From assembly GCA_963789265.1 (NCBI GenBank), contig CAWBKB010000007.1, positions 1-64,000 of the forward strand: 64,000 bases of DNA, written 5' to 3'. This document shows, in pieces, positions 1 to 64,000 of the stretch; the stretch's first letter is position 1; the number at the start of each line of letters is the position of its first letter. Under the pieces are notes generated by a model. That model did no database searches. It saw only the letters and a program-made list of their open reading frames with translations, and was not told where the DNA came from. A program made the position numbers and the translations under genes. The stretch is from an uncultured delta proteobacterium (GTDB lineage Bacteria; Desulfobacterota; Desulfomonilia; Desulfomonilales; Desulfomonilaceae).

Positions 1-896
1 AGTATGTCGTCCATGTCGGGCGTCGTTAGCAGGGCGAGTGTAGAACCCTGGAGAAGCGAGGACAACATGATGACGACCTGACCATATATGTGAAAGAATG
101 GCAAAAACGCGACAATTACATCTTTGCCGGGCTCCAAGACGTCCTTCCAGAACGCGAGGGCCTGAGCCTGACATGCCACGAGATTCCTGTGCGTCAAAAT
201 CGCCGCCTTGGGCAGCCCGGTGGTTCCGCCGGTGTAGGGCAGCACAGCTACGTCCCGGTCGGCTTGAATAGGAATCTTGGGAGGATCGGCAGCATATTTC
301 GCGATGAGATCCTGGAACTGATGGAACCCCGCTCCCTTGAGTGCCTTGGGAACCTGGACTTGCATTTCCCGGTAGACCTTTCCAAGTGCGCTCTTGCCGA
401 AGAGTCTCTTTAACCACGGCAGGTACTCGCTGACATTTGTCAGGATTACGTTGTCGAGCTTAACGCCGCTTTTTTCGACGTTATCGTACAGGATATCCTG
501 ACAAACTAAAGTTTTTGCCCCGCTGTCCGTAAGTTGGTGCTTGACTTCACTGCTGGTGTAAACGGGACTTATCGGCGTTATCACCGCCCCGGTCTTGAGT
601 GCCCCCAGATAAGCAATCACGTACTGTGGGCAGTTCAGAAGATAAAGTGCTACGCAGTCCCCTTTTGCTACACCCAAATCTCCCAGGGCTGTGGCAAACT
701 TGTCCACAAACTGTCTCAGATCCCCGTACGTGATTCTTTTGCCGTAGAAGATAAGGGCTTCCTTGCCGGAGAATTTTTCGGTCACCTGATCAAATAGCTC
801 TGGAACAGATTGATCAGGGATTTTGATTTGCTCCGGCACGCTTTCAGGATAGTGACGCAACCACGGTTTAGATAAGTAGAACTCTTTGGCATCCAT
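1..896 (-). CDS. Long-chain fatty acid--CoA ligase / AMP-binding enzyme (5' part; runs off the window start)
   Basis: Not in the ORF track because it is truncated. Minus strand reads MDAKEFYLSKPWLRHYPESVPEQIKIPDQSVPELFDQ...AFLPFFHIYGQVVIML, typical of the FadD family. GGAG RBS upstream of ATG 896. Confidence 0.85.
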   Translation of the reverse strand, partial: MDAKEFYLSKPWLRHYPESVPEQIKIPDQSVPELFDQVTEKFSGKEALIFYGKRITYGDLRQFVDKFATALGDLGVAKGDCVALYLLNCPQYVIAYLGALKTGAVITPISPVYTSSEVKHQLTDSGAKTLVCQDILYDNVEKSGVKLDNVILTNVSEYLPWLKRLFGKSALGKVYREMQVQVPKALKGAGFHQFQDLIAKYAADPPKIPIQADRDVAVLPYTGGTTGLPKAAILTHRNLVACQAQALAFWKDVLEPGKDVIVAFLPFFHIYGQVVIMLSSLLQGSTLALLTTPDMDDI

Positions 897-938
897 CAGA
901 TTCACTCCGGCTGAGAATTGCGGTACGGACAGCAGACG

Positions 939-1979
939 TTAATCCAAAGAAGCGGTGCAGACGCGGCAAGTCTTGCGAGTGGCAATGCTTCTCACCTTGC
1001 ACCTCGGACATTCCTTTTCGATCTTGTCCCGGATCCACGGTATTAGTCCTTCAGGCATAAAGATCAGCGTGAGCAGGACCAGAAAAGCAAAGATCAGCAA
1101 GCGATAGTCTGCCATAGGTCTGAGGAATTCCGACAGCAACGACAGGATGAACACGCCTGCTACAGGCCCGTATATGGAAACGATGCCGCCGAACACTGAC
1201 CAGATAATTACCTGGAACGACATTGACACTTCCAGGGTCGAGGGGCCGACAGTGCGCATGACGTGGGCATACAGCCCACCTGCGATTCCCGCGAAAAAGC
1301 CGCTCAAACAGAATGCGAGAAGCTTATATCGGGTCGTGTTGATCCCGCCTGCCCTGACAGCGAGTTCGTCTTCGCGGATGGCATGAAATATGATTCCGGT
1401 TTTGGAATCGGTAATTTTCCACATCGCGAAAGTCAGTGCGAGCATCAAAATCACGCAGATGTAGTAATCGTGGATTCGAGAACCGGAGAGTCTGTCCAGC
1501 CCCGAGATCCCCAGTTCGCCTCCGGTCAAATTCGGTAACGCGAAGACCAGCCCCATGAGGATGACCGGAAAGGCCAAAGTGGTCAAAGCGAGGTACGTGC
1601 CTCTCAGCCTGAGACAGGGTATTCCTACTATCAGCCCGGTTAGCACGGCGGCACAGGCCCCAAGCGGGATGGTAAAGATGTGAGGAATCTTGGCATATAC
1701 ATTTATCAACCCGCTCGTATAGGCAGCAACACCAAAAAAAAGCGCATGCCCGAAATTTATCTGGCCGGTGAAGCCGGAAAGTAGATCCCAACTGGCGGCA
1801 AAAATCGCGAACACGCTGGTTAGGATGAGAACCCGCAGCCAATATGGGTCCTGCGTGTAAACGGGCAGGAGGAGGAGCACCACCACGAATACAAGGACGG
1901 CCACACGACTGGGAAGAACCAGCACTTCCGTTCGGAGCAAGGTGAAGATACTTCTGATATAGAACCAGACAAGTCCCAT
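939..1979 (-). CDS. livM: Branched-chain amino acid-type ABC permease (LivM family) with C-terminal Cys4 motif
   Basis: SWDLLSGFTGQINFGHALFFG, LRLRGTYLALTTLAF and AIREDE motifs. Tail CPRC...CRVC. Start taken at MGLVWF. Confidence 0.9.
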   Translation of the reverse strand: MGLVWFYIRSIFTLLRTEVLVLPSRVAVLVFVVVLLLLPVYTQDPYWLRVLILTSVFAIFAASWDLLSGFTGQINFGHALFFGVAAYTSGLINVYAKIPHIFTIPLGACAAVLTGLIVGIPCLRLRGTYLALTTLAFPVILMGLVFALPNLTGGELGISGLDRLSGSRIHDYYICVILMLALTFAMWKITDSKTGIIFHAIREDELAVRAGGINTTRYKLLAFCLSGFFAGIAGGLYAHVMRTVGPSTLEVSMSFQVIIWSVFGGIVSIYGPVAGVFILSLLSEFLRPMADYRLLIFAFLVLLTLIFMPEGLIPWIRDKIEKECPRCKVRSIATRKTCRVCTASLD

Positions 1980-1980
1980 T

Positions 1981-2850
1981 TTATCTCTCTTCCTCAAAGG
2001 CGACGCCGAACAGTCCCTCGGGACGTATCACCAGCACCAGAATCATGATGGACAGTGCTATCGAGCGGCTAAGAAACGCCGCATTCGGAAAAGCGAAGAC
2101 CACCGCCGTCTCGGTGAAGCCCAAAATGTAGCTTGCAATGAAGCTGCCTTTGATGCTGCCCAAGCCGCCGAGAACCACGATGGCCAACATCATGATCAGG
2201 GGCTCCATCCACATGTGCGGCTCAATCACGCGAAGAGGCGCTACTACAGCGCCGGCCACGGCAGCCAGGCCGACGGAAATGCCGAGGGTGATCATGATTT
2301 CTCTGTTCACATCAATACCCATCAGATTGGCTACCTCTCGGTCCTGGGCCGTGCATCTTATGCCCAGGCCGATTTTGGTCTTCAGCAGGAAAAGCCAGGT
2401 GGCCAATAATGCCAGTACGGCTACGGCCAGGGCCAAAAGGTGCTGGTTGGCTACCTTGATTCCTCCCACAACCATAAAGCCGGTCGCTAATGGCGGCACG
2501 CTCAGGTAGCTCCCGTGAAAGCAGATGAGGAGAATTTCCTGAATAACCATTGCCAGAGCTATTGTCGCTATCAAAACCGCAGATTCATGTTCTCGAATGG
2601 GTTTGATGAACAGTTGGTAGCAGACAAGCCCAAGTATGATAGTGAGCAGGATCGAAAGTAGGCTGGCCGAAAGAGGCGACATCCCCCAGTACGCAAGGCC
2701 GATATGAATAAAATATGCCGTGGCCATGTAAAAAGCGGTGTGAGCGATGTTGACAACCCGCGCCACTCCGAAAATCAGTGAAAAACCTATGGCCAGCAAT
2801 GCGTATACGCTGCCGTAGATCAATCCATTAATGATGATCTCTTCGACCAT
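1981..2850 (-). CDS. livH: Branched-chain amino acid-type ABC permease (LivH family)
   Basis: INGLIYGSVYALLAIGFSLIFGV, VVLGGLGSIKG and RPEGLFG motifs. Confidence 0.92.
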   Translation of the reverse strand: MVEEIIINGLIYGSVYALLAIGFSLIFGVARVVNIAHTAFYMATAYFIHIGLAYWGMSPLSASLLSILLTIILGLVCYQLFIKPIREHESAVLIATIALAMVIQEILLICFHGSYLSVPPLATGFMVVGGIKVANQHLLALAVAVLALLATWLFLLKTKIGLGIRCTAQDREVANLMGIDVNREIMITLGISVGLAAVAGAVVAPLRVIEPHMWMEPLIMMLAIVVLGGLGSIKGSFIASYILGFTETAVVFAFPNAAFLSRSIALSIMILVLVIRPEGLFGVAFEEER

Positions 2851-2958
2851 GTAGAAACTCCACGGTTCGAATCAGAACTCTCACATTGAGAAGGCCCGGA
2901 AGTAGCCAAGTGAAAACTTGGAGCCTATCTCCCAATTCCGATGATATATTGTTCTTCT

Positions 2959-3082
2959 CGTTCCCGGGCTCTGCCCGGGAATGCCTGCCCTGGAGGCTCT
3001 GCCTCCCCTATTACAGCGAAATAAAGGCAGTTTGCGGGCAGAGCCCGCTTGAGGTGGATTCCCAGGCGGAGCCTGGGAACCA
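2959..3082. repeat. REP-like palindromic pair (GTTCCC.GGCTC.GCC.GGGAA family); related copy near 40302-40328
   Basis: cgttcccgggctctgcccgggaatg ... gattcccaggcggagcctgggaacc; similar ggttcccaggcggatcctgggaacg at ~40303. Confidence 0.6.
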
Positions 3083-3104
3083 GGACTAAAGTCCTTTGAG
3101 CTTT

Positions 3105-3163
3105 GGTGGGACAGGCAGCTTGCCTGTCTATGCAGGAATGACTGGCAAGATGCCTGTCCCACC
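3105..3163. repeat. REP doublet of the GTGGGACAGGCATCTTGCCTGTC family; further copies at ~23283-23340, 33947-33970, 46741-46810, 49245-49287, 53547-53650, 57523-57575
   Basis: ggtgggacaggcagcttgcctgtc ... gactggcaagatgcctgtcccacc is an inverted doublet that recurs across the window. Confidence 0.8.
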
Positions 3164-3276
3164 GATACGACGATCACGAATCAAAGCATCGTGACCGAAT
3201 TTACGAGACAGAACGCTTGTCGAACGTGACGATTCCCCATATCAGGCTCCTCGCGGAATGCGTCGGCGCGAAGATC

Positions 3277-4557
3277 TCACTTCTTTTTCTTGTAGTGTTC
3301 CACCATTACAGCAGGCAGCTTATACGGCACTGCGCCCTCGTACGTGACGCCTTTCCAGCCATTGGGCCATATGCACATATTCTTTCCATCCTGCCACTGC
3401 GTACCCACTGAGGTGGCATAGCCCGGCCCGAACTTGATGTCGTGGTCCTTGGTAAATACAATTCTTGCAGAACTTTCCTTGAGATCGGTCTTCTCCAATA
3501 TCGGAACCAGTTTGTCCGCATCCAAAGCTCCGGCTTTCTCTATAGCGTTCTTTAGAACGTAAATGGCGTCGTGGGTGGCCGCGGTGTAATTGGGAGCCTC
3601 TTTGAATCTTTTTTTGTACTCGTCGAAGAACGGGATTGTCTTGTCAGTGATCTTCACGCGCGCATACGTGCCGAGAGTGGTGCTGTAGTTCCCGTTTCCG
3701 TTCGTTGCATCCCAAAAGCCGTCCTTTTGCGCTTCCACGTTAATTCCAACCAGCGGGGCGGGAATCTTGAGTTCTCCAGCTTGCTTGGCAAAGGGAATGC
3801 CCACTGAAGACGAGAAGGTTGTAAAGATGATATTGGCTCCGGAATGTTGAATCGCGGTGAGTTCTGCCGTTGTGTCGGTAGCCGTGGGCGAGGGTCGCCA
3901 GACTCCGACTATTTCCATACCCATCTTGGGTAGAATGGCCTGGGCAGCCTTCACTATGGGCTCTGCCCATGCTGCTTTTTCAGCAACAACGGCAACCTTG
4001 GGCTTGGTGATGCCCAGTTCCTTCTTCATAGTTTCGGCCACCGTATTAAGAATTATGAAATCCACCTGGCCCAGATGCTTGGAATTAATGGGTGTCAGAC
4101 GGAACCAGTATTTGTAACGGTTATAATTTTTGGTGACCCGCTCGCAGAGGCTGGGGTCGGCCGCACCGCATCCTATGAAAATCTTCTTGGCGTCCATCGC
4201 GATGTCCTGCATCGCCAGCACGGCCTCTGTGCGAAAACCTCCAATCAATAAGTCCGCTTTGTCCCTGCTGATGGCCATTTCCATAGCGTTCGTAGCGTCA
4301 GGAATACTCAGGAACTCATTAGAGTCCACCTTGATCACCTTGACCGGACGCTTGACACCCTTCACGTTTATGCCTCCGGCCTTATTGATTTCGTCGGCGG
4401 CCAGCGTGGCACCATTCCAGTGTCCCTTTCCCTGTGTGTATTGCATTGGCCCGATAACGGCGATCTTTATCGGATCGGCTCCCCAGGCATGAAGGCCCAC
4501 TGTCAAAAACAGTGCGAGGGCCAGGAAAACAGTCCCACAGATGCTCGACATCTTCAT
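3277..4557 (-). CDS. ABC transporter substrate-binding protein (LivK / Peripla_BP_6 family)
   Basis: Signal peptide, then IKIAVIGP...AADEINKAGGI; upstream of livH and livM. Confidence 0.9.
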   Translation of the reverse strand: MKMSSICGTVFLALALFLTVGLHAWGADPIKIAVIGPMQYTQGKGHWNGATLAADEINKAGGINVKGVKRPVKVIKVDSNEFLSIPDATNAMEMAISRDKADLLIGGFRTEAVLAMQDIAMDAKKIFIGCGAADPSLCERVTKNYNRYKYWFRLTPINSKHLGQVDFIILNTVAETMKKELGITKPKVAVVAEKAAWAEPIVKAAQAILPKMGMEIVGVWRPSPTATDTTAELTAIQHSGANIIFTTFSSSVGIPFAKQAGELKIPAPLVGINVEAQKDGFWDATNGNGNYSTTLGTYARVKITDKTIPFFDEYKKRFKEAPNYTAATHDAIYVLKNAIEKAGALDADKLVPILEKTDLKESSARIVFTKDHDIKFGPGYATSVGTQWQDGKNMCIWPNGWKGVTYEGAVPYKLPAVMVEHYKKKK

Positions 4558-4719
4558 GACGCTCTCCTCTCTCGGAAAATTGTTTGTCGAAGGTTCGACT
4601 CTCCCTCTCGAGTGGCGCCCGAACCCCGGGGCCGGGTGCGAAGCCCGAGTTGTAGGCCTTCATTGTCGCCGGCGCCTCTGCCTCCTGCCTACAAACAAAT
4701 CTCATTCGGCACCGGCACC

Positions 4720-5877
4720 TCAGCTTCTGAGTAGTTCCCTGGCGATCACCAAGCGCTGGATCTCATTGGTGCCCTCATAGATTCGCGCAAGGCGGAGATC
4801 CCGATAATAGCGCTCCACAGGATAGTCCTTCATGTATCCCATTCCACCATGTATTTGAACAGCCATATCGGCCACCCGATTGGCCATTTCAGTGCAAAAG
4901 AGCTTAACCATGGATGCTTCCTTTATTACGGATGCACCCCTGGTGTCCCTAAGCCATGCAGCATGGTAAACTATTTGACGTCCCGCGTAGATCTGAGTGG
5001 CCATGTCCGCCAACATTATCTGAATGGCCTGGAACTCGGCTATGGGTTTGCCGAACTGCACACGCTGCTTGGCATAATCAATGGAAAGCTCCAGCAGCTT
5101 CTGTGCTGCTCCAAGGCTCGAAGCCCCCATAGTGATCCGGCCCTTATCCAGGATCCTCATCGCGGTCTTGAACCCCTGGCCGATGTTGGCCTCGCCGCCG
5201 ATGACGTTCTCCTGGGGGACCTCACAGTCTTCGAAGATCAGCTCGCTCGTGTGGGAGCCGCGCATACCCATCTTTCGTTCGATGGTACCTACTTTGAAGC
5301 CGGGAAAAGTCTTCTCAACGATGAAGGCAGTGATCCCTCCCCTAGCCCTCTTACTCCGGTCAGTCACGGCAAAGACGGTTGCCACGTCCGAAATATTCCC
5401 GTTGGTGATGAAATGCTTGCGACCGTTTAAGATCCAGCGGTCGCCCCTGAGCTCAGCCATGGTCTGGATACTCGCGGCGTCAGACCCGGCCTCAGGTTCG
5501 GTGAGCGCGAAACACCCGGTCCACTCGCCGGATGCCAATTTTGACAAATATCGCTGCTTTTGCTCCGGAGTACCATCCAAAACAATGCCCTGCGAGCCGA
5601 TTCCGTTATTTGTGCCGAAGCGTGTCCCGAAACAGCCATTGATTTTGCCCATTTCCTCATCGACCAGGCACAGACCCAGAAGGCTCAGTCCCAAACCGCC
5701 ATACTCCTCAGGAATAGCCATGCCGAACAGGCCCAGGTCACGCATCTTCTGCACAATATGCTCGGGAATCCTGTCTTCCTCTTCCACTTGCCGACTAATG
5801 GGCTCGAGGTCTTGTTTCACAAAGCGCCGTACGGTGTCCACCATAAGGCGCAGGCTCTCCGGAATATCGAACTCCAT
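4720..5877 (-). CDS. Acyl-CoA dehydrogenase
   Basis: PEEYGGLG, FALTEPEAGSDA, LNGRKHFITNG, QIHGGMGY and IYEGTNEIQR motifs. Start at MEFDIP with a GGAG RBS. Confidence 0.95.
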   Translation of the reverse strand: MEFDIPESLRLMVDTVRRFVKQDLEPISRQVEEEDRIPEHIVQKMRDLGLFGMAIPEEYGGLGLSLLGLCLVDEEMGKINGCFGTRFGTNNGIGSQGIVLDGTPEQKQRYLSKLASGEWTGCFALTEPEAGSDAASIQTMAELRGDRWILNGRKHFITNGNISDVATVFAVTDRSKRARGGITAFIVEKTFPGFKVGTIERKMGMRGSHTSELIFEDCEVPQENVIGGEANIGQGFKTAMRILDKGRITMGASSLGAAQKLLELSIDYAKQRVQFGKPIAEFQAIQIMLADMATQIYAGRQIVYHAAWLRDTRGASVIKEASMVKLFCTEMANRVADMAVQIHGGMGYMKDYPVERYYRDLRLARIYEGTNEIQRLVIARELLRS

Positions 5878-6153
5878 AAATGCGCTCCTTAATTGGGTCG
5901 CAAGCGTGGCTCCGCTCAAAGCAGAGTGTTGATAAAAGCGAGAACAAATGGCACCCGTGCCCGGCTGAAAGCCTGGCAGGCGCACATAGCAAAAATCGTG
6001 GGGATACTCATGAATACATCAAGGTCACGCACGAGAAATCTCGGTCTCATGCATTCCACTTTGGACGCCGCGGCCCGAGCACAGAAAGAATAGGTCCAGC
6101 GTGACCCGAACCAGCCGGCGTGCCGTTCCTGCCGTAAACCAATGTTTCCATCC

Positions 6154-7401
6154 CTATTGAGGCTGTTCGTGAACAGAGTTTGCGATCACCGCTGAAGTCA
6201 GCAGGTCGGTTATCTGATCGATCTCGTCCATCGTGTCAACATGAGCGGATTCTCGCGAGACAAGCCAACGGAGAGCCGTATGGCTGAACGCGCCGAGAAA
6301 CATATTCCGGAAGACCCTGGAATTAACGGTCGGGCGAAAAATACCCTCGGCTTTTCCTTCTTCAATGACGTCCTCGATTAGTCCGTAATAGCTGCGAAAG
6401 TCGTCAAAGGCCTTGGACGAGTAAAACCGTTGGTTGATCTGAAGTTGCAGAAGAAATACCCTCAGAAAGTCGCGGTCATGCAGAAAGCTGGAGAAATGGT
6501 ACTTGATAAGTCTGCGGAGCTTGCGGTCCGGGCTCTTGATTTCAAAGGCGCCGGAGACCCCCTTCAGGTAGGAGTCGAATCGATTTGTTGCTAAGGACAG
6601 AAGAATGTCTTCCTTGCCTTGAAAGTACTCATAGATAGTCGCGTCGGCTACACCCGCCAGGCCGGCAATCTCGGATATGGTCGCCTGGGCGTAACCCTTT
6701 GCAGCGAAGATTTTCTTGGCCGCGTTGATTATGGCATCCAAACGATTGACTCGGGTGCCTTCTGCCGGCGTCTTGGCCAAAATCATGGAATCCACCAGAT
6801 TTACCACTTCTTCAAAATCCAGTTCGCCGGATTCCACTTCTTGGATCGCCAGGGAGCTTATGGTTTCCATGTCAAGCGTTCCCAGGATAACATCTCGCAT
6901 GAGCCGGATGTGGACATCGGAGCGAAATCTCCCCTCCTTAACTCCTCGATCCAGTATTGAAGAGACTATGTGAGTATACTTACGAACGATTTCATAGGCA
7001 GGGCTGGAATAATATCCTTTGAAAGACCGGCATTCCATTAGGAGTAAACGGGCATAACCCCGGTGAGCGTCGTGGTATCGGAGTTGCAACCATATAAGTT
7101 TTTGAAGTTGGCTCTGCACGTCTGGAATCCCTGCAAGATGCTCTTTTAGCAAGGCCAACTGTCTTTTCAATTTTTCGCCCGGCACGGAGAAGAGGAGGTC
7201 TTGTTTGCCCTTGAAATACTGGTAGATAACGGAATCGGTCACATTCGCCTTGCGAGCGATCTCGGAAATGGAGGAGGAGGCAAAGCCTTTCTCCGACATC
7301 ACCTCTTCTGCTGCGGCCAAGATCTTCCATTTGGTTACCTGAGCCGGGTTGTCATTTCGACTTTGCGCCGGAGCGCTTGTATGGTCGCGGACCGACTGCA
7401 T
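6154..7401 (-). CDS. Tandem double TetR/AcrR-family transcriptional regulator
   Basis: Two HTH units (ILAAAEEVMSEKGF...IYQYFKGKQDLL and IINAAKKIFAAKGY...IYEYFQGKEDIL), each followed by a TetR_C-like domain. Start uncertain (7401 or 7464). Confidence 0.88.
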   Translation of the reverse strand: MQSVRDHTSAPAQSRNDNPAQVTKWKILAAAEEVMSEKGFASSSISEIARKANVTDSVIYQYFKGKQDLLFSVPGEKLKRQLALLKEHLAGIPDVQSQLQKLIWLQLRYHDAHRGYARLLLMECRSFKGYYSSPAYEIVRKYTHIVSSILDRGVKEGRFRSDVHIRLMRDVILGTLDMETISSLAIQEVESGELDFEEVVNLVDSMILAKTPAEGTRVNRLDAIINAAKKIFAAKGYAQATISEIAGLAGVADATIYEYFQGKEDILLSLATNRFDSYLKGVSGAFEIKSPDRKLRRLIKYHFSSFLHDRDFLRVFLLQLQINQRFYSSKAFDDFRSYYGLIEDVIEEGKAEGIFRPTVNSRVFRNMFLGAFSHTALRWLVSRESAHVDTMDEIDQITDLLTSAVIANSVHEQPQ

Positions 7402-8181
7402 AATACGCTTGCGGCCTCCTTGCCAAGGGCCTGATATCTCGACTTTGTTCAGAGCCTCTTTCAAATGGAGTGCGGTCAGTTCGGGTGACCGGAATTTTTC
7501 CGAAGCCTTGCTATGTTGTCAGAATAAGATTACGACCGCTCCAGGCTTCATAACATCCTTTATACAAGTGCCGGACTTTCTTCTCATTAAAACCGGTTAG
7601 GCGGTGAGCCAATCCGCTTTGTTAGAGAACTCGTTCCGGCCGGTCCTTTCTCCATCACAGCATTACCCGTTCGATCAGCTTCGGACCGGGAGGCGAGTGT
7701 GGTGTCATTTAAGAGGTCGGATGAAGAGGCGCATCTCCACGAGGCCGCCGATCGTGGCCCGATTTTTCCGTCAGGACGGCCGCATCCGGGTCCGCCGAAA
7801 AGCTGAAATTCGAATCTGCTTCAAAAAGAGAGTGAACTCTTGGGCCAGATATTCCCCGCGTCCAAGAAGGGTAGTGTGACACGATGGCGAATCAGTGTCA
7901 AGCGGAATTTATTTCCGAATAAGATTCTGAACCCTCAATCGGCGGCTGCAATATTCCGTGAGAAGATCAGGGGATCAGTGCCTCAGGATCGCCACTTCAA
8001 ATGCGGAGAGGATTCGGACGGAGCAGGAAAACCGAGTGCGAGTGTGGAATGCCACTTTGTTCAACCGATGGGTATTTCGCGCCCGCCAATATACCCATGT
8101 TTTGAGTATTTTTTCCCCTCTACGACTTGTCGCCAACCCGACAAATCTGTAACATACCGCAACTTAATGCCTTGTTCTCTT

Positions 8182-8197
8182 TGGCACGAATGTTGTA
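8182..8197 (+). promoter_or_regulatory. Possible sigma54 (-24/-12) promoter
   Basis: TGGCAC-N5-TTGTA, one mismatch to TGGCAC-N5-TTGCW. Inverted repeat TGTCG-N6-CGACA at 8128-8143. Confidence 0.3.
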
Positions 8198-8492
8198 ACA
8201 GTATACTGCAATTTCGAGGATTGATTTTTTGAGGCGGCGCTATTGACGTTGCAGGGATGTGCAGGATCTTAATAATCGTTTCCTAATTAATGCGCGTGCG
8301 ACGTGCACAAATTGAATCCGGCCGAATTGGTACAGCAGCGGCAAAGAGCGAATCTTTAGTTTTGTGGTGCTGCCGCCTCGACTGCTTTTCTTTACATACC
8401 TCTTTTTCTGAGGTGACGCCAAGGATTGGAAGATGTCCTTGGCGTTTTTTTCTCCAAGAATTATGACTTAGAGAAAGGCTACTAGTCGCTTA

Positions 8493-8615
8493 GTACAGAT
8501 TTTGATAAATACGGTCGCGGATTTTCACCCTGGAGATTGCTTTCCCGCGTCTCGCGGTAAAGCAATCTTCTTCCGTACTGGCTCTTAACGTCACCGTGTT
8601 TGGGAAAGAGAGTAC
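8493..8615. mobile_element. MITE-like element with GTAC termini, copy 1
   Basis: Left end gtacagattttgataaatacggt, right end accgtgtttgggaaagagagtac (imperfect TIR), flanks tta/tca. Homologous to 14318-14478. Confidence 0.6.
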
Positions 8616-8973
8616 TCAGGTCGGGGGTGGCGAGAGATTGTTCTGGAGCACAGAGTTTCCTGGACAGTTCTACTCCTCGCGGATATAATTTAAACATTGG
8701 AGTAGTTTTGCAGGAGATTCGCTGCCCGGACTCGTGGGGGGCAAGATTAGTTGGGCGATTCGCTTATTTTTTGTCAATGATCTCAGATTGTTTACGCTTT
8801 ATCCTTAGCGGCAGCATTTAGGCGCTGGACATAATGCTTACCCTCCCGTTACCTTATCCATAAGGGGCTGGCGCCATGATAGGACCGGCCAAGACTAAAA
8901 CGCTGCACATCTCCATGGTTCGCTATCCACTCACCGGCCCCGATTTCTATGACCGCGGTTATAGGAGTGAAGC

Positions 8974-11812
8974 ATGCCAAAATACAAGAATTTGCGCCGG
9001 AAATATTCCGATCTGAGAAAAGAAGCAGCGAGGGCACGGCGGACTAAGTTTCGCGACGTCCGTGATGTATCGACCCTCTCACAAAAAGAGGTCCAGCGAT
9101 TGGTGCAGGAGTTGCGAGCTCATGTAATCGACCTGGAGACGCAAAACAAGAAGCTCCAGGGAAACCAACGAGCACTCCAGGCCGCACGGGACAGGCGTCC
9201 TGAGTTCTATGACCTTGCTCCTCTCGATTACTTTACATTGGATCGAAATGGAGTGATTCTGGAAGCCAATCTCATCGGTGCCGATCTTCTGGGCATAGAT
9301 CGACAGTTCTTGATTGGAAAACCATTTTCTTTTTTTGTTGATCAGGATCATAGGAATACATTCTATTGTCACTGTGGAGAATTGTCCAAGAGAGACACTA
9401 AACAAAATTGCGATACAAAATTGACCAACCAAGATGGCGGGCAGTTTCCTGCACACTTGGAAAGCGTGGCACTCAGGGGTAGTGACGGCCGATGTGTTGG
9501 ATATCGAATTGCTGTCCTGGATATGACCAAGCAAAAGCAGGCCGAGGAATCTCTGATCAAGGCGAATGAAGAATGGGAATTGACCTTCAACACGGTTCCG
9601 GATCTCGTGATGGTGCTCGATGCCCAACACAGGATAATTCGGGCAAACAAGGCAATGGCCTCGGCCTTTGGGATGACAGAAGAGGCCCTTGTGGGCAAGC
9701 TCTGCTTTCAGCTTGTTCACGGTCAAAACGAACCACCTCCATTTTGCCCACATGCCAAGCTTCTTGGCGATGGGAGCCAACACTCAGTGGAACTGTGTGA
9801 GGCCAGCCTCGGAGGCACTTACGAATTTCGAGTGGCTCCGCTTAATAACTTGGAGGGGCGGCTCATAGGCTCGGTTCATATTGTCCGGGACGTTACCGCT
9901 CGAAAGCGGATGGAGGAGGCTCTGAGGCAGAGCGAGGCCATGCTGAAGAGCGTGCTCCGGGCCGCGCCGGTTGGAATCGGTCTTGTTGAAGATCGTATAT
10001 TCAAATGGACAAACGATTACCAGTGTCAGATGACGGGATACTCCAGAGAGGAACTTGTTGGACAGACCGCAGGAGTGCTGTACAGAAACTGAGGGGGAGT
10101 TTGAACGTGTACACGCTGTAAAGTACGCTGAGATCGAGACAAATGGCACTGGGACCGTAGAGACCAAATGGAGAAGGAAGGACGGAACGATTCTGGACAT
10201 CTTGTTGAAGTGTTCTCGAATCGATCCGCAGGATCTGTCAGGCCAAACGATAGTCTCAGCCTCGTTAGACATAACCGATCGCAAGCGGGCGGAGCGGGCA
10301 CTGACCGAATCGCAGGAAAGATTGCGCCGTATAATTGATTCATCCCCAATAGGAATAAATATCGTTCAGGACGGCAGGTATGTGTACGCGAATCCCACAT
10401 TTGTGCAAATATTCGGCTACGAAACTTCAGACGATATGATAGGTCTCCCTGTGGAGATGCTCTACGCCTCGGAAAGCAAGAAATCAGTTTTGGAGAAGTT
10501 TGCCGGTGGCACCGGAAAGGGAGATCGAGTCTCTCATTACGAAGCGACGGGCGTTACGAAGGCCAAGAAACTCGTTGACGTGGATGGTTGGATAACTTCG
10601 ATAGATTACTACGGGAAACAAGCCTTTCTTACATTCATTATAGACGTGACAGAGAGTAAAAGCCTGAGACTGCAACTCCTTCAGTCTCAGAAGATGGAGG
10701 CCATAGGAACCTTGGCCGGGGGGATCGCCCACGACTTCAACAACATTCTTACCATTATCCTGGGGTTCTCCGAATTGCTTCTCGTGAATAAAGAAAAAGA
10801 TCAGTTGGAGTATGCAGATCTTCAAAAGATACTCCATGCAGCGCGTAAAGGGTCTGATTTAATTCAAAGATTGCTTGCGTTTAGCCGCAAGGCCGAATCC
10901 AACCCTCGCCCGATTAATTTGAACCACCAAGTGGAACAGATTAAAGACATGCTGGCCCGAACAATCCCCAAAATGATTGAGATAGAGCTGGGGCTCGCCG
11001 ATGGTCTGTCCGCGACCAATGCTGACCCTACCCAGATTGATCAGGTGCTCATGAATCTTGCAGTCAACGCACGAGATGCCATGCCGGTTGGGGGCAAACT
11101 GACGATTAAAACGACAAACGTTACCCTGAATGAAGACTATTGTAGGGGACATGTTGGAGTGAACCCGGGTAATTATGTGCTTCTCGCTGTTTCCGACACG
11201 GGCCATGGCATGGACGAAGAAACATTGCGGCACATATTTGAACCTTTCTATACGACCAAGAAGGCAGGCAAGGGAACAGGCCTTGGATTGGCCGTAGTCT
11301 ACGGCATTATTAGGCAGCACGGCGGCTACGTCACATGCGACAGCCGGCCCGATGCGGGTGCCACGTTCAAAGTCTATCTGCCGGCAGTCCTGAACACGGC
11401 GGCATCGGAGAGGCCGACAGAAAAGTCAACGCTTTTAGCTGGCACAGAGACGATACTGCTGGTGGAGGATGAAGAGCCGATAAGAGACCTCGGAAGAAGG
11501 ATTTTGGAGCAGTCCGGCTACACGGTGCTCACGGCGTCTGACGGAATGGAGGCTCTGGACTTATACAACAAAGATAAGGATAGGATCGCTCTGGCGATTC
11601 TCGATCTCATCATGCCGAGAATGGGAGGCAAGGAGTGTTTCCGGGAGCTCCTGAAGGTCAACCCGCAAGTAAAGGTCCTGCTGACAAGCGGCTACACCTC
11701 CGGTGGCACCCTCAAAGACGCCACTGAACTCGGTGCAAGCGGATTTGTCGGGAAACCGTACGATATAGGACAAATGCTGAAGACCATTCGGGAAACCCTG
11801 GTTACCAACTGA
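8974..11812 (+). pseudogene. Multi-PAS hybrid sensor histidine kinase (PAS repeats-HisKA-HATPase-REC), split by a 1-bp insertion near 10084
   Basis: ORFs 8974-10092 and 10055-11812 join as VLY-ETEGEFERV if one A is removed from tacagaaact. LAGGIAHDFNN, NLAVNARDAM, GKGTGLGL and LDLIMP motifs. Real pseudogene or assembly indel. Confidence 0.85.
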
Positions 11813-11953
11813 TATGGGAACGGTTTCCAGTTCTGGCTCAAGATTGCCGGACTCCTATGCAGGGAGGGAGTGACCCCGCGAAACACGGCAAAAGTTTCGC
11901 GAATCGCCCCAAAAAATCTTTGCAACCAATATCCCGATTCAGGGAGGTGCCCC

Positions 11954-13185
11954 ATGAATCTTCACGGATGCACCGGAAAAGAAATGAGCGATGATTTACA
12001 AGAAGTGTGCGAAAGCGTGGCTGTCTCGGCCGAGTCGAAAGACAAACAATTGGGTGGAAATGTCCGTGAAGAGATTCTCATTGTGGACGACGAGCCGTAT
12101 ATTTGTGACCTTCTCGAACGTTGGCTTTCAGCAGAAGGGTTTCCATGCATTTGTGCAAATAGTGGGGAAACGGCTCTCAATTTACTTGCTGGAAAGAAGG
12201 TCGATCTCGTAATCAGCGACATCTCGATGCCCGGCATGTCGGGAATCGATCTGCTAAAGGCCGTCAAGACTATCCATGTTGATTCTGCCGTAATCATGGT
12301 AACAGCCATTGATGATCGTCAAACGGCTGTTCTCGCTCTCCAGTTGGGAGCTTACGGGTATCCATCAAACCCCTTGACCGGAATGAGCTGTTGATTAGCG
12401 TGGCTAATGCATTAGAGCGTCGTCGCACGGCTCTGGTGATGAGAGAGTACGAACGCGGCTTGGAACAGAAGGTCCGGGAGCGCACCGCGCTGATTCGCCA
12501 ACGGGAAGAGCAAATAATATTGCGACTAATATCTGCCTCTGAGTACCGGGATGACGAGACGGGGGCTCACATCCAACGTATCGGTCTTTACTCCTCGGTT
12601 ATGGCAAGAGAGTTGGGATGGGCACCTCAAGCGGTAGATGACATTCGTGTAGCGGCCCCTATGCATGATGTCGGCAAGATCGGCATTCCCGATCAGATAC
12701 TGCAAAAACCCGGCGAGTTGACGCCGGAAGAATATGAGATCATGAAAACGCACACCTTAATCGGAGGTCGTATTTTGGACAATCCTGACATTCCGTTGCT
12801 TCAAATGGCCAAGGAAATCGCGTTGTCACACCATGAAAAATGGAATGGCTCAGGATATCCCTGTGGTCTTTCCGGAGAGGCATTACCGGAATCCGGGAGG
12901 ATCGTGGCTATCGTGGATGTGTACGATGCCCTGGTTTATGACCGAATTTATAGACCCGCTCTTCCTGAAAAGGAAGCCCTTTCAATAATAGCTGAGGGCA
13001 AGGGGAACCATTTTGATCCGAGAATCTTGGATTGCTTTTTCAGCCTTCTTTCCGAGATACGGCGCATTCGTTCAGAGATAAAGGAAACCGGCGTAGTGTT
13101 GGCCGGACCGCCTGAAGAAAGGAAAACCGACGGTCGGCAGGGCCGTTCTTATCGTCTGCACGATGGACCGGCTATCTTCCGATAG
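11954..13185 (+). pseudogene. Response regulator with HD-GYP phosphodiesterase domain (RpfG-like), split by a 1-bp deletion near 12362
   Basis: REC domain ILIVDDEP...SDISMPGMSG; AYGY then frame change to IKPLDRNELL; HDVGKIGIPD, HHEKWNGSGYP. GGAGGT RBS before ATG 11954. Confidence 0.85.
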
Positions 13186-13228
13186 CAGTGTGATAACGGC
13201 CTGATCTCTCCAATCCAGGAAACTTGTA

Positions 13229-13494
13229 ATACCAATGCGCCATCAGACAAGTGACAATCATGGCGAGGATATGGTGGGGCATCCCACGCGGAACGCGGGA
13301 TTGCCTGCCATTCGTCACCCCGGACTTCGATCCGGGGATGTAGGGGCCGACCTTGTGTCTGCCTTCTTCCGGGCACCCACGAGAGGTGCCCCTACAATTG
13401 ATGCCCGCGTACGCGGGCATCAATTGTAGGGGCGGGTTTCAAACCCGCCCCTACCGGAAACACGGTGTCACTTGTTTGAAAGCGAATCGGCGTA
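13229..13494. mobile_element. MITE-like element with ATACC(A/G)AT-type TIRs carrying GTAG-family REP cargo
   Basis: Left end ataccaatgcgccatcagacaagtgac resembles the reverse complement of right end gtcacttgtttgaaagcgaatcggcgt. Interior is near-identical to 50768-50924. Confidence 0.6.
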
Positions 13495-13753
13495 AGATAA
13501 CTTCCGGCCGGGCCGGATGCGCTCGTCCCGTCGCATGGGTATCGAATAAACGGATTGGACTGCCGGGCGAGATGTTGCGCTTCCGTCTTGATCTAGGTGT
13601 TGGAAAAGTTCGTCTTTGACGAAAAAATCCTTTTCCCCGCCCGGGAAATATGTCATTTACCTTGGATATGGCACTCTTGGTCGAAGTGTCCTTGCGAGGG
13701 GGCAATTGTTTCGTTGAGGTAATCCGGAAATTAATGGGAGGATAATCTTAGCT

Positions 13754-14296
13754 ATGGTTGCCGAGAGAGAGATCAGTGCCAGGGAAATAGTAAACGACAT
13801 AGTATCCGGAATTGGAGACACCGAACTTATGGACAAGTACAGGCTGACCTTCAGGGGGTTGCAGAGTATCTACAGGCAGCTTGTCGAGTCAAAGGCAATT
13901 GAGTCGGAGTTCCTCATAGGCAGAATTATCCCTCAGCAAAGCGCAAAAAAAACAATTATAACAAGATCTCCTCGCAAAGAAATATACGCGCCGCTTCCGG
14001 TGGAGGACGCGACCAATCCCGATGTGCGAGGCACGGTCATAAATATCGGTGAGCGCGGCCTGGGAGTGAAGGGCCTAAGGACAATTATCGGTCAAGTAAG
14101 AAAACTCACCATAAGGCCCGATGAGTTCTTCCAGTTGAGACCTTTCACTCTAAAAGCGAAGTGCAGATGGGTAAAACCCGCTCATGATGAAAGGGAGGCG
14201 TCAGCCGGGTTCGAGATTGTAGCCATTGACCGCGAGAACTTGCAGGAATTGAGGATTTTGATTGAGACACTGGAGTATATGTTCCGTGAAAAGTGA
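13754..14296 (+). CDS. Protein with lineage-type N-terminal domain plus degenerate PilZ domain
   Basis: ISAREIVNDIVSG...LMDKYRL N-terminus; RSPR...NIGERG...CRWV...AGFEI PilZ-like pattern. Confidence 0.75.
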   Translation: MVAEREISAREIVNDIVSGIGDTELMDKYRLTFRGLQSIYRQLVESKAIESEFLIGRIIPQQSAKKTIITRSPRKEIYAPLPVEDATNPDVRGTVINIGERGLGVKGLRTIIGQVRKLTIRPDEFFQLRPFTLKAKCRWVKPAHDEREASAGFEIVAIDRENLQELRILIETLEYMFREK

Positions 14297-14317
14297 TGCG
14301 TTCGCTTTAGATTCTAA

Positions 14318-14478
14318 GTACAGGTTTTCATAAATGCGGTCGCGGATTTTCAAAGTGGAGATTGCTTCGTCGTTTCACTCCTCGCAATGACATTTCCACT
14401 ACCTGTCATTGCGAGCGTAGCGAAGCAATCTTCTTCCGTACCGGGTCATAACGCCACCGTATTTGCAAAAAGTAGTAC
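14318..14478. mobile_element. MITE-like element with GTAC termini, copy 2, containing a GTCATTGCGAG/GCAATC REP doublet
   Basis: TIRs gtacaggttttcataaatgcggt / accgtatttgcaaaaagtagtac; identical 3-bp flanks taa/taa. Confidence 0.65.
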
Positions 14479-14497
14479 TAAGGCATGGAGGACAGTT

Positions 14498-15007
14498 ATG
14501 GAAAAGCGACACATAAGCGGTCATGAAGTTATGCGGGATATCAATTCCGGGATGGACGACCGGGCCCTCATGGAAAAATATAAGCTCTCAACGAGAGAGA
14601 TCAATCTGCTCATGAAAAAGTTGATGGCGGCCAAACTTATCAGCGAGACCGAATTGGATGAACTTCAACTGCTGTGGGCACAAAAAAGGGGTTCGGTCTG
14701 GCATTGCCCCGCGTGTCGCATGCCGCAATCACATGAATTCGAGGAATGCCCCCAGTGTGGGATTATCGTGGCGAAATTCAAACGTGAATTTCCCCGGGAC
14801 GAGATTGAGGCCGACGCGGGAGGCGACGAAGTGCAGGGATTCGTCGATGTTCCACCCGAAGAACCGGAAGGCGAAGCGCCTCCCGACAATAGGCCGCCAG
14901 ACGTTTCAGCAGCGCCTGACCTGCATTCCAAATGCCCCGGGTGTAATTTCTCTCTGCCCTCGGATGCCAAATTCTGTCCATCATGCGGAACCAAAGTCTC
15001 GGTGTAG
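14498..15007 (+). CDS. Protein with lineage-type N-terminal domain and two double zinc-ribbon motifs
   Basis: GGAGG RBS before ATG 14498; CPAC...CPQC and CPGC...CPSC motifs. Confidence 0.75.
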   Translation: MEKRHISGHEVMRDINSGMDDRALMEKYKLSTREINLLMKKLMAAKLISETELDELQLLWAQKRGSVWHCPACRMPQSHEFEECPQCGIIVAKFKREFPRDEIEADAGGDEVQGFVDVPPEEPEGEAPPDNRPPDVSAAPDLHSKCPGCNFSLPSDAKFCPSCGTKVSV

Positions 15008-15147
15008 CCCGCGAACCACTTTTATTTAGTGAGAAACGTGATCCGGGCCGTGAGATCGCCCGTTTGTTCGCAGAGTCGTTCCTTAAAATCGGACAAATAT
15101 CTCTGTAATTGCTATAATTAGCCTACCCAAATGAAGAAGGAAACAAA

Positions 15148-16602
15148 ATGGCTTTGAAGACAGGCACCGAGTACCTGGAATCGCTGGAGTCACTGGACCT
15201 TAAAGCTAACGTGTTGGGAGAGAAGATCGACAAACCGGCCCGGCATGGACTCATAGGTCCTTCTCGACAAGCAGTAGCCTTTACCTATGATGCAGCCCAC
15301 GATCCACACAGTCGAGATCTGCTTCGCGCGGTTTCACACTTGTGCGATGACGAAGTCAACCGCTTCACGCATTTGCATCGGAGCGTGGAGGACCTGATCG
15401 CTAAGGTGAAGATGCAGCGCTACTGCGGGGCAATGACTGGCTGCTGCTTCCAGCGCTGCGTGGGCCTGGATGCGGCTAACGCCGTCTACAGCACCACCTT
15501 CGAGTGTGACCGGAAACACGGCACTCGGTTTCATGAACGCTTCCTTGAGTATTGGAAGTGGGTCCAGCAGAAAGACCTGGTGGTGGACGGAGCGATGACC
15601 GACCCCAAGGGCGACCGCGCGCGACGGCCCAAGGACCAGGTTGACCCGGATCTCTTTCTCCGAGTCAAAGACAGGCGTTCGGGCGGAGTAGTGATCAGTG
15701 GGGCCAAGCTTCACCAGACGGGTATGCTCAATTCCCACGAGATTCTCGTCATGCCCACTATGAGTATGCGTCCAGGTGAAGAGCCCTGGGCAATATGCTG
15801 CGCTGTGCCTACCGACACTCGCGGAGTGCGTTACATTTACGGCCGACAGGCCAGTGACACTCGAAAACTGGAGCAACATAAGCTGGATGTCGGTAACCCT
15901 GTCTTCGGCGGTCAGGAAGTCATGACAGTCTTTGAGGATGTGTTCGTTCCCGAAGACCGTATATTCCTGGACGGTCAAGTGGATTACACCGGCATGCTGG
16001 TAGAGCGTTTTGCATCTTACCATCGGCAGAGCTACGGCGGTTGCAAGGTCGGTGTAGGAGACGTGCTGATTGGGGCTACCGCCTTAATCGCGCGTATGAA
16101 TGGAGTTGATAAGGCCGGCCATCTCAAGGAAAAAATTGTGGATATGATCCACTTGAACGAAACCCTGTACTGCTGCGGTCTTGCCTGCTCCAGCCAAGGA
16201 TGGGCCACCCCCGCGGGGAATTACCAGGTTGATCTACTGTTGGCAAATGTGTGTAAGCTAAACGTCACCCGCTTCCCGTACGAGATAGCTCGTCTGGCCA
16301 CGGATGTTGCCGGAGGCCTATTGGGTACGATGCCCTCGGACGCGGACCTCAACGATCCGGAGACCGGGCCTTACATCAGGAAATACCTGGCAGCCAATCC
16401 TGAATACCAGGTGGTTGATCGCATGAAGGTTCTAAGACTGATTGAAAACTTGACCGCCGGTGCCGGAGCGGTGGGGTACCTGATCGAGTCCATGCACGGA
16501 GCAGGTCCGCCGGCTGCTCAGCGAATCATGATAGCCAGACAGGCGGGTCTGGATGAAAAGATGCAGCGGGTGATGAACCTTTTGTCCATACCCGGACAAT
16601 GA
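15148..16602 (+). CDS. abfD: 4-hydroxybutyryl-CoA dehydratase-like FAD/[4Fe-4S] enzyme (HpaB/AbfD family)
   Basis: CFQRCVG, MTDPKGDR, HRQSYGGCK and ESMHGAG motifs preserve the Cys/His cluster-ligand pattern of AbfD. Confidence 0.85.
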   Translation: MALKTGTEYLESLESLDLKANVLGEKIDKPARHGLIGPSRQAVAFTYDAAHDPHSRDLLRAVSHLCDDEVNRFTHLHRSVEDLIAKVKMQRYCGAMTGCCFQRCVGLDAANAVYSTTFECDRKHGTRFHERFLEYWKWVQQKDLVVDGAMTDPKGDRARRPKDQVDPDLFLRVKDRRSGGVVISGAKLHQTGMLNSHEILVMPTMSMRPGEEPWAICCAVPTDTRGVRYIYGRQASDTRKLEQHKLDVGNPVFGGQEVMTVFEDVFVPEDRIFLDGQVDYTGMLVERFASYHRQSYGGCKVGVGDVLIGATALIARMNGVDKAGHLKEKIVDMIHLNETLYCCGLACSSQGWATPAGNYQVDLLLANVCKLNVTRFPYEIARLATDVAGGLLGTMPSDADLNDPETGPYIRKYLAANPEYQVVDRMKVLRLIENLTAGAGAVGYLIESMHGAGPPAAQRIMIARQAGLDEKMQRVMNLLSIPGQ

Positions 16603-16672
16603 TTTGACCCGTAGATGCCATGACGAGTGGTCGCGGCTGTAGTGGAGAATAATCGAACCGGGAGGCCCTTGC

Positions 16673-17128
16673 GTGGCACCTGAAATCAGACCGATTTGGG
16701 AAACTTACCGGCTTTATTTTTGTGCAGTTGGCGGAGCTTTAATTGGAGGTCTTTCAGTTTTCATAGTCATGACCGGCTTCGATGGATGGCTTCCGGCAAA
16801 ACACAGCCAAACGGCCCAGGTAGCGTCTTCTTTTGTCACCTCGACCGGCCGCGGGCTCGAACAGGCCGAGCTGCTCATTGGAATACTTGAAGAGATAGCT
16901 GCCGAAGAATCCGAGGGAAGGTCGGGCACTCTTTCGAGTTCGTCGGAATATCAGAAGTGCTTGGGCGATTGCGATAGAGATTTCGGGGACATGAAACAAT
17001 CCAGCAAGGCAGTTCTGATCAATTGTAGGAAAGAGTGCATCGCTCTATACGCCGAGCACGTTAGAGAGATTCGCAAACGGTATCACGGCGATGGAGGGCG
17101 GGACCGAGGAAAGGGAATGGAACCATGA
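16673..17128 (+). CDS. Hypothetical membrane-anchored protein with twin CX3C motifs
   Basis: GGAGG RBS, N-terminal TM helix, CLGDC and CRKEC; overlaps the next gene by ATGA. Confidence 0.6.
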   Translation: MAPEIRPIWETYRLYFCAVGGALIGGLSVFIVMTGFDGWLPAKHSQTAQVASSFVTSTGRGLEQAELLIGILEEIAAEESEGRSGTLSSSSEYQKCLGDCDRDFGDMKQSSKAVLINCRKECIALYAEHVREIRKRYHGDGGRDRGKGMEP

Positions 17129-17622
17129 AAAGAATGTCTTCCGCGTGGCTGATTTTTTTGCCGGCGCTGGCCATCATTGCTTGGGGAACAGTCGTGACCG
17201 CGGCTCAAAATACAGCACCGTCGGACCAAGAAAAGTTGGACATGGCCCGCACCCTGGGAGTTAATCCAGCATTATGCGCCGGTCTTCAGGATCGAATCAA
17301 TGCAGTCGTAGCTATCTATAAGTCATCTAACAGTGATAGCCAGAAAATAGCGGCCCTCACGAAGGCGATCAATCAGTCTATGGTAGAAATACAGAAAGCA
17401 GCGTCACAGGATCCTGAGATCGAAAGTGCCATCAAACCTCAGCTCGCTCTGATTCAGGAACTCATGGTCGCAGCGCCGTTGTCGGCCTCCGGCGACGACA
17501 AGAAAGTTTCAGCCGCGGCAAAGGACGACTTACAGAAAATTAAAATCATGACAAAAGGTTATGTGAACATGATGAAACTTATGTGCCCCAAGTTAACTTT
17601 ACCGGAGGTGATGAACAAGTAG
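17125..17622 (+). CDS. Hypothetical exported helical protein
   Basis: Signal-peptide-like N-terminus; translationally coupled to the upstream gene. Confidence 0.65.
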   Translation: MKRMSSAWLIFLPALAIIAWGTVVTAAQNTAPSDQEKLDMARTLGVNPALCAGLQDRINAVVAIYKSSNSDSQKIAALTKAINQSMVEIQKAASQDPEIESAIKPQLALIQELMVAAPLSASGDDKKVSAAAKDDLQKIKIMTKGYVNMMKLMCPKLTLPEVMNK

Positions 17623-18208
17623 CCGCGTCACCTGAGGTCTAGGGACTGAATACTGGAAGAGCACCCAAGGAAGAAGGGGCAGCAGCCACGAATGACAAGC
17701 TCTATACGAACTCCAAGGAAAAATGGAAGGCATACTCCCGTTCTCAATATGCAGCACTACGGCAAACAGATGGTTTACAGCCTGAGACCGGCCAAGAATC
17801 GCAGCAGGCGACAATGTTATTCCTGATATTCCACCAGAGCCCTCGGCCCTCTTCTCGAGAAATCATACAACCATAAATGGCCTGACGCCTTAAAGAAAAT
17901 ACACCCCATATTTTCATGTCATGGTATCTTTGGGGGGCCACTTACAAACATTGCGCTTCTTTGCCTCTCGCACATCGGACCACAAAGCGATTAAACCCGC
18001 ATCCGATGATTGGCGCGAGATACTGGAAATAGAAAAGCAGGATTGGAGCAGATCGAACGCTCGGAAATACCGACCGCTGTTACAACCCAAACGGACCGGC
18101 CGGATGAGAGCACTGAATCAATATTGCCTGCTGCAAACAAATCGGTTGGATTATCACAGCGTTTGAAGACTCTGAACGTATTTCGATGCATCGAACAAGG
18201 AGGACGGT

Positions 18209-19393
18209 GTGAAAAGAAAGAGCCTGACGGTCTGCGCGATTGGTCTTTTTGCAATCGGCGTTATGGTCGTGTCGGCGTTTGCACAGAAAGAGCAGTTCGT
18301 TCTGGGACTGCTTCTCGTCGGGCCGTATAACGACAAAGGGTGGAGCCAGGCACACTATGAAGCAGGCAAGTATGTCGAAAAAAAGGTGCCGGGCGTGAAG
18401 ATGATCTACCTGGACAACGTCAACCCTGCCGGCCGTCCCGGATTCACAGTTCCGCAGTTGGTAGATGACATGGTGGCTCAAGGGGCACAGCTTATCATCG
18501 CCACTTCCGACGACATGAAAGACGGGATTCGTGAGGCGGCCAAGAAGCATCCTCGAATCGCTTTCATTCACGTGTCCGGGGACGATGTGTGGACCAAGAA
18601 GGCTCCGCCGAATCTGGGCAACCTTATGGGCAGGATGGAGTACCCAAAGATGATGGCCGGCCTGACAGCGGCCTTGACCACGAAAACCGGAAAGATAGGC
18701 TACCTGGGGCCTCTCATCAATGACGAGACCCGTCGGCTGGTCAACTCCTGCTACTTGGGAGCTGCCTATGCCTGGACTAAAGTGCGCAAACGGCCAATTT
18801 CAGAGCTTAAGTTCCAAGTGAGCTGGATCGGCTTCTGGTTTAACATCCCCGGAGTAACTTCAGACCCTACCCAGGTCGCATCCAAGTTCTTCGACACCGG
18901 TGCCGATGTGGTCATCTCGGGGCTGGACACCCCCGAAGCCTCTAACGTAGCCGTGCAAAAGCGAAAAGCCGGCCGTCAAGTGTGGGCCATTCCGTACGAT
19001 TACCGCGGCGCCTGTCGAGGCGTGGAGAAGATCTGTCTAGGTGTGCCTTACTTCAACTGGGGTCCGTCTTACGTCAAAATCGTGAAGGCAGTACGCAACC
19101 GAACTTGGCGACCCGACTTCGTTTGGGCCGGGCCCGACTGGAAGGACATTAACAATCCGGACACGAGTTCCGTGGGCTTCCTTCCTGGAGCCGCTCTCTC
19201 GCCGGAAACGAAAGCGCAATTGGACCGGTTCATCCGCGGCCTTGCTTCGGGGGAAATCAACTTGTTCAACGGTCCGTTGGAGTTTCAGGACGGGACTCTG
19301 TTCCTCAAGGCCGGGGAAACTGCCTCGGATCGGCAGTTATGGTACCAGACACAACTGCTCAAAGGTATAGAGGGTCAGAGCAAAGCAAAGTGA
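18209..19393 (+). CDS. BMP-family (PnrA-like) ABC substrate-binding protein
   Basis: LVGPYNDKGWSQAHYEA, TKTGKIGYLG, GADVVISG and YFNWGP motifs; GGAGG RBS. Confidence 0.88.
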   Translation: MKRKSLTVCAIGLFAIGVMVVSAFAQKEQFVLGLLLVGPYNDKGWSQAHYEAGKYVEKKVPGVKMIYLDNVNPAGRPGFTVPQLVDDMVAQGAQLIIATSDDMKDGIREAAKKHPRIAFIHVSGDDVWTKKAPPNLGNLMGRMEYPKMMAGLTAALTTKTGKIGYLGPLINDETRRLVNSCYLGAAYAWTKVRKRPISELKFQVSWIGFWFNIPGVTSDPTQVASKFFDTGADVVISGLDTPEASNVAVQKRKAGRQVWAIPYDYRGACRGVEKICLGVPYFNWGPSYVKIVKAVRNRTWRPDFVWAGPDWKDINNPDTSSVGFLPGAALSPETKAQLDRFIRGLASGEINLFNGPLEFQDGTLFLKAGETASDRQLWYQTQLLKGIEGQSKAK

Positions 19394-19464
19394 GCGTACT
19401 ACTGCTCGGGACGCAGGAAATCATACTGGTTTAGTGCCCGGGAGTGCATTAAGGTTTATCAAAC

Positions 19465-20925
19465 ATGCGTATCGACATCGGGGACCTTCACAAATGGTAT
19501 GGGGACGTGCATGCCAATCAGGGACTCAGTCTGTCGCTGAAGCCCGGCCGTATCTACGGATTGCTCGGGGAAAATGCCGCCGGCAAGAGCACCCTGATGC
19601 GAATCCTCGCCGGGTACACACGGCAGGATCGGGGTGAAATAGCTTTTGATGGGAGAACTGCCCTGCTACGGAGCCCGGCAGATGCCTTGGCTCTGGGCGT
19701 AGGAATGCTTCACCAGGACCCGCTGGACTTTCCCGCCCTGACTGTGTGGGAGAATTTCAGTCTTGGCGGGGTGAAGAGGAGAAAGAGAGCAACGGTGGCG
19801 CGCCTGCTTCAACTCGCGACTCGTTTTCACTTTGTCCTACCGCCGGATGCCTTGGTCAGCGAGCTTACTATTGGCGAGCGCCAGCAACTCGAATTGTTGC
19901 GCCTCCTGGACTTGGGAGTCAAGATCCTTATCCTGGACGAGCCGACCACCGGGATTTCTCTGACCCAGAAAGACATGCTGTTCACCGTCCTGCGAGAATT
20001 GGCTAAAGAAAAAGACCGTACGGTCATAGTAGTTACCCACATCTTGTCCGATGCGCTTGCCCACTGCGATGAAATCCTTGTCATGAAGCGAGGAAGGCTT
20101 GTAGGTCATTTGACTCCCCCCTTCGTATCCGAACAGATCGTGCGTCTCATGTTTGGAGACGATGCTTTGGCGGACGCGGCGCCTCGCCCCAAGCCGCACG
20201 TTACCGACGAGGTCTTCCTGTCTGTGGAGAACGCATCGATTACCGGTGAGAAGTTCGCTTTGACGGGCCTCAATCTTTCTGTGCGTGCCGGAGAAATCAT
20301 CAGCCTGGCCGGTCTTGAAGGCAATGGACAGGATCTGTTGCTGAGGGGCCTGGCCGGCTTGGCTCATATCAAGAGCGCCAAGTTATTATTCTGCGGCAAG
20401 GATTTGCAAGGTCTTCCATCCACTGCGTTCCGCCGGTCGGGAATTGCCTTTCTCCCCGCGGCGCGGCTTGAACAAGGGCTCTTCGCCGACTTGACGTTGG
20501 AAGAGCACCTTTGTCTGGCGGTCTCTGAAAGGATGAGCCGCGTTTCAGAGTCGTTTCAGCGCCTATGTGTGGAGCGTTTCAGTCTTCGTGCAGCGCCGTC
20601 CAGCATTGCGCGGACACTTTCCGGCGGGAATCAGCAACGCCTGCAGTTGGCACTGATCCCATACCACGCGCGGCTCTTGCTTTTGGAACACCCAACCCGC
20701 GGATTGGACGTCAATTCCGGCAAACAGGTATGGACATACCTCGAAGAGTGCTGTCGTCACGGCTCATCTGTGCTCTTTTCCTCGACGGATCTAGATGAAA
20801 TCCTGGCTCACAGCCATCGAGTGCTCGTGTTTCACGGCCGGCGGCTGTTCGCTGATGTGCCGACATCGTTGCTGGACCTTGAGACCTTGGCAGGCCTTAT
20901 GATCGGTCGCGAAAAGGCAGCTTAA
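19465..20925 (+). CDS. Sugar/nucleoside ABC transporter ATP-binding protein (two NBDs)
   Basis: GENAAGKST, LILDEPT, LSGGNQQ and LEHPTRGLD motifs. Confidence 0.9.
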   Translation: MRIDIGDLHKWYGDVHANQGLSLSLKPGRIYGLLGENAAGKSTLMRILAGYTRQDRGEIAFDGRTALLRSPADALALGVGMLHQDPLDFPALTVWENFSLGGVKRRKRATVARLLQLATRFHFVLPPDALVSELTIGERQQLELLRLLDLGVKILILDEPTTGISLTQKDMLFTVLRELAKEKDRTVIVVTHILSDALAHCDEILVMKRGRLVGHLTPPFVSEQIVRLMFGDDALADAAPRPKPHVTDEVFLSVENASITGEKFALTGLNLSVRAGEIISLAGLEGNGQDLLLRGLAGLAHIKSAKLLFCGKDLQGLPSTAFRRSGIAFLPAARLEQGLFADLTLEEHLCLAVSERMSRVSESFQRLCVERFSLRAAPSSIARTLSGGNQQRLQLALIPYHARLLLLEHPTRGLDVNSGKQVWTYLEECCRHGSSVLFSSTDLDEILAHSHRVLVFHGRRLFADVPTSLLDLETLAGLMIGREKAA

Positions 20926-20928
20926 CAA

Positions 20929-21979
20929 ATGGGTTCAATGTTGGAGACGACAGGCCCCATGCTTCGATTCGTGACGGCATTGCTGCTGGCCTGTATATTC
21001 ACTATGTTGGTCATTGCCTGTTCCGGCGCGCCGCCGTTGCAAACTTTGGCCTTGGTTTTGGAAGGTGGGGCGGGTTCGGCCGGCAAACTGGCCCAATCGT
21101 TGTCCGTGTGGGTTCCCCTGGTGATTTGTTCTTCCGCTCTCTTGCTCACCTTTGCCTGCGGCTTGTGGAATATCGGCGTCGAGGGACAAATTGTGCTGGG
21201 CGCGGTCTTCGCGGCCGGCTTCTTTCGGTTTACAGGAGGGAGTGGCGGGCTGCCAACGATTGTGTTGGGACTGGTCGCCGGCATGATCGGCGGTGCATTG
21301 TGGGCGTCTCTTTCCGGGGTTTTCGCGCGTGTGGGGACGTGTCCACGAGATATTCTCAGGTCTAGGGTTGAATTTCGTGGCTATGAGCCTGTGCCTCTGG
21401 CTCATATTCGGCCCGTGGAAACGGCCGGGAATTGCTTCCATGAGCGGCACGGAACTCATCCCGGAATCGCTGTGGCTGCGTCAACTAGACAAGTTGCCGC
21501 TCTGCCCGGTGAGTCTGACACTGGCAGCGGTTGTATTCCTCGCTGTGTTTGTGCTCATGAACTACACACGCTGGGGTCTCATCCTTAGGGCTGTGGGGCA
21601 GAATTCTCAGGCCGCGGACATTATGGCACTCAGCCCGCACAGGCGTCAGCTAGAGGCCATGATCTGCGCAGGTGGTCTGGCCGGATTAGCTGGGGCGCTT
21701 CAGGTGGTGGGGCTGTATCACCGATTGCTTCCTGCAATTTCGAGCGGCTACGGGTACACCTCTTTGCTAGTCGCCATGATGGCCTCTTTCCACGGTGCGC
21801 TTGTGCCCCCTATATGTCTAGGTTTCGCTGTCCTGAACGTGGGATCCATCCAGCTTCCGCTGCGGATGAGCCTGGATTCGTCCCTCGGCGGCGTTATTCA
21901 GGGTGCTCTGGTGCTCTCCGTGCTGCTCGTACAGGGTTTGGAAGCGAGGATTCGCATGCAACATCGCGGCCGACGGTAG
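20929..21979 (+). pseudogene. Nucleoside-type ABC permease split by a 1-bp insertion near 21324
   Basis: WNIGVEGQ in frame 1; removing one base restores SGVLRVWGRVHEIFSGLGLNF in frame 2. Confidence 0.8.
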
Positions 21980-22083
21980 GATGACCGACCCGACGTACCG
22001 CACGTTCCCTGCTCAGCCACCAGGGATGACGAGAACTTATTACTCTTTTTTTCGCAAATACTGTCTCGTATTCTCGATCAATA

Positions 22084-22175
22084 CCCGTCATTCCGGCGTA
22101 CGCGGGAATCCAGTAGGACCGGCCTCGGTGCCGGTTGTTCGCGAAACGCCGGCAGGGACGCCGGCGCTACCGTAC
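22084..22175. repeat. REP cluster inside the ABC operon (CGTCATTCCGGCG and GCCGGCAGGGACGCCGGCGCTAC types)
   Basis: cgtcattccggcgtacgcgggaatcc; gtaggaccggcctcggtgccggt ... gccggcagggacgccggcgctac. Confidence 0.6.
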
Positions 22176-22225
22176 AATTGGCACCGCATCTTTGAGAACC
22201 TGTAGTTAGGGGCGATGCAAAGGTA

Positions 22226-23209
22226 ATGGATTTCTTTTCGCTCACGGTGACGAACATTCTCGCTTCGGGAACTCCGTTGGTGCTGGCAAGTCTGGGAGAA
22301 ACGTTCTCGGAGAGGGCAGGAGTCATCAATCTGTCCATGGATGGCACTATCCTGCTTTCCGCAATGACAGCCTTTGCTGCGGCGAGCTTTTCCGGAAGTC
22401 CGTGGGCGGGATTGCTCGCGGGCTCGGTAACCGGGATGGCCACCGCGCTGATTCTGGCCACGGTAAGCCTGATGCTGGCGCGTTCTCAGTTGGCCGTCGG
22501 GTTCACTCTAACGCTTCTGTGTCGGGATCTCGCCTACTTCCTGGGCCAACCGTATGCTAGGCAACCGGGGCCGGAGTTCTCGGTGTGGCATATTCCCGGA
22601 CTTTCACGGTTGCCCGCCATAGGATCTATCCTCGGTGGTCATACTCCGGTCGTCTATCTCAGCATGATTCTCATTGCCTTGTCGTGGTGGTGGCTTTATC
22701 ACACGAGGGCCGGCGTAAAACTCCGGGCCGTGGGAGAGTCCTCTGAGGCGGCGTTTGGTAGGGGGCTCAACGTAATAAGTTACCGGATCGGATACGCCGT
22801 GCTTGGGGGCAGCCTCGTGGGCATGGCGGGCGCGGCGTTTTCGCTGGCAATAAAGCCGGGCTGGGGATGCCCCCAGGGAGCGGAAGGCTCAGGGTGGATC
22901 GCCTTGGCCATTGTCATCTTCGGGGGCTGGGATCCCTTGCGGGTGGCCTTTGGAGCCTACTTTTTCTCTACGCTTCAGGTAGTGGGAATTCATCTTCAGG
23001 ATATGCTCCCGGGCGTGCCTGCCCAAGTGTTCCAGACTGCTCCGTTTCCCATGATGATCCTGACTTTGTTGGCCGTGAATTTGGGCCGGTTTACGTGGAT
23101 GCGTGATTCCGCCGAGTCACACCCGGCGTTAAGAAGGGTGTTGAAATACCTCGACGTGAGGCCTCCGGCAGGTTTGGGAAAGGATTTTGATCCCAGAGAG
23201 ACTTTCTGA
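22226..23209 (+). CDS. Nucleoside-type ABC permease
   Basis: TPLVLASLGETFSERAGVINL, LRAVGE and GWIALAIVIFGGW motifs. Confidence 0.9.
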   Translation: MDFFSLTVTNILASGTPLVLASLGETFSERAGVINLSMDGTILLSAMTAFAAASFSGSPWAGLLAGSVTGMATALILATVSLMLARSQLAVGFTLTLLCRDLAYFLGQPYARQPGPEFSVWHIPGLSRLPAIGSILGGHTPVVYLSMILIALSWWWLYHTRAGVKLRAVGESSEAAFGRGLNVISYRIGYAVLGGSLVGMAGAAFSLAIKPGWGCPQGAEGSGWIALAIVIFGGWDPLRVAFGAYFFSTLQVVGIHLQDMLPGVPAQVFQTAPFPMMILTLLAVNLGRFTWMRDSAESHPALRRVLKYLDVRPPAGLGKDFDPRETF

Positions 23210-23223
23210 AATCGAGTCAAGAC

Positions 23224-23434
23224 CGTAATCGTTCATTTGCGCGGGGGAATTGTCGAAGCCCTGTCATTGCGAGGAGCAAATAGTGGGACAGGCATCTTGC
23301 CTGTCTATTACGGATGACGGGCAGGATGCCCGTCCTACTGGCAATCTGAGCGGGGTTTAAAGGAAGGGATTGCTTTCCCGCGGGACGTGGGACTCGCAAT
23401 GACAATCTTTCACGCTCGTAATTGAATGATTACA
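23224..23434. mobile_element. Gene-less TIR mini-element (GIY-YIG element family) with nested REPs
   Basis: Left cgtaatcgttcatttgcg, right cgtaattgaatgattaca; flanks caagac/tgagac; interior gtcattgcgag...ctcgcaatgac. Confidence 0.6.
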
Positions 23435-23681
23435 TGAGACCGCTGGTTACTCGATTCAAATAATCGGAGTCTGAGTTCATGCCGGCCTTCTGTTAAGATG
23501 TAGCAAAAGTTTCGCTTCGGCACAAAAAAAGGCTGGCTTTCTTCTGACCTTTCATCAAGAATAGTACAACAGTTTTGAATAGACAAGTCGTCAGTGGATG
23601 AGACGGGGATGACCGCTCGCCTAGGCATCCGAACCGCGAGTTACAAGTCCGCGAGAATCATGAGCTAATGCGGAGTTAGTT

Positions 23682-24359
23682 GTGAACGCCGAGGTGACAA
23701 AGGATAAGATAGCAAATGCTCTTGTAAAGACTTTTGAAGTTCTCTCGTTCGATCCTCAGAAGATATATAATAAAGCCAATAATCACACTGTGTCGGAATG
23801 GCGTCTCAAACAAGAGGGATTGGCGGGCGCGGCCGGGACCGGGGCTGCAATCATACCGGGGCTCCACTTACTCGCCTTGGGTGCAGACATAGGATATCTG
23901 ATCAATCGCATGGACGAATGTTGCTATGGGATAGGTGCGATTGTAGGGATGCAAAGCGGGGTCGGCAACATCCTTGAAAAAGAAGATCTTGCCAATATTT
24001 TGGCGCTGTGGTGCAACGCTATTACCATGGCGCAACTGGACAGGGTACAGTATGAAAACAGGGAAAGTAAGCTTGGCACTAAGCTTACGCAGCCGGCCTT
24101 GGGCAAAGTAGGAGCGGTATCCCTCGGTGTACTCGGGGCGACGAGCAACAGGCTCACTTTGAAGGTCGCGACCAAGATTGCAGCCAAATTCGGCGCCAAA
24201 ATCACCACCAAGGCTGCGGCCGGGTTCATACCATTAGCGGGGGCACTGGCGTCCGGCGGAATTAACGTCTGGCTGGTATCGAGCGTTTCCAATGCGGCAG
24301 AGAAATACTACTCGTGGAAGGCGGGATGTTTTTGGGACTGTGACCTGTCAAGACGTTGA
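23682..24359 (+). CDS. EcsC-like hypothetical protein
   Basis: GAAGTGAAIIPG...ADI and KAAAGFIPLAGALASGGIN resemble the EcsC/DUF697 glycine-rich helices. Confidence 0.6.
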   Translation: MNAEVTKDKIANALVKTFEVLSFDPQKIYNKANNHTVSEWRLKQEGLAGAAGTGAAIIPGLHLLALGADIGYLINRMDECCYGIGAIVGMQSGVGNILEKEDLANILALWCNAITMAQLDRVQYENRESKLGTKLTQPALGKVGAVSLGVLGATSNRLTLKVATKIAAKFGAKITTKAAAGFIPLAGALASGGINVWLVSSVSNAAEKYYSWKAGCFWDCDLSRR

Positions 24360-24423
24360 ACCGTCAAATGCGAAGACAGGACCCGGAGAAATCCCGCGAC
24401 TGCGGCGGTTAAGTTGTGGTGAA

Positions 24424-24465
24424 AAGTAAATGCTCCACCGCCCGAATGGAGGCGGAGCATTTACT
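24424..24465. terminator. Hairpin between convergent genes
   Basis: agtaaatgctcc ... ggagcatttact inverted repeat. Confidence 0.5.
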
Positions 24466-26416
24466 CGGACCGAGTATGAGCAGATTCATCGGCATGGCCA
24501 TATAGTTCCGGGTAAAGCTTCTTGACGCACTCGGGACAGATGCTGTGGGTGAACTCTGCTTCGGAATGGTCTCTTATGTATGCTTCTATTTGCTCCCAGT
24601 AGCCCTTATCGTTCCTAATTTTCTTGCAAGACGAGCAAATCGGAAGCATTCCGCCCAACAGCTTCACGTTAGCCAGCGCTTCCTGAAGCTGCGCGACCAA
24701 CCTCTCCTGCTCTTCTTCAAATTGCTTGCGCTGTGTAATGTCCCGGAGGGATACACGCCTTCCCAGTGGGGTACCGTTATCTCCGTAAACAGCTTGGCAT
24801 ACGTGGTTGAGCCATCGGATCTCGCCGTCGGATCGAATAATCCGAAAGTCAATAGAATGCGCAACCGGCTCAGCCTCGGTCACATCTCTTTTAGTATGGT
24901 CCGCCACGAGGCCACGATCGTCTGCATGGATTATGTTGTCAAGCAGGCCTGAATTCTTCAGGAATTCCTCGGAAGAATATCCTGCGACCCGCTCGCACGA
25001 AGGTGACATGTATAACAACCGCTTTTCCGGGCCGATCCAATATTCGCAGTCGTATGTGAAGTCCGCCACAATGCGGTAGCGTTCTTCGCTGGCGCGGAGG
25101 GCCTCCTCAGCCTGTTTGCGTTCTGTGACGTCGTTGATCACGGAGAACAATAGTGTCCTTCCACCGACAGAGATCGGGCCGGAGCATGCTTCAACATCTC
25201 TGACTTCACCGTTAGCCAGTCTGTGGCGGAACTGAAAGAATCGGGTCTGTTTAGCTCTGGCAGCCTGCATGTCTTCAAATACCTGTTCCGCGCTAAGGTT
25301 ATTGATTTCGCTGATCTTCATTTGCGTGAGGACTTCGCGGGAGTAGCCGTAGAAATCACAGGCGCCGGGACTGGCATCCTCTATTCGCGCGGTATCCGGG
25401 TCAATGATGAGCATTACCGCGTGATGATTCTGAAACATGGCTCTGAAACGCTCTTCGCTCTCGCGAAGGGCCTCGTTTGCTCTATCGATGCTATCGCCAA
25501 CTCGTGACGACGCCTTCGAAGTCGCCACCACAGCTATGATGCTGATAACGCCCGCAAGGACGGCTGTCAGTAGCACTTCATTCATTTTCACTAAAAGGGG
25601 CGCAACTGCGCGGACAATTCCCGGTAAGAGCACTGCGAAGAAAACAAGCGGCACGAACGTTGACACAAGGCCGCGGTAAATTGGGGAACCTCGGAAATAA
25701 CGATGGGGAATGTCATCGGGTTTGAGCCGACCCATCACCCCAAAGCCAAGGAGCAGAAAAGCGAGAGCTGTAGTAGCCGCCACTGGGATGATATTTCTCC
25801 CATAGAGGAACGGCGCGCCGTAAAGATACCCGAGCAGGATGGTGAAGCCGGAGAACGCCGTGGCCGTGCCCAGCAAACCGCTCAGGTGTCCCCAAGAGTG
25901 ACGTCCCGCAGGCACCGTCGAGCGAATCAGACCGAAAAGCATCGCTGCGCTCGACAAAACAAATAATCCGGCCGTCACGGGTGACATTCTGGCTACCGGA
26001 ACCCCCTTCAAGAGCTCCGGTTGAGCGTATATGAATTCTTCGACTTCCAGCGCTCTCTGGTGCCAAAATGGTACAAGCTCCAATGCACCAAAAGTCATGA
26101 CTACAAGAATCCCGCATACACAAGCCACTACACGAATCCTGCTCGAAACTTCATCTGGCTGAAAAAAACCGCTCAACGCGAGCACGATGAAGCAGGTGGC
26201 TGTGCTAGGGGCCATAGGTATGTAGTAAGAGAGGAAGCTTGCCAGCAGCCGCCATCCTAAAACCCAGCCTACCAGCGCAAGGCCGGCCAGGACAATCACG
26301 CCTAGAAAAGATATCAACCACAGTCTCTTCACAGCAGGCGACTCGCTTTTGAGCTTAGCATTGTTGACAACCTCGCTTTGCATAGTCCCGGAAGTTATGC
26401 TCCATGCTCGACCCAA
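24461..26416 (-). CDS. Multi-TM, double-PAS sensor ending in a Cys/His-rich domain; no kinase domain
   Basis: About 8 TM helices (RMSPVTA motif), two PAS/PAC domains, C-terminal LPICSSCKKIR...HSICPEC. Start uncertain. Confidence 0.85.
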   Translation of the reverse strand: MGRAWSITSGTMQSEVVNNAKLKSESPAVKRLWLISFLGVIVLAGLALVGWVLGWRLLASFLSYYIPMAPSTATCFIVLALSGFFQPDEVSSRIRVVACVCGILVVMTFGALELVPFWHQRALEVEEFIYAQPELLKGVPVARMSPVTAGLFVLSSAAMLFGLIRSTVPAGRHSWGHLSGLLGTATAFSGFTILLGYLYGAPFLYGRNIIPVAATTALAFLLLGFGVMGRLKPDDIPHRYFRGSPIYRGLVSTFVPLVFFAVLLPGIVRAVAPLLVKMNEVLLTAVLAGVISIIAVVATSKASSRVGDSIDRANEALRESEERFRAMFQNHHAVMLIIDPDTARIEDASPGACDFYGYSREVLTQMKISEINNLSAEQVFEDMQAARAKQTRFFQFRHRLANGEVRDVEACSGPISVGGRTLLFSVINDVTERKQAEEALRASEERYRIVADFTYDCEYWIGPEKRLLYMSPSCERVAGYSSEEFLKNSGLLDNIIHADDRGLVADHTKRDVTEAEPVAHSIDFRIIRSDGEIRWLNHVCQAVYGDNGTPLGRRVSLRDITQRKQFEEEQERLVAQLQEALANVKLLGGMLPICSSCKKIRNDKGYWEQIEAYIRDHSEAEFTHSICPECVKKLYPELYGHADESAHTRSE

Positions 26417-27009
26417 GGGGTTTTGCTCGGACCTTTCTGAATACTTGTCTCAGTTGGCCTCACGAGACCCGCTGCCGGCAGGCCAGTTATAAGATTAGTC
26501 AAAAGAACCGCTCTCTGCCTTGTCCTAAGGATATCTTAATCATGCCTCCCGGTCAATCCGGGAGCATGCAGCGGCCTTACCTATTCCGGTGCACACCGAA
26601 AGATGCGTTTTGCAGCAGGAGGATCGCCGCACAAGTCGGGCTCCATGACTTCAAAGTGAGCAGGAGTGTATGTCCCGAAAAGAAAAGGCAAAAAAACAAG
26701 ACCCAACCCCAGCATCTCTTACCCGAAAATACTCATGCATTAATCTCGGATACGGCGGAACGACCGTACAGAATTTCGAGGACTCGGGATTAACTTTTGA
26801 ATTCATATACTTGAATGAATAAACTTGAGATTTTAACGTAATTCCTACTACTTGCTTCTAGTGCATCGACAGAAAGCTTTTGCTTGACGCGCGCGATGCG
26901 TGGAGATAACAAGGCGTCATGCCGCGTGTACGCAATAAAAAAGCAAAACCGCCATGCGATGCGCGGCGGCTCTGTGTACAGAAAATTCCTATTGTGGGAG
27001 GTAGCTATC

Positions 27010-27891
27010 GTGGCAAAAAAATCGGGATTTACCCCGCAGCCCCCGAAACAACTTTGTGAGCTGAAAGTGTCACAAGAGGAAGCAAGAACTGGTCTGCAAG
27101 ATCGGATTGAAGAAGGCATTGAACTGACAAAACGGCAAATCGCGTCGCTCCAGGAATTCGACGCTCTAGAGCACGATTACGAAAAATGGGATTCTTTTAA
27201 CACAGAACTATTGAAAAGACTGTTTACTTCAGACGAAATGGCGAACGAATACGCCTGGTGGGGTATGGTTGTACACCCTCGTGAACAGTCGTTAAGAGAA
27301 AAAGTTACCGACCTTTTCGCGAACATAAATGATAAAATCCACCGTCTGGATTCTATTATCGAGCGCCTCGAACTCATACCCGTGAATTCCAGCCTTAAAC
27401 ACCTTACGGTTTCGCGCAGGGATTTGAAGCTACAACAGCGTTCAAAGAGGGTTTTCGTCGTACATGGTCGCGACGAAGTCGCTAAGGCTAATCTTGAAGT
27501 CTTCTTGCAAGAAATTGGTCTTGAGCCGATCGTTCTTCATCGGCAAGCTGACGAAGGACTCACAATCATCGAAAAGTTCGAAAAGCACAGCGATGTAGGC
27601 TATGCGTTTATCCTCCTCACACCGGATGAGATTGCCTACTTGGCATCTGAAGAAGGCAAATCTGATGCTGAACGCCATAAGGAATTCCGTGCAAGGTCAA
27701 ATGTGATCTTTGAGTTTGGTTATTTTGTGGGCAAGCTCGGTCGTTCTAGTGTGTGCTGTTTGTATACAGGCAACGTAACCTTACCAAGCGATGTGAGTGG
27801 CATGATCTACAAGAAGTATGACAAGAACATCGGAGAGGTCGCTTACAATATAACCAAAGATCTCAAAGCTGCGGGATACGCTATTAGATAA
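27010..27891 (+). CDS. Predicted nucleotide-binding protein with TIR-like domain (CAP12/Pycsar TIR-like family)
   Basis: VFVVHGRD, EPIVLH, TIIEKFE, AFILLTPDE, RARSNVIFEFGYF and LPSD motifs; GGAGGT RBS before GTG 27010. Confidence 0.88.
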   Translation: MAKKSGFTPQPPKQLCELKVSQEEARTGLQDRIEEGIELTKRQIASLQEFDALEHDYEKWDSFNTELLKRLFTSDEMANEYAWWGMVVHPREQSLREKVTDLFANINDKIHRLDSIIERLELIPVNSSLKHLTVSRRDLKLQQRSKRVFVVHGRDEVAKANLEVFLQEIGLEPIVLHRQADEGLTIIEKFEKHSDVGYAFILLTPDEIAYLASEEGKSDAERHKEFRARSNVIFEFGYFVGKLGRSSVCCLYTGNVTLPSDVSGMIYKKYDKNIGEVAYNITKDLKAAGYAIR

Positions 27892-27962
27892 ACCTTATTC
27901 AAGGTAGATCAGAGCCAATTCACCTTCGCGTCATTGGTCCACTGCTCCACCTCACATGAAGT

Positions 27963-28121
<159 letters not shown>

Positions 28122-28251
28122 GGGATACCACACCCTTTTTACCCACTATGACCTGTTGATACTGAGACAGCCCTTCGTTAATCATTCTAAAGGGCTGTCT
28201 TTGTTTTGTCAAATACAGATTGATATAGAATGACACCGCTGTTAGCCCCCA

Positions 28252-28297
28252 ATATGGACACCTGTGGACACCTATATGGACACCTATATGGACACCT
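28252..28297. repeat. Four tandem TGGACACCT repeats, putative integrase arm-type sites
   Basis: atatggacacc tgtggacacc tatatggacacc tatatggacacc t, about 130 bp from the att core. Confidence 0.65.
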
Positions 28298-28363
28298 AAA
28301 GACTAACACAAAAAAGACGTGAGCCGAACTTTTTTGCAGTGTTGGGCGAATGGAATTCTGGAT

Positions 28364-29608
28364 TCATTTGCCTTTTTTTTCTGTCTTCCGAAGTAGATCG
28401 TGGGTCTTTAGAAATTCCTCCATTTCATGATGTCTGTTGAAGTTGGCCGCCCACTCTTCTTCCGGACCGACCGTCGCCCCATGATCTATCAGCACGGCTG
28501 CCATATTCAAGTCTCCTCTTGCTGCGGCCAAACTGAGAGGGGAACGGCCAAAAACCTTCGTAGATAAGAATTTGGTATCTGCACGCTCGTTAGGATCGGC
28601 ACCTTCTTCCAATAGGAACCGGGCAACCCCAATGTTTCCCGTGCTGCAAGCTAACCACAGTGGGGTCACAAGACCTCGCCCCCATTCCATGTTGAGGTCT
28701 ACTCCCTCGGATTTGAGTTCGCGCAGCTTCTCCAGGTCATTTCCTTTTATCGCTTTGGCTATGGCCAGAAGCCTTTGCTCCCTCTTTTCCCAAAGCGGAC
28801 GCACTGTTTCAAGATGCTTTGAAACGGAAAATGGACAAATGTCATCCCATTCTGATGGGGAATAGCGGCCTCCAGAAAAATCGGGGGAGACGGACGGTGC
28901 ATTATACAAGGATATTTTACCGCTCTGCGCCTCTTTTATAAGGAGGTGTATGAGAGCCGGAGAGAATAGTTGTTCTCGGAAAGGTTTGTCTTCAAAGCTG
29001 GGATGGAGTATTCTCGCACTCACACAGGCACAATAGATCTTCTTTGGATTCTCATTGCCTCTCATGACCGGTGTTGGTGTCCCTTCAGCTACTTCTATAA
29101 TGCGTATATCCTGGAATTGCACGGGACTCTCGAACTCTCTCATCAATTGCGTTATGATTTGGGAACTTAAGGGCGTTGTTTCAACTTGTGATTTCGATTG
29201 GCCAGAGAGATGGTTTGTCTTGCCCATTTCCTGGGGTTTAATCCCATCAGTTCCTCTCATAAAAACGAACAAGATTAGGACTGCCCCTATTGCACAGCCG
29301 AGAGCAGCAAAGGGATGCTTCCTCAGAACAGTCTTAACCCTGTCCAAAGCGGGAACCGCCGCCTTGTAGATTCTTCCTAGGGTTTCCTGGAAGACTTTTC
29401 GCCCACTTGAATGACTCCCCGCTTGTTTCTTCTGCTCATTAATTTCTTCGGCCTGCTTCCGCTTCAACAATCCCGCATCCACAAGCTTCTTGAAAAGGCT
29501 TTGCAGACCCTTTTCCGAAAGGTGGTACTTCTCCATCAGGCCGGCATTAGTCATGCCTGACTTGATGTCTACAAGGATTTCCTTTGCGTTGACGGTTTTC
29601 TTGTCCAT
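28364..29608 (-). CDS. Lineage-type N-terminal domain, TM helix and C-terminal ankyrin repeats
   Basis: MDKKTVNAKEILVDIKSGM...; TPLWLACSTGN...LLEEGADPN and SPLSLAAARGD...LIDHGA. Confidence 0.8.
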   Translation of the reverse strand: MDKKTVNAKEILVDIKSGMTNAGLMEKYHLSEKGLQSLFKKLVDAGLLKRKQAEEINEQKKQAGSHSSGRKVFQETLGRIYKAAVPALDRVKTVLRKHPFAALGCAIGAVLILFVFMRGTDGIKPQEMGKTNHLSGQSKSQVETTPLSSQIITQLMREFESPVQFQDIRIIEVAEGTPTPVMRGNENPKKIYCACVSARILHPSFEDKPFREQLFSPALIHLLIKEAQSGKISLYNAPSVSPDFSGGRYSPSEWDDICPFSVSKHLETVRPLWEKREQRLLAIAKAIKGNDLEKLRELKSEGVDLNMEWGRGLVTPLWLACSTGNIGVARFLLEEGADPNERADTKFLSTKVFGRSPLSLAAARGDLNMAAVLIDHGATVGPEEEWAANFNRHHEMEEFLKTHDLLRKTEKKGK

Positions 29609-29697
29609 AGGAGCCCCCTGTGGAGAGAGATCAGGAAGGCATGATATCATAGCGCATTGTCAAATGGGGGGAAATTCGGCATGTGCCAGTCTGAAAT

Positions 29698-30216
29698 TCA
29701 TCGCACCGTCCAGCCATAATGTTGAGAAACGTCGGCGCAATTGTGTAGATTACAGTGAGCACTCAAGTATCTTAGCCTTTGCTTAATGGCAGTAAGTAAG
29801 TAAGGTCTGATTGCTTTGAAACTCTTATGTCCTGTCGGAGGTCGGTCTTCTTCCAACAACAGGATGACTTTGATTGGGCGGCTATTTCGCACAAATAGAT
29901 AATCGCAGAATTTGGAAAGTTCCTGATTTCCCAATCTGTGAGCACCATATAGAACTGCCACAGTGTCTCTGATCTTTTTCCCTATTTCCAGAGCCAGTTC
30001 ATTTTGTGCCATTCGCTTTCTGTTTGCTATTCGATAGCCCCTGAAATCTTTTGCTTCGATTACGAACAACACCTCTCCGAGAGCCAATACATCTACGGCT
30101 TTGATGTCTTCGGGCTCAGCAAACTGTTTTCTATAAAAATTGCATTCGTCATACTTTTTGACATACCATCCATCAGGGAATTCAAACGTAAAGTTTTCCA
30201 CCTGTTTGCTGATCAT
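29698..30216 (-). CDS. Putative PD-(D/E)XK (REase-fold) nuclease
   Basis: KAVDVLAL...FVIEAKDF fits D-x(n)-ExK; coupled to the ATPase by an ATGA overlap. Confidence 0.6.
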   Translation of the reverse strand: MISKQVENFTFEFPDGWYVKKYDECNFYRKQFAEPEDIKAVDVLALGEVLFVIEAKDFRGYRIANRKRMAQNELALEIGKKIRDTVAVLYGAHRLGNQELSKFCDYLFVRNSRPIKVILLLEEDRPPTGHKSFKAIRPYLLTAIKQRLRYLSAHCNLHNCADVSQHYGWTVR

Positions 30217-31301
30217 TGCAGTCCTTCAAAGAAAACTGATTGCTCCCTGTCATCTTGTTTCAGAGTTTCATCCAATGACACAATTGTCTTGAGGTCTTCA
30301 AGAAGCTCACCCTCTTCCATTGCTACTCCATTTTCCTCCAAATGTAGGCCAAAGAATCGGGCAGGAATTTCCGTCCTGGTACGTTTGGATTCCTCCACTA
30401 TTAATGACAATTCTTTCATGACAAACAGACTGTGAGTTGCCAATATGACCTGAACTCCTCTATTCACTAATTCTGCCAAAGTTCGAGCGATTTTTCTTAC
30501 AATTTTCGGGTTAAGGTTGGCCTCGGGTTCATCCCAAAAAAGTATGCCTTTGTCGGTAAGGGACCCATTGGCAGCAAGATACGCCAACATAGCCACTTTT
30601 CGCAATCCTTCGGCAACCAAAGAAATCTCCATAATTCCTTGGCCGGGGAGATGCAAATAAAATCGCCCAGATTCCACCCTTACAGACCCTCCCATGATTT
30701 TTTCCAAGGGCTTGACGATTGCAGCTATTTCTCCAGCTCGTTTGCCCTTGAGCAAAGCGCGGTTTAAGAGCATGCAGAGATCATAGTAAGTTTCATCTAT
30801 AGCTAATTCACGCTCTTCATAAAGACTGATAAATCCGGGGTAAAGTGAAAGTACCTCCCGTGGGGGAAAAAATATAGGTATATCGGGTCGCCCCTTCCCC
30901 TTGTCTGGAAAATGTTCAAGAATTACATCCATCTGAGTATTTGAAGCAAAAGAAAAGCTCAACTCCCTGTCGTATCCAAAGTCTGCGTTAATTTCACTTC
31001 TTGCACGCCCCACTCCCCTACGGCACAAACGCCCCAAGGTATCAGGGTTAAACACTCCCACTAGTTTCTGTGCAATACGACGTTGAAACCACTTTTTACT
31101 AACTACAATCGTGTACTTACCCGATTCCTTATCGTATTCTCTCGACTTATGTAAAACGTGTGCCAGTGCATAGCCCAGCTTCAAAAGGTGACTTTTGCCG
31201 GTGGCATTCTCCCCGATAATCACATTTAATCCATCAGAAAACTTGATGTCTAAATCTGAGAAAGCCGTGAAGTTTTTAAGTCGTAACGCATCTAGAGACA
31301 C
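30213..31301 (-). CDS. ABC/SMC-like ATPase (AAA_15/AAA_21 type)
   Basis: LKNFTAF, GENATGKS, VAEGLRK, FWDEPEANLNP and ATHS motifs; GTG start at 31301 with a GGAG RBS. Confidence 0.9.
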   Translation of the reverse strand: MSLDALRLKNFTAFSDLDIKFSDGLNVIIGENATGKSHLLKLGYALAHVLHKSREYDKESGKYTIVVSKKWFQRRIAQKLVGVFNPDTLGRLCRRGVGRARSEINADFGYDRELSFSFASNTQMDVILEHFPDKGKGRPDIPIFFPPREVLSLYPGFISLYEERELAIDETYYDLCMLLNRALLKGKRAGEIAAIVKPLEKIMGGSVRVESGRFYLHLPGQGIMEISLVAEGLRKVAMLAYLAANGSLTDKGILFWDEPEANLNPKIVRKIARTLAELVNRGVQVILATHSLFVMKELSLIVEESKRTRTEIPARFFGLHLEENGVAMEEGELLEDLKTIVSLDETLKQDDREQSVFFEGLQ

Positions 31302-31441
31302 TTTGGTTCTCCAAAGCGGGATATCATTCATTGGATCAGTAGTCCATTGAATCTTCGATTGATTAGAGCACATGAAAGATGCCACGACAAGATTTTTCTC
31401 CGTAATTGAAGGCGAATACACCGGACATGAAACGGTCTTCC

Positions 31442-31594
31442 TCATTCCTTAAGCCCCATTACCATCGCATACAGCCTCAGCGCCCTTTCCAGGTGATAAG
31501 TGTTACTCCCCTTGAATTTATGAAATTCGTTCAGCAGATCGACTGGCAGGCGACCTGCGAATACTTTTATTTTGACCGTGGAATATTTTTTCAT
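31442..31594 (-). CDS. Small hypothetical protein, possibly a ribbon-helix-helix regulator
   Basis: KVFAGRLPVDLLNEF...HLERALRLY strand-helix-helix pattern; purine-rich RBS. Confidence 0.4.
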   Translation of the reverse strand: MKKYSTVKIKVFAGRLPVDLLNEFHKFKGSNTYHLERALRLYAMVMGLKE

Positions 31595-31913
31595 TCTTCC
31601 CCCGGTCCATTCTTTGTGATGCATTTCAATTGAGTCCAGTATTTTTCTGATTCCTAGCAAAATCTGCTTTTCAGACAGATCCGGTGCTTGACCGCTGTTA
31701 TCAGTGTGTGGAATTCCGGGGACACCATACTTAATTATTTTGTTCCGGAGAGTGCCTCCAATTTCGTCTTTCGAACCCCCTACCTCTCGGTCCTATCGAC
31801 AAACTCACGAGCCAGACCGTCTGATACCCGATTCCTCCAGAAGAATGATCACGAGTTCGTACGCGTCACTCTGCACAAAGTCTCTTTCTTCAGGCTCCTC
31901 GGACTCCATAAGG

Positions 31914-32048
31914 CCGCCACGACAAATTCTGGGGACACCATACTAATTTCTTCCAGGCTTCCGCTCTACGAAGCGGCTGTCCATAAGTAACAAAAGCCAC
32001 GAGAAATGCTCGTGGCTCGCGTTTTCTGGTGCGCCCGAACAGATTCGA
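31914..32048. repeat. 135-bp direct repeat, copy 2, including a 22-bp tRNA-Arg 3' fragment (32027-32048)
   Basis: Same sequence as 27963-28097. Confidence 0.9.
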
Positions 32049-32192
32049 GCCTTCGACATTGCGGAAAGCACTGATCTCTGGCCGCGGCATTTCAGTGTGC
32101 CTGCTCTTCGTGTCGATTGAAATTCTTTGAACCGATTCGGAAAAAGTGTGAAGGTTACGCAAGACGGCATCCTGTGTGCCGCGATCAATCAA
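32049..32192 (-). pseudogene. Truncated HepT/DUF86 (HEPN) toxin fragment
   Basis: TQDAVLRNLHTFSES...RHTEMPRPEISAFRNV, then runs into the tRNA fragment; the RX4H His is lost. Confidence 0.7.
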
Positions 32193-32245
32193 GAACGCAC
32201 GTGATTGAATTTGCCTTCAAGTTTGAAACGGTATAGAGTATTGCC

Positions 32246-32449
32246 ATGACTATTGCGGAACTCAAAGAGGCTATTGAGCAATTGAACGTCGAGGAGAGAG
32301 CCCAATTAGAAGCTCTCCTTCATCCCTGCAGCCCCGATGAATGGGATAAGCAGATGGAGGCGGATTTTTCCTCGACCGGAGACTTGGCTTGGCTGGTGAA
32401 AGAAGTAGATGAGGACATAAAAACCGGCAAACTGCAAGACATGCCTTGA
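32246..32449 (+). CDS. Putative antitoxin
   Basis: 67-aa acidic protein (IEQL...WDKQMEADF...GDL) overlapping the downstream toxin start. Confidence 0.7.
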   Translation: MTIAELKEAIEQLNVEERAQLEALLHPCSPDEWDKQMEADFSSTGDLAWLVKEVDEDIKTGKLQDMP

Positions 32450-32787
32450 AATCGAAGTGCCACCAACGATTCTGGGATTGTTTTCGCTCCTTCCCTCCTC
32501 ATATTCAAAAGCTTGTTAGGGCCAAATATGCTTTATGGGAAAAAGACCCTTTCCATCCGTCCTTTAAATTTCAAGAAATTCAACCTGGGATCTGGCGAAT
32601 ACGACTCGGCGATCACTATCGAGCCCTAGCCCGTCGAGAAGGCGATCTCATGGTCTGGTTTTGGATCGGCAATCACGAAGACTACAGTGAAGGCGGTGGC
32701 TTCGGCGGCATTTTCGCTCTGCCGGATGAAGCCCGCGGTCGCTGCTGCAAGAGGATCGGAGTCGGTATCGGCGTAGGATGCTGGTGA
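32446..32787 (+). CDS. ParE/RelE-like toxin (C-terminus apparently replaced)
   Basis: RFWDCF...DPFHPSFKF...YRALA...WFWIGNHEDY, followed by an atypical tail. Confidence 0.75.
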   Translation: MKSKCHQRFWDCFRSFPPHIQKLVRAKYALWEKDPFHPSFKFQEIQPGIWRIRLGDHYRALARREGDLMVWFWIGNHEDYSEGGGFGGIFALPDEARGRCCKRIGVGIGVGCW

Positions 32788-32881
32788 GCCCGCGTTCCGT
32801 GCGGGAGAACCGCATCAATAGAGAAAAAACCGCGAACGATGCGGTTCGTCCAGCGTGCCACGGGACTCACCAGCATCCTAC
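32772..32881. repeat. GTAG-type REP doublet (GTAGGATGC...CATCCTAC); second copy at 51051-51182
   Basis: cgtaggatgctggtga...accgcatc...gatgcggt...tcaccagcatcctac. Confidence 0.7.
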
Positions 32882-33030
32882 CGGCGCCTTTGCATCTTGT
32901 GCGGCGCCAGTACTCGGTTGTACTTACTGGGGTCTTCGCCTGAAGACGAGTTTTTTTCTCCCATTCCTCGATGGGGACAATAAATTGAGGCTGCGGAAGC
33001 ACTCGTAGGACGAGATAACCCCCTTGGCGT

Positions 33031-33288
33031 TCACTCGTCCAGATCCCTGAATTCAATCTCAAGTTCTTCTCGGTCCCAGGTGACGCCGGGGCTCCCGTAG
33101 TTCCGGCAATTGACCAGGAACGCTGCCCTGGACACCCCGGCGAGAGCGGCTGCGTGGCCGGAGGTTACCCGCCCCATTTCGAAGAGCTTCGTCGCAAGAG
33201 CTGTTCGGACTTCCGCCTCGAATAGGTCCGGGCTCATATTAAGCATAGCTTGGATGGATTCAGGATAATCTATGCACAGGGTTTTCAT
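33031..33288 (-). CDS. UPF0175-family predicted antitoxin (orphan)
   Basis: LATKLFEMGRVTSGHAAALAGVSRAAFL motif. Confidence 0.8.
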   Translation of the reverse strand: MKTLCIDYPESIQAMLNMSPDLFEAEVRTALATKLFEMGRVTSGHAAALAGVSRAAFLVNCRNYGSPGVTWDREELEIEFRDLDE

Positions 33289-33300
33289 GGTACGATTCTT

Positions 33301-33377
<77 letters not shown>

Positions 33378-33530
33378 GTTGGGCGGTACCGGCCTTCAAT
33401 AATAGCACGTTCAGGAAATGCCGCCAGCACTCTGTCCGTAAGGTCAATGATCCCTTTCACAAGATCCAGAACCGGCTGTTCATCTTGTAAAACCTTTGCT
33501 GAACATTGTCAACAATGAACCGTGGCTTAC

Positions 33531-33689
33531 ACTAATCATTCACTTACGGACGGGAAATTGTCATTGCGAGGAGCAAAGCGACGAAGCAATCTCGGTTCTA
33601 GGCGCTCTCCGGAAATGAGATTGCTTCGCTTCGCTCGCAATGACACCGGTTGGAACAGATCGCTGCCCCCGGATAACTGAAAGGATACG
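33531..33689. mobile_element. Gene-less TIR mini-element (GIY-YIG element family)
   Basis: Left actaatcattcacttacg, right taactgaaaggatacg; flanks gcttac/gcatac; interior gtcattgcgag...gcaatc / gattgc...ctcgcaatgac. Confidence 0.55.
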
Positions 33690-34116
33690 GCATACAGCGC
33701 AGCGAGGCATTTGGCGACACAAAATCTTGATCTTGCCAATAGGATTGGTTAGAGTGACCAGGTGGTCATCGGGCGAATATCGCGGCGTTCCAGGGGCTCA
33801 GAATATGTGCCGTCTGGCAATTTCGCTTCCCCGAAACGTGGACTTACAGAGGTTCTCGAAAGCTTTGACGGATTCCCGCTTAGGCAATGCCGTGAGATGA
33901 GGTCTGCCCTTGGTTGGTGGGTCAAGCTTCCAGCCTGTGGCTTACGGACGGGCAGGATGCCCGTGGCCACTGTATCCTTTTCTTTTACCGTGATTACCTT
34001 TCGAGAATCCCTATACACGGCCTTGAAGATTGCCGGAGACGATCTTGGGCGATTGACCGCATTACGCATCAATTCGATTCCAGGTCCACAGTTCCAACGA
34101 AGAAAGGAGGCCTCAA

Positions 34117-35071
34117 TTGCGCCACAGGCTCATACCGGTAGTTATGATAACGGTGATTCTTGCCGTGCCGCTGCTAGCAGCTCGGGAAGCGTTTTCCGGA
34201 AACCGGACGAAGATCCGCTTCGGGGCTTTGCCCGTGCTCCAGGCGCTCCCTTTGTATGTGGCACAGGCGAAAGGTCTTTTTGCAAAAGCATCGCTGAAAG
34301 TGGATATTATTCCTTTCAACGCTGCCGCGGAAAGAGACATCGCGCTGTCGGCACGTAGCTTGGACGGGTACTTCGGCGACCTGATCGCTTCGATGGTGCT
34401 CATAGGTAATGGCCTTGATATCCGTGTGGTTGCCACAAATTACGACAGTCGCAAAGATCGTCGAATGATTGCAGTACCTGGGAAAACCTGGATGTAAGTA
34501 TCACTCTGTAGCGGACTTGGCTGATGTCCCGGTCGCTCTCTCGTCCAATTCGGTGATCGATTTTGTGACCGAGCAGTTACTGACCGCCCGTGGCGTGCCG
34601 GAGAAGCGCGTGGTTTCATTGGAAGCAAAGAACATCGGCCTGCGCATGCAGATGCTCCTTTCAGGACAGGTTGAAGCTGCTACGCTTCCGGAGCCTCTGG
34701 CAACCGCCGCGATTGCCAAGGGCGCGGTCCTTCTCGCGGACGATTCCGGGTTGGGGCCGAGTCAGACTGTTTTGGGGTTCACCGGATCGTTCATAAAGAA
34801 GCATCCCGAGACTGTGAAAGCCTTTCTGAGAGTGCTCAATGAGGCAGCCCGAATAACCGATACGGAACCTGATTCGGTTCGCGCCGTGATGGTCGAGTAT
34901 TGCCGACTTCCCGAGTCCTTGAAACGTGATTACCCTGTGCCCCGCTTTCCGGTCCTGCATGCACCCGACATCGAATCCGTGAATACCGTGGCGGCATGGC
35001 TGAAGAAAAGAGGCGTCATCAAGACCTCGCTTAAATACGGACAGGTGGTGGATGCCGGATTCATCCCTTGA
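34117..35071 (+). pseudogene. NMT1/SsuA-like ABC substrate-binding protein, split by a 1-bp insertion near 34477
   Basis: IRFGALPVLQALPLYVA in frame 1; removing one C restores AVLGKPGCKY...AATLPEPLAT. Confidence 0.8.
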
Positions 35072-35813
35072 ACTGATCCGCTGCCGAGAAGTCACCAAAA
35101 CGTACCTCTCGGAAGAGGTCCCGATACCCGCGTTATCCGCGACAAATTTGACTCTCGCTGAAGGAGAAACCTTGGCTCTGGTGGGGCCGTCCGGTTGCGG
35201 TAAATCTACTCTGTTGCTTCTGCTGGCGGGGTTGGAACCACCCACTGCGGGTAGCGTTGAGTTCCGAGGGCAACCGCTGAGTCGATCTCACAGGGAGATC
35301 GCCCTTGTGCTTCAGGATTACGGACTGTTCCCCTGGAAAAGCGTGCGAAAGAACGTGGAACTGGGGCTTCGAATCCGTGGTGAGCCGGTAGATCGCGGAC
35401 GCGTCAACCAGTTACTCGCTGAACTGGATATAGGAGAAAAGACCGACGTTTACCCGCAGCAGCTCTCAGGAGGTCAGAAGCAACGTGTCGCTTTGGCCAG
35501 AGCCCTGGTATTGAATCCGTCTCTGCTCCTGCTCGACGAACCCTTCGCTGCCCTCGATACTTTGACCAGGGAACGCCTCCAGGACCTGGTTGCTGAAGTC
35601 TGGCAAAAGCGAAAGTTTGGTATGGTCCTAGTGACTCACAACATCCAGGAGGCAGTACGGTTGGGACAAAGGATTCTGATCATGGGACGTAGCCCGGGAA
35701 GTATTCTAGCTGCTGTCGAGAATCCCACCGCTTGCCGTCCGGATCATCGAGGGTCCGACGAATTCTTCGATCTGTGCAGGCAAGTTCGCAGCATACTGGA
35801 GCAGGCGGAATGA
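35052..35813 (+). CDS. Nitrate/sulfonate-type ABC ATP-binding protein
   Basis: GPSGCGKST, LSGGQKQR and LDEPFAALD motifs. Confidence 0.92.
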   Translation: MPDSSLELIRCREVTKTYLSEEVPIPALSATNLTLAEGETLALVGPSGCGKSTLLLLLAGLEPPTAGSVEFRGQPLSRSHREIALVLQDYGLFPWKSVRKNVELGLRIRGEPVDRGRVNQLLAELDIGEKTDVYPQQLSGGQKQRVALARALVLNPSLLLLDEPFAALDTLTRERLQDLVAEVWQKRKFGMVLVTHNIQEAVRLGQRILIMGRSPGSILAAVENPTACRPDHRGSDEFFDLCRQVRSILEQAE

Positions 35814-36553
35814 GGTCATCCCGATGGGGATATTTATGGGGAGTGGTCCTGTTGCTGGTGCTCTGGCAACTGTGCGCATGGTGGGTGGGCGAAGCTGTCC
35901 TTGCCGGCCCCGTGGCGGTGATGTCCAAGCTGGTGGTGGAAGCGCAGACAGTGAAATTCTGGCGGAACCTTGGCGCTTCCTCCTTGCGGATTTTTGCGGC
36001 CCTTTTGATTTCTTTTTCCACCGCGGTTCCTCTGGGTCTGCTTCTCGGGTCCAGTCCTCGCCTCGACCGGCTGGCCAGGCCGTTGATATACCTCACCTAC
36101 CCCGTTCCCAAGATCGTACTCCTGCCGCTGGTATTGCTGATTTTCGGCTTAGGAGACCTCGGTAAGATTGCGATGCTCTCCATCATTCTATTTTTTCAAT
36201 TGCTCATCACAACACGGGACGCCGCCCGCGGGGTAAGCCGGTCGGCCAGGTATTCACTCTACAGTTTAGGCGGTACCAAGCGGCACCTGTTCGTTCACGT
36301 GATCTGGCCTTCGAGTTTGCCCGCGGTCTTCACTGCACTACGTATAGCCACCGGCACGGTAGTTGCGGTGCTATTCTTTGTCGAGTCCATTGGAACTCGC
36401 TACGGCATGGGGTTCTACATTTTGGATGCCTGGGGCCGCGCGGACGTGCCGCAGATTTTTGTAGGGATCGTGGTGCTGGCTCTGCTCGGAGTTTCTTTGT
36501 ATGAAACGTTCGATATTTTGGAACGGATTTTTTGTAGATGGCATCAACTATAA
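35810..36553 (+). CDS. Nitrate/sulfonate-type ABC permease
   Basis: PVPKIVLLPL and SLGGT...VIWPSSLP (EAA-loop region); ATGA coupling. Confidence 0.9.
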   Translation: MRSSRWGYLWGVVLLLVLWQLCAWWVGEAVLAGPVAVMSKLVVEAQTVKFWRNLGASSLRIFAALLISFSTAVPLGLLLGSSPRLDRLARPLIYLTYPVPKIVLLPLVLLIFGLGDLGKIAMLSIILFFQLLITTRDAARGVSRSARYSLYSLGGTKRHLFVHVIWPSSLPAVFTALRIATGTVVAVLFFVESIGTRYGMGFYILDAWGRADVPQIFVGIVVLALLGVSLYETFDILERIFCRWHQL

Positions 36554-36580
36554 ACATGAAACCTTGCGGAGGAAACGGAT

Positions 36581-37141
36581 TTGAAGGCTGACCGTGAAAA
36601 GTGGGATTCGCGCTATGCCGGGGAGGCCGGATCATTTCCCGCACCTGACGAATTCCTGATCGGGCACCAGGCACTCTTGAAACCTAGCCGCGCTTTGGAC
36701 GTGGCCTGTGGCCGAGGCGGCAACGCCATTTTTCTTGCCGAGCGAGGGTATAGCGTTGATGCAGTGGACATTAGTTTTCAGGCCCTTAATCCGCTCCATG
36801 CCGAGGCTGTCCGCCGTAAGCTTGACATACACTGTGTGGTTGCGGACCTTGATCGCTACTTTATTCCTAATGATGTCTACGATCTTGTGATCGTGTTCTA
36901 CTACTTTTCAAAGCCGCTGATGAGAAGTATGAAAGGCGCTCTCAAAGAAGGGGGCTTGATCTTCTACTCGACCTTCAACGACAGGCATACAAGTGTCAGA
37001 CCGGAGTTCAATCCCGCTTACCTGGTGTCCGCCGAACGTTTGCTTTCTTATTTTGATGATTTTGATCTAGTGGTTTATGAGCCTGCCGCAGGTGAGCACC
37101 GGAATGTTTCGCGGCTAATTGCTCGAAAGCAGGGCCGCTGA
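36581..37141 (+). CDS. Class I SAM-dependent methyltransferase (TehB-like)
   Basis: ALDVACGRGGNA, VDAVDIS and YDLVIV motifs. Confidence 0.88.
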   Translation: MKADREKWDSRYAGEAGSFPAPDEFLIGHQALLKPSRALDVACGRGGNAIFLAERGYSVDAVDISFQALNPLHAEAVRRKLDIHCVVADLDRYFIPNDVYDLVIVFYYFSKPLMRSMKGALKEGGLIFYSTFNDRHTSVRPEFNPAYLVSAERLLSYFDDFDLVVYEPAAGEHRNVSRLIARKQGR

Positions 37142-37223
37142 CTTTTTGTTGACAGATCGAGGTTGCAAACGTTACCCTAATTAGGGGAAGAATTGTTTAA
37201 TTTTATGCGATAAGGAGCTGATC

Positions 37224-37361
37224 ATGGTTGTGAGATGGCACCCTATCATGGAGTTGATTGCCGGCATATTAATTCTGATTTGGCCGAGGCTGGTTTCTTA
37301 CGTTATAGGTATTTACCTCATTGTAGTAGGGATCATGGGGTTAGCGGGCGGAAGATTTTAG
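37224..37361 (+). CDS. DUF3096-like small membrane protein (45 aa)
   Basis: TAAGGAG RBS; MVVRWHPIMELIAGILILIWPRLVSYVIGIYLIVVGIMGLAGGRF; below the ORF-track cutoff. Confidence 0.8.
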   Translation: MVVRWHPIMELIAGILILIWPRLVSYVIGIYLIVVGIMGLAGGRF

Positions 37362-37479
37362 CCGCGAAGCCTTGCTGAGCCGAAATGCCCATGCGGCACA
37401 GGAGCCGGAGGAGTCGGTCACTCCAGTCGGAGGGTCTTTTTGCGCCCGGACACGTACAGGGCATCTGTTAGGCACAACT

Positions 37480-37666
37480 GATACCGGTTCGCGCTCGAAT
37501 AAGTGAGACCCGGCAAACACCGGACGGCACTGTCCTGGCTACCATGACGGTGCTCAGGTCATCGGCACCCAGAAACGATTCTTGAGATCCCAGGTACCAT
37601 CCCGCGTCTCGTGCGAGGCTTTGTCAGATCCGTGCTGTATTTATCGTTTGATAGCGAACTAATATC
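37480..37666. mobile_element. MITE-like element with ATACC-type TIRs
   Basis: gataccggttcgcgctcgaat ... gtttgatagcgaactaatatc; act on both flanks. Confidence 0.45.
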
Positions 37667-37696
37667 ACTTGCATGAAAGCGAAATGGTACGAATTG

Positions 37697-37864
37697 TTAC
37701 CCATCGAGGTATTGCTCAAGGGCAGACACGTCTATACATTCCTTGAGCTCTTCTTCAGTCGCGTCCTCGGGGTCCTTTAGGGCGTCCCTTGGGCATAGGA
37801 ACTTCTTTCCAGCGCCGTCATCGACCCACGCATAGGTCTTGGATTTGTCTTTGGATTCTGCCAT
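37697..37864 (-). CDS. Small acidic hypothetical protein (55 aa)
   Basis: AGGAG RBS; MAESKDKSKTYAWVDDGAGKKFLCPRDALKDPEDATEEELKECIDVSALEQYLDG. Confidence 0.7.
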   Translation of the reverse strand: MAESKDKSKTYAWVDDGAGKKFLCPRDALKDPEDATEEELKECIDVSALEQYLDG

Positions 37865-38072
37865 TCCGGATTCTCCTATCTACTGGTAGTACTATATCCA
37901 GCGATCCTCAAAAGGCAAGATTTGTTGGACAGGCAACAGGAGCGCCAATTGCCATGCGAGCTTTAGCGCCCGGAATAGGCATGCCGCGTGCGCACCTCTT
38001 GACCGTGCGGGCTTCTTTCACTAACATGCGATGATTGCAATACGTTTGCCCGCTTATTAAGGAATTTGGTAC

Positions 38073-39434
38073 ATGGACCAAGCCGCCGATCGCAAGGAGG
38101 ACCAGCCTGTGGCTTCTCAGCGGCCCGGGAGAAGATCCGAACCGGCAACGATTTCTGCCCCCACCACCGCTGGGCCGTATTTTGCAGGCCGGTCGCCGTA
38201 TGCTTTTCTCCTGGTACTAGCTCTCATTGGAACTTTTGCCACCGGCTTTCTCACATATCGGCACATCGTTCTCACGAGTCATTTTGGTGCCGCCGGCGAG
38301 TCGGCCCTATGCCCCGCACATGGGAACGTCAATTGTGATGCGATCCTGATGACGGACTATGCGGTCCTGTTCCGATATTTTTCGTCAGCGGCGCTGGGAT
38401 TGGCAGGATTTGTTCTTGTCCTTTGGCTCCTCGTCAATGCCCTTTTCAACGAGCGTATCAGAAAATTATCGTGGGCTTGCCTTGTAGTCTACTTTTTCGC
38501 TGCCATCGGTTTCAGTTGGTACTTCGCGTATATCATGGTGTTTGAAGTGGATTTCATTTGCACCTGGTGCATTGTGGTTCACGTTCTTAACGTGATTTCA
38601 CTCATTTTCGTGATAATCGTTTCCATGAGGAAGCGGAAAGAGTTTCTCCTGCCGGAAATCTCGACATTCGGGGAAAGGGCCTATTTCGTCGTGGGCGGCG
38701 TGTTGATATCCCTGTCGATCTTCCTGGGGTCGGGACTGGTGGAGAAGAGCCTGAGCTTCGACGACGCAAAAGCCAAATACGAGGAGATAGCCAACGATCC
38801 AGTGGTAATCTCCGCAATGCTGAATGCTTCGGAAAATTACCAGATCCCGGTGTCTGCCCGAGATCCTGTTTACGGATCTAGTGGAGCCCCTTACCCGATT
38901 ATCTTTTTCGGTGACTTCCAATGCCCCGTTTGTGCGGGGATGGAAAAGTTCGTTCGCAGACTAGTGGATATAAATCCTGGGGTGTTGAAACTGGTTTACA
39001 AAAACTATCCACTGTCCCTGGATTGCAATCCGATCCTACTCGGCAACCCGCATCCGATGGCCTGCACCGCGGCTCGTGCCGGGTACGCGGCTTTTCTTCT
39101 GGGCGGGCCAACTTCGTTTTGGCGGTATGCGAACCTTCTTTTTGAGAATCGGAGGCACTTGAACCGCGATCCATGGTCGGACTTTGCCCGACGGATCGGC
39201 CTCGAGCCTCGAAAGTTCCAGCCATTGATGGGCCCGGGAGGTCCGGCGGAGAAGAAAGTGAAGGAGGACATAGACCTCGGGATAAAGCTTAAGCTATCCG
39301 CTACACCTCAGATTTTCTTTGAAGGAAAAAAGATCCCGGAGAATTTGAAAGGGGAGTTCTTCATTGACACGCTGGAGCAGTTGGTCCGGGGCCACCATCC
39401 TGACAAAAAAGACTTCAAACTCAAAAGACGCTAA
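38073..39434 (+). CDS. VKOR family protein fused to a DsbA-like thioredoxin
   Basis: Loop cysteines CPAHGNVNC, TM CTWC motif, then GDFQCPVC and ATP cis-Pro motif. Confidence 0.9.
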   Translation: MDQAADRKEDQPVASQRPGRRSEPATISAPTTAGPYFAGRSPYAFLLVLALIGTFATGFLTYRHIVLTSHFGAAGESALCPAHGNVNCDAILMTDYAVLFRYFSSAALGLAGFVLVLWLLVNALFNERIRKLSWACLVVYFFAAIGFSWYFAYIMVFEVDFICTWCIVVHVLNVISLIFVIIVSMRKRKEFLLPEISTFGERAYFVVGGVLISLSIFLGSGLVEKSLSFDDAKAKYEEIANDPVVISAMLNASENYQIPVSARDPVYGSSGAPYPIIFFGDFQCPVCAGMEKFVRRLVDINPGVLKLVYKNYPLSLDCNPILLGNPHPMACTAARAGYAAFLLGGPTSFWRYANLLFENRRHLNRDPWSDFARRIGLEPRKFQPLMGPGGPAEKKVKEDIDLGIKLKLSATPQIFFEGKKIPENLKGEFFIDTLEQLVRGHHPDKKDFKLKRR

Positions 39435-39517
39435 CCGGGGCCTCGGCTCGTGCAGGAGCCCGGCATGCGCTTAATCAAGCGAATCCACAGTGTGGACAAT
39501 TTCAATGCGCGCCGATA

Positions 39518-40216
39518 TTGGTGTTGCAAAAGGAGATCAGGAGAATGTCCTCAAACAAAACCAGCTCTTTTAATCTGGGGAGCCTCAAGACTACAGCCAT
39601 GTTGTTGGCAATTTTGATTGTCGTCGGCCTGGCCCCGCGTTCTTCTTCAGCAAAGACAGATTTTCTCCCGCCTGAAATTAGGGACTTGGAGTTGGGAATA
39701 ACGTTGTCTCAGGTGATTGATAGAATCAAGGATTCCGGCACGCATTCGATGATCCCCATCGCCAAAGGGATGAGGAAGAAACTTATCTGGCCTCTGGCGA
39801 ACAGCTTGTATTACAAGCGAGTGGAGTTCGAATTTACCGAAAAGGATCACCTGTACTTGATGCGTTTCGTCCTCAATGATGAACTGAGGTGGAATTTGAC
39901 GTCACTGAAGAAACAATTCTTCGACAGGTACCACATTTCATGGGAGCACCCCGGCAGATTTCGGGCAAAGAACAATGACGTGATCGTTTATGTACCTGCT
40001 GAAGGGAAGTACAATTTTTTCGAGCTGAGAAATGTCGCCACGGGGGAGAATTCCTTCGAACTTTTCAATCAATTCATCAGCGCGCAGGACCGCCGACACG
40101 TTAAGGCCAAGGTTAGCGCCCCGAATCAGGTGGGAACGGCGACAACTGCCGCTCCTGTAAAAGGAAATGTTCCCAATTCGAAAGTGGAGAAGGAGCCCAA
40201 GCCACAAGGGAAATAA
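39518..40216 (+). CDS. Hypothetical exported protein
   Basis: Signal-like hydrophobic segment; start may be ATG 39545. Confidence 0.65.
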   Translation: MVLQKEIRRMSSNKTSSFNLGSLKTTAMLLAILIVVGLAPRSSSAKTDFLPPEIRDLELGITLSQVIDRIKDSGTHSMIPIAKGMRKKLIWPLANSLYYKRVEFEFTEKDHLYLMRFVLNDELRWNLTSLKKQFFDRYHISWEHPGRFRAKNNDVIVYVPAEGKYNFFELRNVATGENSFELFNQFISAQDRRHVKAKVSAPNQVGTATTAAPVKGNVPNSKVEKEPKPQGK

Positions 40217-40417
40217 TGAGACCCCTTCTTCATATTGAAAGTTTTGAAAGAAAACCGTAGGGCTCTTTTCGGCTCCCACGCGGAAGGATGCCAAACTATT
40301 CCTGGTTCCCAGGCGGATCCTGGGAACGAGAGAAGTTCTGAGAGAAATTCTCAGAGCTTCTTTTCAGCTTCCATGCGAAACCACGCCAAACTGATCCGGC
40401 CAAATCGCTACGGGAGT

Positions 40418-42445
40418 TCATCTTCTCGGCTGCGTACCGGGTTCAGACTCGATAATACTCAGCCTCGCATTTAGCCTTCGCAGATTTTCCCAGGCATCTT
40501 TCAAATCGGGCTGAATCTCCAGCGCTTTATGGAAATGTTTTGCCGCTTCGTCAAACGCGCCGACATTCATGTAAATTGCGCCAATAGCATTGTGGGCCAG
40601 TGCCAAGCCAGGGTCGATTTCGATTGCTTTGCTGAGATGTTCCAGAGAAGCACCAGGCCGCCCTGCCGCCAACAAGGCGAAACCAAGATTTGCATGCGAT
40701 TTGGCCGACCGCGGATCTATTTGCACGGCCTTCTGGAAATCCTGTATCGCTTGCTCGATCTTTCCCAATTTCATGTACGCTGCGCCCCGATTCATGTACG
40801 GTTTGGATTGTGCCGGTTCAATAGCGATTGCCCGGCCGAACAACTTTAACGCCTCTTCGTAATTTCCGAGGCCGAGAAAGGCGTTTCCGAGATTGTTGTA
40901 GGGATCCGCGAAGTTGGGCTTAATTCTCATTGCTTTGCGAAATGACCGCATTCCTTCCTGCGTCTTGCCCATCCGCATCAAATTTTCACCAAGATTGTTG
41001 TAAGCATAGGCATTGTCAGGTTTAAGCTCTATAGATTTTGACAGGTGAACCATTGCATCCTGAAGCTGGCCCGCCAACATCAACTCAGTCCCTAGACCAA
41101 ACTGTACCGCATAGGAAACCGGATTCTTTTTGAAATTGTCTTGCCATAGAATCATGGGGCTCTCCCAGATTTTCACTTGTTGCCAGGTTTGGAGAACGAT
41201 AAACACGAAATAACACGATGCGGCAGCAATCGACATCTTTCCAATCGGCCTTTGTGCTAGACCGATCAAGTAAGCTACCGGAAGTGCAAGAAGAAAAGAA
41301 GCGCCAATCATGGAAATATACATGAAGTGATTCGCAACAAATGAGTGTTGCTGGTAACCGAAGGAAACGATTCCAATTGCGGGGGCTAGCGGAACAAGAA
41401 GATTTACCAAACCCCATATTGCGTATTTGTTCAAATGACCGCGAAACTTGAAGAGCAATGCTGCACAACCGAACAAAGCTATCAAAGGGATCCACCACCA
41501 GAAGTTGGATGGATCCACATGCCACCGCGGATAAATAAAAGTCATGCCGATCGGCAGCAAAGTTTCCCAAATATAAAACCAAACGGCAGAAGCTGCTATA
41601 AGCACTCGATGCAACAAAACGAAGCCGGCAAGGGATGCCCCTTCTGACTTGATGGACAGGACAGAGAAACCCAATGATATCAAAAAGAATGGAAGCACGG
41701 CAATCAACTTTGCCAACCAGAGCCTGCCATCGACCTCTTCACGGATATGTCGTTCTCCGACCGGCGACTCCATCGGTGCAAAAGAAGAGCACTCTCCAAC
41801 TTGGCGCGGGCTGCGTGTAGGAAATACTCGCAGGTAATCGCTGAGCAAGAGAACCACCGGCAAGACGCACACCGTTGGTTTGGTAAGAAGCCCTGCTGTG
41901 AAAGCGACAAGCGAAATTTCGTAGTGGAGCCAGCGACTCTCCCTCCTAAATCTGATGTATGAGATATAAGCGACCAGATAAAACGTTAACGACATCACGG
42001 TCTTCCGCTCGGCAAACCACAGAACCGACGAAACCTGAATGGGATGAATCAAGAAAAATAATACGGTCATGAGAGTGAGCACGAAATCAATTTCCAGACT
42101 ATCGAGTAAAAAGTAGATCAATATGCCGTTCAAGCAATGAATAATCAAATTCATGAATAGCGTGAAGCGAGGCGCCGATACATCCGAACCGATAAGCCAT
42201 TTGTCCGCCATAAGGCTTATCGACCCAAGCGGCGCATAATAGCCGGGGACAACCTTGCCGGCAAAGTCTAATAATAGAAGGCGTGAAGTTTCAAAAAAGT
42301 TCTTACTGTCCAACACTTTGGAATAGCTGAGCGCATCCAGACCGCTAAAGGAGTTCCCCAGCTTGGGAATGTAGATTAGACAGGTCAATGCCATCGCAAG
42401 TGCGAGCAGCATTAGTTGAGTTCGCTTCGGGATTTTCATCAACAT
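40418..42445 (-). CDS. TMTC-like GT-C membrane protein with C-terminal TPRs
   Basis: YYAPL, HPIQVSSVLWFAERK, LTKP and ANHFMY motifs; repeated AYNNLG-type TPRs. Confidence 0.85.
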   Translation of the reverse strand: MLMKIPKRTQLMLLALAMALTCLIYIPKLGNSFSGLDALSYSKVLDSKNFFETSRLLLLDFAGKVVPGYYAPLGSISLMADKWLIGSDVSAPRFTLFMNLIIHCLNGILIYFLLDSLEIDFVLTLMTVLFFLIHPIQVSSVLWFAERKTVMSLTFYLVAYISYIRFRRESRWLHYEISLVAFTAGLLTKPTVCVLPVVLLLSDYLRVFPTRSPRQVGECSSFAPMESPVGERHIREEVDGRLWLAKLIAVLPFFLISLGFSVLSIKSEGASLAGFVLLHRVLIAASAVWFYIWETLLPIGMTFIYPRWHVDPSNFWWWIPLIALFGCAALLFKFRGHLNKYAIWGLVNLLVPLAPAIGIVSFGYQQHSFVANHFMYISMIGASFLLALPVAYLIGLAQRPIGKMSIAAASCYFVFIVLQTWQQVKIWESPMILWQDNFKKNPVSYAVQFGLGTELMLAGQLQDAMVHLSKSIELKPDNAYAYNNLGENLMRMGKTQEGMRSFRKAMRIKPNFADPYNNLGNAFLGLGNYEEALKLFGRAIAIEPAQSKPYMNRGAAYMKLGKIEQAIQDFQKAVQIDPRSAKSHANLGFALLAAGRPGASLEHLSKAIEIDPGLALAHNAIGAIYMNVGAFDEAAKHFHKALEIQPDLKDAWENLRRLNARLSIIESEPGTQPRR

Positions 42446-42477
42446 TCTCCTGGGAACAAGCCGATCCTTACATATAT

Positions 42478-44622
42478 TCAGTAGCCGCGATATTCGTTTT
42501 CGAGCGCGGCTTGGATCTTGGCCGCTTGCTGTCTCAACCTGCCGTAAGTCTGCGCATTATGTCCGGAATGACATCTTATATCATCGCCTTCCAGAAGGCC
42601 TGCCACTAACATCATGCTCCTGACTACGGTCGTCGCGCCTGCCGGAACCATGTAATCCATTTCCGTTAGATGGCTGAGCTCAGAAGTCAGAAATGACCTT
42701 GCTTCCCAACTGAGGCAAGGAGATTTACCATTGAGAGCGAGTGTAATGAGGCTGTAGAGGCTGGGATCGGGATGGCGTCGCACATAGTTTTGCAATCGGA
42801 TCAACAATTCAGGAGACACGGTTCCGGAAAAGAATTGTGACATCACCGCCTCACTTACCAATCGTTTGTCATCCGACCGATACTGTAACCCTTTCAGACT
42901 CAGGGATCGGAACATCGGACCGAATCTTTCAGAATTCGATCTTGTAAGTAGCAGGAATTCTGCGTCCTTGTAAATGCAGGCCCATTGCCTTGTCTCCATG
43001 AGCCGCGTGGCCAGGTCAAAATCGGCGGCATTGGTTGCGAGCAAAGCGTACGAGACCTGATGACTGTCAAGAATCTCGAGTGTCCCAGGTATGTCCTGGG
43101 GCCTGGAATGCATGATTGAGAAGTAAGAAGCAATAACCCGGTCGGAATAGAAGCTCTGGTCCCTCGCGTCCATAAAGACCTTCATTTCAGGATCGTTGAA
43201 CAACAAGAACGCAGCCGCGGTCCAGCTACTCAAGATCCTTCCTCGGATGCCGTTATCCTTCATGAACCGAGCCACTCCCATGTCGTAGGCATCGAAGCTC
43301 ATTAACTGGCTTACCACAGGTCTGTCGGGACGCATGGGATTGGAAGGCATGTAAGGAACAACTGTCTTGGCCAAAAATTGATCCCCCAGAAAAAACAAAC
43401 ATCCAGTCACCAACCCGGCCGCGATGAACTGATATGTATGTGCTCTGTCTGAGCCGCCCTTGTCCCCTGGCATCTTTGCCAGAGCGTCCAGATGCACCTG
43501 TATAAGTACTGCAACCGAGGGCACGAGGGCCGGGGCGGCAAAGAGAATCATCCGGCGGAACCTGAAGGCCATGATCAGCAACGTCAAAGGAACGAGGAAT
43601 TCCATCAAAGTTCCGGAGAGCAGCTTGCCTGCGAGTCGCCTGACCAGAGTTTCACGGGCTCCTCGGAATGTTAACACGGCCGCCGCCAGAACCGCGCTGA
43701 ACGCTAACAGAAAGAGGAAGGGCTTGACGTCCAGAGGTTGGAGAAAGCCGTGAAGCCAGAGTTGATTCCAATTCAGCAATGGCATCCAGTCGACCGATTG
43801 GCTGGTCATCCTGCTCGCGGACAACTGGTGAAAAGGCATCATGATATTGGCCGGGCCGTAAGGATTAACAAATGCCATGATGGGAACGGCCAGAAGAAAT
43901 GTAGTTACCCAGCCACTCACATCACCCTTATCGGTGTATTCGACTAAAGAGGCCGGCATACCGGAGTGATTCTCGGACGACAGCGCCAGGTTCTTATTCG
44001 GCCCAGAGATCCATCTAAGAGTTAAGTAAGCCGGCAATTTGCTCTTGAACAAAAGCTCCACCAGGAGGCGAAGTCCCAGGAGCGCAAAACCCAGCATGAA
44101 TGACCCGTGGGAATTACACCAGAGCGCCAGGATAACCAGACAACCAATCTGCCTCCACCTGCCCCATGTAATCGGCGCACACAAAGTCGCTACAATGGCC
44201 AGAAAGTAGAGAAGTCCAAAATCCTCCGCGCGAATTTCGAGAAAAGGAGCCAAGGCCAGGGTGCCAAGAACTAATGCCGCCAGAGACGATTCCAAACCAG
44301 CGCCCAGGCTGCGGCATCGGAAGTAGAGGATTACCAGGCAAAGTGTCAACAGCAGCGCTTTAAGCAGTACCGGTCCAAGGTCGTGCAGCCCCAAATACGA
44401 CAGGTAGTAAATCAGGTGCGCTAACCAGGACTGATCCACCCAGATCTTGCCGGGCATGGTGAAAGACCACTGATCGGGTTTTGCCAGGAGACCCGCCATG
44501 GTGGCTCGCCCGGAACATAGCGCCACGAAAAGGTCCTCGTTAAGAAAACGCATTCCGAGAGCGATGAGGAACGAAAGCCCCAGACACGAAATAAGTGAGG
44601 TTCGAATCCAGAATCGCACCAA
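42478..44622 (-). CDS. Putative GT-C-fold polytopic membrane glycosyltransferase (no TPR)
   Basis: NEDLF after TM1, WVDQSWL, LWCNSHGSF, VNPYG and VFMDAR motifs. Confidence 0.7.
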   Translation of the reverse strand: MVRFWIRTSLISCLGLSFLIALGMRFLNEDLFVALCSGRATMAGLLAKPDQWSFTMPGKIWVDQSWLAHLIYYLSYLGLHDLGPVLLKALLLTLCLVILYFRCRSLGAGLESSLAALVLGTLALAPFLEIRAEDFGLLYFLAIVATLCAPITWGRWRQIGCLVILALWCNSHGSFMLGFALLGLRLLVELLFKSKLPAYLTLRWISGPNKNLALSSENHSGMPASLVEYTDKGDVSGWVTTFLLAVPIMAFVNPYGPANIMMPFHQLSASRMTSQSVDWMPLLNWNQLWLHGFLQPLDVKPFLFLLAFSAVLAAAVLTFRGARETLVRRLAGKLLSGTLMEFLVPLTLLIMAFRFRRMILFAAPALVPSVAVLIQVHLDALAKMPGDKGGSDRAHTYQFIAAGLVTGCLFFLGDQFLAKTVVPYMPSNPMRPDRPVVSQLMSFDAYDMGVARFMKDNGIRGRILSSWTAAAFLLFNDPEMKVFMDARDQSFYSDRVIASYFSIMHSRPQDIPGTLEILDSHQVSYALLATNAADFDLATRLMETRQWACIYKDAEFLLLTRSNSERFGPMFRSLSLKGLQYRSDDKRLVSEAVMSQFFSGTVSPELLIRLQNYVRRHPDPSLYSLITLALNGKSPCLSWEARSFLTSELSHLTEMDYMVPAGATTVVRSMMLVAGLLEGDDIRCHSGHNAQTYGRLRQQAAKIQAALENEYRGY

Positions 44623-44715
44623 TTAATTGCCCTGTGGATTTGCCAGGCGTGTGTTTTTTCACACCGCCGGGAATGAACCTGAGTTGGCTCTTTCACGCGC
44701 TCCTGACGGATTGGT

Positions 44716-44893
44716 TCACCGCGGAGATCGCTGAGAACGCAGAGAATTTGGCTACGGGTCTATCCACTGAAGCTCCTCGAAGCTCTGTTTGCAATAGTGA
44801 GGGCAATTTCAGCCTGACCGTGCGCATACAGCGCTTGCATGACCGTGAATGAGCTATCCTTTTTCTCTGCGATCTCGGCGCTCTCTGCGGTGA
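44716..44893. repeat. Inverted repeat pair of the ACCGCAGAG...GCAGAG family; half-sites also near 50695 and 51125
   Basis: tcaccgcggagatcgctgagaacgcagagaa ... ttctctgcgatctcggcgctctctgcggtga. Confidence 0.7.
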
Positions 44894-44936
44894 GTCTTGA
44901 TCGCTCGTTAAAAGCAGACAGGCATCTAACGGTCAC

Positions 44937-46571
44937 TCACTTTTTAGCGTGATTCATCTTCTCGCGTATGGCTTCTTGCAGTTCCTCCGGCCGACAATCC
45001 GCGCCGTACAATCGGGCTTCGCGGCAATGTTCCAAGGCTTTCTTGTAGGAGGCTTGAAAAAAGCGAATTTTGGCCAATGCCAGGTGCGGCTCACCGAACC
45101 GAGGGTTTTTTTGAATGCATTTTTTAAAATACTCTACGGCAGCATCCAGCCGGCCTTGCTTCATCATAATGATGCCTAAATTGTTGTACGCTTGGTAAAG
45201 GTTTTCATCCACAGCCACAGCTTTTCGGTATTCGGTAGCAGCCTCCGAAATTCGTCCCTTGTCGTCAAGATAATGAGCGTAATTGTAATGGGCTGTGACA
45301 CTAGCCGGATACTGGGCTATGACATTTCTCCACAGAGTTTCTCCGTTATCCCAAACCGGCATTAAGCGGATGGTAATTATACTCAGCACAAAAACAGAGA
45401 TCGCTGTGAAGACGGCCCTAGCACAAACGGCGTTTTGCGTCTTCCATCGGCTGATGAGATTATCGGCCACCAGCACTGCCGACAACGAGGCGCCGACAAT
45501 GGCCAAATACTGGTAGTGGTCGGCCACCCAGAGTTCATTCATGCCCACAAAAGGAACGATACCCGATGACGGAATCAAATTCAAAACGTAAAAGCTGACC
45601 CCCCATAGAATGCCCCAAAGCGGAACCAGACGATGCATGGCCAACAAAAGAATCCCCACTATGACCAAGACCCCTGCTGGAATCCACAAAAGAATGGGTG
45701 CGGGGTGAATCCCCGGGGGCGGATAAATGAGACTTAGGCCGGAGGGGAAAATAAATTTCCCCAATAAAAAGCATGTCTTAAACGGGAAGAGCAGAAGTCT
45801 GTCCCACAGCGGCGGCGCATTCACGACCGCACCTTCTGTGTTGGTTCCCAGGACTGTCCACAAAATGCCGATGACAAGGACTGGCGTTGCCCTCCACAGT
45901 GAGCGAATCGTCGGTTTCCTGTCGTACAAGAACAGGTCCGTCATCATCATGCACGGGCCGAAAACGACTGCTGACGGTTTAGAAAGGAGGCTCAGACAAT
46001 ACGTGACTACCGCTCCCCAATATAAGCCCTTTCTTTCCGTCTGTCGGTATCGGGAATAACAGAGAAGCCCTATCAAGAAAAAAAAGCCCATGAGCAGATT
46101 CTTGCGCTCCGGGATCCATGCCACCGTGCTCACCTGCAACGGGTGGATCGCGAAAAGCGCGGCCACAGTGAACGAAACCCACAGGCTGAACCCAAAGCTC
46201 CTTATGAGCCACAGTACCAGGATTGAATTAATAATATGGAACGCTAGACTAGTGCTCTTAAGGACCGTATCACTCCTTCCAATAGCTTTCCCCAGCCAGA
46301 GATCCGCCATAATGCTCACAGCCGGCAGAGGAGCATAATAGCCTACTTGTCTGGAACGGGCCTCGCCCCATGTGAGGTCCCAGGTGAATATTCTCTTTAA
46401 GGTTTGTAAACTGGGGTTCTTTACCGCCTGTACCCATAAGACATCGTCATAGTTGGCAATTTCCTGGTATGGCGCCCTGTGATAGACAGCTAGATTAAGG
46501 ATCACGAGCGATAAGATCGCAATTAGGGTCAGTTTTTGAGGGGAAATGGAATTTCGTTGCTTGTAGTCCAT
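44937..46571 (-). CDS. TMTC-like GT-C membrane protein with TPRs
   Basis: NYDD, YYAPL, HPLQVSTVAWIPERK, LSKP and ADHYQYL motifs; TPRs. Confidence 0.85.
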   Translation of the reverse strand: MDYKQRNSISPQKLTLIAILSLVILNLAVYHRAPYQEIANYDDVLWVQAVKNPSLQTLKRIFTWDLTWGEARSRQVGYYAPLPAVSIMADLWLGKAIGRSDTVLKSTSLAFHIINSILVLWLIRSFGFSLWVSFTVAALFAIHPLQVSTVAWIPERKNLLMGFFFLIGLLCYSRYRQTERKGLYWGAVVTYCLSLLSKPSAVVFGPCMMMTDLFLYDRKPTIRSLWRATPVLVIGILWTVLGTNTEGAVVNAPPLWDRLLLFPFKTCFLLGKFIFPSGLSLIYPPPGIHPAPILLWIPAGVLVIVGILLLAMHRLVPLWGILWGVSFYVLNLIPSSGIVPFVGMNELWVADHYQYLAIVGASLSAVLVADNLISRWKTQNAVCARAVFTAISVFVLSIITIRLMPVWDNGETLWRNVIAQYPASVTAHYNYAHYLDDKGRISEAATEYRKAVAVDENLYQAYNNLGIIMMKQGRLDAAVEYFKKCIQKNPRFGEPHLALAKIRFFQASYKKALEHCREARLYGADCRPEELQEAIREKMNHAKK

Positions 46572-46672
46572 GAAAATGCCCAGCCGTCCGGATTGGTTCG
46601 AAAGAGATCTATTCGAACTGGAGCCATTTGCTCGTTTCCACGAAAAGTAGAGGGCTTACGAGCGGCGAAAGA

Positions 46673-46866
46673 TTGTCATTGCGAGCGCCTCGTCCCGCGA
46701 GACGAAGCAATCTCTTCCTCTGAACGCCGCTTAGATTGCCGGTGGAACGGGCATCTTGCCGGTCGTCCATAATAGACAGGCAGTCCCGCGAGGCATGGGA
46801 CTGTCCCACTATTCACTCCTCGCAATGACATGGACAGAAGGTCCCCACCGTAAGTAAATAGGCACA
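46673..46866. repeat. Composite REP cluster (GTCATTGCGAG family with nested ACAGGCA family); degenerate TIR at right
   Basis: gtcattgcgag...gcaatc, gattgcc[ggtggaacgggcatcttgcc...ctgtcccact]...ctcgcaatgac, cgtaagtaaatagg. Confidence 0.6.
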
Positions 46867-46872
46867 TCTTCG

Positions 46873-49191
46873 CTACTTTCCGGGAATTCTTTTCAAGGTG
46901 TCAGCAGAACACGGGATTCCCAATCTGCTATTTTTGGAGCAGAATTTCTCAGCCTCTTCGTAGAGCTTCAAATCGATCAGAGCGTTCGCCAGATTTTCCA
47001 CAACGCCGTGGAAAACCGGCTGAATCTTATATGCTGTCCGAAACTGGGCCAGAGCCCGGCTGTAGTTACCCTTTGCCGCGTAGGCAGCACCCAGGATATT
47101 ATATGCGTTGGCGTCGCCCACCAGGCTCACAGCAGTTTCTAGAAGCGGGATTGCAGCATCGGGTAGGCCCCTTGATAGGAGAATGGCCCCTTTCTGGATG
47201 TATGGTTCGGGCCAGAAAGGTTCGAGTTGGATAGCTCGTGTATATTCAGCCAAGGCATCATCTTTTTTGCCCTGGTAATAGCGAAGCAGACCCAGTTGCC
47301 CGTGAAGCTTCCCCGAGCCCGGGTTGCTCATTATCGATTTTTTCAGGAACCGGATGGCTTGATCCTGTTTTCCCTCTTTCCACAGGATTTCCGAAAACAT
47401 GATTCGGGCGTCATCGTACGCCGGATTGATCTGAAACGCCTTTTCATACATTTTCTTTGCGTTTGGCTCATCACCGATCAACCGATACACTTCCCCCAGG
47501 TTAAAATATGGGATATCCATGTTCGGCGACAGTTCCGAGGCTTTTCGGAACAGACCGAGGGCTCTGTCGTATTCTCCCCTCGAAATAAGAAGATTTCCGA
47601 GATTGTTATTGGCAGCGAATGAATTCGGGTTATCCTTCAATGTTGCCTCCCACAGGGAAAGCGGATCTCGCCATAGCCAGGTCTGGCGCACCGATGCAAC
47701 ACCCAGCGCCGCGACCCACAGGTAGAGAGCAACCATAAGCAATTTTCCGGAAGTGGAATCAGCACCCAGCTTGTAGAACAGTTGCGAGAGGAGACGCGCA
47801 ATAATCAGTGCCACTCCAACCATCGATAAGTACAAGAAATGGTCTGCCACAAAGGAATGGTTCATATAACCAAATGGAATCATGCCCGAGACCAGAACAA
47901 GATTAAACACGAAGAAAAGCATGCCCCATAAGATCCATTTGTCGATGCGTTTTCGAAAATAGATGACCAGGACCGCCACAGCGATGGCTGCTGCCAAGAG
48001 AAAGGAAAACCAGGGGATGTGCGCCGCCACATCCCATTTGGGATAGATAGGAAAAAGTTTTAGAGGAAGCAAGATCTTGCTGATGTAGAACCAGAAAGCA
48101 CCTGCCGAGATAAGGGGTCGATAGGGCCACGCGGGGAGAATTCCGCTATAAGTTTTTTCGGTGCCGATGACGTAAGCGCCCCAGGCTAATGCCATCACAA
48201 AGAGTGCAACTAAGAGACCGATCACTCTTCTCCGCTTGAATTGATCGTACCCAAAGACAACAAGCAACGCAGCCAACACCACCGGTAGAGTTACAGCGGA
48301 AGGTTTGGACAGCAGGCCTGCAGCAAAACAGACGATCACGCCCAAGAGATATCGTGACGGTTTATCCGTAGAGGCAGCGGGTCCTCCAGGGGCATCAAAG
48401 TCCCCCTTTTCTAAAGGGGGATTTAGGGGGATTTTCAAGGGGTTATCCCAAAATCCCCCCTGTCCCCCCTTTACGAAAGGGGGGGACCCAGTATTCCGCC
48501 GGGTTAAGTTGGTCTGTGCGACGTTTGACACAGGATCGTCCGCGGTGCATGTTTGAAACTCCGCCGGCAGGGACGCCGACTCTACTGGGCTAATGGTAGG
48601 ACCGGCCTCCGTGCCGGTCGACTTACAATTGGCCTGCGTGCCGGTCGAATCAGAGAGATATTTCAGAAACAGCATGACGGACGCCAGGTAGAATAGAGTC
48701 GCCAGGAGGTTCTTCCGCTCCGCGACCCACGCGACCGTCCCCACCTGAACCGGATGAAGCGCAAAGATCAGAGCCCCTATGAATGCAGGTCTCCTGCCTG
48801 TCCCGACCATGAGCAATAGTAGGAGTACCAGCACTGAGTTAGCTATGTGGTAGACGACATTCATAAGCTTGGAGACCCCTGGACTCGGCTGGTCCGGCGA
48901 GGTCGAGAAGAGCTGGTCCGCCATGAGGCTCAGACTTTGAAGCGGGTTGTAGTAAACTTCTCCCGTGTACTGAAGCTTGAAGTCCGTGACAATTCTCCAA
49001 GCTCGCTGCCACCCGGGTTTCCAAACCGCAGCAACGAATTTTTCGTCGTCCCAACCTGAGAAGTGCTGGTTGATCACCGGCACGTACGTGGCGGCAGTAA
49101 TGATAATAAGGAGTATTATAGCGACCGTGCGCTCAGACTTCGCAGATCGGTCATGCGAGAGATTTGTCGAGGTTGAAAAGCTGGATGAGAT
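46873..49191 (-). CDS. TMTC-like GT-C membrane protein with TPRs, in-frame REP-derived insert and probable non-canonical start
   Basis: GWDD, YYNPL, HPVQVGTVAWVAERK, LSKP and ADHFLYL motifs. The frame is open upstream of 49083 through TM1 to ATC 49191, which follows AAGGAGG. Confidence 0.85.
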   Translation of the reverse strand: MSSSFSTSTNLSHDRSAKSERTVAIILLIIITAATYVPVINQHFSGWDDEKFVAAVWKPGWQRAWRIVTDFKLQYTGEVYYNPLQSLSLMADQLFSTSPDQPSPGVSKLMNVVYHIANSVLVLLLLLMVGTGRRPAFIGALIFALHPVQVGTVAWVAERKNLLATLFYLASVMLFLKYLSDSTGTQANCKSTGTEAGPTISPVESASLPAEFQTCTADDPVSNVAQTNLTRRNTGSPPFVKGGQGGFWDNPLKIPLNPPLEKGDFDAPGGPAASTDKPSRYLLGVIVCFAAGLLSKPSAVTLPVVLAALLVVFGYDQFKRRRVIGLLVALFVMALAWGAYVIGTEKTYSGILPAWPYRPLISAGAFWFYISKILLPLKLFPIYPKWDVAAHIPWFSFLLAAAIAVAVLVIYFRKRIDKWILWGMLFFVFNLVLVSGMIPFGYMNHSFVADHFLYLSMVGVALIIARLLSQLFYKLGADSTSGKLLMVALYLWVAALGVASVRQTWLWRDPLSLWEATLKDNPNSFAANNNLGNLLISRGEYDRALGLFRKASELSPNMDIPYFNLGEVYRLIGDEPNAKKMYEKAFQINPAYDDARIMFSEILWKEGKQDQAIRFLKKSIMSNPGSGKLHGQLGLLRYYQGKKDDALAEYTRAIQLEPFWPEPYIQKGAILLSRGLPDAAIPLLETAVSLVGDANAYNILGAAYAAKGNYSRALAQFRTAYKIQPVFHGVVENLANALIDLKLYEEAEKFCSKNSRLGIPCSADTLKRIPGK

Positions 49192-49287
49192 CGTGGGCCT
49201 CCTTTGAATGATATTTCTGGGCTAATTCTTAGGTTCCACGGATCGGTGGGACGGGCATCCTGCCCGTCTCAGGATGACAGGCAGGAT

Positions 49288-49498
49288 GAAACTGTCTCAA
49301 AACCTCCTGAACAGGACAACATCGTAACACGAAATCCCCTCACCCTGTCCCTCTCCCGAAGGGCGAGGGGACTCCAATAGCCTCTTTGGTACAGCTCCCT
49401 CTCCCTCTGGGAGAGGGTTGGGGTGAGGGCAACAACTATACGAATGAGACCTAATCGTGGCACGATGTTGGGCATCAAGATAGTTTTGAGACAGTTTC
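49288..49498. mobile_element. 211-bp MITE with perfect 16-bp TIRs and 4-bp TSD, inserted in a REP
   Basis: GAAACTGTCTCAAAAC...GTTTTGAGACAGTTTC flanked by GGAT/GGAT. Confidence 0.85.
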
Positions 49499-49672
49499 GG
49501 ATGCCCGTCTCACTGAATTTTCACGTCTCCATATCCCAACTGCTCATTCCCGGTTTCCGCCATTGCCTATGGTAGTTCTTGTATAACTCTTTACCGCAAA
49601 AACTAGAAGAGCGAGAGAGAGAACCTTGTTTCAGCCCTTCCTCTCGCACTTTCCATGTACCTCGCATAACAT

Positions 49673-49705
49673 AAAAAACTTCGGGGCGTTTGATAACGCC
49701 CCGAA
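49673..49705 (-). terminator. Rho-independent terminator of the pilin gene
   Basis: TTCGGGGCGTT-ATCA-AACGCCCCGAA followed by GTTTTTT on the minus strand. Confidence 0.8.
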
Positions 49706-49737
49706 CGCGAAAGAAACAGATTCACGCAGTTTGTGCG

Positions 49738-50331
49738 CTACATCGTACCAGTGATCGAGCCGCAGCTAACGGTCCCAGCGGGCGCGGAGGGTGAGCAATT
49801 TGAGGTGGTCACCATACTCGAAGTGTAACACGTCGCAGCGCGACCGCCGTAAGCGTTCCATGCTGCATTGCAGTCTCCCGTGATAGCGGGCATGTCGACG
49901 CCGCCTACTATACCGATCCGATAGAGGTAACGGTCGGTAGTGGTGCTTGTGGGATGGGATCCATTTTGAGCGCAGGCTATGAACGCTTGTGTGGTGGTAT
50001 CCGCGGTGACCCGCACATCACACTTGGCGTTAGTACCGCCCCATCCGTAATAGGGACCAACCATCCAAGGTAGCATGGTGGCCGCGAGGGCGCCGTTCGA
50101 TCCAATGAGGTTGCCGAAGTCCCCGCAGTTAAGGTCTACCAACTCATTGCCGAACCGCTCAATGGCCGCGCCAAGCTTTGAGATATCGGCGCTTGCTGCG
50201 CGGTCGCACGCGGTCCTCTTGTACGAGACATAGTACGGGATGGCGATTGCCAGGATGATACCTATAATCGCCACCACGACCATGAGCTCGATCAGTGTGA
50301 AACCCTTGACATTCTTGATCTTGCTCAGCAT
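49738..50331 (-). CDS. pilA: Type IVa pilin (probable major pilin)
   Basis: Prepilin motif KG|FTLIELMVVVAIIGIILAIAIP, AGGAGG RBS, own sigma54 promoter and terminator. Confidence 0.9.
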   Translation of the reverse strand: MLSKIKNVKGFTLIELMVVVAIIGIILAIAIPYYVSYKRTACDRAASADISKLGAAIERFGNELVDLNCGDFGNLIGSNGALAATMLPWMVGPYYGWGGTNAKCDVRVTADTTTQAFIACAQNGSHPTSTTTDRYLYRIGIVGGVDMPAITGDCNAAWNAYGGRAATCYTSSMVTTSNCSPSAPAGTVSCGSITGTM

Positions 50332-50461
50332 AAGTTCCTCCTTTTCTCTCTGATTTACCTAGTCTTTCTCCGAATTTCCGGCCTACTAATCAAGCGCAAT
50401 CCGGAGTGTCCCGGATTACGCAGTACTTATTGGCGGCCAAAGGACTGCTGGTAAAGGGTTC

Positions 50462-50477
50462 AGCAACAATTGTGCCA
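50462..50477 (-). promoter_or_regulatory. Sigma54 (-24/-12) promoter of the pilin
   Basis: Minus strand TGGCAC-AATTG-TTGCT, a perfect consensus about 130 bp upstream of the ATG. Confidence 0.85.
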
Positions 50478-50767
50478 CATACCGAACATGGTTTTTAAGT
50501 AGTGATTTCAGTCTACTCAGGACGACGCGCGTCCGGCAGATTTGGTCATCCTAAACAAAAAAAGTCACCTAAGGTTGGTATCCTGCGTAACGGACAGATA
50601 TCACGGATGTTATTTGTGTCAACTAAGTGGGCAATGCCGACGATCTTTGTCTCCGAGTGATGGCGCACTAACTCTTTACCCCGAATCAAGATTGACCGCA
50701 GAGTACGCAGAGAACGAAGATTGCTGGTTCAGCGTCATGTGAATAACCGGCGCGTATAGTGAAGTCC

Positions 50768-50924
50768 GTAGGGGCAGACCTCGTGTCTGCCCTCTTCCGG
50801 GCACCCACGAGGGGCGCCCCTACAGCGAATGCCCGCGTACCCGGGCATGACGACATGTAAGGGCGGGTTTGAAACCCGCCCCTACCAGAAACACGGTGTC
50901 ACTTCTTTGAAAGCGAATCGGTAT
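50768..50924. repeat. GTAG-family REP composite with ATACC-type terminal end
   Basis: Collinear with 13340-13494; partial third copy at 53351-53448. Confidence 0.75.
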
Positions 50925-51320
50925 TAATTGTCACAGACCAGAATTCCGGTCCGGTTCCCAATCCCGCGTCTCGCCGGGCCTGGGGACCGATATCTCGCAG
51001 ACTCTGCCCGTAAGCTGCGCTTATTTCAATATTATAGTCGAGGCAGCTCGCGTAGGATGCGGTGAACCCCGCGAATGCGGGGAAACCGCATCGGTCGCGG
51101 AAAACCTCGACTAGGGGGCCTTCTACCGCAGAGACGCGACAGATGCGGTTCACTCCCTGCAAGAGGGTTCACCACATCCTACACAACTGTATAATTCACG
51201 GCGTTAAAAGCAGGCAGACTCGAAAGTCCGCCCTACAGGTCCGGTTGCAATGTCAATAGGCCCCGATGTGCTATACTAACAAAGTACGACCATGATCCGG
51301 CGGAGCGCTAATCAGCAGCC

Positions 51321-53354
51321 ATGTGTTTACCCCGAGCGATTCTCCCTGTCATCCTTGTCGGTGTATTCTTTGCCCTATCTTTTGCCGTTCATCGACCCGC
51401 ACTCACGGCTCCCATGCAATACGATTCGGCTGCCGCTATTAAAGCGAATGAATACCTCTTCAACTTTGGCATGCTGGAAGCCATCAAGATCTTTCGGCAG
51501 CGCCCTATCCCGATGATCACATTCTACCTCAACTATCTCGCGGACGGACTGAACCCTTATTATTTCCGCGTGGTCAACGCGCTCTTCATGGCCTGCGCCG
51601 CCGGTGCAGCAGTGTTGGCACTGATGTACCTGCTGGAGATCTCCGGTATTAACGTTAGTGGAAACCGAAGCCGGATTAGAACGGTAAGCATCTGCCTGGG
51701 CTTGGCTTTCGTGCTCCACCCCGTAACTACATACTTGGTCGTCTATGTCTGGCAACGCATGGCGTTACTGTCTGCGTTGTTCTTTTTTGTTGCTTTGGCT
51801 GCGTACCTCGCGACCAGAATCGGCAGAATGCGAAATACCGCGCTGGGGTATGCCATCTGCGTAGCTATGTTTTTCCTGGCTATGGCAAGCAAAGAAAGCG
51901 CGATTACGCTTCCCGCGATCCTGTTATTGGTAGAATTCACTTTCTTTGACGAAAGCCTCCGGGATCTGCTCAAACGCTCGGCGATTTTTGGTTGCGTGGC
52001 CTTGATAGCGATCCTGGCCTTGTCGTTTCTCGAGCGACCCCACGGCCAAATCGCAAGCCAAGCGGGTCTTCTTGCCACGATCGGCCGCTACTACAAAGAA
52101 GGAGGGGTGACGCTGGCGCAGGTGGCGATGGGCCAATGTGTCGTGTTTTTCGAGTATCTCAAAATGGCGTTCCTGCCCATGCCTTCAAATGTTCACCTGA
52201 TAAATCCGCAGATTGTCCCCACCTCGATAATCGATCCGCCGGCCACGGCAGCGGCAGTGGCCGGTGTGGCTGTGATCGTTGTTTCGAGCATCTACCTCCT
52301 CAAGCGGCGGCCGTTGATAGGATTCGGAACGCTGTTCTTTATCATCAACCTGTTGCCCGAAGCCTTTTTGGTTCCTCAATACCTCTTCTTCGGATATCGG
52401 ATATTTGTATCAATGTTCGGCTTATTATTGATCGTGGCTGACGGCATTTTGTGCCTGCTCGACCTCGTCAAAGGCGAAAAAGGGAAGCTACTAGTGAAGG
52501 TGGGCCTTTCCTGCGCGTTCGCGGTCACGATACTCCTGTCGGCTCATACCACTGTTACCAAAGATGCGTTATGGATGAGTCAAATTGCTTTCTGGAACGA
52601 TGTCCGAAACAGGTTACCGAACGACCGACGAGTGGAGAAACACGTCAAGATTCAAACGTTGGACAATCTCGGAAATTATCTTAGGACTTCCGGCCGGACC
52701 GACCGCGCGCTGGCGCTCCATCAGGAGGCGCTGCGCACAGACAAAGGCTTCGGATACACCTATCTCGCGCTGGCCTGGGATTACGCTCAGTCCGGCCGGC
52801 TGGATGATGCAGCCGGCGCTTACAAAGAACTTCTACGCATGGACAAGAATAATGCGGCTGCCCACGCCGGGCTTGCCGATGTGTTGCTGAAACAAAACAG
52901 GCTCGATAAGGCCCTCCAATACTTCAAGGAGGCTTTAAAACTTAAGCCTCGCAACCCGGATTACATCTATGGCATTGCGACAGTTTGGCTTGAGAAAAAG
53001 GACACCGTTGCCGCATTGCCTTATTTGCAGCGCACGATCGTCTCGAATCCCGGACACGTGGAGGCGCAATACGATATCGGAAAGATCCTGATGGATGCCG
53101 GCATGATTTCGGAGGCGATTGATCATTTCAACGCGGCGTTGGCTGCAAATCCGAAATTCTGGATGGCCCACAACAATCTTGGTGTAATCTTAGCGAGGAT
53201 GGGCAGGTTGCCTGAAGCAATAGACCATTTTTACAAGGCCCTCAAGATCAACCCCGGCGACGAACCGACACGCAAGAACCTCGAAACCGCTTTAGCATCG
53301 CTGAGAGCAACTGGACGAACCGAAGGGGGCATGAGGAAGGGTTCCGGGCAGTAG
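51321..53354 (+). CDS. TMTC-like GT-C membrane protein with TPRs (divergent from the pilin)
   Basis: QYDS, QRPI, HPVTTYLVVYVWQR and ASKES motifs; AHNNLG-type TPRs. Confidence 0.85.
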   Translation: MCLPRAILPVILVGVFFALSFAVHRPALTAPMQYDSAAAIKANEYLFNFGMLEAIKIFRQRPIPMITFYLNYLADGLNPYYFRVVNALFMACAAGAAVLALMYLLEISGINVSGNRSRIRTVSICLGLAFVLHPVTTYLVVYVWQRMALLSALFFFVALAAYLATRIGRMRNTALGYAICVAMFFLAMASKESAITLPAILLLVEFTFFDESLRDLLKRSAIFGCVALIAILALSFLERPHGQIASQAGLLATIGRYYKEGGVTLAQVAMGQCVVFFEYLKMAFLPMPSNVHLINPQIVPTSIIDPPATAAAVAGVAVIVVSSIYLLKRRPLIGFGTLFFIINLLPEAFLVPQYLFFGYRIFVSMFGLLLIVADGILCLLDLVKGEKGKLLVKVGLSCAFAVTILLSAHTTVTKDALWMSQIAFWNDVRNRLPNDRRVEKHVKIQTLDNLGNYLRTSGRTDRALALHQEALRTDKGFGYTYLALAWDYAQSGRLDDAAGAYKELLRMDKNNAAAHAGLADVLLKQNRLDKALQYFKEALKLKPRNPDYIYGIATVWLEKKDTVAALPYLQRTIVSNPGHVEAQYDIGKILMDAGMISEAIDHFNAALAANPKFWMAHNNLGVILARMGRLPEAIDHFYKALKINPGDEPTRKNLETALASLRATGRTEGGMRKGSGQ

Positions 53355-53650
53355 GGGCAGTCCCGCGATGCACGGGATTTTGTCTGCCCTATTCCGGGCA
53401 CCCACGAGGGGCGCCCCTACAGTGGATTCCCACGTACGCGGGAATGACGGCTGACCGGCAAGATGCCGGTCCCACTAAAGTAGGTTGGGCCATGCCCGAC
53501 TCAATATGCCGGCCACGGGCCGCCCTACCAAAACTTGATAAGAAATAGTGGGGCAGGCATCCTGCCTGCCTAAGTGACAGGCAGGATGCCTGTCCCACCG
53601 GGAATATCCCCAGGATTTGCCAGTGGGATGGGCATCCTGCCCGTCATTCT
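53351..53650. repeat. Mixed REP cluster between convergent genes
   Basis: GTAGGGGC...GCCCCTAC plus several GGCATCCTGCC/GGCAGGATGCC palindromes. Confidence 0.7.
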
Positions 53651-53704
53651 TCTATGAATTATTGGTGCCGCTTTCTTAACGGGACTAACATTCTGCAACG
53701 TTGG

Positions 53705-54685
53705 TCATTCAGACAGCAACTCCTTGAGTTCCTTGTTGAACTCAGGCACGACCTTGAATAAGTCCCCAACTATGCCGTAATCGGCCTTGGTAAAAATGGG
53801 GGCTTCGGTGTCTTTGTTAATAGCAACGATAACCTTTGACGATCCCATGCCGGCCAAATGCTGGATAGAACCGGAAATGCCGCACGCAATGTAAAGATTT
53901 GGAGTCACAGTCTTTCCGGTTTGGCCCACCTGGTCCGAATGCGGCCTCCATCCTGCGTCCACTGAAGCTCTGGAAGCCCCGACAGTGGCTCTCGAACCAA
54001 AAATGGCAGCCATCTCCTCTAGAAGAGAGTAGTCCGGACCTCCCATTCCTCGGCCGCCTGACACTATGATTTCCGCCTCGGTAAGATCTACCTTACCGCT
54101 GGTATCGAGGTTGAGATCCTTGGTTGCGTAGGTCGGACGGCTTGTGTCCGGACTGAATGAGACCTTTTCGATCGTGCCTTCTCTGGGATTTTCCGTAAGT
54201 TCAAGCACGTTCGGTCTTGCTGAAGCAATCTGCGGCGATTTACTTGCGGTCCAATGCGCGTAGCACTTTCCCGCGTACATCGGCCGCTTACCGACGAGTG
54301 TTGACCCTTCGAGTTCAAATAATACGCAATCTGCAATCGCGGCTACACCGAGCTTGGCAGCAGTCCGCGGTGCCAGGTCTTTACCCTGCATGGAATGGCT
54401 GATCAAAACTATGTCAGGCTTTTTCTCCCCGATGAGATGAGCCAGGGCCTGGGCATAGTACTCTGAATTATAGGTGTCCAATTGTGGAGACTCGACAACA
54501 TAAACAGTTTCCACACCGTACTTTGCCAGGTTGGGAACAAATTGCTCAGCTTGCGAACCCATGAGGACCGCAGATAGAGCCCCTCCAAGTTTGTCGGCCA
54601 GCCTGCGTCCCTCACTGGCCAGTTCGAATGCGGTCTTCTTTATCTTACCTGCTTTAATCTCTCCGTATATCATGATGTTGGACAT
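53705..54685 (-). CDS. etfA: Electron transfer flavoprotein alpha subunit
   Basis: SGGRG, QVGQTGK, GISGSIQHLAGM and AINKD motifs. Confidence 0.95.
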   Translation of the reverse strand: MSNIMIYGEIKAGKIKKTAFELASEGRRLADKLGGALSAVLMGSQAEQFVPNLAKYGVETVYVVESPQLDTYNSEYYAQALAHLIGEKKPDIVLISHSMQGKDLAPRTAAKLGVAAIADCVLFELEGSTLVGKRPMYAGKCYAHWTASKSPQIASARPNVLELTENPREGTIEKVSFSPDTSRPTYATKDLNLDTSGKVDLTEAEIIVSGGRGMGGPDYSLLEEMAAIFGSRATVGASRASVDAGWRPHSDQVGQTGKTVTPNLYIACGISGSIQHLAGMGSSKVIVAINKDTEAPIFTKADYGIVGDLFKVVPEFNKELKELLSE

Positions 54686-54743
54686 CTGTCATTTCCCCTC
54701 TACTTACGAAAGTCATATCAAAGGCTTATCCAAGCCGGATCCG

Positions 54744-55523
54744 TCAGATAACCTTGGCCTCGTTACGGAGCGCCTGGACAACCAGCTTGGCGGCATCAGC
54801 AGGCTCCGTGCCTTCCAATTTCTTGCCGGCCTGCCGCTCCGGAGGCATGGTGTAATTCTTAGCCTGCAGCCTGGCTTCCACGTTGAGACCAAGATCCGCC
54901 GAAGTCTTTTTGTCAATAGGCTTCTTTTTTGCCTTCATGATTCCGGGCAGCGATGCGTACCGGGGCTCGTTAAGGCCTTTCTGGGATGTGAGCACGCAGG
55001 GCAATGGGACTTCTACTGTTTCTTTTCCGCCCTCCACGTCTCTTTCCACTGTGGCGGTCTTTTTGTCTTCCGAGACTTCGACCTTGGTCACCAAAGTGAC
55101 CTGTGGGAGCTGCAGAAATTCAGCAACCATTGCACCGGCCTCTCCGGAATCGTCGTCGATGGCGCGTTGGCCGCAGAAAATGACGTCATACTCGATCTGT
55201 TTCGCTGCGGCTGCCAACGCTTCGGCCATTACATAAGGATCGGCCTCGTTTAGGCGCTCGTCATTGATATGGAATGCCCGATCCGCGCCCATCGCCAGTG
55301 CAGTGCGAATCGCTTCAGTTGCACGATCCGGTCCGACGGTGAGTATCACCACTTCCCCTGCCTTGAATTTTTCTTTGAGCCTAAGGGCCTCTTCTACACT
55401 AAACTCGTCGTAAGGATTGATGATGTACTTTATTCCATCGGTCACAATGCCGGACCCGTCCGGTTTTACCTTAATCTGTGTTTCCGTGTCAGGGACTTGT
55501 TTTAGACACACCAGTGACTTCAC
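54744..55523 (-). CDS. etfB: Electron transfer flavoprotein beta subunit
   Basis: KQVPDT, NPYDE, ALAMGAD and NEPRYASL motifs. Confidence 0.95.
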   Translation of the reverse strand: MKSLVCLKQVPDTETQIKVKPDGSGIVTDGIKYIINPYDEFSVEEALRLKEKFKAGEVVILTVGPDRATEAIRTALAMGADRAFHINDERLNEADPYVMAEALAAAAKQIEYDVIFCGQRAIDDDSGEAGAMVAEFLQLPQVTLVTKVEVSEDKKTATVERDVEGGKETVEVPLPCVLTSQKGLNEPRYASLPGIMKAKKKPIDKKTSADLGLNVEARLQAKNYTMPPERQAGKKLEGTEPADAAKLVVQALRNEAKVI

Positions 55524-55726
55524 TGATAATCCTCCTTTCCATAATCGACTCTCATGAGTTCGCCGATAGTTTCTTTGGGCTGTGCAAGGACAATATGATC
55601 AGACTGAAAACGAACCGCTCCTGGACTTTGCTTCCCCCTGCAAAGGAGATGTCAAGCCAATTTCCAGGAGAATCGTCAAAGCTTACTGGGCGTTGACACA
55701 GGAGTCAAGGGAAAATTCTCGCAGTA

Positions 55727-56230
55727 CGTAGCATTCACTTAGCCACGGGAAATGATTGCCATTGCGAGCGAAGCGAAGCAATCTCACAGGCTTATAAAAA
55801 CGGTACTGGAGATTGCTTCGTCGCTTCGCTTCTGGTAATCCCATGAACATGCGTCGACAATACTACGTCTATATTCTCACCAATCGCAGTAACACGGTTC
55901 TGTACACCGGAGTGACCAGCGACCTCAAGAGACGCGTTTGGCAGCACCGAGAGAAGCTGGTGCCAGGCTTTACTGAGCGGTACAACGTTTACAAACTAGT
56001 GTTCCACGAGGTCACGGATGACGTGTACGTGGCCATTGCCCGGGAAAAACAGATAGAGGCGGTTTCTCGCCAGAAGAAAAACGATCTTATCGAAGCCACG
56101 AATCCCGAATGGCGAGATCTATACGAATACCTGTAGGAAATCACCCTGAGCGAGACAAGAGATTGCTTCGTCGCTTCGCTCCTCGCAATGACAAAGGGCG
56201 GAAGAGCCCCTACCTAAGTGAATCGGTACG
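55727..56230. mobile_element. 504-bp TIR/TSD-bounded mini-element carrying a GIY-YIG nuclease between REPs
   Basis: Left CGTAGCATTCACTTAG, right CTAAGTGAATCGGTACG, exact 6-bp direct repeat GCAGTA on both sides. Confidence 0.75.
55843..56136 (+). CDS. Stand-alone GIY-YIG nuclease (YhbQ/UPF0213-like)
   Basis: YYVYILTN...LYTGVTSDLKRRVWQH...AIAREKQI...NPEWRDL. Confidence 0.9.
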   Translation: MNMRRQYYVYILTNRSNTVLYTGVTSDLKRRVWQHREKLVPGFTERYNVYKLVFHEVTDDVYVAIAREKQIEAVSRQKKNDLIEATNPEWRDLYEYL

Positions 56231-56249
56231 GCAGTAACTGCAAAGCGAG

Positions 56250-57500
56250 TCAATGGAAAATCACGGATGCGAAGCTAACAAAGGAATTGTGCGCATCTAC
56301 GCGGGCGTAGTCCAGGGCCAGGCGACGCCCTTCAGATGCATCCATGCAATGAAGCATGGCCGTGATCGGAGAGAAGCCGCATATACGCCTGGAGTCATTC
56401 CCGCGAGCCACCTGCTCGATAAATCCCTTCATGTCTACCTTTTCGACGGATGAAAGTAGTTGTTCATCCTTTTCAAGGCACTCCGCGATGGTGCCCCGAT
56501 GCGGAATGAATGAATCACCGTAACGCGGGCCGATATGATCCAGATCGGCGCTGGCAATAAAACAGACGGATCGAGAACTTCGCCGACAAACGTCTTTCAG
56601 GGCAAGACAGAATTTGTCGGCTGCCTGTCTTTGGCTCAGGAAGCGGCCGTCATTACCAAAAAAGTGATGAGACAAAGAACATAGAATAGGAACAATCATG
56701 AATGGATGTCGCCCGCCGAAAAGAAATTGAAGGAAGATTGCCTGGAACTCTATCACGTGCTCGGTAGCGTGCAGGATCTCTTCGGACGCGGCATCCCGCC
56801 CTAACTCGGAAGATAGCTCGCTGAGAAGCTCTCTGTCTGTGGGCACTGTTCCGAGAGGTGTTTCGAAATCATGTGTGGTAGCGGTGAACAGTCCATCAAC
56901 CCCTCCGTGGCCGGTGCCCAGTATCACGTAAACATCCGATGGTTGGCCTGTTGCCAAAGCATGATAAGCCGCGGCAAAACACCGCCCGCCGGCCCGTATG
57001 TCGATGTGTGGCGCGATCAATCCCACAGGCCGCCGTTGATCTGAAAAGAATTCAGGCAGTCCCGGCCCACTGTCTCCTGTAAAGTAACCGGACAGTTCAT
57101 CTCGCAAGGTCTCAGGATCTGCACTGTAACTTGTTCCGGCATGTGATGCCGGTCTCGATGGCTTTCTGCGATACTCGGAGACTTTGTTTTCGAACGCTTG
57201 CCTGAACCGCGCGCCTTCGAGCAGGAACGCGTCATCTAGTCTTTCAAGAATACACTGCAAGTCGTCAAGAAAAACGATCCGCCCTTGTCTTCGACTGAGC
57301 TCGACCTGAATATCGCGAAGGGAGTGCCGTCCGTCAAACATAGCCACCACCGGAACGGCTTCCGTGCCAATGCACACCGTCTCCTCTCTGAGTTGGAGAG
57401 GATCTTTCAGCCCGATTACGGGTCTATCTTCCACAACCAAATGAATGATGTCCAGATTGCGAAGTTTCGGCTTGTACTCAGGATCGGTTGGATTGGTCAA
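56250..57500 (-). CDS. MEMO1-family protein (AmmeMemoRadiSam system protein B) with N-terminal extension
   Basis: HAGTSY, IAPHID, EHVIEFQ, ASADLDHIG and ICGFSPI motifs. Start uncertain; the longer ORF start lies in a REP. Confidence 0.85.
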   Translation of the reverse strand: MTNPTDPEYKPKLRNLDIIHLVVEDRPVIGLKDPLQLREETVCIGTEAVPVVAMFDGRHSLRDIQVELSRRQGRIVFLDDLQCILERLDDAFLLEGARFRQAFENKVSEYRRKPSRPASHAGTSYSADPETLRDELSGYFTGDSGPGLPEFFSDQRRPVGLIAPHIDIRAGGRCFAAAYHALATGQPSDVYVILGTGHGGVDGLFTATTHDFETPLGTVPTDRELLSELSSELGRDAASEEILHATEHVIEFQAIFLQFLFGGRHPFMIVPILCSLSHHFFGNDGRFLSQRQAADKFCLALKDVCRRSSRSVCFIASADLDHIGPRYGDSFIPHRGTIAECLEKDEQLLSSVEKVDMKGFIEQVARGNDSRRICGFSPITAMLHCMDASEGRRLALDYARVDAHNSFVSFASVIFH

Positions 57501-57660
57501 TTGTTGTACCTGGGAGATTATTGGTGGGACAGACGGGCAAGATGCCCGTACCCACTGCAAGATGCCCGTCGCCACTGCAAGATGACCACCCCACTAAACC
57601 TGGATGTGCATAAGTCGTGCACATGGGTATCCGTCGAGACTTTCGCAAACCAGGATAGAT

Positions 57661-59439
57661 TTATCCTTCGATGAAGGGCCGCAACCGTTTGCTACGTGAC
57701 GGATGACGCAACTTCTTGAGCGCTTTGGCTTCAATTTGACGGATTCGTTCGCGGGTGACGTCGAAATCTTGACCAACTTCCTCGAGAGTGTGGTCAGCCC
57801 GTTCGCCGATGCCGAAGCGCATCCGTAGGACCTTTTCTTCTCTTGGTGTTAAGGTGGCGAGAACCTTTCGAGTTTGTTCGGTGAGGCTCATTCCTACGAC
57901 AGCGTCCGAAGGCGAAAGAATTTTTTTGTCTTCAATGAAGTCGCCGAGATGGGAATCCTCCTCTTCTCCTATGGGTGTTTCCAAAGAGATCGGCTCTTTG
58001 GCGATCTTAAGCACCTTGCGCACTTTTTCGAGAGGGAACTCCATTTTTTCGGCAATCTCTTCAGGCGTGGGTTCACGGCCGTATTCTTGAACCAAGTACC
58101 TCGAAGTTCGAATAAGTTTGTTAATGGTTTCGATCATGTGTACGGGGATACGGATGGTCCTTGCCTGGTCTGCTATAGCCCTTGTGATTGCCTGGCGAAT
58201 CCACCACGTGGCGTACGTGCTGAACTTGTACCCGCGCTGATACTCGAATTTATCTACAGCCTTCATCAGGCCGATGTTCCCTTCCTGAATAAGGTCAAGG
58301 AATTGCAGACCACGGTTGGTGTACTTTTTCGCTATGCTGACGACCAGACGTAAATTAGCCTGGACCAGTTCACTCTTGGCCCTGCGGGCCAGATACTCGC
58401 CCTCTTCGCATAATGTCAGAGCGGATTTCAGATTAGCTTCGTCCATTCCCGCATCGGCCTGAAGCTTTTGTATCTTTCGCACCCCGCTTTCAAGCTTCCG
58501 GTCCAGATCCAGGATCTTCTGCGGGGATAGGTTAGTGTATTTCTTAAGAGACTTCCCTTCTTCCGCAAGGCCCTTGAGAAGAGCTAGCTGCTCCTGAGCT
58601 CTTTCAGCCGGCATTTTCAGCTCGTACTCCACTCCGCGCAACTCGTCTCGGGTAGCTTCCAGCTTCTGAACCAAGAACTTAAGTTTGCCTGCTATGTGCT
58701 CAATCATGTTTGCATTGAGGTTCATGTTCTTCAGGCATGTCACAACCTGTTCCCGGCAGGATGCCAAGTCCGGTTCGAGCTGTTCGAGACCTTGCCGGTC
58801 CGCATTGGATATCAACTGATTGCGTTTCTCTTCAAGAGCATGATACTTGCCATCGAACTCCTTCATTTCCTCGATGAGCTTAAGGACCTTCTCCACGTGG
58901 GATGAGTCGTCTCCGTCGGGCATCTCTTCTTCTTCGAAGCCTCGAATCACTTCCTTGAGGCGAATAGTCCCTTTTTGCAACTTGTCACCAAGCGCCAATA
59001 CCTCTTTGATTGTCACCGGGCAGCCGATGATAACGCTGAATACTTGCTGCTCTCCCTGCTCGATTCTCTTGGCGATCTCAACTTCACCTTCCCGAGTGAG
59101 AAGAGACACACAGCCCATTTCGTGGAGGTACATCTTGACAGGGTCATTGCCTCGAGCGACGGCCTCAGGATCCGGAGCGAGTTCTTCTTCTTCGTCGTCT
59201 TCAGGCTTTTCCTGGTCAAGTTTACGCGATTTCTTTTCAGAGAGAGGAATCTTCTTTTCAGATGCGACCAGCTCGATGTTGTAATCCGCCATCATCTTCA
59301 TAAGAAGCTCGTCTATCTGGGCCGCGCCGACAACAGTAGGAGGCATGAGCTCGTTAATCTCGTCGTAGGTGAGGTATTTCTTGCTTCTGGCCAGATCAAA
59401 AAGATCTTTGAATTCTTGAGTTATCTTGGTGTCAGCCAT
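57661..59439 (-). CDS. rpoD: RNA polymerase primary sigma factor
   Basis: [32 protein letters not shown] and TRERIRQIE motifs. Confidence 0.98.
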
Positions 59440-59473
59440 TAAGCGATTTCTCCTTGTGCAGATGTTTTGGCGT

Positions 59474-61225
59474 CTATTTGTGCAAACGACGCCCTATGGC
59501 CAGGAGTTCCCTCGCGAGGAGGTTATATTCCTCTTCACCCGGAGGGCACTGCTTCATTCTCTCTTTGATCTCCGCCTTGCGCGTCTCAAGTTTCCGCAGC
59601 CGAATGCTGTCCAAGGAATGATCTATAACGCGGCCGCCATCGACCTCAGGTCTAAGGTCGTCTTCTTCATCTCTAGGTTTGAGCCAGCCTGCCACTATGG
59701 AAGCTAGATCTTCATCTTCCAGTGAACCGGCAAACGAAACTGGATCTACATTCCCTGCCTTTTCCGCAAATCTGACCATCCTCTCTGCCAAGTCCTTCAG
59801 CAACGGATCTTCAATATCCTTCAAAACTCCGCTTTCCAGGACCCGATCTATGAAGCCCTCCCGAAACAACATGCCTCGGACTACGTTTCTCTCGTCGGCA
59901 GGAAAATCAAATAAACTTTTCTGCGACTTCGCAGGTGATTTCCGCCTGCTTTGAAGGCCGGAACGCAGAGTCCGACGAAGTCTATCTTCGCGAACGCGGA
60001 TACGCGAGGAAAATCTCTCTATAAGATAATCCCCTTCTTTGGAATCGGCAATCTCTCGAAGCACGGGCAGACATTCCTCAATAGCCAAATTTCTGCCCCG
60101 CACAGTACTTACATCATGGTGAGCCGTCACACTGTCCAGGAGAAAATCGATCATTGGCCGCGCAGTTTCCAGCAATCGTCGAAAAGCGATGATGCCGAGC
60201 CTGTTCACTGCTTCGTCGGGATCTTTATCCTCATTTAGAATCAAACAAAGCGGTTCCAGCCCTTCTGCCAAAAACAGGGGGATCGATCTCTTTACAGCTC
60301 GCAAGCCCGCTTCATCACCATCAAAGACGGTTATCACTTCCGTGGAGAAACGTTTGAGGAGTCTTATCTGCTCGTTTCCCAGCGCGGTGCCGAGCGGGGC
60401 CACGGTATTCTCCAGGCCCCTAATTCGTAGCGCTATCTGATCGAAGTAGCCCTCGACAAGTATCGCGAAACCTTCTCTCCGAATCGCTTCCCGAGCTGTG
60501 TCGAGACCATAGAGGACACCTTTTTTCCTAAAGATCGCCGATTCCGGCGAATTCAGGTACTTGGGGTCGCCTTCCCCGTAAATCCGCCCTCCGAAGGCTA
60601 CAAGATTGCTGCTGAGATCGCGTATTGGGATTGTCACTCGCGAGCGAAAGTAGTCGTAATAACCTCCGCTGGATCGCGGTCTTATCAGACCTGCCGATAC
60701 TGCGTCCCTCAAGTCGACGCTCGCGGCTCGAAGACAACCTTGAATCCCTTCCCACGAGTCAGGAGCAAAACCCAAACCCAATCGGTCAAGCCATTGAGCC
60801 GGCACACCTCGGTTGGTCAGGTAATCTTTGGCAGATTCATTTGCACCCAAATTATTAGCAAAGTATTCCTGTGCTGCTTCCAGTGCTTTTACCAGGCGGG
60901 CTCGCTCGCCACCGGAACCCTTGCCGTGCGTCTCCAGTTGGAAGGGGACTCCGTAACGCCGTGCCAGAAGCTGCACAGCTTCAGCGAACGGGATGCTTTC
61001 GATCTTCATAATGAAGTTGAAGACACTACCACCGGTTGCACATCCGAAACAGTAGAAAATGCCTTTGTGCGGCGAGACATAGAATGAGGGGTCTTTATCA
61101 CCGTGAAAGGGGCAAAGGCCCCGGTAATCTTTCCCGGCCTTTTTCAGGTCCACGTAACCCGAGATAACTTGGACAATGTCTGCGGCAGCCGCAATTTCAG
61201 CAATTTTGGATTCCGATATGCGCAT
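59474..61225 (-). CDS. dnaG: DNA primase
   Basis: CPFH...CFGC zinc finger, KYLNSPE, VEGYFD and FDGDEAG motifs. Confidence 0.98.
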
Positions 61226-61441
61226 AGGATTATTTCAGCCCTTTATCCCACGGTTGATATGTTGCGTTTTTGCCGCTTACCTTTCGCAAAACCACATCTT
61301 TGCATAGCCTGCCTGTACATCAACTTAGCCAATGGCGGGCTGGAAAGCCCGTCCCACACATGTAATAACACTTGGCAGGCTAGAAAGCCCGCCCTGCGCA
61401 GGCTGAATGCTTACTGTAACGTGCCGTCAACGATCCGGCGG

Positions 61442-63790
61442 TCACTCGAAAGCCAGTTCCACCACCGTAACTCCGTCGCCCCCCGCTCGGATGTCACCGG
61501 GTCGGAAACTTCGGACAAGTGCATGGCCGGAGAGATATTCCCAGACAGCTTTCTTCAAGCGGCCCGTCCCTTTCCCATGAATGATGTTGAGTGAAGGCAA
61601 GCCTCCCAGAATAGCTTCGTCAATGGCTTTTTCAACAATGGGAAGAGCCTCATCGACCCTCAAGCCGATAACATTCAATTCCCATCTTGGGCTGACAGGT
61701 GGGATTTCTACCCTAACCTGTTCCTTTTTTGAAGAACTATTTTTGATGTTGCTCTGATCTTGAACTTCCACGTCGTCTGCATTCGCTCGAACTGTAAGAT
61801 AACCGACCCCTATCTCGACTCTTCCTCTGTCAAGCACTGCCTTGACTTCGCCTTCCCGGCCCAAAGACTTGACCCTGACCCGAGAGCCGACCTCAGGTAA
61901 CACCATCGGCTTTTCCAAAGGTGTTCCCAGTTTTGAGACGATTTCTTCCTTGATTGTGCCCAGTGTGTCCCGAGGATTGGCAGCGATCTTGGTCTTTCGA
62001 ACTTTCAAGGATTGCATGAGATCGGCGATTTGTTTTTCCGCATTCCGAATAAGTTCCCTGGCCTCTTTGCGGAACTCTTCAACAATCGCGTCCTTCTTGG
62101 ACCTGATCGTGTCCAACTCCACTTGAAGGTTTTGGCGTTTAACATCGAGGTCTCCGCGTAGGTTCTCCACCTCGGTAAGCTGCTGACGCAAACTCTCGAT
62201 CAGCCTTGAGCTGCCACCCGCGGCTTTGTCCGCGTATCTTCTTGCCGCATTCACTACACTGGGAGCAAGACCGATGCGCTCTGCGGTAACTATGGCGTGC
62301 GATTCGCCCGGCAAATCATAGAGGAGACGAAACGTCGGGGCCAGCGTGGCCGGATGGAATTCCACGCTAACATTAGTTACATCGCACCGGGACAGGGCAT
62401 AGGCTTTGAGATGCGTTAAATGCGTTGTGACCAGGACCTGAGCCCCTCGATCTATCAGTTCGTCCATGACAGCCATGGCCAAAGCCGAACCCTCCTCCGG
62501 ATCGGTGGCCCCTCCCAGCTCATCGAGCAAGACAAGATCTCCCCTGGACGCGCTATCCACAATCGCTTTAATTCTCAACATGTGTCCGGAGAAGGAAGAT
62601 ACGCGCCCTTTGATATCCTGTTCGTCGCCGATATCTACCATGATACGCGTGAAAAGCTGTATTTCAGTCCCTTCCCGGGCGGGCAGCAAGATACCGCACC
62701 GTGTCATAAGCGGAAACAGGCCGGCTATCTTCAAGGCTACGGTCTTTCCTCCCATATTGGGTCCGCTGATCACCGTAGCCTTGGTGGAAGGGTCCTGTAT
62801 CACATCCATCGGGACGACTTCGGTCTCCCTCCCGGCCAAGAGAAGCGGATGCCGGGCACCGACGATGCGAAAGCCTTCGGAGACCAGAACCGGCGAGACG
62901 GAAGAAGTTGCCAACGCGTATGAGGCTCGGGCCTGAAAGGCATCCAGCCACGTAAGAATTCTATAATCTTCGAGAATGATGCCGCGCTCGGATCGAATTT
63001 CTTCCGTCAGTTCTACAAAGATCCTGTAAATTTCCTCTCGTTCCTCATCCATCAACGAGGCCACCTGATTATTCAAATCCACCACGTGAAAGGGCTCCAC
63101 GTATACGGACGCGCCGCTATGAGAGTGATCGTGGACGATCCCGTCGAGCAGGCCTTTGAACTCGGGCCTGAGGAGTATCACATAGCGGTCGTTCCGAAGC
63201 GTGATGTAATCCTCTTGCACAACGCGAGCCAGATCGCGATCTCGGATCATCACGTCAAGCCTTTTACGAATCCGTTCCCGCATCGCACTGGTGCGCTTGT
63301 GGATCTCCTTGAGACGAGGGCTCGCGGTCGGCCTCACCACTCCGTTTTCGTCAAAGATCCTTCGGACATGATCTTCCAAAAGTGGGACTCCGCAGATCTT
63401 TAACGATTCTTCCCTGAGCAGTTTGAACCGATCTTCCAACGCCAACAACCGGCTTTGCACATGCCGCGCTGTGGCCAGTAGATCTGATACCGAGAGGACT
63501 TCCTCGACATCAAGGACGGCCGCCGGATTATCCAACCGCGCCATTATGCCGTCCATCGGCACGAGAGAAGCCAATCCGAGTGGGCCTTGGAGTCCGACAA
63601 TTTCCCTGAGTTCAGTAACTACGTTGAGGCTGAACTTGACGCGCTCGGCATCGCGTTCCGGAGATGTCGAGAGCACAGCCGCTCTCCCGGGTTGGGAAAG
63701 CGCGTGAGCAGCTATTTCTTCCAGAACTGCCGGCAGCTCCAGTGAAATCAAACCTTCAGAAACTAAATCAAGCACTGATTCATCACTCAT
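61442..63790 (-). CDS. mutS2: Endonuclease MutS2
   Basis: GPNMGGKT, SSFSGHM, LDELGGATDP and Smr domain IIHGKGTG; start taken at MSDESV. Confidence 0.95.
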   Translation of the reverse strand: MSDESVLDLVSEGLISLELPAVLEEIAAHALSQPGRAAVLSTSPERDAERVKFSLNVVTELREIVGLQGPLGLASLVPMDGIMARLDNPAAVLDVEEVLSVSDLLATARHVQSRLLALEDRFKLLREESLKICGVPLLEDHVRRIFDENGVVRPTASPRLKEIHKRTSAMRERIRKRLDVMIRDRDLARVVQEDYITLRNDRYVILLRPEFKGLLDGIVHDHSHSGASVYVEPFHVVDLNNQVASLMDEEREEIYRIFVELTEEIRSERGIILEDYRILTWLDAFQARASYALATSSVSPVLVSEGFRIVGARHPLLLAGRETEVVPMDVIQDPSTKATVISGPNMGGKTVALKIAGLFPLMTRCGILLPAREGTEIQLFTRIMVDIGDEQDIKGRVSSFSGHMLRIKAIVDSASRGDLVLLDELGGATDPEEGSALAMAVMDELIDRGAQVLVTTHLTHLKAYALSRCDVTNVSVEFHPATLAPTFRLLYDLPGESHAIVTAERIGLAPSVVNAARRYADKAAGGSSRLIESLRQQLTEVENLRGDLDVKRQNLQVELDTIRSKKDAIVEEFRKEARELIRNAEKQIADLMQSLKVRKTKIAANPRDTLGTIKEEIVSKLGTPLEKPMVLPEVGSRVRVKSLGREGEVKAVLDRGRVEIGVGYLTVRANADDVEVQDQSNIKNSSSKKEQVRVEIPPVSPRWELNVIGLRVDEALPIVEKAIDEAILGGLPSLNIIHGKGTGRLKKAVWEYLSGHALVRSFRPGDIRAGGDGVTVVELAFE

Positions 63791-64000
63791 GATCTTTGAT
63801 TTCGTACATAGTTGCGCTGAGTCGGCGGCGAGAAACGGAAGACCGGCACAAGACCGCAGAGGCAGAAAAACTAACACGTATCCGAAACGCCGTCGTTCGG
63901 TCCCAAACTGGAAGATGCCTCGGTTGTTCAGTCAAATGTCAATCTTACCGGCAAGCTGCTGTACTAAACCCGGATAAGCGCACCGGTATTCCCTGCGAGG

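Follow-up and report, generated by a model that had tools for sequence, protein, structure and literature searches.

REPs are among the most abundant bacterial non-coding repeats, and a partner enzyme is known for the GTAG class alone. In REPtrons, the genes for RAYT, a HUH/Y1 transposase, are flanked by GTAG-tagged REPs (PMC3733652). The text of the same paper, by Di Nocera, De Gregorio and Rocco (2013), also describes a CGTC-tagged superfamily of short palindromes that carry a (C)GTC tag at one end, are often arranged as dimers, and are reported as "not associated to transposase genes" (PMC3733652). This class is thus explicitly reported without a partner, and the cross-phylum pairing with GIY-YIG genes presented below turns that gap into a testable hypothesis. 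The text and four supplementary files of PMC3733652 contain none of our three REP strings and no occurrence of "GIY". Stand-alone prokaryotic Slx1-like proteins have no assigned substrate; the accessible part of PMC1564403 predicts a repair function and mainly vertical descent for them and mentions no repeat association for this group. A literature search outside subscription journals yielded no report that connects GIY-YIG genes to REPs. Homing enzymes have DNA-binding domains and are located in introns or phage genomes.

The locus analyzed here occupies positions 55721–56236 of a 64,000-nt stretch of bacterial DNA (hereafter, the window), between the minus-strand genes for ETF-beta (54744–55523) and a Memo-family protein (56250–57575). 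A 97-aa GIY-YIG gene is bracketed by REPs inside imperfect 16/17-nt terminal inverted repeats (TIRs), with GCAGTA at both edges; every part named in the preliminary description (the flanking GCAGTA, the TIRs, the REPs, and the GIY-YIG gene) was present in the sequence. The left direct repeat GCAGTA (55721–55726), which in an 8-nt register reads CGCAGTAC at 55720–55727 against GGCAGTAA on the right, is followed on the plus strand by the left TIR CGTAGCATTCACTTAG (55727–55742; the family consensus for the TIRs of this lineage-specific shell is GTAATCATTCACTTA) and a short TIR–REP spacer CCACGGGAAATGATT (55743–55757). Similar spacers occur at 33547–33559, 23404–23418 (minus strand), and 46659–46674 (alignment A1). 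The minus-strand repeat, REP(−) GCCATTGCGAGCGAAGCGAAGCAATCTC (55758–55785), forms a hairpin with the basal stem ATTGC/GCAAT and contains two overlapping GCGAAGC motifs, its tag GTC being mutated to GCC. A plus-strand copy, REP(+)* (55809–55842), abuts the start codon of the gene and is full-length with a decayed 3' half (TCTGGTAATCCC in place of CCTCGCAATGAC). The gene itself (55843–56136, plus strand; alternative ATG at 55849) encodes a Slx1/UPF0213-like nuclease and is followed by an intact REP(+) GAGATTGCTTCGTCGCTTCGCTCCTCGCAATGAC (56159–56192, plus strand). The two plus-strand REPs constitute a direct repeat, 350 nt apart (31 nt, 90%). A long REP–TIR spacer AAAGGGCGGAAGAGCCCCTAC (56193–56213, plus strand), of the same type as at the other end of every sibling shell described below, leads to the right TIR CTAAGTGAATCGGTACG (56214–56230, minus strand), identified by repeat search, and to the right direct repeat GCAGTA (56231–56236).

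A 22-nt direct repeat (at 55809 and 56159) had raised the possibility of a gene cassette inserted inside a REP(+); this reading was dropped because, when aligned with a gene-less sibling, the upstream copy proved to be a REP of full length with decay confined to its 3' half. In the promoter scan, the part of the element that precedes the gene contained no consensus promoter; two promoter-like sites, the only ones, lie at 55501–55530 beside the etfB start. The terminator scan of 55500–56300 returned no terminator-like site. Across the whole window, tRNA alone reached the gathering score in Rfam. Two Rfam miRNA-hairpin matches between 55650 and 56300 (E ≤ 1) were far under threshold and were rejected as chance.

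The encoded protein matched the Pfam GIY-YIG family (PF01541) over residues 6–79 (E = 5.6e-14; 52.6 bits against a cut-off of 22.6), and no NCBIfam family matched it. An AlphaFold2 model (pLDDT 94.1) ranked the UPF0213 structure 1zg2 first among folds (E = 8.7e-5), followed by ten Slx1 chains (TMq 0.54–0.61) and then by UvrC and I-TevI; 1zg2 was also the sole match in a sequence search of the PDB (E = 3.2e-4). Among 55 aligned sequences, with a mean column identity of 70%, nine residues (Y21, G23, H35, E56, E68, K69, R76, K79, and N87) were invariant, and Y10 and R31 were conserved in at least 90%. The window copy holds all of these. We take Y10, Y21, R31, and E56 to be the GIY-YIG catalytic residues by analogy. 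Judged from the alignment and the predicted fold, the protein belongs to the Slx1-like/UPF0213 branch, with its putative catalytic residues conserved. It deviates at two columns of at least 90% conservation (K72E and G74V), and two departures were seen in 12 of the 55 sequences, which places the window copy within the family range. A second copy, probably on the same contig, carries Y10N in the GIY motif, and the local gene copies may be decaying; in-frame stops were present in 4 of 80 copies of the family. The homologue search covered proteins of 53–170 aa, and no extra domain was detected within that range. More than 5,000 clusters were found for genes annotated as "GIY-YIG nuclease family protein".

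We investigated the surroundings of the gene in 80 homologous loci, the best 80 of at least 506 relatives, which span 20 named phyla and of which the best is 71% identical to the window protein; beyond these, five plasmid matches were sampled. In 72 of the 80 loci, an exact GTCATTGCG or CGCAATGAC lay no further than 150 nt from the gene, and some of the eight loci without the exact 9-mer contained variant REPs. The density of REP 9-mers was 8.13 per kb near the gene, compared with 0.129 at distances beyond 1 kb and 0.0076 expected at random. REP(−) was upstream in 41 loci, REP(+) downstream in 59, and both in 35, the commonest arrangement being REP(−), gene, REP(+). In 30 simple loci, the unit measured from REP to REP was 350–475 bp. 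Of 76 intact ORFs, 33 were followed by a REP(+) that started no more than 30 nt past the stop codon. Fifteen of these 33 have a stop codon that leads directly into GATTGC and therefore overlaps the 3-nt REP foot, and in two more the foot starts at the last base of the stop. The canonical units in the 30 simple loci showed neither a duplication nor longer inverted ends, and their 8-nt flank match was near random. Because the shell motif was absent near the gene in all 80 related loci, the general unit is REP–gene–REP.

Comparison therefore gave strong support to the suggested link between the nuclease and its REP family, both through these 72 loci and through five of five distant relatives (below). 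The preliminary description of the locus as a two-layer element held, although to speak of a transposase-less element carrying a passenger understates the role of the gene, given the 80 shell-less loci; the overall interpretation is thus partly supported, and the more general point is the REP–gene–REP pairing across phyla. These comparisons demonstrate the gene–REP association and are compatible with an enzyme that spreads the repeats, one that resolves them, or one that simply travels along with them.

Within the window, CTCGCAATGAC (up to one mismatch) had 12 matches against 1.48 expected, and six loci of the REP family, the site at 8533 included, were recognized alongside one gene. Four of the REP sites listed beforehand (14358, 23263, 33560, and 46676) were confirmed, whereas that at 8533 is only a related palindrome, GAGATTGC...GCAATCT, and not a complete REP. 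The site at 14358–14432 (plus strand) is a tail-to-tail dimer of the same REP family inside a different repeat shell. The repeats are not REPs of the GTAG type, their tag being YGTC: the REP(−) strand follows the pattern YGTC-ATTGC-GA[variable stem-loop]GAA-GCAAT-CTC, and GTC was preceded by T in 287 of 407 copies, by C in 81, by A in 27, and by G in 12. A 32-nt REP identical to the copy at 56159–56192 forms a gene-less dimer on a Methylosinus plasmid, where it is CGTC-tagged, and other plasmids likewise have REP copies with no gene nearby.

We also found that the hairpin is maintained while its sequence varies. In 150 unique REPs, out of 215 eligible ones (alignment A2), all seven pairs of the distal stem varied on both sides; compensatory cells numbered 170 against 71 ± 7 in shuffles (0 of 500 reached 170), and the covariation score was 0.153 against 0.059 in shuffled and 0.02–0.07 in slid controls. 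The invariance of the basal stem in this alignment is by construction, because the REPs were chosen by regular expression. Hairpins framed as GAG-N5...rc(N5)-GAC numbered 113, in 54 of 81 loci, against 0–4 in 20 shuffles, and 18 of the 113 used alternative basal stems, of nine types. The REP hairpin is under selection, and lineage-specific hairpin variants exist. Concerning the strand, GCGNAGC was enriched on the antisense strand (106 of 273 unique REPs against 9 in shuffles), and this enrichment, together with the G–T versus A–C pairing in one lineage, hints at the REP(−) strand. CTTCGG was present on the sense strand in 46 of the 273 REPs. These loops fit the opposite strand, as RNA, in which C(UUCG)G is a stable loop. 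A possible co-evolution of a protein loop (residues 36–44) with the REP variant in Anaerolineales was rejected: the match was seen in five loci that form one lineage and thus represents a single event.

The association extends to more distant relatives of the nuclease (45–62% identity). In all five examined, from Planktothrix, Rhizobium, Azospirillum, Spirosoma, and Aeromonas, the gene lies between inverted (C/T)GTCAT-tagged hairpins with other stems, and the tag is CGTC in the Azospirillum, Rhizobium, and Aeromonas relatives. In Azospirillum lipoferum 4B, a block of about 526 bp consisting of a REP dimer, the gene, and a second REP dimer lies between sufB and sufC; it is absent in A. ramasamyi (flanks 98% identical), Azospirillum sp. 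B510, and A. brasilense. A REP–gene–REP block was therefore present or absent as a unit within one genus. The gene on this polymorphic block is a 46%-identical relative, and because the junctions are not clean, insertion and deletion are indistinguishable and exact ends of the block are not readable.

Regarding vehicles of spread, the gene was found in 33 of 72,556 plasmid records, mostly on very large replicons, and was almost absent from phages (1 of 50,697 records), so that neither plasmids nor phages emerged as an evident vehicle in these records. Many homologues were on contigs of 0.5–2 kb. A tree of the family required 36 changes of phylum, compared with a minimum of 19 and a shuffled mean of 49; only 6 of its 74 branches were well supported. 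Because the tree is so poorly resolved, this phylum mixing is weak evidence for transfer, and the tree was dropped as a transfer test.

The outer shell is a separate matter from the core. Its left arm and the reverse complement of its right arm have the terminal CGTA and an uninterrupted 10-mer, ATTCACTTAG, in common, and between these the two differ by mismatches and a single 1-nt indel; the pair appeared in the repeat search as 17 nt at 82%. The 10-mer alone was not above chance in the window (three matches with up to one mismatch against 3.03 expected; 59 of 100 shuffles reached three), and all three matches adjoin REPs. The 15-nt consensus TAAGTGAATGATTAC, with up to three mismatches, had five matches against 1.08 expected, a number that none of 100 shuffles reached; four of the five adjoin REPs, and the fifth, with three mismatches, is inside an ORF. 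Searching for other TIR-bounded copies yielded three gene-less siblings in the window, all on the plus strand. The sibling at 33532–33688 (TIR, REP(−), 23 nt, REP(+), TIR; flanks GGCTTACA / GGCATACA, 7 of 8 matching) aligns end to end with the GIY-YIG-bearing element minus the gene. That at 23225–23433 (flanks TCAAGACC / ATGAGACC, 5 of 8) holds other small nested repeats in its REP loop, and that at about 46644–46865 has a degenerate left TIR, of which CTTA alone is kept, and the right TIR TAAGTAAATAGGCAC. The eight ends of the four shells align from the terminus through the REP, and the sole ORF inside these four copies in 64 kb is the GIY-YIG gene.

The 8-nt flanking direct repeats of three shells, the fourth being omitted for its degenerate end, matched at 6, 5, and 7 of 8 positions. 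None of 200,000 random placements attained this combined 18 of 24; with ends free to shift by 2 nt, 5 of 20,000 did. The target duplication had been described as 6 bp long; GCAGTA is indeed exact on both sides, but an 8-nt register with a perfect 6-nt core fits better than a strict 6-bp length. The shell thus showed TIRs, a target-site duplication, several copies, and no internal transposase, and it is MITE-like and specific to the lineage of this genome; the three further TIR-bounded copies and the significant flanking repeats bear out the earlier proposal of a MITE shell. Conversely, among 53 window ORFs neither a transposase, whether DDE or of another type, nor an IS whose ends match was detected, so the DDE transposase proposed to act in trans remains conjectural.

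Taken together, we consider it probable that the locus is a composite of two nested repeat systems, in which a REP–GIY-YIG–REP core that spreads via a REP-specific nuclease is carried in a MITE-like shell. The core (55758–56192) would be a REPtron-like unit in which a Slx1-like, structure-specific GIY-YIG nuclease takes the role of RAYT, the HUH enzyme. The nuclease would recognize its own REP, folded as a hairpin or cruciform, by the conserved foot and tag and would nick or cut it there, after which host repair or REP–REP recombination would maintain and spread the REPs and the block, leaving no target duplication; the binding, the cleavage site, the strand, and the route of spread in this scheme are what we infer. 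The shell (55727–56230), whose TIRs approximate GTAATCATTCACTTA and whose target duplication measures about 8 bp, contains REP dimers with or without the gene in the lineage of this genome and is presumably moved by an enzyme encoded outside the window. Its gene-less siblings are the same shell, in which the 350-bp gene segment was either lost between the direct REP(+) copies or never gained.

Other explanations account for parts of these observations. A DDE-moved MITE might have chanced on a GIY-YIG gene and REPs that are functionally unlinked, which would agree with the inverted ends, flanking duplications, and gene-less siblings of the shell and with the departure of the local gene copy at two conserved columns. 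We regard this as very improbable: the pairing in 72 of 80 shell-less loci from about 20 phyla, and again in five of five distant relatives with different hairpin sequences, rules out chance capture as the explanation, and no transposase was found among the 53 window ORFs. We give even less credence to the idea that the "TIRs" are palindromic targets or BIME-like motifs accompanying REP dimers, with GCAGTA a coincidence. The accessible text of PMC3733652 does describe REP dimers regularly embedded in longer palindromes never seen without REPs, and four of the five shell-motif matches adjoin REPs, the fifth being the three-mismatch match in an ORF. However, each of the three shells has its own duplicated flank (6, 5, and 7 of 8), at a level that no random placement reached, and the duplication of a different flank by each shell argues for insertion with target duplication rather than a fixed target sequence.

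The core itself could be read as a housekeeping repair gene whose 5' and 3' stem-loops stabilize, terminate, or regulate its mRNA, other copies of the repeat serving other genes. This proposal fits the 33 intact ORFs, out of 76, in which REP(+) begins close to the stop, and it fits the CTTCGG on the sense strand in 46 of 273 REPs, which gives a C(UUCG)G loop in RNA; moreover, as far as the accessible parts of these papers go, prokaryotic Slx1-like proteins were earlier classed under DNA repair (PMC1564403) and mRNA stabilization is ascribed to REPs generally (PMC12306157). It is nevertheless quite unlikely in our judgment, considering the dimers and arrays without the gene that turn up in either orientation in intergenic sequence and on plasmids, the 32-nt REP identical between distant classes whose proteins are just 55–71% identical, the block gained or lost whole within the suf operon, the lack of T-run terminators in the scan of 55500–56300, and the antisense enrichment of GCGNAGC (106 of 273 against 9). 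Alternatively, the nuclease may be a host resolvase that clears REP hairpins or cruciforms at replication forks and is kept where repeats abound, another process spreading the repeats. Its predicted fold comes closest to that of Slx1, which cleaves branched DNA in a structure-specific manner, its conservation is very strong, and the cyanobacterial copies form one tree group (one change, support 79), consistent with some vertical descent. A guardian gene, however, need not be bracketed by repeats with its stop codon inside one, nor would one predict its gain and loss together with them as a block, and in-frame stops (4 of 80) and altered motifs suggest the turnover of a selfish gene; we therefore hold this alternative to be unlikely.

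The composite reading, by comparison, suggests that a repeat family hitherto without a partner enzyme has one in this nuclease. A broader formulation, which we put forward tentatively as possible and short of probable, is that mini Slx1-like GIY-YIG nucleases are the missing partners of YGTC/CGTC hairpin repeats: such a system would be independent of HUH enzymes and would extend over about 20 phyla. Each nuclease lineage would act on the foot of its own hairpin, and structure-specific cuts repaired by the host would place further copies of the REPs and of the whole block elsewhere, with no target duplication; local MITEs would carry the module further. This hypothesis supplies a defined protein, a DNA substrate, and natural stem variants that can serve as specificity controls. 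If true, it would give a function to the large unannotated family of "GIY-YIG nuclease family protein" genes, would add a second REP–nuclease partnership independent of HUH enzymes, and would mean that a repeat family can be sustained by a nuclease without covalent-intermediate chemistry. The module may also explain broken metagenome assemblies and spurious repeat-encoded ORFs around these genes.

Compared with known systems, the core is most like a REPtron: inverted hairpin repeats lie on either side of one small nuclease gene, the repeat is also scattered in intergenic DNA as monomers and dimers, and it combines a conserved tag and foot with a variable distal stem and lineage-specific variants. 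The two differ in that the enzyme here is GIY-YIG (PF01541) whereas RAYT is HUH, with no Y1 transposase among the 53 window ORFs at E ≤ 1e-5, and in that the tag is YGTC rather than GTAG. To our knowledge, GIY-YIG enzymes do not form a covalent DNA intermediate of the HUH type, and the chemistry of any movement must therefore differ. The repeats resemble the CGTC superfamily in having C before GTC in 81 of 407 copies, and CGTC in Methylosinus, Azospirillum, Rhizobium, and Aeromonas, but T in 287 of the 407 sets them apart, the comparison being with the text rather than the consensus figures of the published description. The nuclease shares with the stand-alone UPF0213/Slx1-like proteins (1zg2, 1ywl) a minimal GIY-YIG domain of about 95 aa with no accessory domain; in the accessible part of PMC1564403, a C-terminal Asn is given as missing from the Slx1 group, whereas N87 is invariant in the family of the window protein. 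With homing endonucleases (I-TevI and free-standing phage enzymes) it has in common the GIY-YIG catalytic fold and, as proposed here for the spread of the block, a selfish logic of cutting followed by copying through repair; however, I-TevI was a distant fold match (E = 2.0), and the present family occurred in 1 of 50,697 phage records and showed no extra domain within 53–170 aa. Finally, the shell is like a MITE in its TIRs, flanking duplications, size (157–502 bp), several intergenic copies, and lack of its own transposase, and it is unlike one in having no known parent IS (none in the window), in that its inverted ends continue into the REPs for about 45–55 nt, and in that one copy carries a nuclease gene.

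The space between the ETF-beta gene (54744-55523, minus strand) and the Memo-family gene (56250-57575, minus strand) contains a layered element at 55721-56236. Two copies of GCAGTA lie outermost, beyond a pair of arms; directly inside the left copy is a 16-nt arm (CGTAGCATTCACTTAG), followed by a 15-nt spacer and REP(-) (55758-55785), one of the two orientations of a hairpin-forming repeat with a YGTC tag. A 23-nt gap leads to a decayed REP(+) (55809-55842) upstream of a 97-aa ORF (55843-56136), and downstream of the ORF come a 22-nt gap, an intact REP(+) (56159-56192), a 21-nt spacer, and a 17-nt right arm (CTAAGTGAATCGGTACG) directly before the right GCAGTA. The ORF matched the Pfam GIY-YIG domain (E 5.6e-14), and the arms have in common a perfect inverted 10-mer and a terminal CGTA, with one indel; therefore, the preliminary description was correct, and the GCAGTA pair, inverted arms, REPs, and GIY-YIG ORF were all confirmed. 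ORF callers also translate REP DNA into protein: a TTG-start ORF at 55813 begins with the REP-encoded MLRRFASGNP (55813-55842), and the related protein P0002 carries an N-terminal extension (...RLLRRFTPRSE...), both encoded by REP upstream of the true start.

The REP-gene-REP arrangement is established as a conserved module. At E ≤ 0.001, 5,077 of the 5,082 candidates 53-170 aa long were relatives of the GIY-YIG protein, many of them located on 0.5-2 kb contigs, and a genome scan, from which the source genome was absent, yielded at least 506 relatives, the best 80 loci of which were retained (55-71% identity, 20 named phyla). In 72 of these best 80 loci, exact GTCATTGCG or CGCAATGAC lay no more than 150 nt from the gene; 41 loci had REP(-) upstream, 59 had REP(+) downstream, and 35 had the two together. 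The density of the REP motif was 8.13 per kb near the gene vs. 0.129 per kb more than 1 kb away (random expectation: 0.0076), dropping within approximately 500 nt on either side, and no REP motif was found inside the gene at the 80 loci. Four of the 80 gene matches contained in-frame stops; among the 76 intact ORFs, 33 had a REP(+) starting within 30 nt past the stop, including 15 in which the stop codon directly abutted GATTGC, overlapping the REP foot, and two more in which the foot started at the last base of the stop codon. The 30 loci with a single REP per side measured 350-475 bp from REP to REP, and showed neither a flanking duplication around these canonical units nor an inverted repeat outside the REPs. 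The exact 15-mer of the outer, arm-bounded shell was present at none of the 80 loci, and its 9-mer at three, always far from the gene.

The protein itself is well conserved (55 aligned sequences; mean column identity, 70%), and the window copy keeps all 16 invariant columns. It departs at two columns of at least 90% conservation (K72E and G74V), which is not unusual, as 12 of the 55 sequences show two such departures; a second copy, 83% identical and on a contig as long as the window's own, thus probably the same one, carries Y10N, T22M, and T25S. The predicted structure was confident (pLDDT 94.1), and the nearest solved folds were, in order, 1zg2 (UPF0213) and Slx1 chains, then 1ywl, UvrC, and HIGLE, with I-TevI far lower; 1zg2 was also the sole PDB match at the sequence level, and NCBIfam held no model for the protein. 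A 77-row tree required 36 phylum changes (minimum: 19; shuffled mean: 49) with 6 of 74 branches well supported, and Cyanobacteria formed a single group.

Selection on the REP hairpin is likewise established. We collected 356 REPs (273 unique) using a regular expression that demanded ATTGC and CGCAATGAC, aligned a random 150 of the 215 unique REPs of 26-48 nt, and scored them as foot(3)-stem1(5)-TTC-stem2-TC-stem1'(5)-GAC, a layout in which the selection pattern itself makes stem 1 invariant. All seven stem-2 pairs varied on both sides, with 170 compensatory cells vs. 71 ± 7.4 after shuffling (0 of 500 shuffles reached 170) and a covariation score of 0.153 vs. 0.059 for shuffled and 0.021-0.069 for slid partners. 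When only the feet were fixed and any complementary 5-mer was allowed, 113 hairpins were recovered at 54 of 81 loci vs. 0-4 in 20 shuffles; 18 of them had alternative basal stems of nine kinds (ATCGC, ATTCT, ATCCT, ATTCC, GTTGC, ACCCC, ATTAC, ATTGT, and TTTGC). GCTNCGC occurred in 106 of the 273 unique REPs (9 in shuffles) and CTTCGG in 46; on the opposite strand, the former reads GCGNAGC, a DNA mini-hairpin of unusual stability. Of 407 copies, 287 had T directly before GTC and 81 had C. Five Anaerolineales loci (L067, L070, L072, L076, and L080) have a common REP variant (GTCGTTGCGAG / CTCGCAACGAC) and an altered protein loop 36-44 (KNGLGSAFV-like vs. KEKLVxGFT). Variant and loop may be a specificity pair, seen in this single lineage only.

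Hairpin variants are established as lineage-specific and adjoin the corresponding genes. By tblastn, the gene was found in 33 of 72,556 plasmid records and 1 of 50,697 phage records, and in all five plasmid matches examined (Planktothrix, Rhizobium, Azospirillum, Spirosoma, and Aeromonas), it lay between inverted (C/T)GTCAT-tagged hairpins with other stems, such as ATTCT/AGAAT and ATCCT/AGGAT in Planktothrix and a perfect 33-nt inverted pair in Rhizobium. The Planktothrix agardhii locus (L081, plasmid NZ_LR882964.1, 17350-20613) places the gene and variant-REP arrays inside a defence island, with an MmeI-type restriction-modification gene on one side and DISARM drmA on the other. Gain or loss of the REP-gene-REP block as a unit is established in one genus: Azospirillum lipoferum 4B (L083, NC_016623.1, 255000-256290) has REP dimer-gene-REP dimer between sufB and sufC, and the interval is block-free and approximately 526 bp shorter in A. 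ramasamyi (flanks 98% identical), Azospirillum sp. B510, and A. brasilense. Because the junctions have diverged, neither exact ends nor the direction of the event can be read from the sequence. The same query matched nine places on NC_016623.1. A copy identical to 32 nt of the window's 34-nt REP lies on a plasmid of Methylosinus trichosporium OB3b (L089, NZ_CP023738.1, 99584-100815), where it forms a head-to-head dimer, CGTC-tagged, that separates two convergent genes and encloses no gene itself; such nucleotide identity with an alphaproteobacterial plasmid, across groups so distant, is remarkable.

The outer shell belongs to a family within the window. The exact arm 10-mer is confined to the two ends of the element, and its lone one-mismatch match (33538) adjoins another REP, a count not above chance in 64 kb (3 observed, 3.03 expected). 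The arm motif also appears 13-29 nt outside REPs at the other REP sites: the consensus TAAGTGAATGATTAC with up to three mismatches had five matches vs. 1.08 expected, four of them adjoining REPs. Eight ends of four shells could be aligned from terminus through spacer into GTCATTGCGAG, namely the gene-bearing A (502 bp between ends) and the gene-less B (about 46644-46865; left end degenerate), C (23225-23433), and D (33532-33688), each with one short and one long spacer; shell D could be aligned over its whole length with A once the gene segment of A was left out. With ends fixed by this alignment, the 8-nt flanks matched at 6/8 (A), 5/8 (C), and 7/8 (D) positions, a sum of 18 that none of 200,000 random window placements reached (mean: 6.1, maximum: 16) and that 5 of 20,000 reached when ends could shift by 2 nt. 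The duplicated flanks of the three shells differ from one another, and the duplications therefore derive from insertion and not from a common target. No transposase was found among the 53 ORFs of the window. The best reading of the shell is a MITE containing a REP dimer. REP dimers embedded in longer palindromes are described for some genomes by Di Nocera et al. (PMC3733652), and may be the same phenomenon.

Other features of the window include a tRNA gene (33304-33377, minus strand; Rfam RF00005, 70.5 bits) approximately 150 nt from shell D, and a defence-like cluster (26884-33062) of a CAP12/Pycsar-type TIR domain protein (26884-27888), an ankyrin-repeat protein, an AAA_21/AAA_15-type AAA ATPase (30216-31445), and a ParE-like toxin domain (32446-32784). 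A second MITE-like repeat of approximately 130-170 bp (8490-8616 and 14313-14484) has AGTAC...GTACT ends and arms in common; one copy is centred on a simple palindrome (GAGATTGCTTT...AAAGCAATCT), the other on a tail-to-tail dimer of the GIY-YIG-associated REP family. GC-rich small palindromic repeats of the GGCAGGATGCCCGTC or GACAGGCATCTTGCCTGTC type lie inside the REP loops of shells C and B (23275-23345 and 46730-46810) and in spacers flanking the etfAB-Memo block (53389-53700 and 57440-57650), and give recurring peptide-like strings in six-frame translation.

Full-text literature searches yielded no paper linking GIY-YIG genes to REPs, although subscription journals fell outside this scope and an earlier report is possible. 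In the portions available, PMC3733652 reports no association of CGTC repeats with transposase genes, and its four supplementary text files contain neither 'GIY' nor any of three REP strings; PMC1564403 classes prokaryotic Slx1-like proteins under predicted repair and does not mention such repeats, and 'GIY' is absent from PMC12306157 and PMC6006769. Since canonical units lack a target duplication, we favour a predicted role in which the nuclease would cut the hairpin foot structure-specifically, with repair or recombination between REP copies then following. Real weight remains with three other readings: that the hairpins are transcript elements, that the nuclease is a host guardian of cruciforms, and that it is a mere passenger. 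The architecture parallels the REPtron, in which REPs flank the gene for RAYT, an HUH enzyme, but the enzyme here is a GIY-YIG protein and belongs to another superfamily.
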